Source of the DNA: a virus
Taxonomy: Duplodnaviria; Heunggongvirae; Uroviricota; Caudoviricetes
Strand: one strand, 5' to 3'
Length of the DNA: 12,310 bases
IMG/VR virus record: IMGVR_UViG_2913192161_000002
Coordinates: 1-12,310 of that record
A program made the position numbers and the translations under genes. Of the stretch, positions 1 through 12,310 are shown piece by piece. How positions within the stretch are numbered: the stretch's first letter is position 1; every line of letters starts with the position of its first letter. The notes beneath the pieces were generated by a model. It was not told the origin of the DNA and did not search any database. It was given only the letters and a program-made list of their open reading frames with translations.

Positions 1-30
1 GCTTTACGCTGGGAATTTAGTGCCTGCATG
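1..30 (-). CDS. Endolysin (lambda R-like), first 10 codons only; gene runs off the window start
   Basis: Minus-strand ATG at 30-28, two nt after the holin stop, translates MQALNSQRKA, which resembles the lambda R N-terminus (..NNQRKAF..) as I recall it. Position directly downstream of the holin. Only 30 nt visible. Confidence 0.4.
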
Positions 31-32
31 AA

Positions 33-359
33 TTACTCCTTCGAGCTACCAAATTTGTTACCGATTACTCGCATTGCAGCCCCACGAATAGCATCGACAC
101 CGATCAGCCCAACGCCGCCACCAATGGCAACAGAAAGTGATTTAGGCCATCCGACATACTCAAGAGCGGATGCAAAAGTCAGCGTCAGAGCGCCACAGAG
201 TAGAATTTCGAGTGTTTTTCGCTTCCAGCCGCCACCACCGCCAAAATAGGCAATACGTAAACCAGCCATAACAATCGACATAATCACTGCGCCCAGCGGT
301 GTGTCTCCACGCCACCAGCTCTGGACCAACTCCAGCCAGGTATTTGGGTTATGAGGCAT
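33..359 (-). CDS. Holin (lambda S-like, glycine-rich transmembrane segments, charged C-terminal tail)
   Basis: 108 aa ORF with hydrophobic Gly-rich stretches (AYFGGGGGW, AIGGGVGLIGVD) and a basic C-terminus, sitting immediately upstream of the endolysin start. AGGTGAGAG ribosome-binding site before the ATG at 359. Architecture resembles lambda S. Confidence 0.8.
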   Translation of the reverse strand: MPHNPNTWLELVQSWWRGDTPLGAVIMSIVMAGLRIAYFGGGGGWKRKTLEILLCGALTLTFASALEYVGWPKSLSVAIGGGVGLIGVDAIRGAAMRVIGNKFGSSKE

Positions 360-510
360 TTGTAGTTATCTCTCACCTCGCTGATACAGCAGGTGCAAAT
401 TGAGGGAACATCATGTACCGCAAATCAGAAGCGGAAACGTCAAAGAAGCCGAGCCAATGGATAACTGCGGGATAGACCAGACTCAACGAATCCCCAGGCC
501 CAGAAACGAC

Positions 511-537
511 AAAACCCGCTCGACGGCGGGTTTAAGC
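511..537 (-). terminator. Rho-independent terminator, candidate tR' of the late leader transcript
   Basis: On the minus strand a GC-rich hairpin CCCGC(cgtcga)GCGGG is followed by TTTTGTCGTTT. It lies about 150 nt upstream of the holin start and downstream of the candidate late promoter. Confidence 0.55.
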
Positions 538-599
538 TGTGTGGCGAAGTAACCACTCTTAACACAGTAACGCAATTTTTGCGGACCGCGATAATGTTT

Positions 600-608
600 T
601 TTATACCA
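600..608 (-). promoter_or_regulatory. Candidate Q-dependent late promoter pR' (extended -10, TGgTATAAA)
   Basis: Minus strand reads TTTGGTATAAAAAAC, giving a TG-extended -10 hexamer TATAAA about 65-90 nt upstream of the terminator at 511-537. No good -35. Placement is by analogy to lambda pR'-qut-tR'. Confidence 0.3.
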
Positions 609-654
609 AAAAAAGGTATTTTATGGAAAAAAATCAAGACATAGCGAGCAAAGA

Positions 655-1524
655 GTGACTAAAACAACTTCTTTTCAGATCTTCTACGATGCAGAGGATA
701 ACGAATTAGCACAGCATAAAATTGATGCCAAAACATTAAGCATCTCCATAGGTTCGATGGCAGATTTAATATCAGCAGCTGATAAAAGACTTAATGACGG
801 CCAACAAACCGTTAAGTTAATGGTTACTAATCCAGCAGAAGCGGGATCACTCGGCGTATCCTATACCATGATGGAGCTTGTTCCTCATGCCGTCGACGTC
901 GCAAAAGTGATTGGCCTAACAGGGATAGCCGGGGCTGCTATTGGAGCTCCAGCATTATCACTAATCCGCCAACTGGGCAGCAAGAAAGTAATTTCGGTAA
1001 CAAAACGGGCAGGAACAGAAGAATCTGTTCTTGAACTTGAAGGGGAAGAAATTGTTTGCCATGACTCAGTGGCTAAGTTAGTAACAGATCCTGAAGTCCG
1101 TGATGCCCTTGTGAATGTAGTTCGTGCACCATTAGACGGCAAACAAGGTGCAGTATTTAAGGTGCTAAATGATGAAGGCGAAGAAGTCGTTCGTCTTGAA
1201 GGAAGTGAAACCGAAGAGATCAAACCGCTGCCTAGAGGTACACTACTTGAAAAAGAAGAGTCTGTAGAAGAAGTCAATGTTAGATTCGTACAGATCAACT
1301 TCGAGGGTACAAAGGGTTGGAGAATCGATTATTTAGGCGAGGAGCATGCTGTTACCTTTGAAGATCAGTTGTTTATACACCAAGTTCAAAATGGAATCAT
1401 CAGTTTTACAAAAGAAGATTTGTTTGTTGTTGAGCTAAAAACTATAAAAACTTTCACTGCGCGAAATGCCACAACCAAGTATGCTATAACCAAAGTAAAA
1501 CGAAAACGCCCTGCTGAGGCTTGA
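655..1524 (+). CDS. Hypothetical protein, 289 aa, with one glycine-zipper-like hydrophobic segment; first gene of a three-gene accessory cassette
   Basis: Long ORF opposite to the flanking phage late genes and visibly more AT-rich. Internal hydrophobic Gly-rich segment VIGLTGIAGAAIGAPALSLI, an acidic middle region and a basic C-terminal tail KVKRKRPAEA. Start is uncertain: GTG at 655 sits directly against AAAGAG, and the next in-frame ATG is at 757. No family recognised. Confidence 0.65.
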   Translation: MTKTTSFQIFYDAEDNELAQHKIDAKTLSISIGSMADLISAADKRLNDGQQTVKLMVTNPAEAGSLGVSYTMMELVPHAVDVAKVIGLTGIAGAAIGAPALSLIRQLGSKKVISVTKRAGTEESVLELEGEEIVCHDSVAKLVTDPEVRDALVNVVRAPLDGKQGAVFKVLNDEGEEVVRLEGSETEEIKPLPRGTLLEKEESVEEVNVRFVQINFEGTKGWRIDYLGEEHAVTFEDQLFIHQVQNGIISFTKEDLFVVELKTIKTFTARNATTKYAITKVKRKRPAEA

Positions 1525-1790
1525 CAAAAGTGACACTGAACATGCAGATAGCACAACTGATCTTCTGGATAGGGGTGATAATGATCATCCCTGCCTTTAG
1601 TCGTTTTTGCTATTCAGCGTCAGCCTTGCTTTGGCGTCGACTATTCCCTACAAAAGTCTTCGAATTCCGATATCACGATGAAGAATCCGGAGTGACCAAG
1701 ACGCTAGTAATAAAAGTTCCAAGTAAAAAGGGAAAAATGCTAACAACCCTCATTGAAGAGGCAATTGCGGAGAATTCAAAACGAAAATGA
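1521..1790 (+). CDS. Small membrane protein, up to 89 aa, one N-terminal transmembrane helix and a charged C-terminal tail
   Basis: ORF overlaps the upstream stop (TTGA at 1521-1524); alternative starts are GTG at 1530 and ATG at 1542. Hydrophobic segment IAQLIFWIGVIMIIPAF followed by a Lys/Glu-rich tail. Its stop overlaps the next start (ATGA at 1787-1790). Confidence 0.55.
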   Translation: MTKVTLNMQIAQLIFWIGVIMIIPAFSRFCYSASALLWRRLFPTKVFEFRYHDEESGVTKTLVIKVPSKKGKMLTTLIEEAIAENSKRK

Positions 1791-2209
1791 ATTCTCAAAC
1801 TAAAGGTCTAAGCACAGGAAAAGCTACCCTTTCAACTGGTGGTTGGGGAGCAATTCTAAGTGTTCTTGTTAGCGCGATTTTAACCGACCCTAATAGCGTG
1901 TGGCGAACTGTAGCCTACGCATTAGTACCGGGTGTTGCGGCAACTTTAACTTACGTCATGAATTGGTTTATTTCGAGGCATGGTTTCGAATCTCCAGAAG
2001 ACGCAGCCAAAAGAGCAAAATGCAAGCGTGATTTGGCTGAGATTGAGAAGCAGTTACGATCTGACCACTTAAGTCCTGAAATAAAATCAACATTGATGCA
2101 GGCTAAAGCAAGAACAATCGAAATTTTGGTATCAATCGGAAGGGAATCTATACTCGAAACATCTGCGCGTAACATTACACCATCAGAAACTGCCGATCCG
2201 CAAAGCTGA
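1787..2209 (+). CDS. Membrane protein, 140 aa, two predicted transmembrane helices and a charged helical C-terminal domain (holin-like topology)
   Basis: ATG at 1787 overlaps the preceding stop. Two hydrophobic segments (GGWGAILSVLVSAIL and VAYALVPGVAATLTYVMNWFI) followed by a Lys/Arg/Glu-rich region. No family recognised. Confidence 0.6.
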   Translation: MNSQTKGLSTGKATLSTGGWGAILSVLVSAILTDPNSVWRTVAYALVPGVAATLTYVMNWFISRHGFESPEDAAKRAKCKRDLAEIEKQLRSDHLSPEIKSTLMQAKARTIEILVSIGRESILETSARNITPSETADPQS

Positions 2210-2220
2210 GCGGCAGTTTC
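2186..2220. terminator. Perfect 10-bp inverted repeat stem-loop at the convergent junction of the cassette and Q
   Basis: GAAACTGCCG (2186-2195) and CGGCAGTTTC (2211-2220) are exact reverse complements with a 15-nt loop containing the stop of the 140 aa gene. Followed on the plus strand by TATTCT, a weak U-tract. Confidence 0.4.
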
Positions 2221-2232
2221 TATTCTGGTAGT

Positions 2233-2598
2233 CTATTGGTCCATTTCCAGACAAAGATCAAGCATTGAGAGACAGCCTTCAACAAAACCCTCAGCCATCT
2301 GTATCTCAATGCGTATTAGTTTCTCATCCTTTTTACGAGCTTTGGCGAGCTTTCTTTTAGAGATACCGTATAGGTAATGGGCAACAAGAAGCGAATGTTC
2401 GTCTGGCCTTTTTTGCTTTAGACGAGCAAGACAACCTTCAATAATTAATGCATCACTATCTGAACAAGCCTGACGTGTTTTGCTTGTATAGGGAAGAAGC
2501 CCCTTAAACCCAGCAGCTATAGGCGAATAGTCTACTCCTGAACTATCACTCGCCGCCCATGCACCCCAACGCTCAAGAATCATCTGAATATCACGCAT
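2233..2598 (-). CDS. Q: Late-gene antiterminator Q (DLP12 QuuD-like family)
   Basis: Translation MRDIQMILERWGAWAA... closely matches the N-terminus of E. coli QuuD as I recall it. Start placed at ATG 2598, preceded by GGGGAAAG; the ORF-track TTG start at 2613 adds 5 codons. Position is between rusA and the lysis genes. Confidence 0.85.
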   Translation of the reverse strand: MRDIQMILERWGAWAASDSSGVDYSPIAAGFKGLLPYTSKTRQACSDSDALIIEGCLARLKQKRPDEHSLLVAHYLYGISKRKLAKARKKDEKLIRIEIQMAEGFVEGCLSMLDLCLEMDQ

Positions 2599-2621
2599 CA
2601 ACTTTCCCCACAAAAATCAGG

Positions 2622-2720
2622 CTAGCACGCCAATTGCCAGCAAAAATCAATAAAACGATATAAGCGCAGGCGCACCCAGCGGCGGCGAAGACGTTCTGTC
2701 ATATAAGACTCAAACATCAT
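2622..2720 (-). CDS. Small ORF, 32 aa, ylcG-like
   Basis: Minus-strand ATG at 2720 overlaps the rusA stop (ATGA) and translates [23 protein letters not shown]... The Arg-rich RW.RLRLYRF core resembles what I recall of DLP12 YlcG, and it sits in the same rusA-Q slot. Below the ORF-track length cutoff. Confidence 0.4.
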
Positions 2721-3079
2721 TCATCTCCCAGTTCAGTGATGGTCAGCTCCAGCTTTCCACCCTTGGTAACGGGCATCTTCACAACGCGATAATCAACGAC
2801 CTGAGCATCATCCAGCCAGAAACCTGCTTTGGTGAGTGCGTCAAAAGCGGCCTTTTGCAGATTATCCAGGTCACGGCGACGGCGATCCGGCATGTGGCAC
2901 TCAATACGGATTTTCACTGGCATAGCCAGGCCGATATCCAGCATGGAGCCTTTGATGATTCGGGCGACGTTATCGCGGTATGCCTGCCCTTCTGCGCTGA
3001 TGTGCGTGCGCCCGCGATTATGGCGGTAGTAGCGGTTATTGCTCGGCGGCCAGGGTAGTGTGATGTAGTAAGTATTCAC
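2717..3079 (-). CDS. rusA: Holliday junction resolvase RusA
   Basis: 120 aa product [38 protein letters not shown]... is near-identical over its length to E. coli RusA from memory. GTG start overlaps the ybcO stop (GTGA). Confidence 0.95.
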
Positions 3080-3366
3080 GCCTTAATTACCCCCTCTTTC
3101 AGCCAGATAACCTGCGTTCTCGCCATACCTTCCAGCGCGCATTCTTTTGCATATCCAGCGTCAACAAAATGCGTGCGACGGTCGATCTCGTCGTGACAGG
3201 CAGAACATGCAATGGTGGCAATAAGGTCTGGCGGTTTAATACCGGTGCCGCACAATCCAGCTAGCCGGATATGTGCCAGTACAGACGTTTCAGGGTTGCC
3301 ATTACATACGCCAGGGATTCTTACCTGGCATTCCCGACCACGCGCTGCTTTTCTCAAATCAGCCAT
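3076..3366 (-). CDS. ybcO: YbcO-like DUF1364 protein (Cys-rich, putative nuclease)
   Basis: From the internal ATG at 3366 (AGGAGG ribosome-binding site upstream) the product [35 protein letters not shown]... matches DLP12 YbcO. The ORF-track start at 3405 is probably an over-extension. Confidence 0.85.
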
Positions 3367-3529
3367 GACTCCTCCTTGCTGCCAGTCGCAACCATTTTTT
3401 ATCAACCAGGCTGGCGGTATACCCGAGCAGTGTTGGTATTTCGGATGGTTTCAGCTCAGGCTTACGCTTACGACGATTTGGTACTCTGTAGATGTGTCCG
3501 TTCATGACACGAATAAGCGGTGTAGCCAT
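3359..3529 (-). CDS. ninE: NinE
   Basis: Hand translation of the minus strand gives a 56 aa [59 protein letters not shown], which matches lambda/DLP12 NinE. Its ATG overlaps the ybcN stop (TAATG) and its 3' end overlaps the ybcO start. Missing from the ORF track because of length. Confidence 0.8.
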   Translation of the reverse strand: MATPLIRVMNGHIYRVPNRRKRKPELKPSEIPTLLGYTASLVDKKWLRLAARRSHG

Positions 3530-3984
3530 TACGCCTCCTGCTTGTCGCGCAGCAGCTGGAACTCGCAGCTCTGCGGAATAGTCAGGTGGCAGCCAATATT
3601 CATCGCCCAGGCTTCAACCTTACACAGGAAGACATACATCTCTCCGGTATCAAGATCGGAGGTATGGCGTAACGACTGGATCGTAGTGATTTCGCCGGTT
3701 ACGACATCAACCAGGTCCTTGGTTTCATAACCGAGGTATGTGTGTTTGAGAGCATCTTTTACCCATGCTGCGGTAGCGAACGATTTCCCCCTGCTGATGA
3801 GGTATTCACTGATTTCGCTGTACCACATGTGGCTGAGTGCATTCTGGGAAAGACTGCGTTTCTCACGCCACGGTTTAAGCACCATGCGAAAGCATTTTCC
3901 GTCCTCCAGATAAGGCTGGATCTGCTGACCGATAGCGGTGAAGTTGCCGCGATGTAATTTGATGCCGTCTTGTGGGAGGTTCAC
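3529..3984 (-). CDS. ybcN: NinB/Orf-family protein (YbcN-like DNA base-flipping protein)
   Basis: 151 aa product [48 protein letters not shown]... is near-identical to DLP12 YbcN from memory and shares the RSLxQN core with lambda NinB. GTG start with a GGAGGT ribosome-binding site. Confidence 0.9.
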
Positions 3985-4495
3985 GCTTCACCTCCGCAGA
4001 GGTCAAACGTTGGATGCAAAAAATCGCAGGTGCATTTCTGCAACTGTGAAGGGAGAAGAGAGTTTGGATTGTGTGTGCGCATAAACGTCCCCGTTTAGCG
4101 CAGAAGTCACCGGAGGTGTTCAGGCTCCGATGACATGATTATGGCGAGTTGATTATGGAAAATCAATTGAAGATGAAATTCAACAATGCCCCATGGTGCT
4201 ATGGCGCTCAATTAATTATATAACTTCAGAGAAAACTGATAACCCATTGATGATCACATTAGCTCAGACTAAGAAGACTGACAACGGGGACGAACATGAA
4301 CAGCAACGCCTGACATAGGTAAATCTCAAAAGCGAATCATATAATCCTTACCCCATCACTCAGAGACATCGCATAATAACATTCATACCACTATATAACC
4401 TCCAAATAACAACAACAATTCATTGGTTGCATTAATATCAGCGTGTTCCGTTGTTCAGGAATAAAACTTTTTATTTAACAAACAAAGAGAGTTCA

Positions 4496-5173
4496 ATGAT
4501 GAGCAAAATTACAGGCGTGTTAGTTGATAGCCATATCTATGATATTAAAAATGATATGGAGAGTGGTTACTGTTTCCCTAACAGTTTGTTCCCAGGAGCA
4601 ACCTTCAAGATGGTCATTGATAATGACCCTATTAATAATGACAAGGTAAAATGGACCTGTAGCACTAATGCAGACAATAATGTTCTGGCGGTTAGCCAGG
4701 ATGGCACAGTAACTTTTCCGGGCGTAGATGAAAAGTGCGTTGGGAAGATTTTTGTCATTTTCGCCACTGATAAATCAACAAACAAATCTGCCGGCATCTA
4801 TGTTTTTATTGTGAAGCGTTTTTTCAAATACAGCATTGAACTTTATAACTCAGTTAAAGATATTTTACCGTGGATTGAAAACATGAACGGGAATTTTCCT
4901 GAGGCACGTGACATCTATAGTTACGATTATGATAACTATAGTGGACCGCATATTATCAATCGAGAAGTTAACGCAGGGCTTTACCAGGAATGGGGCACGT
5001 TATCTAATAGTGGATGGGACGCAAGTTGTGAGCTTGAGGGTATTTGTAGCATTTACGCTTTTGATAAAGACAATAATACTTATTATTGCCTGCGTGATTA
5101 TGGAGAAATAGAGTGTATTGATCGTTTTTGCGTCGCTCAGGCAGTTGCATCCTACGGAGAATCCATCGACTGA
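4496..5173 (+). CDS. Hypothetical cysteine-rich protein, 226 aa from ATG 4496, possible Ig-like N-terminal region; lone accessory gene
   Basis: Strongly AT-rich ORF opposite to the phage operon, flanked by about 0.5 kb and 0.28 kb of AT-rich non-coding DNA. AAAGAGAG ribosome-binding site before the tandem ATGs at 4496/4499. Eight Cys, many Asn/Asp/Tyr. The segment VKWTCSTNADNNVLAVSQDGTVTFPG resembles bacterial Ig-like (Big_2-type) strands. No clear signal peptide. Confidence 0.55.
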   Translation: MMSKITGVLVDSHIYDIKNDMESGYCFPNSLFPGATFKMVIDNDPINNDKVKWTCSTNADNNVLAVSQDGTVTFPGVDEKCVGKIFVIFATDKSTNKSAGIYVFIVKRFFKYSIELYNSVKDILPWIENMNGNFPEARDIYSYDYDNYSGPHIINREVNAGLYQEWGTLSNSGWDASCELEGICSIYAFDKDNNTYYCLRDYGEIECIDRFCVAQAVASYGESID

Positions 5174-5251
5174 TTGTGTTTTTTTCAACTATCATTTGCA
5201 TTATTACAGCGTAAAGATTCACTGAAATTATAAAATTTAACTTGCGCAAAA

Positions 5252-5281
5252 CCACCCGTTCAGCGGGTGGTTCTCATTTTT
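5252..5281. terminator. Bidirectional rho-independent terminator between the convergent 240 aa gene and the Bro-N gene
   Basis: 7-bp stem CCACCCG(ttcag)CGGGTGG followed by TTCTCATTTTT on the plus strand and by TTTTGCGC on the minus strand. Confidence 0.55.
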
Positions 5282-5452
5282 ATCCACTATGTATATGAAG
5301 CTTAAAAAAATAAACGGACTTAAGCGATCCTTTTTATATTGCTACAAACAATTAATTCTCGACACCTAATAACTAAAGCCCCGCCCCCATATACCGCCAA
5401 TACCCGTTTCATAACAAAATGCTGGTGACATTTCTCACCGGAAACTTTATTG

Positions 5453-6058
5453 CTACTGCTCAGAACGCAAATGCGGCAATACTCGGCTCCACTTATCATC
5501 CTGCCACGGCTGGAATCTTACATGTGCCGTTTCTCTGGCAAGGATTTCGCGCGCCTTATGTAGTATCTGGGGATATTCTTGCTCAATAGAAGTAAAGCGA
5601 CCGGCTTCGCGATGCTCCGCAACCTGAAGAAGTGGAGTAATATTCTGGCAGGCGGTTAACATCACATCCCCTGCTCGCCATAACCAGGCGAGTGTGCAAA
5701 GTTCGTTATCAGTGAATTGTTTTGTGATTGGGGATTGTTGAACTTCTCGATCGAGAATATCCAGAACCCAGCGGCGGAATTCTTTGGCTACAGGAGTGCG
5801 GGCGAACATAGCGATCAAATGGGCACCACGGAGGGAGAAAATGCGTATTGTTTTCTGGTAGTTCCCTGAGACACTCAAATTGAGGGTCTCAGTCATATCT
5901 GCCCTAAATTCATCGGAATTTCGATCGTAGATCTGAGTTACGGCATCAGATTTTTTATATCCGAGAGCTTGAGCAATCTCAACGGCAGTAAGCCAGATAC
6001 TGTTGTTGTGTTTAACAGGATGGAATTTTGTTTGATGAAAGACTAGTTGTGTGCTCAT
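5453..6058 (-). CDS. Bro-N/AntA-like domain protein (putative antirepressor-type regulator)
   Basis: 201 aa. The N-terminus LVFHQTKFHPVKHNNSIWLTAVEIAQALGYKKSDAVTQIYDRNSDEF fits the Bro-N/AntA pattern (F..F..V....W..A.D/EIA..LGY) from memory. The C-terminal domain is not recognised. Confidence 0.5.
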   Translation of the reverse strand: MSTQLVFHQTKFHPVKHNNSIWLTAVEIAQALGYKKSDAVTQIYDRNSDEFRADMTETLNLSVSGNYQKTIRIFSLRGAHLIAMFARTPVAKEFRRWVLDILDREVQQSPITKQFTDNELCTLAWLWRAGDVMLTACQNITPLLQVAEHREAGRFTSIEQEYPQILHKAREILARETAHVRFQPWQDDKWSRVLPHLRSEQ

Positions 6059-6211
6059 GATGATTACCTATAAATCAAGTTAACCACCACCGCTGACGCC
6101 AATCAGTTTGGTGGTGAGACATGTAGGGTTGGCGTAACCGGGGTAATCAACCGGCCCGACCGAAGTCGGCCCTACACGCCCCACCATAATTCAGATGTGC
6201 GTATGCTTACG

Positions 6212-6238
6212 ACAATAAAAAACACGCTCGCGGCGTGT
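6212..6238 (-). terminator. Rho-independent terminator downstream of ren (tR2-like position)
   Basis: On the minus strand a 6-bp stem ACACGC(cgcga)GCGTGT is followed by TTTTTTATTG, about 100 nt after the ren stop. Confidence 0.6.
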
Positions 6239-6333
6239 AGTAGTCGCGATTACCTTATCCGGGACGCCAATCCCGTGTGCCGATTTTGCGGCAACGCACA
6301 GAATATAGCGCCAGATATTAGTTATCGTCAACC

Positions 6334-6633
6334 TCACTGATTTCCTCCCCCCGCCGCATAAACAAATAAAACCCGCTTCATCGCGGCACTCTGGCGACAC
6401 TCCTTGAAAATCAGATTCGTGCTCACCTTTCCTTCCCGTTCTTCCCTGGTAGCGAACCGGTAATACACCGTTCGCCAGACCTTACCATCAATGACTAAGA
6501 TTCCTGCCCGCGCCATTTTAGCCGCAGCCTGATTTATGCTGGTTACTGTTGCGCCTGTTACCTCAGCAACGTCCTGCGCACAGAAGCTCTTATGCGTCCC
6601 CAGGTAATGAATAATTGCTTCTTTTCCCGTCAT
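6334..6633 (-). CDS. ren: Ren protein
   Basis: Product MTGKEAIIHYLGTHKSFCAQDVAEVTGATVTSINQAAAKMARAGILVIDGKVWRTVYYRFATREEREGK... matches lambda Ren from memory. Its ATG overlaps the P stop (ATGA). Confidence 0.9.
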   Translation of the reverse strand: MTGKEAIIHYLGTHKSFCAQDVAEVTGATVTSINQAAAKMARAGILVIDGKVWRTVYYRFATREEREGKVSTNLIFKECRQSAAMKRVLFVYAAGGGNQ

Positions 6634-7331
6634 ACACTGGCTCCTTTCAGTCCGAACTTAGCTTTAATTTCTGCGATCTTCGCCAGAGCCTGTGCACGAT
6701 TTAGAGGTCTACCGCCCATGACAGGAAGTTGTTTTACTGGTTCAGGTATAGCCTCACCACGGTTAATTCGCGCGGTCATACAGGCCAGTTCATCGGCAGC
6801 CTTGCGCCGTAATTCCGCATCAGTAAGCGCATTGGCCCGCATGTTCTGGTACAGGTTGGTAACCAGCCAGTAGTGCGCGTTTGATTTCCACGGATAAGAC
6901 TCTGCATCTGGATACAGGCCACGCTTCCGGCAATACTCATAAACCATATCAACCAGCTCGCTGACGTTTGGCAGCCCGGCGTTAACGGATGCTTCTTCCC
7001 GGCACCAGGCGACAAACTGCCCGGGTGATGGCAGGAATGGTCGATTCTGCCGACGGGCTACGCGCATTCCAGCGTTAACCTGTTCCATCGTGGTGATCCC
7101 ATTTTCCCGGAAAGCCAGAACCCACTGGCGGCGGATTTCGTTCAGTTCGTTCTGGTCACGGTTAGCCAGGCTCGCCGGGAAAGTTGCCAGTAACTGGCTG
7201 AACACACCATTGATAATCTGCGCTACCTGCTGTACCTGCGGCTTTTCGTCGTACTGTTCCGGCATGTTATTGGCGATCCGGCGCATCTGCTCACGGTCAA
7301 AATTAACCATCTGTGCGGCGATGTTTTTCAT
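6630..7331 (-). CDS. P: Replication protein P (DnaB helicase loader)
   Basis: 233 aa product MKNIAAQMVNFDREQMRRIANNMPEQYDEKPQVQQVAQIINGVF... is essentially lambda P from memory. Confidence 0.95.
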   Translation of the reverse strand: MKNIAAQMVNFDREQMRRIANNMPEQYDEKPQVQQVAQIINGVFSQLLATFPASLANRDQNELNEIRRQWVLAFRENGITTMEQVNAGMRVARRQNRPFLPSPGQFVAWCREEASVNAGLPNVSELVDMVYEYCRKRGLYPDAESYPWKSNAHYWLVTNLYQNMRANALTDAELRRKAADELACMTARINRGEAIPEPVKQLPVMGGRPLNRAQALAKIAEIKAKFGLKGASV

Positions 7332-8257
7332 AGCTCCACCCCGTAAATCCAGTCAGTGTTCGTCAGGTCGAGTTTTGGTTTTCCGGCTGTCACGCCAGCC
7401 TGTTGCTTGTTACGGTTGATTTCGAGTTGGGTCCACTTGTCGCGGAGTTTGGCCGGACTTAGCACGTTACCGGACCAGAAGTTGTCCTGGCATGCCCAGC
7501 GGAACAGCACGCACATGTCGCGGTGGTTACGTCCGTCACGTTCACGCATCAGGCGGATATCGTTAGCCCACCCTGCAAAATTCGGTTTTCTGGCTGATGG
7601 CGCGATGGTCTTCACCATGTCAAACATCCACTCTGCGGCGGTCAGGTCTTCTGCTGTCCCCCACTTGCTGCCGCTCTGAATCGCAGCATCCGGTTTCACC
7701 ACAGGAAGGTCGTTTTCTGGCTGGTCAGAGGATTCGCCAGAATTCTCGGACGAATAAGGTTTTATATTGTCTTTTGTTAGTTTGTCTTTTGTGTTTACCT
7801 GATTCGGGTAAACGTCTTTACCTGATTTGGGTAAACTTTTTTTACCTGATTCAGGTAAATTTACCTCTTTCAGGTAAACTTTATTTTTCTTACCTGATTC
7901 GGGTAATGTTGACCATTCACTGACCACATTATTAATGCCGGTATTCCGCCCGCTCTGAATAAAAATCCCACGCTTTACCAGAACACTTTTTGCAGCAGAA
8001 CACTTGTGCGGCAATATCCCGGTTAACTCGGAAAGTTGCTCGTTGCTCACCCAATCCATTTTTTTATTAAAGCCATATGTTTTGCGCATGACAGCCAGGA
8101 AGACCAGAAGCTGGTGCTGTGTTAATCCAGCCAGCATCACAGCTTCCAGCAACTCATTTGCAATGCGCGTATAACCATCATCGAGATCTGCCACGCGCGG
8201 CTCCTTTTGTGCCGCATCCGGCACTGGAAAATTGAATATCTCAGCAGTGTTTGCCAT
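7328..8257 (-). CDS. O: Replication initiator O (origin-binding protein)
   Basis: From the internal ATG at 8257 (GGGAGGA ribosome-binding site) the product MANTAEIFNFPVPDAAQKEPRVADLDDGYTRIANELLEA... aligns with the lambda O N-terminus (MTNTAKILNF...VADLDDGY...). The coding region contains the iteron array. The ORF-track start at 8347 adds 30 residues with no lambda counterpart. Confidence 0.9.
   Translation of the reverse strand: MANTAEIFNFPVPDAAQKEPRVADLDDGYTRIANELLEAVMLAGLTQHQLLVFLAVMRKTYGFNKKMDWVSNEQLSELTGILPHKCSAAKSVLVKRGIFIQSGRNTGINNVVSEWSTLPESGKKNKVYLKEVNLPESGKKSLPKSGKDVYPNQVNTKDKLTKDNIKPYSSENSGESSDQPENDLPVVKPDAAIQSGSKWGTAEDLTAAEWMFDMVKTIAPSARKPNFAGWANDIRLMRERDGRNHRDMCVLFRWACQDNFWSGNVLSPAKLRDKWTQLEINRNKQQAGVTAGKPKLDLTNTDWIYGVEL
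7755..7906. repeat. Replication origin: five 17-bp iterons (TTACCTGATTCGGGTAA-like) plus an adjacent AT-rich region, embedded in O
   Basis: Iterons at 7795-7811, 7818-7834, 7842-7858, 7861-7877 and 7890-7906, each an internal inverted repeat TTACC...GGTAA. AT-rich tract at about 7755-7794 lies on the side downstream of O transcription, the same layout as lambda ori. Confidence 0.85.
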
Positions 8258-8343
8258 AATTCCTCCCGCAATGAGTGTGTTACGATTTGCACCTGAAAGT
8301 CGGTTCTGTTCCCGCAGACCGACTTTCGCCATTTTTGAACCTG

Positions 8344-8889
8344 TCATATTGCCCCCAGCATGGTGGTGACCATCGCCATCAATGGACCAGCCAGATCCGG
8401 GTCCACTCGAAACATCGACACAATGCCTTCACTCATCTCCTTCAGTTTCTGGTGGCGTGGTGCGTTGAGAATGACAGCCTGTTTTGCCTCACTGAGTTCC
8501 TTTTCCATTTCAGCCAACCTAGCCATAAAGCTATCCTGCTCAACCAGGTAACCGCGATATTCCAGCGGTAGTACCGCCAGAATTGCCGGGGTCAGTTCAC
8601 GCACGTTATTTCGGTATTTTTCAGAATCGAATTTGTTATCGAGGAAGCGGAACAGCTTCTGGCGTGCACGGCTGACATCATCAGGGAAATCGATGGTGCC
8701 GCCGCCCTGCTCCCGATACTCATTCACAATGAGTGCGGCAACAACATCCTGATTATCTGCAGCCGACCAGGCGCGGACGGCATCACGGATTTTTTCGTGG
8801 CCTGGAGCTTGTTTTGTTTGAGAACGATTTATCACCGCAGTCGGGCTAAATCCGCTAGTCTGTTGGTATGTAAGTGGTTGCATAGTCAT
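8344..8889 (-). CDS. CII-like regulatory protein (YdaT-like family)
   Basis: 181 aa ORF in the cII position between cro-like and O. Motifs EYREQGGG and LTPAILAVLP resemble what I recall of Rac YdaT-type CII-like proteins. AAGG ribosome-binding site before the ATG at 8889. Confidence 0.5.
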   Translation of the reverse strand: MTMQPLTYQQTSGFSPTAVINRSQTKQAPGHEKIRDAVRAWSAADNQDVVAALIVNEYREQGGGTIDFPDDVSRARQKLFRFLDNKFDSEKYRNNVRELTPAILAVLPLEYRGYLVEQDSFMARLAEMEKELSEAKQAVILNAPRHQKLKEMSEGIVSMFRVDPDLAGPLMAMVTTMLGAI

Positions 8890-8913
8890 TGCCTTATCAG
8901 TTAACGCCGCAGT

Positions 8914-9141
8914 TTAGGCGGCAGAATTACTCGCGTTAAACAATGGTGCGAGGTCGGGACGAATATCTGCTGGTTTAATCTTTCCACCAGTGGCTGAGAC
9001 AATTTTCATTACATAGCGGGCATCAATTCCGCCACCGTGTAGCCAACGCCAAACAGTGGGTTGGGCTACACCGCATAGATCTGCCAGTCGTTTTTGACTA
9101 CCTGTAATACTGATTGCGAGTTGAATGGTTTGATTTGTCAT
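8914..9141 (-). CDS. cro: Cro-like HTH repressor (YdaS-like family)
   Basis: 75 aa from ATG 9141 (AGGA ribosome-binding site). HTH segment LADLCGVAQPTVWRWLHGG. First gene transcribed divergently from cI, downstream of the predicted PR. Confidence 0.7.
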   Translation of the reverse strand: MTNQTIQLAISITGSQKRLADLCGVAQPTVWRWLHGGGIDARYVMKIVSATGGKIKPADIRPDLAPLFNASNSAA

Positions 9142-9172
9142 TATCAATTCCTATTGGTATTGCAATGAATAA

Positions 9173-9242
9173 ATAATAGCAATGCGTATTAATCATAACA
9201 ATAGCAAAACGTGTTTTGACCATCAATACGCAAGCGTATAAA
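9173..9242. promoter_or_regulatory. OR region: three 16-bp operators (6-4-6 inverted repeats, arms AATAGC/AATACG) overlapping divergent PR and PRM candidates
   Basis: Operators read directly: 9175-9190 AATAGC-AATG-CGTATT, 9200-9215 AATAGC-AAAA-CGTGTT, 9225-9240 AATACG-CAAG-CGTATA, centres 25 bp apart. PR on the minus strand: -35 TTGTTA (9196-9201), 17-bp spacer, -10 TATTAT (9173-9178). PRM candidate on the plus strand: -35 TTGACC (9216-9221), -10 TATAAA (9237-9242), implying a near-leaderless cI mRNA. Confidence 0.6.
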
Positions 9243-9251
9243 TTAAAACTT

Positions 9252-9944
9252 ATGAAAAAAGAAACTCTTGCTGATCGCTTAAACCTAGCGATGGAACAAT
9301 CTGGAATGTCTCAAGGCGCTCTTGCAAAGGCGTCTGGCGTAGCTCAACCCACAATCTGGAGACTGACAAGCGGCAACGCGCGCGGCTCAACAAAAATTGT
9401 TGAAATAGCTAATGCATTGGGTGTTCGAACAGAGTGGCTCTCATCAGGCATAGGCCCGATGAGAAATGACGGTCAACAATTAGGGAAGCCTACTGCCAAC
9501 CATCCCAAATACTTCAAGATTGACGTTCTTGATATAGAAGTGAGTGCCGGGCCGGGAGTCATCAACCGTGAGTTTGTAGAAGTTCTACGCTCGGTTGAGT
9601 ACTCGTTTGACGATGCTCGTCACATGTTCGATGGCAGGAAGGCAGAAAATATCCGCATCATTAACGTACGCGGTGACAGCATGTCAGGAACGATCGAACC
9701 AGGTGATCTTCTGTTCGTTGATATCACTGTTAAATCTTTCGACGGTGATGGTATCTATGCGTTTCTGTATGACGACACCGCCCATGTAAAGCGCCTGCAA
9801 ATGATGAAGGATAAGCTGCTGGTTATCTCTGATAACAAGAGCTACTCACCGTGGGACCCGATCGAGAAAGACGAGATGAACCGCGTGTTCATCTTCGGGA
9901 AAGTCATCGGGAGCATGCCGCAGACATATAGAAAGCATGGGTAG
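9252..9944 (+). CDS. cI: CI-like prophage repressor (N-terminal HTH, C-terminal LexA-like S24 autopeptidase domain)
   Basis: From ATG 9252: HTH segment LAKASGVAQPTIWRLTSGN, an Ala-Gly cleavage-site candidate (SAGPG), and a C-terminal GDSM serine motif with VKRL lysine, as in LexA and lambda cI. The ORF-track TTG start at 9216 is rejected because it lies inside the operators. Confidence 0.9.
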   Translation: MKKETLADRLNLAMEQSGMSQGALAKASGVAQPTIWRLTSGNARGSTKIVEIANALGVRTEWLSSGIGPMRNDGQQLGKPTANHPKYFKIDVLDIEVSAGPGVINREFVEVLRSVEYSFDDARHMFDGRKAENIRIINVRGDSMSGTIEPGDLLFVDITVKSFDGDGIYAFLYDDTAHVKRLQMMKDKLLVISDNKSYSPWDPIEKDEMNRVFIFGKVIGSMPQTYRKHG

Positions 9945-10028
9945 AAATCAGAACAAAATTATGCACTTCGCTTTTCAGCTTACTGTAGTAAGGCAATAAA
10001 TTAGGCTTGACGTTAGCTATCAGGTGCA

Positions 10029-10043
10029 CAACAATAATTGTTG
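10029..10043. promoter_or_regulatory. Palindrome CAACAAT-A-ATTGTTG upstream of the metallopeptidase gene (candidate regulator-binding site)
   Basis: Perfect 7-bp inverted arms around one central base, about 30 nt upstream of the ATG at 10074. A TTGACG -35-like hexamer lies at 10007-10012. No clear -10 assigned. Confidence 0.3.
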
Positions 10044-10073
10044 AATAATAGGTTTTTTTAACTAGGTGATAAC

Positions 10074-11213
10074 ATGGCAGCGGTTGAATTTCAATTGTCT
10101 AGGAAGATGATTGATTGGATAGCAAATTCTCAAGGAGTTTCTATCGAAACTCTTGCTGACCAAGTCATGCCCAAAAAGATTAATAAATTTCTTAACGGAG
10201 TGGTAAGTAAATCCGCAGCAGAAAAACTGGCAAAAATTGGAGGAATCCCTTTCGGTTTTTTATTTCTTGAAACGCCACCAACTCCAGCCAAACCCAAGAT
10301 CCCTGACTTAAGGCAAGCTATAAATAGCCGTGAGTTAGGAAAAGATTTTTTTGATGTTTACTATGATATAGAATATAAACTTGAGTGGTACAAAGACTAT
10401 TTAAGAGAAAATGGTAATGATGATCCACTCGATTTTATTGGTAAATTTAAATTTAATAGAAAATTAAATTATAAGGTTGTTGCTACAGACATAGCAAACA
10501 CAATACATTTTGATATACAAAAAGAGATAAAAAATGTCACTTTTGAGAGCTATTTTTCTAAAGTGGCAAAACTAATAGAAGACACTGGCGTATTAGTTTT
10601 CAAGAATGGTGTTGTGGGTAATAATAATAAAAGAAAACTTGACACGCGAGAGTTTCGTGGTTTCTGTATATCTGATAGCGTTGCTCCGATCATTTTTGTA
10701 AATAGCTCGGACGCGTTATCTGCGCAGGTATTTACATTATTTCATGAGGTGGCTCATCTTTGGCTTGGAGTCGATGGAGTCTCTGGGTGGGACACAGAAA
10801 AAAACATAGAATCTTTTTGTAATAAAGTTGCTGCTGAAATCTTAATGCCTGATAATCTCTTCAAATCTTTCTGGCTTAATGCATCCAGCGATAATAATTA
10901 TTATCGAGTAAAAGAGGTTTCTAAGTTATTTAAGGTTAGTGATTTCGCTTGTGCAATCAAAGCGTTACAATTAGATTTGATAGAAAGAAACACTTTGGAG
11001 ATAATTAAAGATCAAGCTTACAATAAGCCCAAAAAAGAATCTAATGGTGGTTCTTTCTTTAACACATTACCTGTTCGTAACAGTCCAAAACTTACGAATA
11101 TAATAATTTCCAAAGCAATGTCTCAACAATTACCATTAAGGGAAGCAGGCGTACTGCTAAATGTAAAAGCAGATACAGTTGTTGAATTTTATAAAAAACG
11201 AGAATCTCTATGA
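10074..11213 (+). CDS. HTH-domain plus ImmA/IrrE-family zinc metallopeptidase (HEXXH)
   Basis: 379 aa. N-terminal region has an XRE-like HTH pattern (SIETLADQV...KKINKFLNG). Central HEVAH motif in the context FTLFHEVAHLWLG is typical of ImmA/IrrE (Peptidase M78) proteins. AGGTGA ribosome-binding site. Very AT-rich compared with cI. The stop overlaps the next start (ATGA). Confidence 0.75.
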   Translation: MAAVEFQLSRKMIDWIANSQGVSIETLADQVMPKKINKFLNGVVSKSAAEKLAKIGGIPFGFLFLETPPTPAKPKIPDLRQAINSRELGKDFFDVYYDIEYKLEWYKDYLRENGNDDPLDFIGKFKFNRKLNYKVVATDIANTIHFDIQKEIKNVTFESYFSKVAKLIEDTGVLVFKNGVVGNNNKRKLDTREFRGFCISDSVAPIIFVNSSDALSAQVFTLFHEVAHLWLGVDGVSGWDTEKNIESFCNKVAAEILMPDNLFKSFWLNASSDNNYYRVKEVSKLFKVSDFACAIKALQLDLIERNTLEIIKDQAYNKPKKESNGGSFFNTLPVRNSPKLTNIIISKAMSQQLPLREAGVLLNVKADTVVEFYKKRESL

Positions 11214-11722
11214 TTCATAATGGAAAATTCTTAATTGATAGTAATGTCTTCATAGAGGCAAAAAACTTTGCATATAACTTCAATTATTGCAAAATATTTT
11301 GGGATTTTCTTCTCGCTTTACACATGAATGGTCTGATTTATAGCATTAATGCTGTAAAAAAAGAACTATGTGCAAAAGATGATCCATTGTGTAAATGGAT
11401 TAAAGAAGAGTTACCATCATCATTCTTCGAAGATGAGCATAGTTCAATAGAAAATTATGCAAAGTTAATAAATTGGTCAACTAAATTAGATGTTACCGAA
11501 AAGGCAAAGTTTGATTTTGCAAGCCATGAAAAAGCAGATGCTTTTTTAATAGCCCATGCGATGACACATGGATATACTATTATTACCCATGAGAAACCAT
11601 CCGGTGGCAAACCTAAAAAAAGAATAATGATCCCGGATGCTGCTGCTTCTCACGGCGTTAAGACATTAACACTATATGAATTTCTTCCAAGATACGCTAG
11701 TCATAATTTTTCTTTGAAATAA
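11210..11722 (+). CDS. PIN-like nuclease-fold protein (DUF4411-like)
   Basis: 170 aa, translationally coupled to the upstream metallopeptidase gene. The N-terminal FLIDSNVFIEA matches the first PIN beta-strand with its conserved Asp, and further acidic residues follow. From memory, DUF4411 proteins typically pair with HTH/ImmA-type partners. Confidence 0.6.
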   Translation: MIHNGKFLIDSNVFIEAKNFAYNFNYCKIFWDFLLALHMNGLIYSINAVKKELCAKDDPLCKWIKEELPSSFFEDEHSSIENYAKLINWSTKLDVTEKAKFDFASHEKADAFLIAHAMTHGYTIITHEKPSGGKPKKRIMIPDAAASHGVKTLTLYEFLPRYASHNFSLK

Positions 11723-11727
11723 AACGT

Positions 11728-11755
11728 CCCGGCCACCGTGCCGGGTTTTCTTTTG
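11728..11755 (+). terminator. Rho-independent terminator after the metallopeptidase/PIN pair
   Basis: CCCGGC(caccgt)GCCGGG hairpin followed by TTTTCTTTTG, 6 nt after the stop at 11722. Confidence 0.7.
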
Positions 11756-11883
11756 TCCCCTCCCCTCATCACACAAACCGTTCGAAAAACCACCACAACC
11801 TCCCTTCAGTTATCGCTATGCGATGCAAGTCACAAAATTAATTCTTTTTGCTATCAAACAGTTAATATCAAAACACATCAATC

Positions 11884-11926
11884 AATAGCAATAAGTATTG
11901 ATACCACCAATAGCAATAGCTATTAT
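11884..11926 (+). promoter_or_regulatory. PL/OL-like early promoter with two operators of the same 6-4-6 type as OR
   Basis: -35 TTGATA (11898-11903), 17-bp spacer, -10 TATTAT (11921-11926). Operators AATAGC-AATA-GCTATT (11909-11924) and AATAGC-AATA-AGTATT (11884-11899), centres 25 bp apart. The operator/-10 overlap mirrors PR. Confidence 0.55.
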
Positions 11927-12119
11927 TACCATGTCGCAACAACACAACGATACGGCAACCACCTGATTCACCGTTGCGATGACCGCTTAGATCCGCAGCT
12001 TGAATTTCGGCAGGCTCCGGGGAGTGCGAGGGGTGAAACGGACGCGTGAACGTCGGTGTGACCAGCTGAAATCAACTCAACACCTCATACCTCAGTCGCT
12101 TCAACGAGGCGGCTTAGTT

Positions 12120-12310
12120 ATGACAACCGGCGGCCATCCACCGCCTGAATACGCGCAGAAGTCTCTATATGTTCAGCAGCCCAGCTTACGGGCAGGAGTT
12201 TTTATGGTTCATCAACATTACGGAACGCAGACCGTTAATCGCGGCGCGGTCATGCCAGGAATGCTGGTCAAACACAAAGATGGTACCTGTGTAAATAGAC
12301 CCGTTTTAGT
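12120..12310 (+). CDS. Hypothetical protein, 5' partial (first 63 codons); first ORF downstream of PL, in the N position but not N-like
   Basis: ATG at 12120 directly follows an in-frame TAG, with GAGG about 11 nt upstream. The frame stays open to the window end (MTTGGHPPPEYAQKSLYVQQPSLRAG...). Codon usage looks enterobacterial. No arginine-rich motif. Not in the ORF track because no stop is reached. Confidence 0.3.
   Translation, partial: MTTGGHPPPEYAQKSLYVQQPSLRAGVFMVHQHYGTQTVNRGAVMPGMLVKHKDGTCVNRPVL

Follow-up and report, generated by a model that had tools for sequence, protein, structure and literature searches.

A conserved late control module and the antisense cassette that separates it from a QuuD/Q21-type Q gene

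Gene order around the late control region

The window, by which we mean the whole 12,310-nt stretch of viral DNA analysed here, carries its late genes on the minus strand. The first late gene past the terminator described below encodes a class I holin, S (positions 33-359, minus strand; PF05106, E = 6e-25), and this gene is 94% identical at the DNA level to the holin gene of SfII. The antiterminator gene Q, which is of the QuuD/Q21-like kind, lies on the same strand at 2233-2598 (PF06530, E = 1e-52), with rusA, ybcO and ninB-like genes upstream of it. The Q product has 121 aa when counted from MRDIQ, the mechanical open reading frame (ORF) call reaching back to a TTG at 2613. It is 52% identical to K-12 QuuD and 29% identical over 79 aa to phage 21 Q (E = 9e-9), and comparison with the Q21 structures (PDB 6p18/6jnx) gave a match at E = 4e-4. 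Two terminator-like hairpins of the minus strand, at 2641-2621 and 2678-2661, stand between rusA and Q, directly upstream of Q; their position fits a dependence of Q expression on early antitermination.

Between the Q stop at 2233 and the region at 505-654 lies ~1.63 kb of oppositely oriented foreign DNA, so the geography given in a preliminary description of the window, with Q ending at 2233 and a foreign cassette filling a gap of ~1.6 kb before the late region, is correct. The cassette comprises three plus-strand genes (655-2209) and runs antisense to late transcription. Its first gene (655-1524) encodes a 289-aa protein that matches NCBIfam NF053583 (LAPAL_fam, E = 8e-60) and PADLOC PDC-S42 (E = 9e-33), and the 89-aa (1521-1790) and 140-aa (1787-2209) proteins encoded by the other two gave no family match. 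Both of the smaller proteins have hydrophobic N-terminal segments when judged by eye, which suggests that they are membrane partners of the LAPAL/PDC-S42 protein. The same cassette is also present in a Tatumella locus (L133).

The GTG start of the 289-aa gene at 655 agrees with the N-terminus, MKKTTSF, of a homologue. A short plus-strand ORF of 11 codons, running from ATG 623 to a TGA that ends at 658 and overlaps this GTG, had been pointed out earlier and is indeed present in the sequence. It is lineage-specific: the L133 copy of the cassette lacks it and instead has an AAGGG Shine-Dalgarno sequence before its GTG. In the window, where the GTG lacks a good Shine-Dalgarno sequence, the short ORF could allow translational coupling to this start. 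At the other end of the cassette, between its last position at 2209 and the Q stop at 2233, a plus-strand inverted repeat was found at 2191-2225 (AAACTGCCG...CGGCAGTTT with a 15-nt loop, then TTTCTATTCT). This repeat is likely the terminator of the cassette and an insulator against convergent transcription from Q; our terminator scan passed over it because of the size of its loop.

Separation of Q from the late promoter is the norm for this Q family. Both Q and the control block could be located in 166 loci; the two were adjacent in 35 of these and had 0.4-4 kb between them in the other 131, the quuD-nmpC-essD arrangement of K-12 included, in which the porin gene nmpC of DLP12 occupies the site between quuD and essD. 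The intervening ORFs, which form 77 clusters, were exclusively antisense to late transcription in 104 of the 131 separated loci. PADLOC matches were obtained for 3 of 10 other representative cargo proteins: PDC-M53A, PDC-S20 (a KAP-type NTPase) and HEC-04 (OLD-like). The interval from the stop codon of Q to the A-tract at the edge of the control block is a recombination and cargo hotspot that often holds defence candidates. Because Q acts in trans, the separation is without mechanistic consequence.

Conservation of the control block and the late promoter

Megablast searches against phage genomes showed that window 511-603 recurs beside this type of Q whatever follows. In the cassette-less Stx phage 1720a-02 the block adjoins the stop codon of Q, a TAA equivalent to window 603-601, and in SfII and cdtI other two-gene plus-strand cassettes fill the same gap. 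A scan of IMG/VR with the core GTTAAGAGTGGTTACTTCGCC returned 119 loci. Species-representative genomes, scanned with a seed consisting solely of a Q protein alignment, yielded 80 loci from Yersinia, Xenorhabdus, Serratia, Erwinia, Rouxiella, Citrobacter and others, and 59 of the 80 had the same architecture downstream of Q; Escherichia has this architecture too. With positions 380-2700 as the query, which covers the late block, the cassette and the Q gene, 3052 of 5426 complete E. coli genomes matched parts of it. The exact cassette occurred in 31 complete E. coli genomes, in most of which the match starts from the terminator's 3' edge at 511, and in other complete E. coli genomes the cassette site was occupied by a KAP NTPase, DUF6731 or different genes. 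On its minus strand, window 505-603 holds a genuine late control module, whose conservation with QuuD/Q21-type Q (PF06530) extends across Enterobacterales. The significance of the region comes from conservation only, since a generic promoter and terminator scan stayed at chance level (4 promoter-like hits against 4.2 expected and 5 terminator-like hits against 3.6).

To locate the promoter within the block, 105 unique homologous sequences were aligned on the core and the bases were counted in each column. T-12 was conserved in 97% of the sequences and A-11 and T-7 in 100%, with the three positions between A-11 and T-7 variable, and this pattern is the signature of a sigma-70 -10 hexamer. Columns -12 and -11 lay outside every search pattern used to collect the homologues. 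The window has TACTGT at these positions (569-564, minus strand), from which a start at A557 is predicted. The extended -10 motif occurs once in the window, against 0.09 occurrences expected by chance. Further upstream, the alignment showed conservation of a CG at -26/-25 (97%), of an A/T run from -23 to -19 and of an A-tract from -45 to -39 (A-41, 92%). The A-tract falls where the proximal subsite of an UP element is located; in the window it reads AAAAAA (597-602, minus strand; -45 to -40) and lies at the cassette junction. The element class to which the window belongs has no recognisable -35 hexamer.

The same module is found between nmpC and essD in K-12 DLP12, where the hexamer TATGCT predicts a start at NC_000913.3 577229. 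A plus-strand start at U00096.2 576452 in the Cappable-seq table of Ettwiller et al. (2016) is the predicted K-12 base, and thus the base equivalent to A557. The shift of +777 between U00096.2 and NC_000913.3 was checked empirically with 8 local start sites; only at this offset were all 8 purines, and 6 of the 8 then had an nAnnnT hexamer at -12 to -7, so that the mapped start can be placed on the predicted base. The signal at this start is weak (relative read score 1.7 against a threshold of 1.5), and the start belongs to another element class (TTTACGTACGTAAA), in which a decent -35 hexamer is present. Two other placements of the -10 were tried and rejected: AAAAAT at 580-575 fits the K-12 start less well, and in a -17 register the window sequence, TGCGTT, is not -10-like. 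Most likely, therefore, the late promoter has its -10 hexamer TACTGT at 569-564 and starts transcription at 557.

The palindrome, the classes of Q and the leader RNA

In every locus the stretch immediately before the -10 hexamer contains a short palindrome and then an A/T run. In the window the palindrome is GCGGTCCGC (581-589, minus strand; -32 to -24), a putative Q-binding element, and A5 follows at 580-576. The palindromes fall into the classes GCGGTCCGC, GCGTACGC, TTTAC(G/A)(A/T)(T/A)CGTAAA, GTTATAAC, TTTCGT(A/T)ACGAAA, GCG(C/T)TACGC and GGAATTCC. The Q proteins were classed by alignment of the helix-turn-helix, since single-linkage clustering at 65% identity had merged two classes. At least six palindrome classes each went with one class of C-terminal Q helix-turn-helix, with no exceptions in 107 and then in 166 loci. 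The recognition-helix region of Q contains DEKLIRIEIQ where the palindrome is GCGGTCCGC, CSDGTIRKELQ where it is GCGTACGC, SD..G..LQKAEG where it is TTTAC...GTAAA, ISLNQVVIRLQ where it is GTTATAAC and CSEGKIRQ.LM where it is TTTCGTwACGAAA. The Q proteins of the TTTAC...GTAAA and GTTATAAC classes are almost identical in their N-terminal halves, and they differ both in the helix-turn-helix and in the palindrome. Different palindrome classes occurred with the same families of cargo and the same modules downstream, which indicates that recombination exchanges the flanking DNA but leaves the pairing of Q and palindrome intact; survival of the pairing through this exchange argues for function over simple linkage. 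These sequence comparisons make GCGGTCCGC the likely Q-binding element. We also noticed natural chimeric Q proteins (L006, L012 and L097 compared with L018 and L079), whose N-terminal halves are near-identical and whose C-terminal helix-turn-helix regions are different; the two types go with different palindromes, one with GTTATAAC and the other with TTTACAATCGTAAA.

Downstream of the predicted start, a terminator-like hairpin of the minus strand is formed by AAACCCGC/GCGGGTTT at 533-512 and followed by TGTCGTTTCT, and it occupies +25 to +46 when counted from A557. The whole intrinsic terminator, an analogue of tR', spans 505-533 (minus strand) and consists of an 8-bp stem (533-526/519-512), a 6-nt loop and then UUUUGUCGUUU; the hairpin and T-tract that had been described at 511-537 are thus in place. 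Initiation at A557 and release in the T-run would give a terminated leader of about 47-53 nt. The earlier proposal of a short terminated leader accordingly holds in substance and changes in scale, from a 6S analogue of ~90 nt to ~50 nt from start 557, as in phage 21. Of 107 unique homologous leaders, 84 have a hairpin with a perfect stem and a T-rich tail, ending between +42 and +61.

The 53-nt leader RNA folds as two hairpins (dG -19.6 kcal/mol, z-score -3.1). The 5' hairpin of the minimum-free-energy fold, GUGGU-N6-GCCAC (541-556, minus strand), pairs +2 to +6 with +13 to +17. Across the homologous leaders 85.9% of cells pair at these positions, against 22-62% in slid controls; the pair +5/+14 occurs as G-C, A-U or G-U, with 7 compensatory cases of A-U, and the G at +13 is invariant in the 105 unique sequences. 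The indication of a conserved paired 5' hairpin in the leader RNA is suggestive but modest, and such a hairpin could act as a stabilising 5' stem, as a pause hairpin or, at the DNA level, as an inverted repeat. A further motif, TAAGAGT (555-561, minus strand; -4 to +3), is 97-100% conserved and is a candidate sigma-dependent pause element by analogy with phage 21. The assignment is uncertain because the pause element of phage 21 lies at +2 to +8. Were AAGAGT to act as such an element, pausing would be expected near +12/+13, beside the invariant G+13.

A natural deletion variant of the leader was seen in a phage of the 1720a-02 type (L102), in which +14 is fused straight to the terminator stem (AGTGGTTACTTCGCCCGCGAGCGGGTTTTTTT) and the leader is ~25 nt shorter. 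Searches of 300-800 and 490-610 against Rfam 15 gave best scores of 13-19 bits, against gathering thresholds of 37-55. The sub-threshold matches to isrK, isrJ and P9 all rested on the terminator hairpin and were discarded. StxS was likewise rejected as a homologue of the leader, as it goes with a different type of Q and a leader of 258 nt. The Term-seq supplement of Adams et al. (2021) contained no 3' end near K-12 57727x-57728x, and it is uninformative for an RNA of 50 nt.

Promoter candidates for the cassette fall in the stretch of the late promoter and the palindrome. The best of them, GTAACG-17-GATAAT (567-595, plus strand), agrees with the consensus at 8 of 12 positions. Its GATAAT (590-595) is conserved in the Tatumella L133 copy of the cassette, its candidate -35 GTAACG (567-572) overlaps the late -10, and its 17-nt spacer covers the palindrome. 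Because only ~50 bp lie between the junction and GTG 655, any promoter of the cassette would need to overlap the late module. No plus-strand promoter was conserved across different cargos. The arrangement in the window makes candidate overlapping divergent promoters plausible, with mutual exclusion or with repression of the cassette by Q.

A probable Q-dependent late switch, competing readings and known systems

We consider it probable, at roughly 0.7, that window 505-603 is a Q-dependent late control module of a lambdoid E. coli prophage, with a phage 21-like layout and a start at A557. This reading builds on the established conservation, -10 signature, K-12 start site, terminator and covariation of Q with the element; from these we infer that Q binds the palindrome, that a pause element is present and that antitermination takes place. 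Sigma-70 RNA polymerase would start at A557 from a weak promoter, composed of the A-tract at 602-597 and TACTGT and having no good -35. When Q is absent, it would stop at the 533-512 hairpin and U-run and leave an RNA of ~50 nt with two hairpins. Once made from 2598-2233, Q would bind GCGGTCCGC at 589-581, where a -35 element would be, and would load onto polymerase paused just after initiation, with the pause arising via TAAGAGT (561-555) near G+13. The Q-modified polymerase would then pass the terminator and transcribe the holin gene and the other late genes. The cassette would be cargo that entered the recombination hotspot separating the stop codon of Q from the A-tract.

The composition of the locus is that of a Q cassette: a Q-family gene lies upstream on the same strand (PF06530, with homology to the Q21 structures), and a sigma-70 promoter with a close intrinsic terminator lies upstream of the lysis and late genes. 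The promoter does not stand immediately past Q, as ~1.63 kb of antisense cargo lies between; adjacency of Q and promoter is a matter of customary gene order, which the mechanism does not demand.

Several other readings were weighed against the Q-dependent module with its start at A557, and two of them concern where late transcription begins. The preliminary description had put the late promoter at about 600-608, which is some 40 bp away from the conserved -10 downstream at 569-564. The sequence that it named, TGgTATAAA at 608-600, is there, with five of the six -10 consensus positions and an upstream TG, and a start near 593 would give a leader of roughly 90 nt that includes the palindrome and conserved core and would be an analogue of the lambda 6S RNA. 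The 91-nt RNA from that start folds well (z-score -2.8), and the cassette junction is common to the 31 genomes with this cassette. A role as late promoter is nevertheless not borne out: the TATAAA has no T at -7 and no -35 hexamer, the hexamer is not conserved among homologous loci, the Tatumella locus with the same cassette (L133) included, and columns -48 to -43 are not conserved in the 105 sequences, unlike the A-tract at -45 to -39. Homology to cassette-less phages stops at 603-605, a boundary near this element, and the equivalent bases in those phages are the Q stop codon and an A-run. The mapped K-12 start, moreover, lies 36 nt further downstream than a start near 593. We therefore re-read 608-600 as the edge of the UP-element-like A-tract at the cassette junction, and initiation from it as unlikely. 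It is very unlikely, in turn, that the late and lysis genes are expressed mainly from some other promoter, either upstream or dependent on an alternative sigma factor (RpoE), with the block serving as an attenuator or terminator on which Q acts. DLP12 reportedly has an RpoE-dependent essD promoter. A strong K-12 Cappable-seq start (score 90) lies by nmpC, ~370 nt upstream of the conserved block; this plus-strand start (L123 4359, equal to NC_000913.3 576858) stands beside the nmpC start codon, points towards essD and the control block and is probably the published essD promoter. For regulation of the DLP12 lysis operon by Q and RpoE, PMC7918800 refers to Rueggeberg et al. (2013 and 2015), and a primer that PMC7918800 takes as position -121 places the +1 near this strong start. 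The upstream region in question, however, is specific to its cargo and absent from the window, and the invariant -10 signature and the mapped start both lie inside the conserved block. Known Q proteins, moreover, need a binding site and a sigma-dependent pause near the promoter in order to load.

The palindrome itself admits another explanation, according to which it is the operator of a different regulator or a part of the cassette promoter and matches the Q class by linkage only. Palindromes are typical of operators, this one overlaps the best plus-strand promoter candidate, and phage 21 Q uses direct repeats and no palindrome. Yet the palindrome is kept in loci that have no cassette, and its distance of 20 bp to the TAAG motif is that of QBEu in phage 21. 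Cargo and downstream modules recombine freely, and the palindrome still matches the Q helix-turn-helix class, chimeric Q proteins included. We regard this explanation as very unlikely. A bolder version of the Q-dependent module would have QuuD-type Q proteins act as symmetric dimers on palindromes of at least six interchangeable classes, with the junction as a hotspot for antisense defence cargo and with a cargo promoter that overlaps the Q site, such that Q binding turns the late genes on and the cargo off; taken as a whole, this version is speculative and rather improbable.

The window probably holds an ordinary and functionally important Q-antitermination late switch of the phage 21/DLP12 kind. 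What may be new is confined to the palindromic specificity classes and to the hotspot for cargo that lies between Q and the late promoter; in the accessible literature we found no cis-element, binding or transcription study of a QuuD-type Q. The map of the late promoter is corrected here for a class of prophages that is very common in E. coli, Shigella and other Enterobacterales. The proposed specificity classes of the Q site would be useful for predicting the cross-activation of lysis genes between prophages, and the prediction extends to the toxin genes of 1720a-02-type Stx phages. Antisense cargo, candidate anti-phage defence genes included, has besides often landed in the interval from Q to the late promoter.

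The closest comparison is with phage 21. In its annotated record (L204) the Q stop codon at 1632 is followed by the -35 TTGACA (1639-1644), QBEu/QBEd ATTGAGCA AATGAGCA (1647-1662), the -10 (1662-1667), the start site (1674), the sigma-dependent pause element TAAGCTG (1675-1681) and the terminator (1676-1723). With the start at 1674 and the terminator ending at 1723, or +50, the phage 21 leader is also ~50 nt long. The structural papers on Q21 place the C:G pairs of the QBE subsites at -21 and -13 and describe a -10-like pause element in the initially transcribed region, and this layout agrees with the phage 21 record. The window shares with phage 21 a homologous Q with a sigma-region-4-like helix-turn-helix, the order of the elements, a binding element, putative in the window, just upstream of the -10 and abutting it, and a terminator that ends ~50 nt from the start. 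The TAAGAGT by the window's start site resembles the TAAGCTG of phage 21, and the 20 bp between palindrome and TAAG equal the spacing between QBEu and the pause element. The two differ in that the window has a 9-bp palindrome, whereas phage 21 has two 8-bp direct repeats and two tandem Q protomers. The element classes seen (GCGGTCCGC, GCGTACGC, TTTACGTACGTAAA, GTTATAAC, TTTCGTAACGAAA, GCGTTACGC and GGAATTCC) are all palindromes. The window Q has 121 aa and Q21 has 162 aa; the window has an A-tract and no TTGACA -35, in contrast to phage 21; the TAAG motif occupies -4 to +3 in the window and +2 to +8 in phage 21; and the module is 1.6 kb away from Q in the window and 6 nt away in phage 21.

K-12 DLP12 has the same Q subfamily, core and terminator as the window, and oppositely oriented cargo likewise lies between its Q and the block. 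Its element, TTTACGTACGTAAA, differs in doubling as a good -35 hexamer, its cargo is different, and the regulatory region of that cargo is ~370 bp long compared with ~50 bp in the window. Phage PA-2 lc presumably belongs with the quuD-nmpC-essD arrangement of K-12 DLP12.

The same general scheme, in which a constitutive promoter gives a short terminated leader and Q-dependent readthrough leads to the lysis genes, is found in the PR'-6S-tR' unit of lambda and the PR'-StxS-tR' unit of Stx phages. The Q families of those units are unrelated to that of the window or only distantly related. The lambda leader, the 6S RNA, is 194 nt long, and the Stx-phage leader, which can be a stable RNA in lysogens, has 258 nt, compared with ~50 nt in the window. 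In the lambda and Stx units the cargo (stx genes and tRNAs) is found beyond tR' and shares its transcript with the late genes, whereas the cargo in the window lies upstream of the late promoter and is antisense to it.

What the first reader, a model, noticed from the sequence alone, without database searches (positions are those of the whole stretch)
655..2220. Three-gene, translationally coupled cassette on the opposite strand, wedged between Q and the late promoter/holin
The genes encode 289 aa, 89 aa and 140 aa proteins with overlapping stop/start codons (TTGA at 1521-1524, ATGA at 1787-1790). They are AT-rich relative to the phage backbone and transcribed against the late operon. The first protein has a single glycine-zipper-like hydrophobic segment and no family I can recognise. 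The second and third are small membrane proteins with one and two transmembrane helices and charged tails, a holin-like topology. The Q-to-S junction is a classic cargo site (stx, nmpC, bor). A soluble partner plus two small membrane effectors is the architecture expected of a membrane-targeting abortive-infection or superinfection-exclusion module. A second possibility is an auxiliary lysis-timing cassette.
Basis: partly seen in the sequence, partly recalled or inferred. Interest (0 to 1): 0.8.

Follow-up and report, generated by a model that had tools for sequence, protein, structure and literature searches.

The report
Candidate three-gene phage-defence cassette in prophage
A real, widely conserved three-gene operon (one mostly soluble protein plus two small membrane proteins) sits in a prophage slot that in related prophages carries known anti-phage systems, so it is most likely an uncharacterised phage-defence module, but its function has not been tested.

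Summary
Three tightly packed + strand genes (g1 655-1524, g2 about 1530-1790, g3 1787-2209) lie between the Q antiterminator gene and the late-promoter/holin region of a reversed lambdoid prophage. All three are under purifying selection.

One correction: g2 most likely starts at GTG 1530 (86 aa), not at the TTG of the "TTGA" overlap.

The triad of about 290 aa + one-TM 71-89 aa + two-TM 114-140 aa persists down to about 25% g1 identity. It occurs at Q junctions of enterobacterial prophages, in a P2-like prophage, on Pseudomonas megaplasmids and in other islands. More distant g1 relatives stand alone, some next to restriction-modification genes.

g1 matches NCBIfam LAPAL_fam, PHROG 3243 and the untested PADLOC candidate PDC-S42. 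Its model has a C-terminal OB-like barrel and no relative among solved structures. g2 and g3 match nothing.

In other E. coli prophages the same slot, in the same orientation, holds Kiwa, TIR-TM, a DUF262/PD-T4-2-like gene with a HEPN nuclease, PDC-S60 and the nmpC porin.

Best reading: an uncharacterised, membrane-associated anti-phage module, either abortive infection or exclusion. A lysis-timing or virion-structural role is unlikely. No experiment or paper on it was found.

The parts
33..359 (-). Lambda-family holin gene, the first late lysis gene. It marks the late-operon side of the junction.
   Evidence: PF05106 E 5.7e-25. PGAP annotates it as 'phage holin, lambda family' in the near-identical locus L013.
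511..603 (.). Conserved Q-proximal block, probably the late-promoter/leader region. It carries a - strand terminator-like hairpin at 533-512 and the invariant motifs ACCACTCTTAACA and TGCGGACCGC. It forms the left border of the cargo slot.
   Evidence: The block is found in 2564 of 5426 complete E. coli genomes. It abuts the Q stop codon in the cargo-less phage PhiR5_1. It is conserved across loci whose Q proteins differ widely. Terminator scan. The late promoter itself was not mapped.
567..595 (+). Weak candidate sigma-70 promoter for the cassette (GTAACG, 17 nt spacer, GATAAT), lying inside the conserved block.
   Evidence: Read from the sequence; it matches only 8 of 12 consensus positions. 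The equivalent GTTACA-18-AATAAT in L020 was flagged at 9 of 12, but this is not above chance expectation. Inference only.
623..658 (+). An 11-codon upstream ORF (MEKNQDIASKE). Its TGA stop overlaps the GTG start of g1 (GTGA at 655-658). It contains an A7 run at 627-633.
   Evidence: Sequence. The A7 run is present in 12 of the 13 sequences that carry this upstream motif (the window and 11 of 12 related loci). An A8 variant in strain Ec-U11 fuses the uORF to g1, which gives PGAP's 300-aa call. The uORF is not conserved in distant loci.
655..1524 (+). g1, 289 aa. It belongs to the LAPAL_fam / PHROG 3243 / PADLOC PDC-S42 family. It has an N-terminal alpha/beta region, a conserved hydrophobic Gly-rich linker (residues 79-104), a middle alpha/beta domain and a C-terminal OB-like barrel (about residues 195-287).
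1530..1790 (+). g2, 86 aa from GTG 1530 (89 aa if it starts at TTG 1521). It has an N-terminal TM helix and a basic cytoplasmic tail of about 50 aa.
   Evidence: No match in Pfam, PHROGs, NCBIfam or PADLOC. It is conserved next to g1 in all 48 IMG/VR loci and in distant triads. dN/dS is 0.08-0.43 where dS could be measured. Others call it as 86 aa.
1787..2209 (+). g3, 140 aa. It has a two-helix TM hairpin (about 18-31 and 38-65), a conserved RHG-x-ESP motif and a helical tail of about 75 aa.
   Evidence: Hydropathy. The AlphaFold2 model has four helices but low confidence (pLDDT 58). No family hits. Purifying selection.
2185..2221 (.). Strong hairpin over the g3 stop codon, between the convergent g3 and Q genes. 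It looks like a bidirectional terminator, with UUUCUAUUCU following it on the + strand.
   Evidence: Free energy is -21.9 kcal/mol (+ strand) and -23.7 kcal/mol (- strand), z-scores -4.1 and -4.6, and 0 of 200 shuffles fold as well. Other hairpins occupy the same position in cdtI and Klebsiella loci.
2233..2613 (-). Q antiterminator gene (PF06530, QuuD-like), convergent with the cassette. It forms the right border of the slot.
   Evidence: PF06530 E 1.1e-52. A Q gene of this family at 52-98% identity follows the triad in every lambdoid locus examined.

Best explanation
The cassette is a self-contained accessory operon (uORF-g1-g2-g3) carried as cargo in the slot between Q and the late promoter of a lambdoid prophage. 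It most likely protects the lysogen against other phages.

**Proposed mechanism (inferred, not shown)**
- In the lysogen the operon is transcribed rightwards from a promoter in or beside the conserved late-promoter block, and ends at the hairpin over the g3 stop codon.
- g2 (one TM) and g3 (TM hairpin) sit in the inner membrane with their tails in the cytoplasm.
- g1 docks on them or on the membrane through its conserved hydrophobic Gly-rich segment.
- g1 uses its C-terminal OB-like barrel and basic tail to recognise a phage-derived nucleic acid or nucleoprotein.
- Recognition makes g2/g3 compromise the membrane, so the infection aborts. This is the same logic as lambda RexA/RexB.
- On induction of the resident prophage, antiterminated early-right transcription running through Q into the cassette in antisense could silence it and spare the host phage.

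**Shown**
- The genes are real.
- The triad is conserved and mobile.
- The TM topology is conserved.
- g1 has an OB-like domain.
- The slot holds defence systems in other prophages.
For: - **Real operon.** pN is far below pS for all three genes. Spacing and overlaps stay tight in every relative.
- **The triad moves as a unit.** It is found in:
  - all 48 IMG/VR loci and the Klebsiella prophages, at the Q junction;
  - a P2-like prophage, after gpA and DinI;
  - Pseudomonas megaplasmids such as pBM413;
  - other islands, one of them beside a protein matching the PADLOC 2TM_IV model.
- **The topology is conserved.** The pattern is one TM plus two TM segments; in some distant triads only one segment of the g3-like protein passes the hydropathy threshold.
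- **Defence candidate.** g1 matches PADLOC PDC-S42 at E 8.8e-33.
- **Distant g1 relatives beside restriction systems.** One lies next to an SNF2 + methyltransferase + restriction-endonuclease cluster, another next to a type I HsdR locus.
- **The slot is a defence hotspot.** In the same orientation it holds:
  - KwaA + KwaB (Kiwa);
  - TIR-TM;
  - a DUF262 protein matching NsnA/PD-T4-2_A, with a HEPN nuclease;
  - PDC-S60;
  - nmpC in K-12.
- **g1 structure.** The model has a canonical beta1-3/helix/beta4-5 OB-like barrel whose only matches are SSB/RPA-type folds. W222 and F240 are invariant family-wide.
- **Own terminator.** A strong hairpin separates g3 from Q.
Against: - There are no experimental data of any kind. 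PDC-S42 is only a computational candidate, and no paper mentions it, LAPAL, PHROG 3243 or the RefSeq protein ids.
- No enzymatic or known effector domain was found. g2 and g3 hit nothing.
- Whether g1 touches the membrane or g2/g3 is unknown. AlphaFold2 does not model residues 79-104 as a TM helix.
- The promoter is not established: the candidate matches 8 of 12 positions, and the scan is not above chance.
- The slot also holds non-defence cargo (the nmpC porin), so location alone is not proof.
- Some distant solo relatives sit among housekeeping genes.
- The direction of signalling (g1 as sensor or as effector) and the choice between abortive infection and entry block are not resolved.
Confidence: 0.5

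Rival explanations
1. It is a superinfection-exclusion module. The g2/g3 inner-membrane complex, with g1 attached, blocks genome entry of incoming phages at the cytoplasmic membrane without killing the cell, in the manner of P22 SieA, T4 Imm or HK97 gp15.
For: - It is encoded by a prophage, on the strand opposite to the lytic genes.
- It includes small inner-membrane proteins.
- No toxic or enzymatic domain is recognisable.
- An OB-like domain held at the membrane could bind entering DNA.
Against: - By the positive-inside rule almost all of the protein mass is cytoplasmic. Periplasmic exposure is only about 8-10 residues (sequence).
- The triad also sits on megaplasmids and non-phage islands, and solo g1 relatives abut restriction-modification loci. 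That fits general defence better than phage-specific exclusion.
Confidence: 0.2
2. It is a non-defence accessory function for the mobile element or its host. Examples would be an addiction module in which the membrane proteins are toxic and g1 neutralises them, or a lysogenic-conversion function that alters envelope physiology.
For: - The slot also carries non-defence cargo such as the nmpC porin.
- Small membrane proteins are often toxic.
- The triad rides on many kinds of mobile element.
- A conserved soluble protein paired with small hydrophobic proteins resembles some toxin-antitoxin layouts.
Against: - g2 and g3 have conserved soluble tails and evolve under purifying selection along with g1, unlike short type I toxins.
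- The PADLOC candidate status, the restriction-modification neighbours and the defence-rich slot all point to defence.
Confidence: 0.15
3. It is an auxiliary lysis-timing cassette (holin or antiholin-like), or, as the NCBIfam name suggests, a phage structural protein with helpers.
For: - It lies next to the lysis genes.
- g2 and g3 have holin-like TM counts.
- NCBIfam labels the g1 family 'putative phage structural protein'.
Against: - It is on the opposite strand, upstream of the late promoter block, and so lies outside the late operon.
- No holin, lysis or structural family matches at E <= 1.
- The triad occurs far from lysis or virion genes: after the P2-like gpA gene, on Pseudomonas megaplasmids, and beside restriction-modification loci.
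- g1 is absent from 50,697 deposited phage genomes.
Confidence: 0.04

Closest known systems
PADLOC candidate PDC-S42 / NCBIfam NF053583 (LAPAL_fam) / PHROG 3243
   Same: g1 is a member by sequence: PDLC05015 at E 8.8e-33, NF053583 at 202.7 bits against a cut-off of 60, and phrog_3243 at E 6e-61.
   Different: - These catalogues list only the gene of about 290 aa, as a single-gene candidate, a 'putative structural protein' or 'unknown function'.
- Here it is the first gene of a conserved triad with a one-TM and a two-TM partner that no library models.
- The window protein lacks the literal LAPAL residues.
- No function has been tested.
Lambda RexA/RexB abortive-infection system
   Same: It is a prophage-encoded cytoplasmic protein of about 280-290 aa paired with small inner-membrane protein(s), expressed in the lysogen. 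This is the model for the proposed logic of a sensor plus a membrane effector.
   Different: - There is no homology: hhalign probability is 0.5% for g1 vs RexA and 0.3% for g3 vs RexB.
- RexB is a single protein (four TM helices, from my own knowledge). Here there are two partners with one and two TM helices.
- The genomic location differs: Rex lies in the immunity region, this cassette at the Q junction.
Kiwa (KwaA membrane protein + KwaB DUF4868)
   Same: It is a membrane protein paired with a cytoplasmic partner of about 270-300 aa. A Kiwa operon occupies the identical Q/late-promoter slot in E. coli A27.
   Different: g1 is unrelated to KwaB (hhalign probability 0.1%). g2 and g3 do not hit KwaA models.
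Rst_2TM-1TM-TIR (three-gene system from P2/P4 hotspots; recalled from Rousset et al. 2022)
   Same: It has the same architecture: a two-TM protein, a one-TM protein and a third soluble protein, carried in prophage hotspots.
   Different: - The third protein here has no TIR domain.
- None of the three proteins hits any PADLOC model other than PDC-S42 at E <= 1.
- This resemblance comes from memory and was tested only through the PADLOC scan.

Membership tests
PADLOC PDC-S42 (defence candidate) | Match to a PDC-S42 profile HMM | tested here: met
   PDLC05015 at E 8.8e-33 over residues 4-287. Relatives L003 and L011 score E 7e-30.
PADLOC PDC-S42 (defence candidate) | Demonstrated protection against phage | not testable with these tools
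   No paper mentions PDC-S42. PADLOC's PDC entries are, to my knowledge, computational candidates.
NCBIfam NF053583 LAPAL_fam | HMM score above the curated cut-off of 60 bits | tested here: met
   202.7 bits, E 8.2e-60, over residues 7-286.
NCBIfam NF053583 LAPAL_fam | Literal LAPAL motif in the N-terminal helix | tested here: not met
   Distant members read DLAPALLA where the window protein reads AKTLSISIG (alignment A7).
NCBIfam NF053583 LAPAL_fam | Phage structural role, as implied by the family name | tested here: not met
   - The gene is outside the late operon and on the opposite strand.
- Relatives lie on megaplasmids and beside restriction-modification genes.
- No PHROG structural match.
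- No virion data exist.
RexAB | Sequence or profile homology to RexA and RexB | tested here: not met
   hhalign probabilities are 0.5% and 0.3%. No RexA or RexB Pfam hit.
RexAB | Single four-TM membrane partner | tested here: not met
   g2 has one TM and g3 has two TM helices.
Holin / antiholin | Match to a holin family; encoded within the late lysis operon on the late strand | tested here: not met
   No Pfam or PHROG holin hit at E <= 1. The genes are on the opposite strand, upstream of the late-promoter block. The true holin is at 33-359.
Holin / antiholin | Small protein with 1-3 TM helices and a charged C-terminal tail | tested here: met
   Hydropathy results. This feature is not specific to holins.
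Kiwa | KwaA and KwaB (DUF4868) profile matches | tested here: not met
   No PADLOC Kwa hits. hhalign of g1 against KwaB gives probability 0.1%.
Prophage defence-hotspot cargo (Q / late-promoter slot) | Occupies the same slot and orientation as recognised defence systems, between conserved flanks | tested here: met
   - The flanks are the block at 511-603 and the Q gene.
- Alternative cargos are Kiwa, TIR-TM, DUF262/PD-T4-2_A-like with HEPN, PDC-S60, DUF6731 + four-TM protein, and nmpC.
- The slot is empty in PhiR5_1.
- Sources.

The most novel reading that the evidence does not exclude
The triad is a new family of membrane-anchored anti-phage immunity.
- An OB-fold protein with a fold otherwise unseen among solved structures is tethered to a one-TM/two-TM membrane pair.
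- It detects phage DNA or replication intermediates at the inner membrane and triggers membrane failure or blocks entry.
- Its placement convergent with Q gives built-in self-sparing, because antisense early-right transcription switches it off when the resident prophage is induced.
- The g1 family (more than 1800 sequence clusters, with solo and triad forms) would then be a widespread and so far unrecognised defence sensor/effector.
Probability: 0.3. Interest if true: 0.75.

Novelty: new variant of a known kind. Interest (0 to 1): 0.62.

Why it matters
- **A new defence family, if confirmed.** The triad would be built from three proteins with no characterised relatives. It is present in enterobacterial prophages, a P2-like phage and Pseudomonas resistance megaplasmids.
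- **The PADLOC entry would need revision.** PDC-S42 is listed as a single gene, but in a large clade it is a three-gene system. RefSeq systematically misses its middle gene.
- **The hotspot can be mined.** The slot between Q and the late promoter is flanked by a block of about 90 bp found in nearly half of complete E. coli genomes. It is a compact, easily searched defence hotspot in lambdoid prophages.
- **It is directly testable.** The cassette is 1.6 kb and can be cloned with its native upstream region.

Tried and rejected
**Searches that found nothing useful**
- Pfam, NCBIfam, PHROGs and PADLOC gave no match for g2 or g3.
- A profile of g1 against PDB sequences gave nothing below E 0.39.
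- Foldseek against PDB gave no hit at E <= 1e-3.
- BFVD returned only uncharacterised viral proteins.
- The AlphaFold-database library (afdb50) was unavailable.
- The g3 AlphaFold2 model was too uncertain (pLDDT 58) to use in a fold search.

**Homology tests that failed**
- hhalign of g1 against RexA, KwaB and cdtI DUF6731, and of g3 against RexB, all gave probabilities below 1%.
- The phage cdtI genes at this site first looked like relatives (DNA hit). They are unrelated cargo; the 25-31% figures in the forced alignment are spurious.

**Literature**
- No paper was found for PDC-S42, the LAPAL motif, the RefSeq ids, phrog_3243 or NF053583.
- The Brenes and Laub 2025 paper on E. coli prophage defence systems is not held in the library, so I could not check whether it covers this cassette.
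- The Tai and 'embedded defences' papers did not bear on it.

**Other dead ends**
- Rfam and tRNA scans found nothing in the cassette.
- The consensus promoter scan found no + strand promoter upstream of g1 in the window.
- I could not locate the late promoter by inspection.
- PGAP's 300-aa start for g1 was rejected. It depends on an A8 variant, whereas A7 and proteins of 287-293 aa are the norm.
Full report
**Setting.** The window is a lambdoid prophage read in reverse.
- A lambda-family holin gene lies at 33-359 (-) (PF05106, E 6e-25).
- A QuuD-type Q antiterminator gene lies at 2233-2613 (-) (PF06530, E 1e-52).
- rusA, ninB-like, replication and immunity genes follow on the - strand.
- The finding concerns three + strand ORFs between the holin gene and Q.

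**Are the genes real?** Yes.
- ORFs of 289, 89 and 140 aa lie at 655-1524, 1521-1790 and 1787-2209.
- Against 13 diverged loci, non-synonymous change is far below synonymous change for all three:

| Gene | pN | pS |
|---|---|---|
| g1 | 0.04-0.44 | 0.72-0.83 |
| g2 | 0.10-0.62 | 0.58-0.87 |
| g3 | 0.10-0.63 | 0.71-0.85 |

- This includes g2, which RefSeq PGAP leaves unannotated.
- The ATGA overlap at 1787-1790 is present, and g2 and g3 overlap in most relatives.
- The TTGA overlap exists, but g2 more likely starts at GTG 1530 (86 aa).
  - A GAGG lies 10 nt upstream of the GTG.
  - The N-termini of homologues align there, and ATG 1542 is not conserved.
  - Independent gene calls give 86 aa.
- g1 starts at GTG 655. 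Relatives are 287-293 aa and begin M-x-x-T-(T/S)-F.
- An 11-codon upstream ORF (623-658) ends in a TGA that overlaps this GTG.
  - Its A7 run is the norm.
  - An A8 variant in strain Ec-U11 fuses it to g1, which explains PGAP's 300-aa call.
- The cassette has 42% GC, against 52% in the holin gene and the nin region. Q has 44%.

**The proteins.**
- **g1** matches NCBIfam LAPAL_fam (202.7 bits, cut-off 60), PHROG 3243 (function unknown) and the PADLOC candidate PDC-S42 (E 8.8e-33). It has no Pfam match.
  - An exhaustive profile search finds 1867 50%-identity clusters at E <= 1e-3. Most of the best-scoring ones are about 280-320 aa and match over their full length.
  - The AlphaFold2 model (mean pLDDT 81) shows an N-terminal beta-alpha-beta-beta unit and a poorly ordered hydrophobic Gly/Ala-rich linker (79-104, KD19 maximum 1.77).
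  - It also shows a middle alpha/beta domain and a C-terminal beta1-3/helix/beta4-5 barrel.
  - Foldseek against PDB gives no hit at E <= 1e-3, and BFVD gives only uncharacterised proteins.
  - W222 and F240 in the barrel are invariant across the family.
- **g2** has an N-terminal TM helix followed by a basic motif (LWRRLFPTK) and a tail of about 50 aa.
- **g3** has a TM hairpin, a conserved RHG-x-ESP motif and a helical tail of about 75 aa. Its model has low confidence (pLDDT 58).
- Neither g2 nor g3 matches any Pfam, PHROG, NCBIfam or PADLOC family.

**Conservation and mobility of the triad.**
- In all 48 IMG/VR loci found with g1, and in the Klebsiella prophages, g1-g2-g3 are contiguous. 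They are followed by a convergent Q gene of the same family, whose identity to the window's Q ranges from 52 to 98%.
- The same layout (about 286-308 aa, then one TM in 71-89 aa, then a TM hairpin in 114-140 aa) recurs at 25-37% g1 identity in quite different places:

| Locus | Context |
|---|---|
| L067 | P2-like prophage, after gpA and DinI |
| pBM413 and about 30 others | Pseudomonas megaplasmids |
| L011 | Integrase-bearing island, beside a protein matching PADLOC 2TM_IV |
| L069 | Locus rich in S24 repressor genes |
| L071, L076 | Two short contigs |

- The TM pattern is retained in these triads, although in some only one segment of the g3-like protein passes the hydropathy threshold.
- More distant g1 relatives (21-25% identity) lack the g2/g3 pair. 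Their contexts are:
  - beside an SNF2 + methyltransferase + restriction-endonuclease cluster;
  - beside a type I HsdR locus;
  - near an Mrr_N protein and a transposase, with a two-TM neighbour;
  - between a response-regulator gene and P63C and IS1595-transposase genes;
  - among housekeeping genes.
- g1 is absent from 50,697 deposited phage genomes.
- About 0.6% of complete E. coli genomes (31 of 5426) carry the cassette.

**The slot.**
- A block of about 90 bp (window 511-603) is present in 2564 of 5426 E. coli genomes. It has a - strand terminator-like hairpin at 533-512 and the invariant motifs ACCACTCTTAACA and TGCGGACCGC.
- In the cargo-less phage PhiR5_1 the block abuts the Q stop codon. 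It is therefore the region directly downstream of Q, where the late promoter and leader are expected. I could not map the promoter itself.
- Cargo is inserted between this block and Q, always on the strand opposite to the late genes:

| Genome | Cargo in the slot |
|---|---|
| This window | The triad |
| Phage cdtI | Unrelated DUF6731 protein + four-TM protein |
| K-12 DLP12 | nmpC porin |
| E. coli 639 | DUF262 (NsnA/PD-T4-2_A-like) + HEPN nuclease + a cytosine methyltransferase pseudogene on the opposite strand |
| 2014C-3338 | PDC-S60 metallophosphoesterase, 1050 aa |
| 19AR0646 | TIR-TM |
| A27 | Kiwa (KwaA + KwaB) |
| 300081 | Hypothetical protein, 339 aa |

- Four of the seven alternative cargos examined match PADLOC models of known or candidate defence systems, so the slot is a defence hotspot.
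- A strong hairpin (2185-2221; -22 and -24 kcal/mol; z -4.1 and -4.6) separates g3 from Q and looks like a bidirectional terminator.
- A weak + strand promoter candidate lies inside the block at 567-595. Its equivalent in L020 matches 9 of 12 positions, which is no better than chance.

**Interpretation.**
- The evidence points to a prophage- and plasmid-borne anti-phage module acting at the inner membrane:
  - The triad is an autonomous, mobile operon under purifying selection.
  - It sits in a defence hotspot.
  - g1 belongs to a PADLOC candidate family.
  - Some distant relatives abut restriction-modification loci.
- By analogy with RexAB, I propose that g1 senses a phage nucleic acid or nucleoprotein through its OB-like domain and acts through the g2/g3 membrane pair.
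- The reverse flow (membrane sensing with a DNA-binding effector, as in Kiwa) and a non-lethal entry block are equally compatible with the sequence data.
- Homology to RexA, RexB, KwaB and DUF6731 was tested and rejected. These are functional analogies, not family membership.
- Silencing by convergent early-right transcription on induction is plausible, but it is pure inference.
- A lysis-timing or virion-structural role is unlikely. The cassette lies outside the late operon, has no holin or structural family matches, and occurs on plasmids and beside restriction-modification genes.
- No experimental or published information was found. One potentially relevant paper, Brenes and Laub 2025, is not held in the library.

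**Verdict.**
- The defence interpretation is reasonable and now better supported by context, but it remains unproven.
- The cassette is a catalogued but uncharacterised candidate. Its three-gene nature and its hotspot were not described in anything I could search.

Noticed in passing
window 5453-6293 (- strand): Rfam finds a C4 antisense RNA (6107-6191, 74 bits) and isrK (6217-6293, 61 bits) directly upstream of a Bro-N/P22_AR_C antirepressor-like gene (5453-6058). This looks like a P1/P7- or Gifsy-type antirepressor control module inside a lambdoid prophage.
   Followed up: partly
window 10074-11722 (+ strand): A gene pair at 33% GC lies beside the cI-like repressor: a 379-aa HTH + IrrE/M78 peptidase (PF06114; weak PADLOC capP and RmrA hits) and a 170-aa DUF4411 protein. 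It may be a second cargo or defence pair of the RosmerTA type.
   Followed up: partly
window 4451-5173 (+ strand): A 240-aa ORF at 38% GC lies on the strand opposite to the nin-region genes. It has only a sub-threshold Invasin_D4 hit and no PADLOC hit. It is probably another moron.
   Followed up: partly
window 511-603 and the same slot in L062, L078-L083, L002: The Q / late-promoter junction is a compact cargo hotspot bounded by a block of about 90 bp found in 2564 of 5426 E. coli genomes. Its contents include Kiwa, TIR-TM, DUF262 + HEPN, PDC-S60, nmpC, DUF6731 + four-TM protein, or nothing. All cargo faces Q except one methyltransferase pseudogene in L079.
   Followed up: partly
window 623-658: An 11-codon upstream ORF has a stop codon overlapping the GTG start of g1 (GTGA). 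It contains an A7 homopolymer. An A8 variant in strain Ec-U11 fuses it in frame to g1.
   Followed up: partly
L001 7015-7278 and L013 11125-11388 (= window 1530-1790): RefSeq PGAP leaves g2 unannotated in E. coli genomes, although it is conserved and under purifying selection.
   Followed up: yes
L002 3580-4968 (phage cdtI orf54/orf53): The cargo of phage cdtI at this slot is a 313-aa DUF6731 protein plus a 147-aa protein with four TM helices. The layout recalls RexA/RexB. It was not compared with RexA or RexB; g1 is unrelated to the DUF6731 protein.
   Followed up: partly
L069 1-3524 and 5846-6799: One distant triad is embedded among at least six tandem HTH + S24-peptidase (repressor-like) genes. 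This arrangement is unusual and unexplained.
   Followed up: no

Follow-up and report, generated by a model that had tools for sequence, protein, structure and literature searches.

A hypervariable prophage cargo gene for a predicted free-standing adhesin head in cryptic-clade Escherichia

Introduction

Textbooks present the head of invasin and intimin as an extracellular module for receptor binding. Invasin of Yersinia pseudotuberculosis, whose D4-D5 head is represented by PDB 1cwv, resides in the outer membrane and has, within its 986 aa, a signal peptide, a β-barrel and the spacer domains D1-D3. The C-terminal fragment of intimin (PDB 1f00/1f02) is the Tir-binding head of EPEC and EHEC, and intimin itself is exported, anchored and LEE-encoded, and binds an injected receptor. 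Variability among intimin subtypes is concentrated in the binding domain, and in other proteins of the C-type-lectin-like fold the long-loop face is the ligand-binding site. A 2010 survey of the intimin/invasin family described barrel-only and split-passenger variants, and no description of signal-less stand-alone heads was found in those passages of the survey that were searched by term (PMC3008723).

Accessory genes of lambdoid prophages form the second point of comparison. In E. coli, a slot between the replication/ren genes and ylcH-ybcN holds cargo such as emrE, ybcK, ybcL and ybcM of DLP12 and a HEPN pair of EHEC. A C-type-lectin-like fold with variable C-terminal loops is also borne by a phage in the case of Mtd of the Bordetella phage, the variable protein of a diversity-generating retroelement (DGR).

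In this study, we analyzed a gene that occupies the same position as the E. coli slot cargo and whose product has a head homologous to those of invasin and intimin. The E. coli cargo proteins are unrelated to this product and none has an adhesin-head fold, and the likeness to Mtd is one in kind only. In contrast to invasin, with which it is about 20% identical, the protein is predicted to consist of the head only, lacks the disulfide of the C-type-lectin-like domain (CTLD) and carries, within the long-loop region, an additional hairpin that is hypervariable. Unlike intimin, it is signal-less and is encoded by a solitary gene on mobile elements.

Results

The Prophage and Its Cargo Slot

The DNA analyzed here, called the window below, is a stretch of 12,310 nucleotides (IMG/VR record IMGVR_UViG_2913192161_000002). 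This 12.3-kb window comprises the immunity, replication and nin regions of a lambdoid prophage, with the early-right operon on the − strand. Its main features are as follows.

9216–9944, + strand: cI-like repressor gene.
8914–9147, − strand: cro-like gene.
8344–8889, − strand: YdaT-family gene in the cII position, with a matching 179-aa gene in the related prophages L004 and L014 and a matching annotation in E. coli.
7328–8347, − strand: O, with iterons.
6630–7331, − strand: P.
6334–6633, − strand: gene for 99 aa in the ren position.
5453–6058, − strand: antirepressor-like gene of 201 aa with Bro-N and P22AR_C domains (Pfam), the right border of the slot; the same neighbour is found in L003, L004 and L014.
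4168–5407: cargo-specific DNA between the last bases common to E. coli prophages, whose matches stop at 4167 and resume at 5408.
3981–4082, − strand: ylcH-like ORF of 33 aa that overlaps the start of ybcN, the left border of the slot.
3529–3984, − strand: ybcN homologue of 151 aa, NinB-like (Pfam NinB, E 6.5e-5), the first conserved nin-region gene beyond the slot.
ybcO and rusA, − strand: following ybcN in the early-right operon.
2233–2613, − strand: Q antiterminator gene.

The name ybcN is supported by the annotation of matching E. coli prophages, in which the ylcH-like ORF is annotated as a 'hypothetical protein' directly upstream of ybcN; the block containing this ORF was matched in 2,778 of 5,426 complete E. 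coli genomes. Two further cargo units lie on the + strand of the same window, one matching a PADLOC candidate system (655–1524) and the other being an M78-peptidase/DUF4411 pair in the rex position.

Thousands of E. coli prophages share the borders of the slot, with other genes between them, and the slot contents differ in every sampled E. coli prophage that has both borders. The slot holds emrE-ylcJ-ybcK-ybcL-ybcM in K-12, emrE-ybcK in O157 and a HEPN-domain pair in EHEC prophages, and in other prophages an alpha/beta hydrolase with IS66, TagO-like genes or hypothetical genes. The core of the insert studied here (4358–5353) had no match in the 5,426 complete E. coli genomes by either megablast or distant blastn, which recovered the borders only. 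In the three related prophages L003, L004 and L014, the gene was found in the same place, between the antirepressor-like gene and ylcH-ybcN. The insert shows the traits by which a phage moron is defined: it is discrete, deviates in GC content, has the opposite orientation and its own terminator, and is patchily present, with a presumed promoter of its own. The gene is an intact, horizontally mobile cargo gene ('moron') in a hypervariable slot of a lambdoid, DLP12-like prophage. Proteins identical to its product are present on IMG/VR prophage contigs and a 98% identical copy is found in Escherichia sp. E1V33, which makes the host a cryptic-clade Escherichia.

The Gene and Its Transcription and Translation Signals

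The gene itself and the signals around it are located as follows.

4358–4495, + strand: upstream region that travels with the gene and presumably contains its own promoter, from an alignment of six contexts.
4485–4492, + strand: likely ribosome-binding site, AAAGAGAG, kept in the prophage and chromosomal copies and replaced by GAGAG in the island copy.
4496–5173, + strand: coding sequence of the 225-aa protein, with an alternative ATG at 4499 (224 aa) and the stop codon TGA at 5171–5173.
5250–5272, + strand: hairpin terminator AACCACCCG-TTCA-CGGGTGGTT plus CTCATTTTT (−16.5 kcal/mol, z −3.8).

A preliminary description, made from the sequence alone, had presented the locus as a lone, AT-rich, oppositely oriented accessory gene, and this holds: the + strand ORF is antisense to the − strand early-right operon, with a GC content of 0.35–0.40 over about 4200–5400 as against 0.49–0.55 in the flanking phage genes. 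The length of 240 aa given there corresponds to the mechanical ORF at 4451–5173 (+), which opens with TTG, and has to be revised. Since all homologues begin with M(M)SKITGV and AAAGAGAG lies 3–6 nt upstream, the start is ATG 4496 or ATG 4499. Of the long non-coding flanks described earlier, 4083–4495 is truly intergenic, whereas 3981–4082 encodes the ylcH-like ORF. Likewise, the gene does interrupt the operon as an antisense insert, but its direct neighbours are the antirepressor-like gene and ylcH-ybcN, and not strictly ren and ninB.

About 140 bp of upstream sequence and the ribosome-binding site move together with the gene across contexts, and homology to a chromosomal relic copy starts at 4358. 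Within this region, the sequence CATAAT at 4372–4377 stands in the place of a TATAAT-like box, which reads TATAAT in the copies L001, L007 and L008 and TATAAC in the plasmid copy. Other A/T blocks are also conserved in the six-context alignment, and a sigma-70 scan detected no strong + strand promoter in 4358–4495. Downstream of the gene, the hairpin stem is followed on the + strand by five U and forms a strong terminator. On the − strand, UUUU and then GCGC come after this hairpin, which falls under the threshold of the scan and is at most a weak stop for the early-right operon; the terminator that had been called bidirectional is thus strong in the direction of the cargo gene only. The hairpin is kept in the prophage and chromosomal-relic copies, and not in the island or plasmid copies.

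Predicted Fold of the Product

Two domains can be assigned to the product.

4496–4825, + strand: Ig-like domain resembling invasin D4, residues ~1–110 (profile match, AF2 model and dN/dS).
4826–5170, + strand: C-type-lectin-like domain resembling invasin D5, residues ~111–225.

The AF2 model, predicted from an alignment only 22 sequences deep, shows two soluble domains that account for the total of 225 aa. Residues ~1–110 are modelled as a β-sandwich (pLDDT 82–96), and the family profile matched residues 304–394 of invasin (1cwv) with an E value of 7.9e-7, which bears out the Ig-like stretch that had been noticed near the N-terminus. The Pfam family Invasin_D4 (PF21764) was hit with 17.9 bits (E 0.0044) against a gathering threshold of 27 bits, and a precomputed PF21764 match is present on most of the homologues. 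In the lectin-like domain, a conserved core (REVNAGLYQEWG, GW and AQAVASYG) is combined with hypervariable loops at residues ~141–152, 173–183 and 194–213. Among known structures, the protein most resembles the heads of invasin and intimin, which bind integrin and Tir, respectively, and the C-terminal Ig-like plus C-type-lectin-like head that is a feature of the intimin/invasin family is present. According to this model, the product is a free-standing D4-D5 head of inverse-autotransporter adhesins, with the Ig-like domain packed against the C-type-lectin-like domain, and is thus predicted to be a two-domain binding module without catalytic motifs or export parts.

The protein had also been called lectin-like. 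This is right for the predicted fold and not for sugar binding, as the EPN/QPD and WND Ca2+/sugar-binding motifs are absent from the 225-aa sequence; the protein is therefore not a true C-type lectin and shares the fold only, like invasin and intimin. In the BFVD viral structure library only single Ig domains were matched and there was no full-length match; weak fold matches were to Ig domains of phage capsid and tail proteins. Scans of the protein against PHROGs and NCBIfam matched no family, and the defence models of PADLOC-DB 2.0 gave no match at E values up to 0.01.

Export Signals and Cysteines

The protein begins exactly at the start of invasin D4. Its N-terminus, MMSKITGVLVDSH, has no hydrophobic core of more than six residues and aligns with the first strand of D4, and the in-frame upstream extension, MFRNKTFYLTNKESS, is not hydrophobic. 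Neither a signal peptide nor a lipobox or twin-arginine motif occurs in the protein sequence, in agreement with the earlier remark that there is no obvious Sec signal. An IAT_beta barrel translocator and a LysM/periplasmic part are also absent from the 225-aa protein, for which Pfam gives only the weak Invasin_D4 match. The suggestion of a factor injected through a type III system is not supported by the model, in which residues 5–10 form a structured strand (Ig strand A, pLDDT 88) homologous to the start of invasin D4 and not a disordered secretion signal.

Eight cysteines can be read directly from the window allele (residues 26, 55, 81, 178, 184, 199, 207 and 212 of the 225-aa form), including the previously described C199-x8-C207-x4-C212 cluster near the C-terminus. 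This cluster was among the traits from which a metal-binding protein had been suggested. Across the family, however, C81 alone is invariant and C184 nearly so, while C199, C207 and C212 are confined to the closest alleles, and a 233-aa paralog has a single cysteine. A cysteine-cluster metal-binding protein is therefore scarcely credible as an explanation of the gene.

The canonical disulfide was examined in an alignment with 11 exported or anchored relatives, which consisted of large adhesins and of short proteins with clear signal peptides. The columns of the helix cysteine and the C-terminal cysteine are filled in nine of the 11 relatives, and the other two have the same cysteines slightly offset. 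Where these relatives carry the CTLD cysteine pair, the window family has W126-I-E and AQAVASYG; the pair is also missing from other signal-less stand-alone relatives, one of which is from Citrobacter amalonaticus. Because the canonical disulfide of the exported relatives is absent, the cytoplasmic location put forward in the preliminary description is plausible. We infer that the cysteine pattern favours a reducing compartment, while the five cysteines in the last 50 residues of the window allele suggest a protein better suited to an oxidising one. On balance, the protein probably folds and stays in the cytoplasm. With signal peptide, barrel and disulfide all tested and absent, it stands outside the inverse-autotransporter family as defined. 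We found no description of a conserved mobile family made up of the head alone, with neither export signal nor anchor nor stabilising disulfide.

Distribution, Contexts and Paralogs

In a collection of 5.8 billion proteins, 24 homologues were found, most of them 218–233 aa long and 43–98% identical, and all named 'hypothetical'. Every homologue with a named source comes from Escherichia, mostly from unclassified Escherichia spp. and E. ruysiae. A profile search of 1.84 billion representatives returned two full-length family clusters only; the next matches were the C-terminal ends of inverse autotransporters of 900–3,100 aa and a few short relatives. A tblastn search with the protein against 50,697 phage records and 72,556 plasmids found nothing, and the gene is absent from the 5,426 complete E. 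coli genomes. The family is thus found almost only in cryptic-clade Escherichia, and always as a solitary gene. The 24 homologues of about 225 aa, together with the dN/dS of 0.12–0.25 in the N-terminal half (see below), mark the gene as more than a chance ORF.

Copies were found in several genomic contexts. A copy with 74% identity was found in E. ruysiae and in further cryptic clades, where ybcH and emrE flank it; it adjoins a tRNA-Arg(TCT) gene, which we take to be argU, the attachment site of DLP12. At this locus, 79 bp from the 3′ side of ybcN are fused directly to the cassette, and the locus is the relic of a decayed DLP12-type prophage reduced to emrE and the family gene. The relic copy exists in two versions, with a dN/dS of 0.22 between them. 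More distant members were located in an island with three toxin-antitoxin pairs, an omptin and autotransporters, on a 6.5-kb Rop plasmid, and beside fliE in E. whittamii. When the neighbours were compared across these contexts (a 784-aa protein encoded by the island, and the plasmid-borne proteins of 81 aa and 731 aa), none was conserved.

Paralogs are frequent, with four in Escherichia sp. E1V33 and three in E. whittamii. The contigs with the 100% identical copy also carry the 233-aa paralog (42–44% identity), which is about 12 kb away between xis/int and exo-bet-gam. In one prophage, the nin-slot cassette is duplicated in tandem with different alleles. Decayed copies also occur: L026 carries a stop codon, L029 is frameshifted and L030 is truncated. 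The 233-aa paralog has long inverted repeats. The gene in the window has none, and a transposon-like cassette was rejected for this reason. A silent donor cassette for a neighbouring large adhesin was rejected as well, since the large adhesins keep the cysteine pair that is missing here.

Evolutionary Pattern

Pairwise dN/dS was 0.12–0.25 in the Ig half and 0.3–0.5 both in the lectin-like core and over the coding sequence as a whole, and it rose to about 1–2 in three loops that were chosen after the alignment had been seen. In unbiased windows of 20 codons, pooled pN/pS was 0.06–0.53 at residues 1–110 and 0.57–1.05 from residue 111. These ratios indicate that the Ig half is under purifying selection. 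The loop pattern would fit diversifying selection, and relaxed constraint would give an elevated loop dN/dS as well.

Between two prophages with 97–99% identity over 2.8 kb, the coding sequence shows 68 differences, nearly all of them within nt 285–684. Since these differences include synonymous ones and show no adenine bias, allele replacement by recombination, and not local hypermutation, is indicated. The lectin-like half is hypervariable, and its alleles are exchanged between prophages that are otherwise nearly identical. A diversity-generating retroelement was rejected on the same grounds and for want of a template repeat: the 12.3-kb window contains neither a repeat of the 3′ part of the gene nor a reverse-transcriptase ORF, in contrast to the systems of DGR proteins such as Mtd, and the allele differences look recombinational.

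Discussion

Considering the above results, we propose that this cargo gene specifies an adhesin-head binder that is made by the lysogen, remains in the cytoplasm, binds a variable partner and may have a role, such as exclusion or immunity, in conflicts of the mobile element or its host; taken as a whole, this explanation has in our view about an even chance of being correct. In the proposed model, an AT-rich promoter of its own would drive transcription of the gene in the lysogen, in antisense to the early operon of the phage, from which the hairpin terminator would insulate it. The soluble protein would remain in the cytoplasm and act purely stoichiometrically: the hypervariable long-loop face of its lectin-like domain would bind the variable partner, and the Ig domain would serve as a scaffold. 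Most likely the protein would benefit its host or the mobile element against other elements or bacteria, as when a component of a superinfecting phage is sequestered or an incoming toxin is neutralised. As the protein matched no PADLOC, PHROG or NCBIfam family, the argument for a conflict role is one of context and evolutionary pattern only. We accordingly favour, as a tentative reading, that the protein takes part in conflicts with other phages or bacteria, ahead of a host-directed factor and then of an orphan immunity protein. A wider reading, which we regard as rather unlikely, is that the family represents a new class of intracellular hypervariable recognition proteins on prophages, plasmids and islands that block components of invading phages or toxins, the repertoires of which would be built from paralogs, from the exchange of alleles and, in one paralog, from inversion of the entire gene cassette.

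The strongest hints at a conflict role are circumstantial: the slot elsewhere holds toxin- or defence-type cargo, the window has further cargo units, and the family is both polymorphic and rich in paralogs.

The nearest structures, an integrin-binding and a Tir-binding head, would fit a host-directed factor, a soluble head that is freed when the prophage or a plasmid function lyses the cell, and that then binds a eukaryotic receptor such as an integrin, or a surface glycan, and modulates colonisation. Both the prophages and the bacteriocin-type plasmid that carry the gene can free cytoplasmic proteins by lysis, and the variability in the binding domain resembles that of intimin subtypes. However, the protein has no export signal and has lost the disulfide of the exported heads, the relic, fliE-adjacent and island copies have no lysis function nearby, the segment that aligns with the integrin-contact loop of invasin is conserved in the family rather than variable, and the hosts are mostly environmental cryptic-clade Escherichia; we therefore consider a host-directed factor unlikely. 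The signal-less, polymorphic and solitary nature of the gene, together with several divergent paralogs per genome on islands, plasmids and prophages, would also suit an orphan immunity protein against the cytoplasm-acting domain of a polymorphic toxin that competitors deliver (bacteriocin, contact-dependent or type VI), with the paralogs as a repertoire, and the copy on the small plasmid adjoins a 731-aa protein with a GH19 lysozyme-like C-terminus. Yet a cognate toxin gene adjoins no copy, the plasmid gene is divergent from and upstream of a bacteriocin-like operon that has small downstream genes of its own, and to our knowledge no described immunity family has an Ig plus C-type-lectin-like head fold. 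Such an immunity protein is accordingly judged quite improbable, below the host-directed factor.

The homology to the C-terminal end of large adhesins, the pseudogenes among the copies and the putative nature of the promoter could all be understood if the gene were without function, as the decaying remains of the 3′ part of an inverse-autotransporter gene that the phage has carried with it, and a decayed fragment had been named in the preliminary description as an outcome that would overturn its reading. We regard this as very unlikely, since more than 20 clusters, with identities as low as 43%, agree in length, start and stop, the Ig half is under purifying selection (dN/dS 0.12–0.25), and the gene has its own ribosome-binding site and terminator. 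Moreover, a recent fragment would not show an identity of only about 20% to invasin and the specific changes in the head, a lost disulfide and an inserted hairpin. Phage particles commonly carry Ig-like domains, and the weak fold matches to capsid and tail Ig domains, as well as a disulfide-free folding in the cytoplasm, would be compatible with a virion-associated accessory protein, such as an Ig-like decoration or host-range module assembled there. Against this stand the antisense position of the gene in the early region, a long way from the late operon, the copies on a plasmid, an island and prophage relics without structural genes, and the lack of a full-length match in the viral structure library or in the 50,697 phage records, which leave a virion protein highly improbable.

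If the protein works inside the cell, as in the cytoplasmic binder that we prefer, a surface-adhesin fold would have been re-used as an intracellular binder, and a new single-gene function could be added to the cargo slots of prophages. Were it freed on lysis instead, phages would deliver a soluble mimic of an adhesin, which would be of a new kind. Whichever holds, the family sets cryptic-clade Escherichia apart from E. coli proper.

Second Paralog, Duplicated and Decayed Copies

A second paralog of the invasin-head-like protein encoded at window 4496-5173 is carried by prophages of the same type, outside the window, and lies in the following segment.

L040 2400-3502: second paralog segment (IMG/VR contig IMGVR_UViG_2913128013_000003)

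The product is a protein of 233 aa (42-44% identity) with a single Cys and without a signal peptide, and its gene is flanked by xis/int on one side and by exo-bet-gam on the other. Inverted repeats of 34 nt (100% identity) and 28 nt (96%) bound a segment of about 1.1 kb bearing the gene. When seven contigs were compared (L040, L028, L038 and L041-L044), the entire segment was flipped against its flanks in one of them relative to the six others. Judged from these sequences, the segment may represent a gene cassette capable of inversion; alternatively, a rare recombination event may account for the flipped orientation.

The cassette of the nin slot, a variable cargo position, was present twice in tandem in one contig.

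L037 1695-11190: duplicated nin-slot cassette (IMGVR_UViG_2917891409_000001)

The copy at 3538-4215 is intact, 82% identical and carries a different lectin-domain allele, and the copy at 6001-6676 is 98% identical and longer by one base; the latter may be frameshifted near its end. Alternatively, the tandem arrangement may be an assembly artefact. Decayed family members were found at three further loci, as listed below.

L026 6001-6672: copy in the chromosomal relic of E. whittamii, stop at W166
L029 6001-6637: paralog of Escherichia sp. E1V33, frameshift
L030 6001-6330: truncated past about residue 111

A family member with 52% identity is also located on Rop-type plasmid contigs of Escherichia sp. 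(L010-L013, 6.5-8.9 kb). The same plasmid codes for a 731-aa protein whose C-terminal segment is GH19 lysozyme/chitinase-like, followed in gene order by a DUF4087 gene and then two small genes, a group that looks like a bacteriocin operon with immunity genes.

Neighboring Modules in the Window

Two RNA matches were located immediately upstream of the antirepressor-like gene (5453-6058, - strand).

6107-6191, - strand: C4 antisense RNA (Rfam, 74 bits)
6217-6293, - strand: IsrK Hfq-binding sRNA (Rfam, 61 bits)

Because of these Rfam matches, the arrangement suggests that a P1/Gifsy-type RNA-controlled antirepressor module adjoins the invasin-head-like gene. Other features of the window were as follows.

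655-2209, + strand: three-gene cargo unit between the Q antiterminator and a holin-like gene
10074-11722, + strand: two AT-rich genes (GC ~0.30) lying downstream from the gene for the cI-like repressor
3981-4082, - strand: 33-aa ORF overlapping the ybcN start
7790-7906: five direct repeats of ~19-22 nt, TTTACCTGATTCGGGTAAA-like, within the O gene

The three-gene set is a further cargo unit, occupying the classic post-Q slot. Its first gene (289 aa) matched the PADLOC candidate defence family PDC-S42 (E 8.8e-33), and family-model searches, including PADLOC, assigned no family to the second and third. The AT-rich pair occupies the lambda rexAB position. One of its genes encodes a 379-aa ImmA/IrrE-type M78 peptidase, with weak PADLOC matches to capP/RmrA; the other encodes a DUF4411 protein of 170 aa.

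The counterpart of the 33-aa ORF in the K-12 prophage DLP12 is ylcH. Roughly half of the complete E. coli genomes have this ORF conserved, with 91-97% of nucleotides identical, and it carries no annotation there beyond "hypothetical". The direct repeats are the origin iterons, as expected inside O.

Follow-up and report, generated by a model that had tools for sequence, protein, structure and literature searches.

The window, a stretch of 12,310 nucleotides of viral DNA, covers immunity, replication and nin genes of a lambdoid prophage that is read on the minus strand, and the host of the prophage is probably a non-coli Escherichia. The gene under study (hereafter the effector gene) lies in the interval between ren and ninB (Table 1). 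It has the same orientation as the cro-O-P-ren and nin genes, and the 275 bases that separate it from ren are filled by a leader that consists of IsrK and C4 RNA elements. In relatives this ren-nin stretch forms a hotspot of accessory or defence genes (PD-lambda-1, HEPN pair). Neither an Arc/Mnt open reading frame (ORF) nor a sar RNA was found in the window by ORF calling and Rfam searches, and Rfam gave no match to isrJ in the window. A match to STnc490 at 5174-5272 (Rfam, E = 0.41) was rejected as merely a terminator hairpin.

Table 1. Features of the window, listed by descending coordinate
Feature	Coordinates	Strand	Details
S24/LexA-like CI repressor	9216-9944	+	prophage's own repressor
YdaS-type Cro	8914-9147
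YdaT-type protein	8344-8889		in cII position
O	7328-8347
P	6630-7331
Ren-like protein	6334-6633	-	stop codon 6336-6334
Sigma-70 promoter, predicted	6302..6331	-	-35 TTGACG 6331-6326, spacer 18, -10 TATATT 6307-6302
IsrK RNA (= P1 a1b1 leader element)	6217..6295	-	Rfam RF01394 match at 6293..6217, 61.2 bits vs gathering score 50
a1 box	6270-6264	-	TTGGCGT; inside IsrK; exact complement of unpaired C4 segment
b1 box	6254-6248	-	GGTAATC; inside IsrK; exact complement of unpaired C4 segment
C4 antisense RNA (= STnc1160 of Gifsy-1)	6107..6191	-	Rfam RF01695, 74.2 bits vs gathering score 45, full length
Leader ORF	6080..6187	-	35 codons; AUG at C4 nt 5; stops 21 nt before effector ATG
a2 box	6096..6102	-	TTGGCGT; complement of C4 nt 57-63, unpaired, 3′ of hairpin 2
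b2 box	6061..6068	-	GGTAATCA; complement of hairpin-2 loop, C4 nt 43-50 (b′, 6149-6142)
Effector gene, predicted antirepressor	5453..6058	-	201 aa; Bro-N aa 15-101, P22_AR_C aa 111-180
Weak terminator-like hairpin, possible 3′ end of cassette	5424..5439	-	5 pairs, consensus match only; just 3′ of effector stop
AT-rich ORF	4451-5173	+	next after effector, before NinB/YbcN
NinB/YbcN	3529-3984		followed by NinE, YbcO, RusA
Q	2233-2613

The effector gene is an intact ORF on the minus strand that coincides exactly with the positions originally given, 5453-6058. Membership in a Pfam family was accepted where the score exceeded the curated gathering score, and this holds for two domains of the protein. 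The N-terminal domain is Bro-N (PF02498; E = 2e-13, 51.2 bits against a cut-off of 25.6, profile positions 5-93 of 96), which is one of the two families that had been proposed for it; the other, AntA (PF08346), had no Pfam match in the effector at E ≤ 0.01. The C-terminal part, which had been regarded as an unrecognised domain, is P22_AR_C (PF10548; E = 1.2e-15, 57.8 bits against a cut-off of 22.4, profile positions 3-72 of 73). Pfam detected in the effector neither P22_AR_N, the place of which is taken by Bro-N, nor the ANT domain of the P1 Ant type (PF03374), nor a helix-turn-helix or other classical DNA-binding domain. PHROG families annotated as 'anti-repressor Ant' match the effector, the best value quoted being that for phrog_245 (E = 2.9e-52). 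Searches of the effector against NCBIfam and against the defence models of PADLOC-DB 2.0 matched zero families each, and no published experiment on a protein with Bro-N and P22_AR_C was found in the literature.

A sequence search of the PDB returned no solved relative of the effector, with best E-values of 0.89 for the protein and 0.98 for a 26-sequence profile. In an AlphaFold2 (AF2) model built from a shallow alignment of sequences that are 61-92% identical, the overall pLDDT is 69.7. Bro-N is modelled confidently, with a mean pLDDT per 10-residue block that is mostly 81-92 and weaker blocks (69-74) at residues 1-10 and 61-70, and the C-terminal part is helical and of low confidence (pLDDT 52-62). 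Comparison of the model with the PDB by Foldseek gave nothing at E < 0.03. Matches to PadR and to a topoisomerase were dismissed as meaningless on account of an rmsd above 18 Å, and a weak local likeness of the Bro-N model to a Ski-like fragment of winged-helix type (E = 0.33) is not significant; the fold search was not used for any functional inference.

The leader begins with a promoter-like site, TTGACG-18-TATATT, in which 10 of 12 consensus positions are matched (consensus scan) and the -35 hexamer begins 3 nt past the ren stop codon; a transcription start at about 6295 is predicted from it. The site aligns with its counterparts upstream of isrK in Gifsy-1 and in VT2-Sakai, ETEC1720, IdasGreatGrand, Stx2a_F723, VT2phi_272 and APSE-2, and the Gifsy-1 promoter, PisrK, has been tested experimentally and drives transcription of anrP (PMC4825925). 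The promoter is followed by IsrK, which is also overlapped by the RF03163 (c4-a1b1) model at 41.9 bits, below the gathering score of 46.7. IsrK ends in a Rho-independent terminator with its stem at 6238-6222 and a U run, and a terminator scan found this to be the only intrinsic-terminator-like site on the minus strand between ren and the effector gene. In the minimum free energy fold of C4, the next element, nt 42-50 (the loop of hairpin 2) and nt 56-63 are unpaired. The leader ORF that opens within C4 corresponds in position to orf45 of Gifsy-1 and to icd of P1; its product has no family match, and its likeness to orf45 is restricted to the conserved RNA stems.

According to the original prediction, the effector gene was inserted between a tR2-like terminator and the nin genes, within the delayed-early operon. 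The gene does lie between the Ren-like/P genes and the nin-type genes, but since the region upstream of it is made up of full-length IsrK and C4, a dedicated regulatory leader, its hairpins are not those of lambda tR2. Identity with a lambda tR2-type terminator was therefore rejected, the terminator present being that of IsrK, with C4 behind it. As to the operon, the shared orientation agrees with the earlier view, and the gene's own conserved promoter and its antisense control do not.

Pairing of the whole C4 with its flanks by RNAduplex was discarded, as it produced implausibly long duplexes that unfold C4, and recognition boxes were instead called as exact complements to the unpaired C4 segments. 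Box b2 spans 4-11 nt before the effector ATG and thus overlaps the Shine-Dalgarno region. The shuffle P for an 8-nt complement of the loop in the translation-initiation region is 0.0037, and the motif GGTAATC has no other occurrence on the same strand of the 12-kb window.

Co-variation of the boxes was followed in 12 cassettes that have an identifiable first downstream gene: those of this window, E. coli ETEC1720, Aaphi23, APSE-2, a Vibrio phage, O157 typing phage 10, VT2-Sakai, Stx2a_F723, VT2phi_272, Gifsy-1, the P2-like phage P88 and P1. Among them are 11 distinct hairpin-2 (b′) loops and 5 distinct a′ segments. In 11 of these 12, an exact complement of the loop (b2, 6-11 nt, the minimum called for being 6) is present around the beginning of the first downstream gene, at positions between 23 nt ahead of its start codon and 10 nt inside the coding sequence; the sole exception is Aaphi23, which has no exact b2. 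A second complement of the loop is found upstream, in IsrK, in 10/12. When each translation-initiation region was shuffled separately (mononucleotide shuffles), P was 0.0001-0.006 in five of eight loci tested, 0.04 in Gifsy-1, 0.12 in Sakai and 0.51 in Aaphi23. The closest E. coli relatives (~84% DNA identity) have another b specificity, CTACTCAA, which is located within the first codons of the gene. That b′ and b2 co-vary from locus to locus is good evidence for an action of C4 on the site where translation of the effector begins.

All isrK/C4 cassettes examined have a gene of the antirepressor class downstream, except that the cassette of ST64B lies inside such a gene. The domain composition of this cargo is variable. 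Bro-N with P22_AR_C is found in this window, in two E. coli-type phages and in Aaphi23, and Bro-N with other C-termini is found in APSE-2 (P43), the Vibrio phage and typing phage 10. ORF6N is combined with P22_AR_C in the Stx phages and with pRha in a Yersinia phage, and is the domain of Gifsy-1 AnrP and of the VT2phi_272 protein. The remaining types are ASH with pRha in ST64B (sb41, with the RNA inside the gene), ANT/KilAC in P1 Ant, and a Derepression-family protein in P88. The cassette also occupies other genomic positions, being found after Q in Gifsy-1 and in P1, the P2-like P88 and APSE.

The immI region of P1 and P7 is ordered as P51 promoters, a1 b1, c4 RNA, a2 b2, icd and ant1/ant2. 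The window shares with P1 the promoter, the a1/b1 boxes, C4, the a2/b2 boxes with b2 at a ribosome-binding site, and the antirepressor-class gene that follows, and the two also have in common the C4 fold and both unpaired recognition segments. In the P1 record, the partner of a is the unpaired C4 segment on the 3′ side, the partner of b is the hairpin-2 loop, and the annotated b2 begins 19 nt before the icd ATG, a placement that is the counterpart of b2 in the window. Box order and spacing are those of the annotated P1 record, whereas the box sequences differ from those of P1. A difference in box sequence is the basis of the immunity difference between P1 and P7; in these phages heteroimmunity is defined by C4, which blocks the region of ribosome binding that precedes ant. 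The two systems differ in several other respects. In P1, b2 lies on the ribosome-binding site of icd, which encodes a cell-division inhibitor of 73 aa and stands between C4 and ant; in the window, b2 lies directly on the ribosome-binding site of the effector gene, and the only leader ORF (35 aa) overlaps C4. P1 Ant has 347 aa and ANT/KilAC domains (Ant1 = PF03374) in place of Bro-N and P22_AR_C, and P1 is a plasmid prophage, in contrast to the lambdoid prophage of the window. The promoter of P1 is overlapped by a C1 operator.

The second system of this type is the isrK - orf45 (STnc1160) - anrP - isrJ locus of Gifsy-1 (Hershko-Shalev et al. 2016, PMC4825925). In both loci, IsrK and the C4-like RNA score above the Rfam gathering scores, the promoter is the same, a1 is at nt 26-32, the leader ORF opens at the same AUG in the 5′ stem of C4, and b2 lies shortly before the ATG of the effector gene. 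In the numbering of that paper, the AUG at C4 nt 5 is A107, the first in orf45. Short IsrK switches on translation of orf45 and anrP in trans, translation of orf45 is required for that of anrP, and AnrP causes transcripts of the antQ operon to rise and the Gifsy-1 prophage to be induced (PMC4825925). Of the compensatory mutant pairs described there (isrK G28A/orf45 C162U and G31A/C159U; PMC4825925), the isrK changes map to a1 and the compensating orf45 changes to a′. Transcription of IsrK and STnc1160 is high in lysogens of Gifsy-1 in which none was seen for lytic genes (PMC7067206). The P1 and Gifsy-1 descriptions fit one scheme, in which C4 (a′b′) silences a2b2 and the IsrK decoy (a1b1) relieves the silencing. 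The window differs from Gifsy-1 in the sequence of the b′ loop, in its position between ren and ninB rather than downstream of antQ, and in having no isrJ, which lies downstream in Gifsy-1. Gifsy-1 orf45 overlaps the start of anrP, whereas the leader ORF of the window ends 21 nt short of the effector ATG, and translational coupling is therefore less certain here. AnrP belongs to the ORF6N type, and its comparison with the effector detected no similarity; direct homology between the two was accordingly rejected, and the link is through the RNA leader only.

The antirepressor of P22 provides the comparison for the protein. P22 Ant (300 aa), which has been defined biochemically and binds its C2/CI repressor non-covalently, consists of P22_AR_N (E = 4.6e-44) and P22_AR_C, and in pairwise alignment with the effector only the C-terminal domain is shared (23% identity, E = 3e-5). 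P22 Ant inactivates repressors of the S24 LexA-like CI class (PMC3064807). Control of the P22 immI region is by Mnt, Arc and sar, in contrast to the C4/IsrK RNA control of the window, yet full-length homologues of the effector fill the ant slot of P22-type immI regions in SPN3UB, PhiR5_1, KP12 and ST512-KPC3phi13.1. The homologue in the Salmonella phage SPN3UB is 44% identical over its full length and lies in the P22 layout mnt-arc-sar-ant, with a divergent Mnt-like gene, a small Arc-like gene and, antisense to the beginning of the homologue's gene, an Rfam sar RNA. The homologue in the E. coli phage PhiR5_1 is 70% identical and occupies the same slot between ren and ninB, behind Mnt- and Arc-like genes. 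The Arc-like calls in these two phages are supported by Pfam Arc matches, and a similar Mnt/Arc layout is seen from the gene order in KP12 and ST512-KPC3phi13.1, in the latter also from the annotation. One effector family thus stands under two unrelated, dedicated silencing devices, each of them known from antirepressor operons, which speaks for a product that the lysogen has to keep silent. A need for silencing in the lysogen is a hallmark of antirepressors, and as judged from these gene arrangements it argues for such a role here.

The effector family is common. At E ≤ 1e-5 there are 4952 database relatives, and both domains are present in all 120 of 120 homologues among the matches listed. 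The effector is 99-100% identical to proteins already annotated in Escherichia sp. E4694 and E1V33, the usual annotations being "P22AR C-terminal domain-containing protein" and "BRO family protein". Of 5426 complete E. coli genomes, 1295 have a match to some part of the 1.2-kb region. A contig search with the single effector protein gave just two loci, and the diversity was therefore sampled from phage records.

Two further groups of elements carry related combinations. The Ant proteins of Stx phages (VT2-Sakai/Sp5 and Stx2a_F723; Phi24B) resemble the effector in being encoded in the nin region of lambdoid phages with an isrK-C4 leader directly upstream, and in having P22_AR_C, to which the pairwise similarity is confined. 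Their N-terminus is ORF6N and not Bro-N, the gene is positioned after ninE and is followed by roi, and the b′ specificity is unlike that of the window. In a Phi24B ant knockout, a pR′ reporter still reached 27-56% of wild type, a modest effect, and superinfection was unaffected (PMC3064807), data that fit a helper role in derepression after SOS. In satellite P4, the CI RNA, seqA and seqC lie within eta, and regulation acts through transcription termination; the P4 RNA is inside a Bro-network gene, whereas the RNA of the window precedes the gene and b2 is on its ribosome-binding site. ST64B sb41 has an embedded RNA arrangement like that of P4. The C4 and isrK Rfam models pick up relatives of the P4 CI and seqA RNAs, and the immunity RNAs of PICI and P4 elements are associated with domain-swapping proteins of a 'Bro network' that includes Bro-N and P22_AR_C (PMC10111431).

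We consider it rather probable that the gene encodes the effector of a self-contained secondary-immunity cassette of the P1 immI (c4-icd-ant) or Gifsy-1 isrK-orf45-anrP type, a protein that would act by inactivating CI-type repressors. The antirepressor-like character given to the gene in the original prediction is upheld by the P22_AR_C domain common to P22 Ant, by the P1-type C4/IsrK leader and by the homologues under Mnt/Arc/sar control. As the N-terminus is unlike those of P22 Ant (P22_AR_N), P1 Ant (ANT/KilAC) and AnrP (ORF6N), transfer of function rests on the C-terminal domain and the context. Other points that weigh against this reading are the DNA binding generally predicted for Bro-N, the modest effect of the Phi24B ant knockout, the gap between the leader ORF and the effector ATG, the c4-a1b1 match below its gathering score, and the low confidence of the C-terminal AF2 model together with the empty fold search.

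The mechanism that we propose joins the domain and RNA-family matches, the complementarity and co-variation of the boxes and the conservation of the promoter obtained here to what the P1 and Gifsy-1 literature holds for the RNAs, namely that C4 represses and that IsrK activates through a1:a′ pairing. Transcription would start at about 6295 from the conserved sigma-70 promoter, and most transcripts would stop at the IsrK terminator to yield an IsrK of ~77 nt with a1 and b1. Transcripts that read through would carry C4, the 35-codon leader ORF, a2/b2 and the Bro-N/P22_AR_C gene. C4, either in cis or after processing, could then pair through both unpaired segments with a2 and b2, and because b2 covers the Shine-Dalgarno region the effector would remain untranslated in the lysogen. 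A superinfecting phage with the same boxes might likewise be silenced by C4. IsrK would serve as a decoy copy of the boxes, so that rising IsrK titrates C4 and the leader ORF and the effector are consequently translated; processing of the RNA and Rho polarity are steps that we infer. The protein may finally bind and inactivate a CI-type repressor, leading to derepression that would be independent of RecA. By analogy, the target of the Bro-N/P22_AR_C protein is probably of the CI type, and the candidates are the prophage's own S24/LexA-like repressor and that of another prophage resident in the same cell. Related systems offer documented cases of cross-induction by antirepressors (PMC7380047; PMC3064807).

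An alternative view of the protein is that it binds DNA in a sequence-specific manner through Bro-N and acts as a transcription factor, be it an activator or a repressor, and not by contact with a phage repressor, with C4/IsrK control unchanged. Bro-N and related domains are described as DNA-interactive, and CapR of PLE, a member of the same 'Bro network', is a DNA-binding repressor of a promoter (PMC10111431); the usual view of Bro-N together with the CapR example makes a transcription-factor role a serious rival. Bro-N is moreover the sole confidently structured part of the AF2 model, and the non-significant resemblance to the Ski-like fragment would point the same way. Against these stand the P22_AR_C domain common to P22 Ant, which works by binding of a repressor, the homologues in the exact ant position of P22-type immI operons, and the Pfam search that detected no helix-turn-helix or classical DNA-binding domain, and we regard this explanation as unlikely, though one to be kept in mind. 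A broader version, in which the protein is not a CI-binding antirepressor and is instead a DNA-binding switch or a trigger acting on satellites or heterologous prophages, is in our judgement also unlikely. In that version the interchangeable C4/IsrK boxes, whose sequences differ even between relatives that are 84% identical, would provide lambdoid phages with a second immunity specificity, encoded in RNA and independent of cI. PICI and P4 satellites are rich in Bro-network genes (PMC10111431), and a satellite-triggering, toxic (kil-like) or abortive-infection effector silenced by RNA, in the manner of type I/III toxin-antitoxin systems or P4 Eta/Kil, would have a precedent in P1 icd/kilA and P4 eta/kil, which are in equivalent RNA-controlled positions, as well as in the accessory and defence genes that the ren-nin interval hosts in relatives. 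The main role of such an effector would be host killing, phage exclusion or satellite cross-talk and not control of the phage's own repressor. Overexpression of Phi11 Gp07, a Bro-like protein with a KilA C-terminal domain, reportedly inhibits growth, and the toxicity maps to the KilA C-terminal domain (PMC5944126), a domain that is absent from the effector. With toxicity in Gifsy-1 traced to AntQ, downstream of AnrP, and not to the antirepressor, and with no PADLOC defence family for the effector, this proposal appears improbable.

A further account of the locus would dispense with a cassette altogether, making the effector a plain delayed-early gene of the pR operon that is expressed with N-antiterminated pR transcription, and the hairpins a tR2-like terminator. 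The orientation shared with cro-O-P-ren and the nin genes is as this account expects, and read-through from pR would boost effector transcription after induction, as proposed for Phi24B ant. The supposed terminator, however, is a full-length IsrK and C4, both above their Rfam gathering scores; the cassette has its own conserved promoter; over the 12 loci compared, the boxes change in step with the translation start that follows them; and the same cassette recurs at the other genomic positions listed above for Gifsy-1, P1, P88 and APSE. We therefore hold this account to be very improbable and retain the RNA-controlled antirepressor cassette as the preferred reading.

The effector and its cassette are an ordinary, recognisable representative of a known type of system, and conceptually nothing about them is new, as the modules, the domains and their association have all been described. 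What changes relative to the first reading of the locus is the identity of the C-terminal domain, the presence of an IsrK/C4 leader with its own promoter, and the placement of b2 on the ribosome-binding site. For annotation, the ren-nin interval would be entered as a complete, autonomous, RNA-controlled antirepressor cassette and not as a terminator with an odd gene behind it. Such a cassette predicts a RecA-independent route of induction and a second immunity determinant. More tentatively, C4/STnc1160 may block the effector ribosome-binding site through b2 in loci of the Gifsy-1 type too, in which case the 'repressor RNA' model of P1 and the 'activator RNA' model of Gifsy-1 would be unified as a decoy-titration switch. 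The homologues further indicate that one effector family can be plugged behind either P1-type (C4/IsrK) or P22-type (Mnt/Arc/sar) modules in the same genomic slot. Co-variation of loop and target offers a simple means of predicting, for the prophages of a polylysogen, between which of them antirepressors can be silenced or cross-activated.

Cassettes that pair the small RNA IsrK with a C4 antisense RNA recur in other loci. In Gifsy-1 (L004, 34076-34214), a b2 box, ATCACCG, lies 14-20 nt upstream of the ATG of the effector gene anrP and complements the hairpin-2 loop of the C4 element, STnc1160. Because of this complementarity, the sequence suggests that STnc1160 may directly repress anrP by antisense pairing; the role discussed for STnc1160 by Hershko-Shalev et al. 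(2016; PMC4825925) is termination control only. Phage Aaphi23 (L012, 1759-1944) has an AaHKsRNA82 RNA (Rfam, 99.2 bits) in the IsrK slot upstream of C4, and this RNA contains the a1/b1 boxes; inspection of the Aaphi23 ant start revealed no exact b2 box. In a Burkholderiaceae metagenome-assembled genome (L006), the isrK-C4 pair and the neighbouring Bro-N gene are on opposite strands (413-610 versus 701-1024), with the pair directed away from the gene, and it must therefore control something other than the adjacent Bro-N gene.

An unannotated 36-codon stretch in NC_049946.1 (41457-41564) has 66.7% identity to residues 99-134 of the predicted antirepressor, and such a stretch is present in the lambda-like phages Escherichia phage 4A7, Lambda_4C10, 3W and Perceval; it is possibly the leftover of a lost nin-region antirepressor gene. 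The homologues of this protein that follow Arc-like genes (loci L008-L011: PhiR5_1, KP12, ST512-KPC3phi13.1 and SPN3UB) are annotated with N-termini 27-48 codons longer, from starts that overlap the 3′ end of the arc-like ORF. Databases give many homologues a length of 234 aa, not 207 aa, and start codons look to have been assigned inconsistently across the family.

The ORF that separates the antirepressor cassette from ninB resembles a moron that occupies a variable site (coordinates of this and the other features are tabulated below). Its GC content is about 0.36-0.40, versus about 0.51 in the flanks; its product had no match in PHROG, PADLOC or NCBIfam, and its sole Pfam match, to Invasin_D4, was sub-threshold. 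Nearby genes in relatives include PD-lambda-1, or a HEPN-domain gene and an adjoining hypothetical gene.

Possible accessory genes and immunity-region features of the window
Feature	Position	Strand	Remarks
289-aa protein gene	655-1524	+	Q-holin interval; PADLOC candidate defence family PDC-S42
Small ORF	1521-1790		Follows 289-aa gene; overlaps next ORF
Small ORF	1787-2209		Overlaps preceding ORF
240-aa ORF	4451-5173	+	AT-rich; between antirepressor cassette (opposite strand) and ninB
Terminator hairpin	5250-5272		Strong; 240-aa ORF's own
YdaT-type protein	8344-8889	-	cII position
YdaS-type protein	8914-9147	-	Cro position
Peptidase_M78 (ImmA/IrrE-like) protein, 379 aa	10074-11213	+	HEVAH motif
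DUF4411 protein, 170 aa	11210-11722	+	Overlaps Peptidase_M78 gene

Between Q and the holin gene, the 289-aa product matches PDC-S42 with an E-value of 8.8e-33, and the products of the two small ORFs are without any family match; together the three genes form a possible accessory or defence module, at the position occupied in Stx phages by the stx genes. In the immunity region, the YdaS- and YdaT-type proteins, which are Rac-prophage-like, stand in place of the Cro and CII of lambda. The Peptidase_M78/DUF4411 pair directly adjoins cI, in the slot that holds rexAB in lambda, and gave weak PADLOC matches to capP and RmrA.

Follow-up and report, generated by a model that had tools for sequence, protein, structure and literature searches.

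The operators of phage lambda are 17-bp sites spaced 23-24 bp apart, and the operator of phage 434 is ACAA-N6-TTGT. In the prophage CP-933P, the role of Cro is taken by a member of the PF15943 family (PMC8630535). The CP-933P repressor and this YdaS-type Cro leave footprints on the intergenic repeats and at a PL, and the repressor, PaaR2, is described as the regulator of a toxin-antitoxin operon (PMC8630535). YdaT is a functional equivalent of CII, and its recognition helix varies within the family (PMC9986795). For the Salmonella phages, Villafane et al. 2008 (PMC2629481) set the repressor of ST104 apart as a separate specificity type, giving no operators. Lysogens of BTP1 transcribe cI together with bstA as one operon, from a single start site (PMC7067206). 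The term "operator" is absent from this BTP1 transcriptome paper (PMC7067206), and neither an operator map, experimental or computational, nor a binding experiment was found in the literature for the immunity group considered here.

The window, by which is meant the whole 12,310-bp stretch of DNA analysed, contains five 16-bp palindromes that, as judged from sequence, very probably serve a lambdoid prophage of E. coli as operators in a lysis/lysogeny switch of the lambda type. This reading is based on where the sites lie and how they are spaced, on the promoter hexamers they overlap, on the way they are conserved and inherited along with cro and the N-terminus of cI, and on the domains of the proteins encoded alongside (Table 1). 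All five sites fit AATA[GC][CG]-N4-[CG][GC]TATT and are imperfect palindromes, save OL1, the sole perfect one. Three of them (OR1, OR2 and OR3) lie within the cI-cro intergenic region at 9142-9251, and the remaining two form the OL set some 2.7 kb to the right. The start-to-start spacing is exactly 25 bp from OR1 to OR2, from OR2 to OR3 and from OL2 to OL1. The first-pass annotation, made from the letters of the sequence, had described 6-4-6 inverted repeats at exact 25-bp spacing that are common to OR and OL, and these were found as described. Its arms, AATAGC/AATACG around a 4-bp centre, are likewise present in the sequence and can be refined, the typical site having AATAGC in one arm and AATAC(G/T) in the other.

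Table 1. Operator sites, operator-like elements, promoters and genes of the immunity region, in window coordinates
Feature	Position	Strand	Sequence	Remarks
OR1	9175-9190		AATAGCAATGCGTATT = AATAGC-AATG-CGTATT	overlaps PR -10 hexamer and spacer
OR2	9200-9215		AATAGCAAAACGTGTT = AATAGC-AAAA-CGTGTT	first 2 bp within PR -35; right edge abuts PRM -35
OR3	9225-9240		AATACGCAAGCGTATA = AATACG-CAAG-CGTATA	between PRM hexamers; overlaps first 2 bp of PRM -10
OL2	11884-11899		AATAGCAATAAGTATT = AATAGC-AATA-AGTATT	last 2 bp within PL -35
OL1	11909-11924		AATAGCAATAGCTATT = AATAGC-AATA-GCTATT	overlaps PL spacer and -10
Element over cro Shine-Dalgarno sequence	9146-9161		AATTCC-TATT-GGTATT	starts 29 bp from OR1 start
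Possible degenerate OL3	11864-11879		AATATC-AAAA-CACATC	only left arm good; 20 bp upstream of OL2
OL-distal element	11840-11855		AATTCTTTTTGCTATC = AATTCT-TTTT-GCTATC	only right arm good
PR	9201-9173	-	-35 TTGTTA (9201..9196), 17-bp spacer, -10 TATTAT (9178..9173)	TG upstream of -10; drives cro
Candidate PRM	9216-9244	+	TTGACC-17-TAAATT	9/12 consensus matches
PL	11898-11926	+	TTGATA-17-TATTAT	10/12 consensus matches
YdaT-family gene, cII position	8344-8889	-		PF06254, E 1.5e-29
cro	8914-9141	-		75 aa; YdaS/Cro family, PF15943 "YdaS_toxin", E 9.6e-15
cI repressor	9252-9944	+		230 aa; N-terminal HTH_3 and C-terminal Peptidase_S24 (Pfam; S24 E 1.3e-18)
Accessory genes, rexAB position, between cI and OL	10074-11745	+		including hairpin
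ImmA/IrrE-type M78 peptidase	10074-11213	+		
DUF4411 protein	11210-11722	+		
Terminator-like hairpin	11728-11745			after DUF4411 gene

The proteins encoded on either side of OR are recognizable members of known regulator families. Among solved structures, the N-terminal domain of cI is nearest to 434 repressor (E 1.5e-5 to 6.5e-5), and its C-terminal domain is nearest to UmuD. The C-terminal S24 domain carries the predicted motifs of RecA-dependent self-cleavage, and three homologues all keep Ala99-Gly100, Ser143 (in GDSM) and Lys180. The closest solved structures to Cro are Xfaso 1 Cro (3bd1) and XPH1 (5w8y), and its fold is probably all-helical. The nearly identical recognition helices to which the first-pass annotation had pointed can be read in both translations, as GVAQPTVWRW in Cro and GVAQPTIWRL in cI; overall, the two proteins align with 32% identity over 65 residues (E 5e-9). 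A recent gene conversion between cI and cro was considered as the source of the identical helices and rejected, as a comparison by eye shows four of the seven codons for shared residues with room for variation to differ at the third, or a synonymous, base. The replication genes O and P come next after the YdaT-family gene, and no N gene follows PL in the window.

Promoter hexamers were taken from a consensus scan that was run without knowledge of the repeats. At PR, OR1 lies over the -10 hexamer and the spacer, and OL1 does so at PL; OR2 and OL2 each share 2 bp with a -35 hexamer, and OR2 ends one base ahead of the -35 hexamer of PRM. An overlap of the promoter-proximal site with the -10 hexamer had been noted earlier for both promoters and is confirmed for both: at PL, AATAGCAATAGCTATTAT corresponds to 11909-11926 on the + strand, and at PR, AATACGCATTGCTATTAT is the reverse complement of 9173-9190, with the -10 hexamer TATTAT forming the last six bases of each. 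The scanned region returned 13 promoter-like matches against 8.9 in shuffles, a total not far above chance, and the weight of the promoter calls therefore comes mainly from their position and conservation. The -10 hexamer of PRM ends 8 bases before the cI start codon (ATG 9252), upstream of which there is no Shine-Dalgarno sequence. Because the transcription start predicted for PRM falls within a few bases of this ATG and a Shine-Dalgarno sequence is lacking, the cI mRNA is probably leaderless, as documented for the repressor genes lambda cI and CP-933P paaR2 (PMC8630535). Both the PRM assignment and the leaderless start are candidates, with the 9/12 consensus match as their basis.

From this layout we infer binding, its order and cooperativity, the activation of PRM, the transcription starts and SOS induction, in the following manner. 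Dimers of cI would bind OR1 and OR2, as well as OL1 and OL2, thereby covering the -10 and -35 hexamers of PR and PL and switching off the early genes. On OR2, beside the -35 hexamer of PRM and centred at about -43 from the predicted start, cI would probably activate its own transcription. OR3 lies within PRM, and its filling, either by Cro early or by excess cI, would shut this promoter off. Cro would bind the same sites by way of its nearly identical recognition helix, and in both proteins the first Gln of the helix probably reads the invariant A at half-site position 2, as in 434 and lambda. Induction would probably proceed through RecA-stimulated self-cleavage of cI at Ala99-Gly100.

Whether one half-site could serve both proteins is addressed by comparison of recognition helices with half-sites, the latter numbered from the outside of the 16-bp site. 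The window pairs QPTIWR in cI and QPTVWR in Cro with AATA(G/C)(C/G); A occupies +2 in all ten half-sites of the five sites, +5 is G in five and C in five but never A, and C is found at +6 in 5/10. SaltyDalty combines cI QPTIWR and Cro QPSVSR with (G/A)ATAGC, Mulock combines cI QSSVNK and Cro QSTICD with AATCGC, and HK639 combines cI QPAIQK and Cro QPAVHK with xATAACC. PhiR47_2, ST101-KPC2phi6.1 and PSTCR7lys have cI QAAIQK and Cro QQAV(Y/F)K, along with xACAAC(C/T). Gln at helix position 1 pairs with A at +2 in all six immunity groups and, without exception among them, Ala at H3 pairs with A at +5 and Thr or Ser with G or C. In the published Cro code (Hall et al., summarised in PMC6649833), Gln specifies A at +2, Ala specifies A and Ser or Thr specifies G at +5, and Lys specifies C and Gln specifies G at +6. 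The window and the other groups appear to fit this code partly. The rule relating Thr at H3 to G at +5 fits only the AATAGC class of arms, since half of the arms carry CG, not GC, at positions 5-6, and the Arg found at H6 of the window helix is outside the published code.

Across the six immunity groups, the helices of cI and Cro shift in step with the half-site. The earlier proposal that cI and Cro read the same half-site through homologous helices thus gains indirect support, because the two helices change together within each phage, and such shared reading is probable. An improbable alternative holds that the sites are bound by cI only, with Cro acting on a subset of them, in a shifted register or elsewhere, as in some telomere phages. 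[quoted passage not shown] However, helix positions 1, 2, 3 and 6 are identical in Cro and cI and vary together in most of the six groups, and the footprints of the YdaS-type Cro and the repressor overlap in CP-933P (PMC8630535). Joint use of the sites by cI and Cro is accordingly the preferred reading.

Further support for a functional connection between the sites and both regulators is provided by the phage PhiR47_2. In a comparison with the window in 40-bp steps, PhiR47_2 shows 90-100% identity over two stretches, 7800 to about 8880 and about 9515 to 9915, and 22-72% in the block between them. Outside about 8885-9514 and downstream of PL its identity is at least 95%, against 40-70% inside. 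This divergent block consists of cro, OR, and the N-terminal domain and linker of cI. The OL sites of the two sequences differ as well, and near-identity resumes just past the PL -10 hexamer. PhiR47_2 also possesses three OR and two OL operators, these being ACAACC-N2-GGTTGT with a spacing of 23-24 bp. As PhiR47_2 has exchanged cro, OR, the cI N-terminus and OL, the operators are inherited together with both DNA-binding domains, and the operators, the cI DNA-binding domain and cro constitute an exchangeable immunity cassette.

The same comparison bears on the proposal that the repeats are read by neither cI nor Cro but by another protein, such as a host factor or the CII analogue of the YdaT type. 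Inverted repeats are recognized by YdaT, a tetrameric HTH protein (PMC9986795), and a search of the window for its motif placed one perfect copy at 4149-4166 and, adjoining OR, a copy with one mismatch at 9130-9147. The YdaT motif, TTGATT-N6-AATCAA (PMC9986795), is unrelated to AATAGC-N4-GCTATT, though, and the half-sites vary together with the helices of cI and Cro. Moreover, the YdaT gene of PhiR47_2 is essentially identical to that of the window in spite of the different operators, which argues that YdaT is not the reader of the sites. A reader other than cI or Cro is consequently very improbable, and recognition by these two proteins continues to be favoured.

The immunity region is widespread, which allowed its conservation to be followed across genera. 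It recurs with 97-98% identity in the Escherichia phages 4A7, Lambda_4C10, D2, 1W, 3W, Perceval, PhiR70_1, PhiR68_2 and PhiR30_1, and is present at a query coverage of at least 80% in 718 of 5426 complete E. coli genomes (~13%). The immunity type is not new as sequence, since an identical cI is already found in the sequenced phages 4A7, Lambda_4C10, D2, 1W, 3W and Perceval. Phages with this region, such as 4A7 and Perceval, are now used experimentally, Perceval being named in a preprint on the LF82 prophage. cI proteins of 82-85% identity are encoded by Klebsiella phages and by the P22-like Salmonella phages BTP1, ST104, ST160 and SE1, and a cI of this identity is also present in Kluyvera, Citrobacter and Raoultella chromosomes. 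BTP1 and ST104 of Salmonella have near-identical operators.

A scan of genome contigs yielded six loci. To assess the sites themselves, 10 loci were compared, with Escherichia, Klebsiella, Salmonella, Kluyvera, Citrobacter and Raoultella represented. OR1-OR3 are spaced at 25 + 25 bp and OL1-OL2 at 25 bp in all 10. An alignment of the intergenic regions shows the arms, the PRM hexamers and the stretch from OR2 to OR3 to be invariant or nearly so: the AATAGC arm of OR1 is kept in 9/10 loci and is GATAGC in the other, and the arms of OR2 are identical throughout, with a single central base differing in one locus. The 9-bp spacer between OR1 and OR2 and the PR leader vary freely, and only the TTG of the PR -35 hexamer is kept in all relatives. 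The comparison of operators across related prophages that the first-pass annotation had suggested as a check therefore returns the same arms and spacing in 10 loci from six genera.

The frequency of the motif was evaluated with the degenerate pattern AATASSNNNNSSTATT, allowing at most one mismatch, in the 12310-bp window and in 200 shuffles of it. Six matches are found against 0.37 expected, and 0/200 shuffles reach six. The same six are the only matches to AATASSNNNNSSTATT in 41 kb of the E. coli SCU-152 chromosome, where 0.96 would be expected; this stretch comprises a prophage next to icd that carries an identical immunity region. The search for further AATAGC-N4-GCTATT sites, also proposed earlier, thus added one sequence to the five in the window and the 41 kb, namely 9146-9161, which lies over the cro Shine-Dalgarno sequence. 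The notion that the repeats are a by-product of AT-rich promoters or of a 25-bp tandem duplication, with no binding role, draws on the AT-richness of the region, on -10-proximal arms partly fixed by the TATTAT hexamers, and on a repeat search that also returns the sites as 25-bp direct repeats, but it is scarcely credible given the shuffles, the retention of the arms in six genera while spacers vary, the recurrence of the motif 2.7 kb off at PL and nowhere else in 41 kb, and its replacement as a unit with the regulator genes in PhiR47_2.

Besides the five sites, the region contains weaker elements of similar appearance. The first-pass count of three OR and two OL sites holds insofar as there are five full sites, but OL may hold more, at the degenerate 11864-11879 and the distal 11840-11855. 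The sixth match, at 9146-9161, has invariant ATTCC and GTAT arms and a variable centre in the 10 loci; the ribosome-binding site can explain its left arm, but not its right. Sequences resembling the phage's own operator occupy the same position relative to the cro ribosome-binding site in PhiR47_2 (ACAACCTCCGTGGT), PSTCR7lys (AAAACCTCCGTTGT) and Mulock (AATCACCTCAGCTATT), whereas HK639 has no own-operator-like sequence over its cro ribosome-binding site. At the position of the possible OL3, a full palindrome is found in Klebsiella phage ST11-VIM1phi8.2 (AATAGCCATTGCTATC) and in Raoultella (AATGCTAATTGCTATT). The block at 11840-11855 is kept in all 10 loci of the immunity group, and it is present in HK639 too, where the one good arm reads GTTATC instead of GCTATC, matching that phage's own ATAAC half-site. 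The elements at 9146-9161, 11840-11855 and 11864-11879 may be weak extra operators, and the three-plus-two picture may be incomplete on their account. That the operators do exceed the classical three-plus-two sites, with repressor or Cro binding the extra elements, is nonetheless considered doubtful. If true, the layout would be four-plus-four, and the site in the cro leader could block elongation or provide a further anchor for OL-OR looping.

Taken together, the window represents an ordinary lambdoid immunity region of a widespread group for whose operators no published mapping was found. It leaves the understanding of the switch mechanism unchanged. The operator map does, however, predict homo-immune prophages across genera, and it offers promoter and operator parts orthogonal to those of lambda, 434 and P22. 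It also adds to the data on co-variation between the helices of Cro and CI and the bases they face, with one helix, QPT-WR, accompanied by both GC and CG at positions 5-6.

In its overall architecture, the region resembles that of lambda. Three tandem imperfect palindromes lie between the divergent cI and cro genes, such that the proximal sites cover PR, one abuts the -35 hexamer of PRM and the third falls inside PRM. A second operator set is found at PL, about 2.7 kb away and past the genes in the rexAB position, cI has a C-terminal domain of the self-cleaving S24 type, and the repressor mRNA is probably leaderless. The sites themselves differ from those of lambda in being 16 bp long with the dyad between base pairs and a 25-bp spacing, and their half-site is AATA(G/C)(C/G) instead of TATCACC. 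Furthermore, unlike lambda, the window has a YdaS-type Cro, a YdaT-family gene in the cII position, only two full sites at OL, and no N gene after PL. The likeness to 434 resides in the near-identical recognition helices of repressor and Cro, which start with Gln, and in an outer conserved A located 6.5 bp from the dyad, like A1 of ACAA. The operators are distinct, however (AATAGC-N4-GCTATT in the window), as are the helices (QPTIWR versus QQSIEQ in 434), and the window Cro is nearest to the true Cro lineage, represented by Xfaso 1 Cro, and is not a displaced copy of the repressor N-terminus. The operator consensus sequences of lambda and P22 also differ from those of the window, in agreement with the earlier claim of a specificity other than that of lambda, 434 and P22.

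HK022 and HK75 were considered as members of the same immunity and rejected, as only the cI C-terminal domain is common, the N-terminal domain and operators being unrelated; the HK022-type operators annotated in HK75 are TGAACTTATGGTTCA, unlike those of the window. Outside the immunity group and its mosaic relatives, the best match to cI has approximately 45% identity, and no phage 21 record appeared among the matches.

Two systems with related Cro proteins or sites can be compared at the level of the operators. CP-933P has the same gene families in the Cro and CII positions and also a leaderless repressor gene (PMC8630535, PMC9986795), but its repeats have the consensus GTTTAGTAA and form four inverted repeats (PMC8630535). 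The OR consensus of N15 Cro, TTATAGCT|AGCTATAA, likewise describes sites of 16 bp whose dyad falls between base pairs, with ATAGC in the half-site (PMC6649833). This pentamer occupies positions 3-7 in N15 and 2-6 in the window, and the N15 helix, TPGAVYQW, has Pro at H1, where the half-site shows T at +2. A contact pattern shared through ATAGC was therefore rejected, on account of the one-base shift per half-site and the different helices.

Close counterparts of this immunity region are found in the Salmonella phages BTP1, ST104, ST160 and SE1. Their virion type, accessory genes (bstA) and cII type differ from those of the window, as does the presence of N after PL, and in BTP1 a sequence like a third OL site lies 20 bp upstream of OL2. 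Nevertheless, their cI matches at 85% identity and keeps the recognition helix unchanged, their Cro helix is QPTVWRW, and their operators agree with those of the window, in arms and 25-bp spacing for OR1-OR3 and also at OL1 and OL2. The window and the ST104/BTP1 phages thus probably belong to the same immunity group.

Compared with PhiR47_2, a phage of another immunity group, the window has sharp mosaic borders near 8885, 9515 and 11930. The exchangeable immunity cassette extends from the cro stop codon through the whole cI linker, and its far limit, on the PL side, is situated just past the PL -10. Different immunity groups share the C-terminal domain of cI, whose DNA is 90-100% identical when compared in 40-bp steps.

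The record of BTP1, a Salmonella phage with an 85% identical repressor, begins cI (3465-4190) at an upstream TTG within OR2/OR3, which makes the protein 12 codons longer, and the matching in-frame extension is also open in the window (ORF 9216-9944). Because this extension varies non-synonymously among relatives, and RefSeq/PGAP choose the ATG, the TTG start is probably an annotation artefact.

Further operator-like elements accompany the predicted operators (see table). The good arm of the OL-distal block differs by one base in HK639, a phage of another immunity group, and matches that phage's own half-site change. Two copies of the published CP-933P YdaT motif (TTGATT-N6-AATCAA; PMC9986795) are also present. 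The perfect copy, matched at 12 of 12 bases, is unlikely to occur by chance in 12 kb; the consensus is that of CP-933P YdaT, and may not be that of the YdaT encoded here.

No N-like gene is found downstream of PL (window 11930-12125). The approximately 190 bp past PL are near-identical in the window, in 4A7 (a phage with identical cI) and in PhiR47_2, whose immunity differs. This stretch is partially similar to one annotated in the HK639 record as a putL-like antiterminator RNA. Antitermination in this group of phages may be RNA-based (HK022-type).

Positions of additional features in the window
Feature	Position	Strand	Remark
Small ORF	1521-1790		After the 289-aa gene
Small ORF, predicted membrane-like segments	1787-2209		After ORF 1521-1790
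CP-933P YdaT motif, perfect copy, TTGATTATGGAAAATCAA	4149-4166		In gap between ninB and 240-codon ORF
Bro-N / P22_AR_C antirepressor-like gene	5453-6058	-	
C4 antisense RNA	6107-6191	-	Rfam, 74 bits
isrK	6217-6293	-	Rfam, 61 bits
CP-933P YdaT motif, one mismatch, TTGATTTGTCATTATCAA	9130-9147		Spans cro start codon
Operator-like element	9146-9161		Over cro ribosome-binding site
ImmA/IrrE-type M78 metallopeptidase, 379 aa	within 10074-11745		HEVAH motif
DUF4411 protein, 170 aa	within 10074-11745		
Bidirectional terminator-like hairpin	11728-11745		3' of peptidase/DUF4411 pair
Conserved OL-distal block, operator-like	11840-11855		
Possible degenerate OL3, operator-like	11864-11879		

Two small RNAs, C4 antisense RNA and isrK, lie immediately upstream of the antirepressor-like gene, an arrangement that suggests that the same prophage has a second antirepressor module, under RNA control. 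At the left end, the 289-aa protein of 655-1524 (+) matches the PADLOC candidate defence family PDC-S42 over its full length (E 8.8e-33), and matches no Pfam family.

The M78 peptidase and DUF4411 genes overlap by 4 bp, and the peptidase matches the PADLOC capP (9.8e-15) and RmrA models, both weakly. Together they are probably an accessory or defence pair, expressed in the prophage and transcribed from PRM. They occupy the cI-OL interval that in lambda is held by rexAB; among relatives the cargo in this position differs, being bstA in BTP1, GevT/GevA in PhiR47_2 and RexAB in ST101-KPC2phi6.1, a further phage of another immunity group.

Follow-up and report, generated by a model that had tools for sequence, protein, structure and literature searches.

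The AT-rich gene pair downstream of cI is probably a type II toxin-antitoxin cassette of the VapBC52/RosmerTA kind, carried as a lysogen-expressed cargo between cI and OL of a lambdoid E. coli prophage, with abortive-infection defence against phages as its most likely role. The pair lies in a window of 12,310 nucleotides (the whole stretch of DNA that was analysed, from IMG/VR record IMGVR_UViG_2913192161_000002). An initial annotation made from the sequence letters had predicted a toxin-antitoxin or defence module at this position, and this reading is now supported by the domains, active sites and fold matches of the two products, and by their homology to VapBC52 and the RosmerTA class. We infer the toxicity, neutralisation, trigger and target of the E. 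coli pair by analogy with these relatives.

The cassette and its place in the immunity region

The features of the region are the following:
8914–9147, − strand: cro-like gene (context)
9174–9222, no strand: OR operator repeats in the interval between the cro-like gene and cI, repeat family D1 (context)
9252–9944, + strand: cI repressor with HTH_3 and Peptidase_S24 domains by Pfam, RefSeq start (context)
9945–11726, + strand: swappable cargo cassette, made up of the promoter region and two genes; delimited by GC content and comparison with phage D2
10007–10035, + strand: predicted cassette promoter, sigma-70-like, TTGACG, 17 nt, AACAAT (consensus scan, 9/12 matches)
10029–10043, no strand: perfect palindrome (7+1+7), CAACAATAATTGTTG; it overlaps the −10-like hexamer and may be an operator
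10074–11213, + strand: gene 1, putative antitoxin gene of 379 aa (Pfam Peptidase_M78, phrog_2439, PADLOC models, AF2/Foldseek, VapB52 profile)
11210–11213, + strand: ATGA stop/start overlap of genes 1 and 2, read directly from the sequence; translational coupling
11210–11722, + strand: gene 2, putative toxin gene encoding a 170-aa DUF4411 PIN-like nuclease (Pfam, phrog_11126, AF2/Foldseek, VapC52 profile)
11728–11745, + strand: intrinsic terminator with 6 G-C pairs and a T-run; backbone element, equivalent of lambda t-imm
11883–11931, no strand: OL operator repeats of the same family as OR (context)
11898–11926, heading toward kil/gam/bet/exo: PL-like promoter, TTGATA, 17 nt, TATTAT (context)

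Both open reading frames of the unit lie on the + strand, and its two-gene layout with the ATGA overlap and its AT-richness are as the initial annotation described, with 33.4% GC in the cassette against 46.8% in the remainder of the window. The neighbouring LexA-like cI has the two Pfam domains listed; its start is placed by RefSeq at 9252 instead of at the TTG at 9216. Because OR and OL repeats of one family stand on the two sides of the pair, synteny assigns it to the position that rexAB holds in lambda, here between a LexA-like cI and the terminator and OL, in agreement with the earlier placement in the rexAB slot. Pfam yields only Peptidase_M78 and DUF4411 in the two products, and thus no homology to RexA or RexB, and Rfam finds no RNA element in or beside the cassette.

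The borders of the cassette are seen most clearly by comparison with phage D2 (OM475427). D2 matches the window at 98% identity as far as the cI stop codon (9944), and the match resumes, at 97%, from 11727; in between, D2 has PDC-M11 A/B and not the M78/PIN pair. The strong terminator, which had been counted as part of the unit, belongs instead to the phage backbone, since D2 has the same terminator (97% identity) with another cargo, as do prophages with still other cargos; we have therefore ruled it out as a cassette component. In the same slot, E. coli prophages hold a HipA-kinase/DUF3037 pair, MqsA/SecB, a Stk-like Ser/Thr kinase, PDC-M11 or nothing at all. HipA-kinase with DUF3037 is the validated defence system DS-6/HipAD, and the MqsA-type antitoxin with SecB has a toxin-antitoxin-chaperone layout, like CmdTAC (Vassallo), which likewise has a SecB-like chaperone. 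A Megablast of the cassette against INPHARED matched only the 34-bp terminator, and tblastn with the toxin found one metagenomic phage at 27% identity and no isolated phage in that collection with the pair.

The cassette appears to bring its own promoter. TTGACG-N16-CAACAAT is kept upstream of homologous pairs in Klebsiella (L002), Enterobacter (L014) and other Enterobacteriaceae (L010, where the antitoxin cluster bears the Trabulsiella name), and it is from the sequence that 10007–10035 is predicted to function as a promoter. Transcription would start from this conserved element and end at the backbone terminator, and read-through from PRM is a probable additional source, because the interval between cI and gene 1 has no terminator. 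The upstream palindrome that had been pointed out is indeed present. However, it lacks significance on its own, as arms of at least 7 arise in 7.4% of shuffled versions of the intergenic sequence, and in homologous loci only its left half, which coincides with a −10-like hexamer, is conserved, with the right arm kept in part. An operator role for it, having neither statistical support nor more than half-conservation, is thus a mere possibility.

The two proteins and a proposed mechanism

The product of gene 2 had been called PIN-like and DUF4411-like, and the profile check that was then suggested agrees on both points. Pfam returned DUF4411 with E = 1.1e-37, with the FLIDSNVFIEA strand at residues 7–17, and the match to phrog_11126 was at 2e-67. 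Four acidic residues, D10, E52, D110 and E128, are invariant among 42 sequences of the toxin family, and the AF2 model (pLDDT 87.6) gave VapC PIN toxins for all of its top Foldseek matches. Moreover, one natural near-identical copy of the gene carries a nonsense codon exactly at the catalytic E52, as would be expected of a potentially harmful gene, and we take this as an indirect hint that the toxin does harm.

Gene 1 encodes a longer protein, in which an N-terminal XRE-like HTH fold is followed by a linker with L79-R80, an M78 peptidase with a helical mid-domain and a four-helix C-terminal domain. The ImmA/IrrE-type HEXXH core that had been read from its sequence was likewise recovered when the profile check was run, with Peptidase_M78 matching residues 169–291 (E = 1.2e-13; like the DUF4411 match of gene 2, well outside chance) and HEVAH at 224–228; the match to phrog_2439 was at 3e-76, and the PADLOC models matched were capP (1e-14, the best PADLOC match) and RmrA (6e-8). 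Foldseek placed the AF2 model (pLDDT 88.4) closest to CapP (7t5t) and IrrE (3dti). For the XRE-like HTH the outcome is divided: none of the Pfam HTH models matched gene 1, while the model shows five N-terminal helices ahead of the mid-domain and the four C-terminal helices at 328–378, the N-terminal domain weakly resembles the controller protein C.BclI in Foldseek, and it is homologous to the N-terminal part of VapB52. In 46 aligned antitoxin sequences H224, E225, H228, E246, C249, D78 and R80 are invariant. The last two of these belong to the linker motif P77-D78-L79-R80, in which position 79 is L in 29 sequences, F in 16 and M in one; L79-R80 falls in a linker modelled at low confidence (pLDDT 66–70).

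The initial annotation held this pairing to be functionally uncharacterised. This no longer stands, because RosmerTA has been validated as defence and the homologous VapBC52 of M. tuberculosis, with Rv2515c as antitoxin and Rv2514c as toxin, was solved (PDB 9VZY, 9VZZ) and tested in 2026 (Singh et al., NAR, June 2026, PMC13273310); for the exact E. coli proteins, WP_000581650 and WP_000741702, we found no literature. The profile of gene 1 matched the VapB52 chain 9vzy_A over residues 10–335 (E = 6e-23), with the C-terminal domain outside the HMM alignment, and that of gene 2 matched the VapC52 chain 9vzy_D (E = 1.2e-13). In VapBC52 the complex is 1:2, the N-terminal domain is essential for binding, and VapB52 binds and occludes the toxin directly; ssDNA induces self-cleavage of VapB52 at an "FR" linker motif, which is lost when HEXXH is changed to AEXXA, and the freed PIN toxin VapC52 cleaves tRNA (PMC13273310). 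The P-D-L-R motif of gene 1 aligns with D-F-R of VapB52. In the inactive state of VapB52, C229 acts as a cysteine switch that completes Zn coordination (PMC13273310). The residue aligned with it in gene 1 is S237, and the family has Ser in 44 of 46 sequences and Thr in the other two; C249, although invariant and aligned with VapB52 C248, is not the described switch residue. Since none of the 46 sequences has Cys at the switch position, regulation may differ from that of VapB52, and Ser in place of the cysteine switch of VapB52 and CapP suggests, at the level of sequence, that the peptidase is controlled in an IrrE-like manner, without such a switch.

By homology to VapBC52, one antitoxin would bind a toxin dimer, with the N-terminal HTH-fold domain anchoring the complex and the C-terminal helical domain plugging the PIN active site. 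ssDNA from phage replication or DNA damage would activate the M78 domain, and the active peptidase would cleave its linker at L79-R80, a conserved site that reads F-R in relatives, and so free the N-terminal anchor. The released PIN nuclease would then cleave tRNAs or other RNA, and growth would be arrested before the cycle of the invader ends.

A different use of the same domains is conceivable, in which the M78 protein is mainly a transcription switch, a fusion of CapH and CapP whose HTH represses the promoter and whose self-cleavage de-represses the toxin, with no direct binding of the toxin. The position of capP as best PADLOC match, the N-terminal XRE-like fold and the placement of the palindrome over the −10-like hexamer all fit such a switch. 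We nevertheless consider it quite improbable, because the homologue VapB52 works on its toxin by direct binding and occlusion, because with ATGA coupling toxin is made whenever antitoxin is made, and because the palindrome lacks both statistical significance and conservation. The gene 1 protein could still combine promoter repression with toxin binding, as classical type II antitoxins do.

Distribution of the pair and its link to the prophage

Linkage of the two genes is strict. A gene of the antitoxin family adjoins the toxin in 72 of 72 IMG/VR loci with upstream DNA, over toxin identities ranging from 99 to 30%, and the same arrangement, antitoxin upstream and co-oriented, was found in every genome context inspected. 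The surroundings vary: in Actinobacillus the pair is flanked by housekeeping genes, in other prophages its neighbours are tail or structural genes, it follows at least five unrelated repressors, some of them HTH-only and without an S24 domain, and at L007, L008 and L010 it has no repressor nearby. Among the distinct cases on viral contigs, the upstream neighbour is an S24 repressor in 28 of 54. The pair is thus an autonomous, self-contained cassette.

This distribution bears on the proposal, made in the initial annotation, that the peptidase might feed into the cI switch, that is, act as an ImmA-like anti-repressor, with cI, Cro or another XRE repressor as its substrate, and thereby influence the choice between lysis and lysogeny. 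The pair does adjoin cI, it directly follows an S24 repressor in about half of the distinct viral contexts, and ImmA, IrrE and CapP are known to cleave XRE-type repressors. However, this cI has an S24 autocleavage domain of its own and works with other cargos or with none, whereas the same pair occurs with unrelated, HTH-only or no repressors and its peptidase is in every case linked to the PIN gene. Moreover, the conserved [L/F]R site lies in the linker of the peptidase itself, which points to self-cleavage rather than repressor cleavage, and inspection of cI by eye showed no P-D-[LF]-R motif there. Hence we disfavour a role in the cI switch, and an anti-repressor function is extremely unlikely.

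The cassette might instead be a pure addiction module that stabilises the prophage or its immunity region by post-segregational killing and takes no part in phage exclusion. Its architecture is that of a type II toxin-antitoxin system, an isolated pair is also found between housekeeping genes, and protection against phage D29 was obtained only when the toxin was over-expressed alone, the complete VapBC52 pair giving none (PMC13273310). On the other side, the pair recurs in the lysogeny-expressed cI-N slot, as the frequency of upstream S24 repressors indicates, and this slot also houses validated defence cargos; RosmerTA systems protect against phages; and the strictly conserved, apparently signal-sensing peptidase site exceeds what an addiction module needs. 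Addiction as the sole function is therefore unlikely, and abortive-infection defence is the reading that we prefer.

Under that preferred reading, an ssDNA trigger would be expected to fire also when the host prophage undergoes SOS induction. Here lies a puzzle, as a suicide module triggered by ssDNA would sit within a prophage whose own induction is by ssDNA/RecA*, and self-sabotage would somehow have to be avoided. Because the antitoxin lacks the cysteine switch and an S24 (RecA-dependent) repressor lies upstream in about half of the viral contexts, the peptidase-antitoxin may be wired into prophage biology, for example by being kept silent, while its prophage undergoes SOS induction, through a self-immunity device like the aba of BstA, or by cleaving in trans, once ssDNA has activated it, XRE repressors such as cI, Cro or those of incoming phages. 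Such wiring seems very unlikely; if true, it would couple the sensing of superinfection to the lysis-lysogeny decision.

If the proposed mechanism holds, the pair would offer a genetically tractable example of a VapBC52-type system in an E. coli prophage. The mechanism, in which a peptidase that senses ssDNA or DNA damage destroys the toxin-binding domain of its own protein and thereby releases a tRNase, would then be extended from the mycobacterial chromosome to lambdoid prophages, and the cI-N defence hotspot would gain a further type of cargo. The serine that replaces the cysteine switch provides natural variation with which to study how M78 peptidases are prevented from acting, and the existing labels of such loci can now be read as toxin-antitoxin pairs.

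Comparison with known systems

The cI-N region is known for its mosaicism and as a site of defence genes, with RexAB and BstA among its cargos. Like RexAB of lambda, BstA of BTP1 and Stk of 933W, the pair lies downstream of cI and ahead of the terminator and OL/PL, and the analogy is one of position only, as the pair has no sequence or mechanistic kinship with the three. RexAB and BstA are lysogen-expressed exclusion functions, and so is 933W Stk in the cI-N slot.

Several candidates were considered as direct matches and set aside. The prophage toxin-antitoxin of the Rousset 2020 CRISPRi preprint is a different system, which depends on ClpP and whose toxin is domain-less; the PIN systems DS-3 and DS-5 of DefensePredictor both lack an M78 partner; and PD-Lambda-2 has a HigB-like partner and matches gene 1 only weakly.

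Among systems with M78 peptidases, CapP (7t5t) and IrrE (3dti) have the solved mid-domain folds closest to that of gene 1 and share its HEXXH...E zinc site, and IrrE, like the antitoxin family of the window, has no cysteine switch. The site at which DdrO is cut is L-R. For CapH, the cut in the substrate is at F82-R83 (2026 CapP preprint). In CapP/CapH and IrrE/DdrO an ssDNA- or damage-activated peptidase acts on a separate XRE repressor, with transcription of other genes as the outcome, whereas the presumed substrate of the gene 1 peptidase is its own polypeptide and the output would be release of a bound toxin; a GAF domain is not evident in the gene 1 product. ImmR/ImmA of ICEBs1 and Gram-positive phages resembles the window locus in that an M78 peptidase is encoded beside the repressor of the element. 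However, ImmA is small, stands alone as a protease and inactivates the adjacent repressor, while the peptidase of gene 1 forms one chain with an HTH and a C-terminal domain and its family always accompanies a PIN toxin, irrespective of which repressor is present, if any.

RosmerTA combines an RmrA Zn-peptidase antitoxin with variable RmrT toxins and is a validated phage defence (Millman 2022; Ernits 2023); in NetFlax, an antitoxin hub of this kind is associated with PIN-like toxins (ImmA-PIN). The window pair shares with RosmerTA an antitoxin made of HTH and ImmA/IrrE peptidase and a two-gene operon, and RosmerTA too is often prophage-borne. In PADLOC-DB v2, 13 RmrA models match gene 1 (E from 6e-8 to 8e-4), and some of them extend over most of its length, PDLC03947 for instance over residues 20–314. 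The window toxin is a PIN nuclease, whereas the characterised RmrT toxins are of other kinds, for example that of phage Kita, which depolarises the membrane. No PADLOC family matched gene 2 at E ≤ 0.1, so that there is no RmrT match, and PADLOC would not call the window locus as RosmerTA.

With canonical VapBC the pair has in common the PIN-fold toxin and its acidic tetrad, the top Foldseek matches being the complexes of VapC3, VapC11 and VapC2. Canonical VapB antitoxins are small proteins of AbrB, RHH or Phd type, whereas that of the window is an enzyme-containing protein of 379 aa. VapBC52 shares more, namely the gene order and both protein families: in the antitoxin the N-terminal XRE-like domain, the [F/L]R linker, the M78 HEXXH...E site with a helical subdomain and the C-terminal helical domain, and in the toxin the DUF4411 PIN domain with its conserved acidic residues. 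The homology is distant and found at profile level only, and the systems differ in the linker (L-R in the window protein, F-R in VapB52) and at the switch residue (Ser/Thr in the window family, Cys229 in VapB52). They differ also in their setting, since VapBC52 is an actinobacterial chromosomal locus and the window pair is the cargo of a gamma-proteobacterial prophage.

Immunity region and the slot behind cI

The window comes from a lambdoid E. coli prophage and spans its early and immunity region, in the orientation opposite to that of the lambda map, with the genes arranged as follows.

Minus strand: rusA, the nin genes and a YdaT-like gene
2233-2613, minus: Q
5453-6058, minus: antirepressor-like gene (Bro-N and P22_AR_C)
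6630-7331, minus: P
7328-8347, minus: O
8914-9147, minus: Cro/YdaS-like gene
Plus strand: cI (HTH_3 and Peptidase_S24)
10074-11213, plus: gene 1, predicted antitoxin, 379 aa
11210-11722, plus: gene 2, predicted toxin, 170 aa

The counterpart in E. coli IAI1, inside a prophage adjoining ybhC, is 97% identical to window 6344-12289, and kil, gam, bet and exo come after the matching region. Operator-like repeats of a single family lie at 9174-9222 between cro and cI and again at 11883-11931, where the second set contains a PL-like promoter directed at kil. Genes 1 and 2 are located between cI and the terminator ahead of these OL repeats, and by synteny this position matches lambda rexA-rexB exactly, as the initial annotation had proposed. 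Between the OL/PL region and the kil homologue, whose start lies near 12201, no N-like gene can be made out (window 11950-12310), and kil seems to be the first gene of the left operon, unlike in Morganellaceae relatives, where an N-peptide gene lies downstream of the antitoxin-toxin pair.

The pair is a cassette (9945-11726) within a polymorphic prophage slot. Phage D2 (OM475427) follows the window at 98% identity as far as the cI stop codon (9944) and rejoins it at 97% identity from 11727, and between these points it carries the PADLOC candidate PDC-M11 A/B (a hypothetical and an ASCH gene; locus L009, 2081-3497). Hence the terminator at 11728-11745, previously assigned to the two-gene unit, does exist but belongs to the phage backbone. 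Among 5426 complete E. coli genomes, a cI-to-OL backbone query matches 2225 and the pair is present in just 33; across the cassette each of these copies matches the window at 99.7% identity or more. Other E. coli genomes (loci L019-L023) hold alternative cargos between a near-identical cI and the same terminator, with the same cro: a hypothetical gene with a Ser/Thr kinase, a hypothetical gene with an MqsA-like antitoxin and SecB, a HipA-family kinase with DUF3037, and DUF6932 with a hypothetical gene. In the O157:H7 strain 493/89 prophage, which has a related S24 repressor, the slot is empty. The HipA-kinase and DUF3037 combination has been validated as DS-6/HipAD, a defence role has likewise been validated for toxin-antitoxin-chaperone systems that include a SecB-like chaperone (CmdTAC), and the cI-N region was previously recognised as a mosaic hotspot with RexAB and BstA among its contents.

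The cassette is as AT-rich as first described (GC 33.4% against 46.8% elsewhere in the window). The palindrome reported upstream of gene 1 (10029-10043) is present but is not beyond chance, as arms at least this long arise in 7.4% of shuffles; its left half alone recurs in homologous loci and is also a −10-like hexamer. A promoter-like site (TTGACG, 17 nt, AACAAT) belongs to the cassette itself, and the −35 hexamer, the spacing and the CAACAAT element are kept upstream of homologous pairs in other Enterobacteriaceae, with antitoxin identities of only 53-78%. No terminator-like site was found between cI and gene 1, which makes read-through from PRM into gene 1 plausible, and the pair would be transcribed from the promoter-like site and probably also by this read-through.

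Three further features were observed in the window. Directly upstream of the antirepressor-like gene, Rfam detects a C4 antisense RNA (74 bits) and isrK (61 bits) at 6107-6293 on the minus strand, and together they look like a secondary immunity module of the nin region, of the P1/P7 C4/Ant type or IsrK-like. Antiparallel to Q lie three closely packed plus-strand ORFs (655-2209; 289, 89 and 140 aa), which may form a second cargo or defence operon; Pfam gives no match above its curated cut-off for any of them, and the first hits PDC-S42, a candidate defence family of PADLOC (E=9e-33). A second AT-rich island (4200-5400, GC 0.36-0.39) holds an orphan 240-aa ORF (4451-5173, plus) with no Pfam or PADLOC match and is probably another moron.

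Catalytic sites and linkage of the pair

Genes 1 and 2 form a strictly linked pair with intact catalytic sites that behaves as a cassette. Gene 1 matches Pfam Peptidase_M78 (E=1.2e-13) and contains the HEVAH motif noted at the outset; it also matches PHROG 2439 (E=3e-76), PADLOC capP (E=1e-14) and thirteen RmrA models. Residues H224, E225, H228, E246 and C249 are invariant across 46 antitoxin-type relatives, which indicates that the peptidase site is under selection and is no relic. In the AF2 model (pLDDT 88.4), an N-terminal domain of five helices, which Foldseek matches weakly to the XRE-type controller C.BclI, is followed by a low-confidence linker, the M78 domain with a helical mid-domain (best matches CapP, 7t5t, and IrrE, 3dti) and a C-terminal domain of four helices. 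The XRE-like HTH ascribed to gene 1 is thus upheld by predicted fold and homology, but no Pfam HTH model matches the protein. Gene 2, joined to gene 1 by the ATGA overlap, is the DUF4411 protein that its FLIDSNVFIEA strand had suggested (E=1.1e-37; PHROG 11126, E=2e-67). Its PIN acidic tetrad (D10, E52, D110, E128) is invariant among 42 toxin relatives, and the first matches of its AF2 model (pLDDT 87.6) are the VapC toxins 3h87, 6a7v, 9h6a and 3zvk, each at a probability of 1.00.

Two variants of the toxin gene were seen. In one IMG/VR locus (L026, UViG_2908572912_000001), 98.6% identical over window 8964-12289, the very codon for the catalytic Glu52 of the toxin gene (4001-4513) is replaced by the nonsense codon TAA; this copy is a natural toxin knock-out, and such a codon in a near-identical locus can be read as fitting a costly gene. 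In two viral contigs (L096/L097, 2553-3998) a longer protein of the gene 1 family, about 481 aa, is followed by no more than a short stretch that corresponds to toxin residues 7-45, an arrangement that may be a degenerate or rearranged pair.

Among 74 IMG/VR loci encoding a DUF4411 relative (99-30% identity), 72 have upstream DNA, and in all 72 a co-oriented gene of the gene 1 family ends where the toxin gene begins. The surroundings vary: the pair lies downstream of an HTH-only Rac-type repressor in Klebsiella; in Enterobacter, after a 143-aa protein that lacks any Pfam match and takes the repressor's position adjoining a cro-like gene; in prophages of Morganellaceae, after three distinct S24 repressors, with an N-peptide gene following in three of four loci displayed; beside DinI, invertase and tail-fibre genes in a myovirus-like prophage; beside capsid and adaptor genes in a Delftia prophage; and between housekeeping genes in Actinobacillus equuli. 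These contexts argue against a specific partnership with the window's cI. In viral contigs the nearest large upstream ORF is an S24 repressor in 28 of 54 distinct cases, and the lysogeny-transcribed slot is the favourite home of the pair; this preference is common to unrelated cargos, so a special link to cI is not needed. Hence the suggestion that the pair feeds into the immunity switch is unlikely, because it occurs behind unrelated repressors and without any, and slot cargos are swapped.

Comparison with VapBC52 and RosmerTA

Searches of PDB sequences with the antitoxin and toxin profiles found the 9VZY chains ‘HTH cro/C1-type domain-containing protein’ (E=6e-23) and ‘DUF4411 family protein’ (E=1.2e-13), which are M. 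tuberculosis VapB52 and VapC52 (Rv2515c/Rv2514c; NAR June 2026, PMC13273310). In that study, antitoxin and toxin form a 1:2 complex, the N-terminal domain of VapB52 is required for binding and its C-terminal domain blocks access to the active site of the PIN toxin. The M78 domain, whose zinc site is kept closed by a C229 ‘cysteine switch’, is activated by ssDNA and then removes its own N-terminal domain, the proposed site being a conserved ‘FR’ motif, and the cut is lost in the H216A/H220A mutant. VapC52 cleaves mycobacterial and phage D29 tRNAs, and M. smegmatis was protected against D29 by the over-expressed toxin alone but not by the complete pair (PMC13273310).

By HMM alignment, D-F-R of VapB52 corresponds to P77-D78-L79-R80 of gene 1. 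Across 46 members of the gene 1 family D78 and R80 never vary, and residue 79 is L in 29, F in 16 and M in 1. IrrE cleaves DdrO at an L-R bond. CapP cuts CapH at F82-R83 (2026 CapP preprint). At the cysteine-switch position the family has Ser (44/46) or Thr (2/46) and is therefore without the switch, as are IrrE and some CapP homologues (2026 CapP preprint); this is a real difference from VapB52 in how the peptidase would be kept inactive.

By analogy with VapBC52, CapP and IrrE, the window's proteins would form a 1:2 antitoxin:toxin complex, ssDNA would stimulate self-cleavage of the gene 1 protein at L79-R80, the freed PIN RNase would cut tRNA, and the resulting growth arrest would abort infection. 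The weak points of this mechanism are the distant homology to VapBC52, the absent cysteine switch, the D29 protection that came from VapC52 alone and not from the intact pair, and an ssDNA trigger that should likewise respond to SOS induction of the prophage itself.

The description of the pairing as not functionally characterised is outdated in view of the VapBC52 work (PMC13273310) and of earlier studies of the class. A toxin-antitoxin role for DUF4411 together with HTH-DUF955 fusions was predicted by Matelska et al. (2017), the RosmerTA defence system, a class that combines a Zn-peptidase antitoxin with a variable toxin, was validated by Millman et al. (2022), and Ernits et al. (2023) recorded PIN-like partners for the RosmerTA-type antitoxin hub. 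The initial observation is borne out and its reading as a toxin-antitoxin or defence module was right, and judging from its sequence the pair is a VapBC52-type, RosmerTA-like toxin-antitoxin member in a known prophage cargo hotspot.
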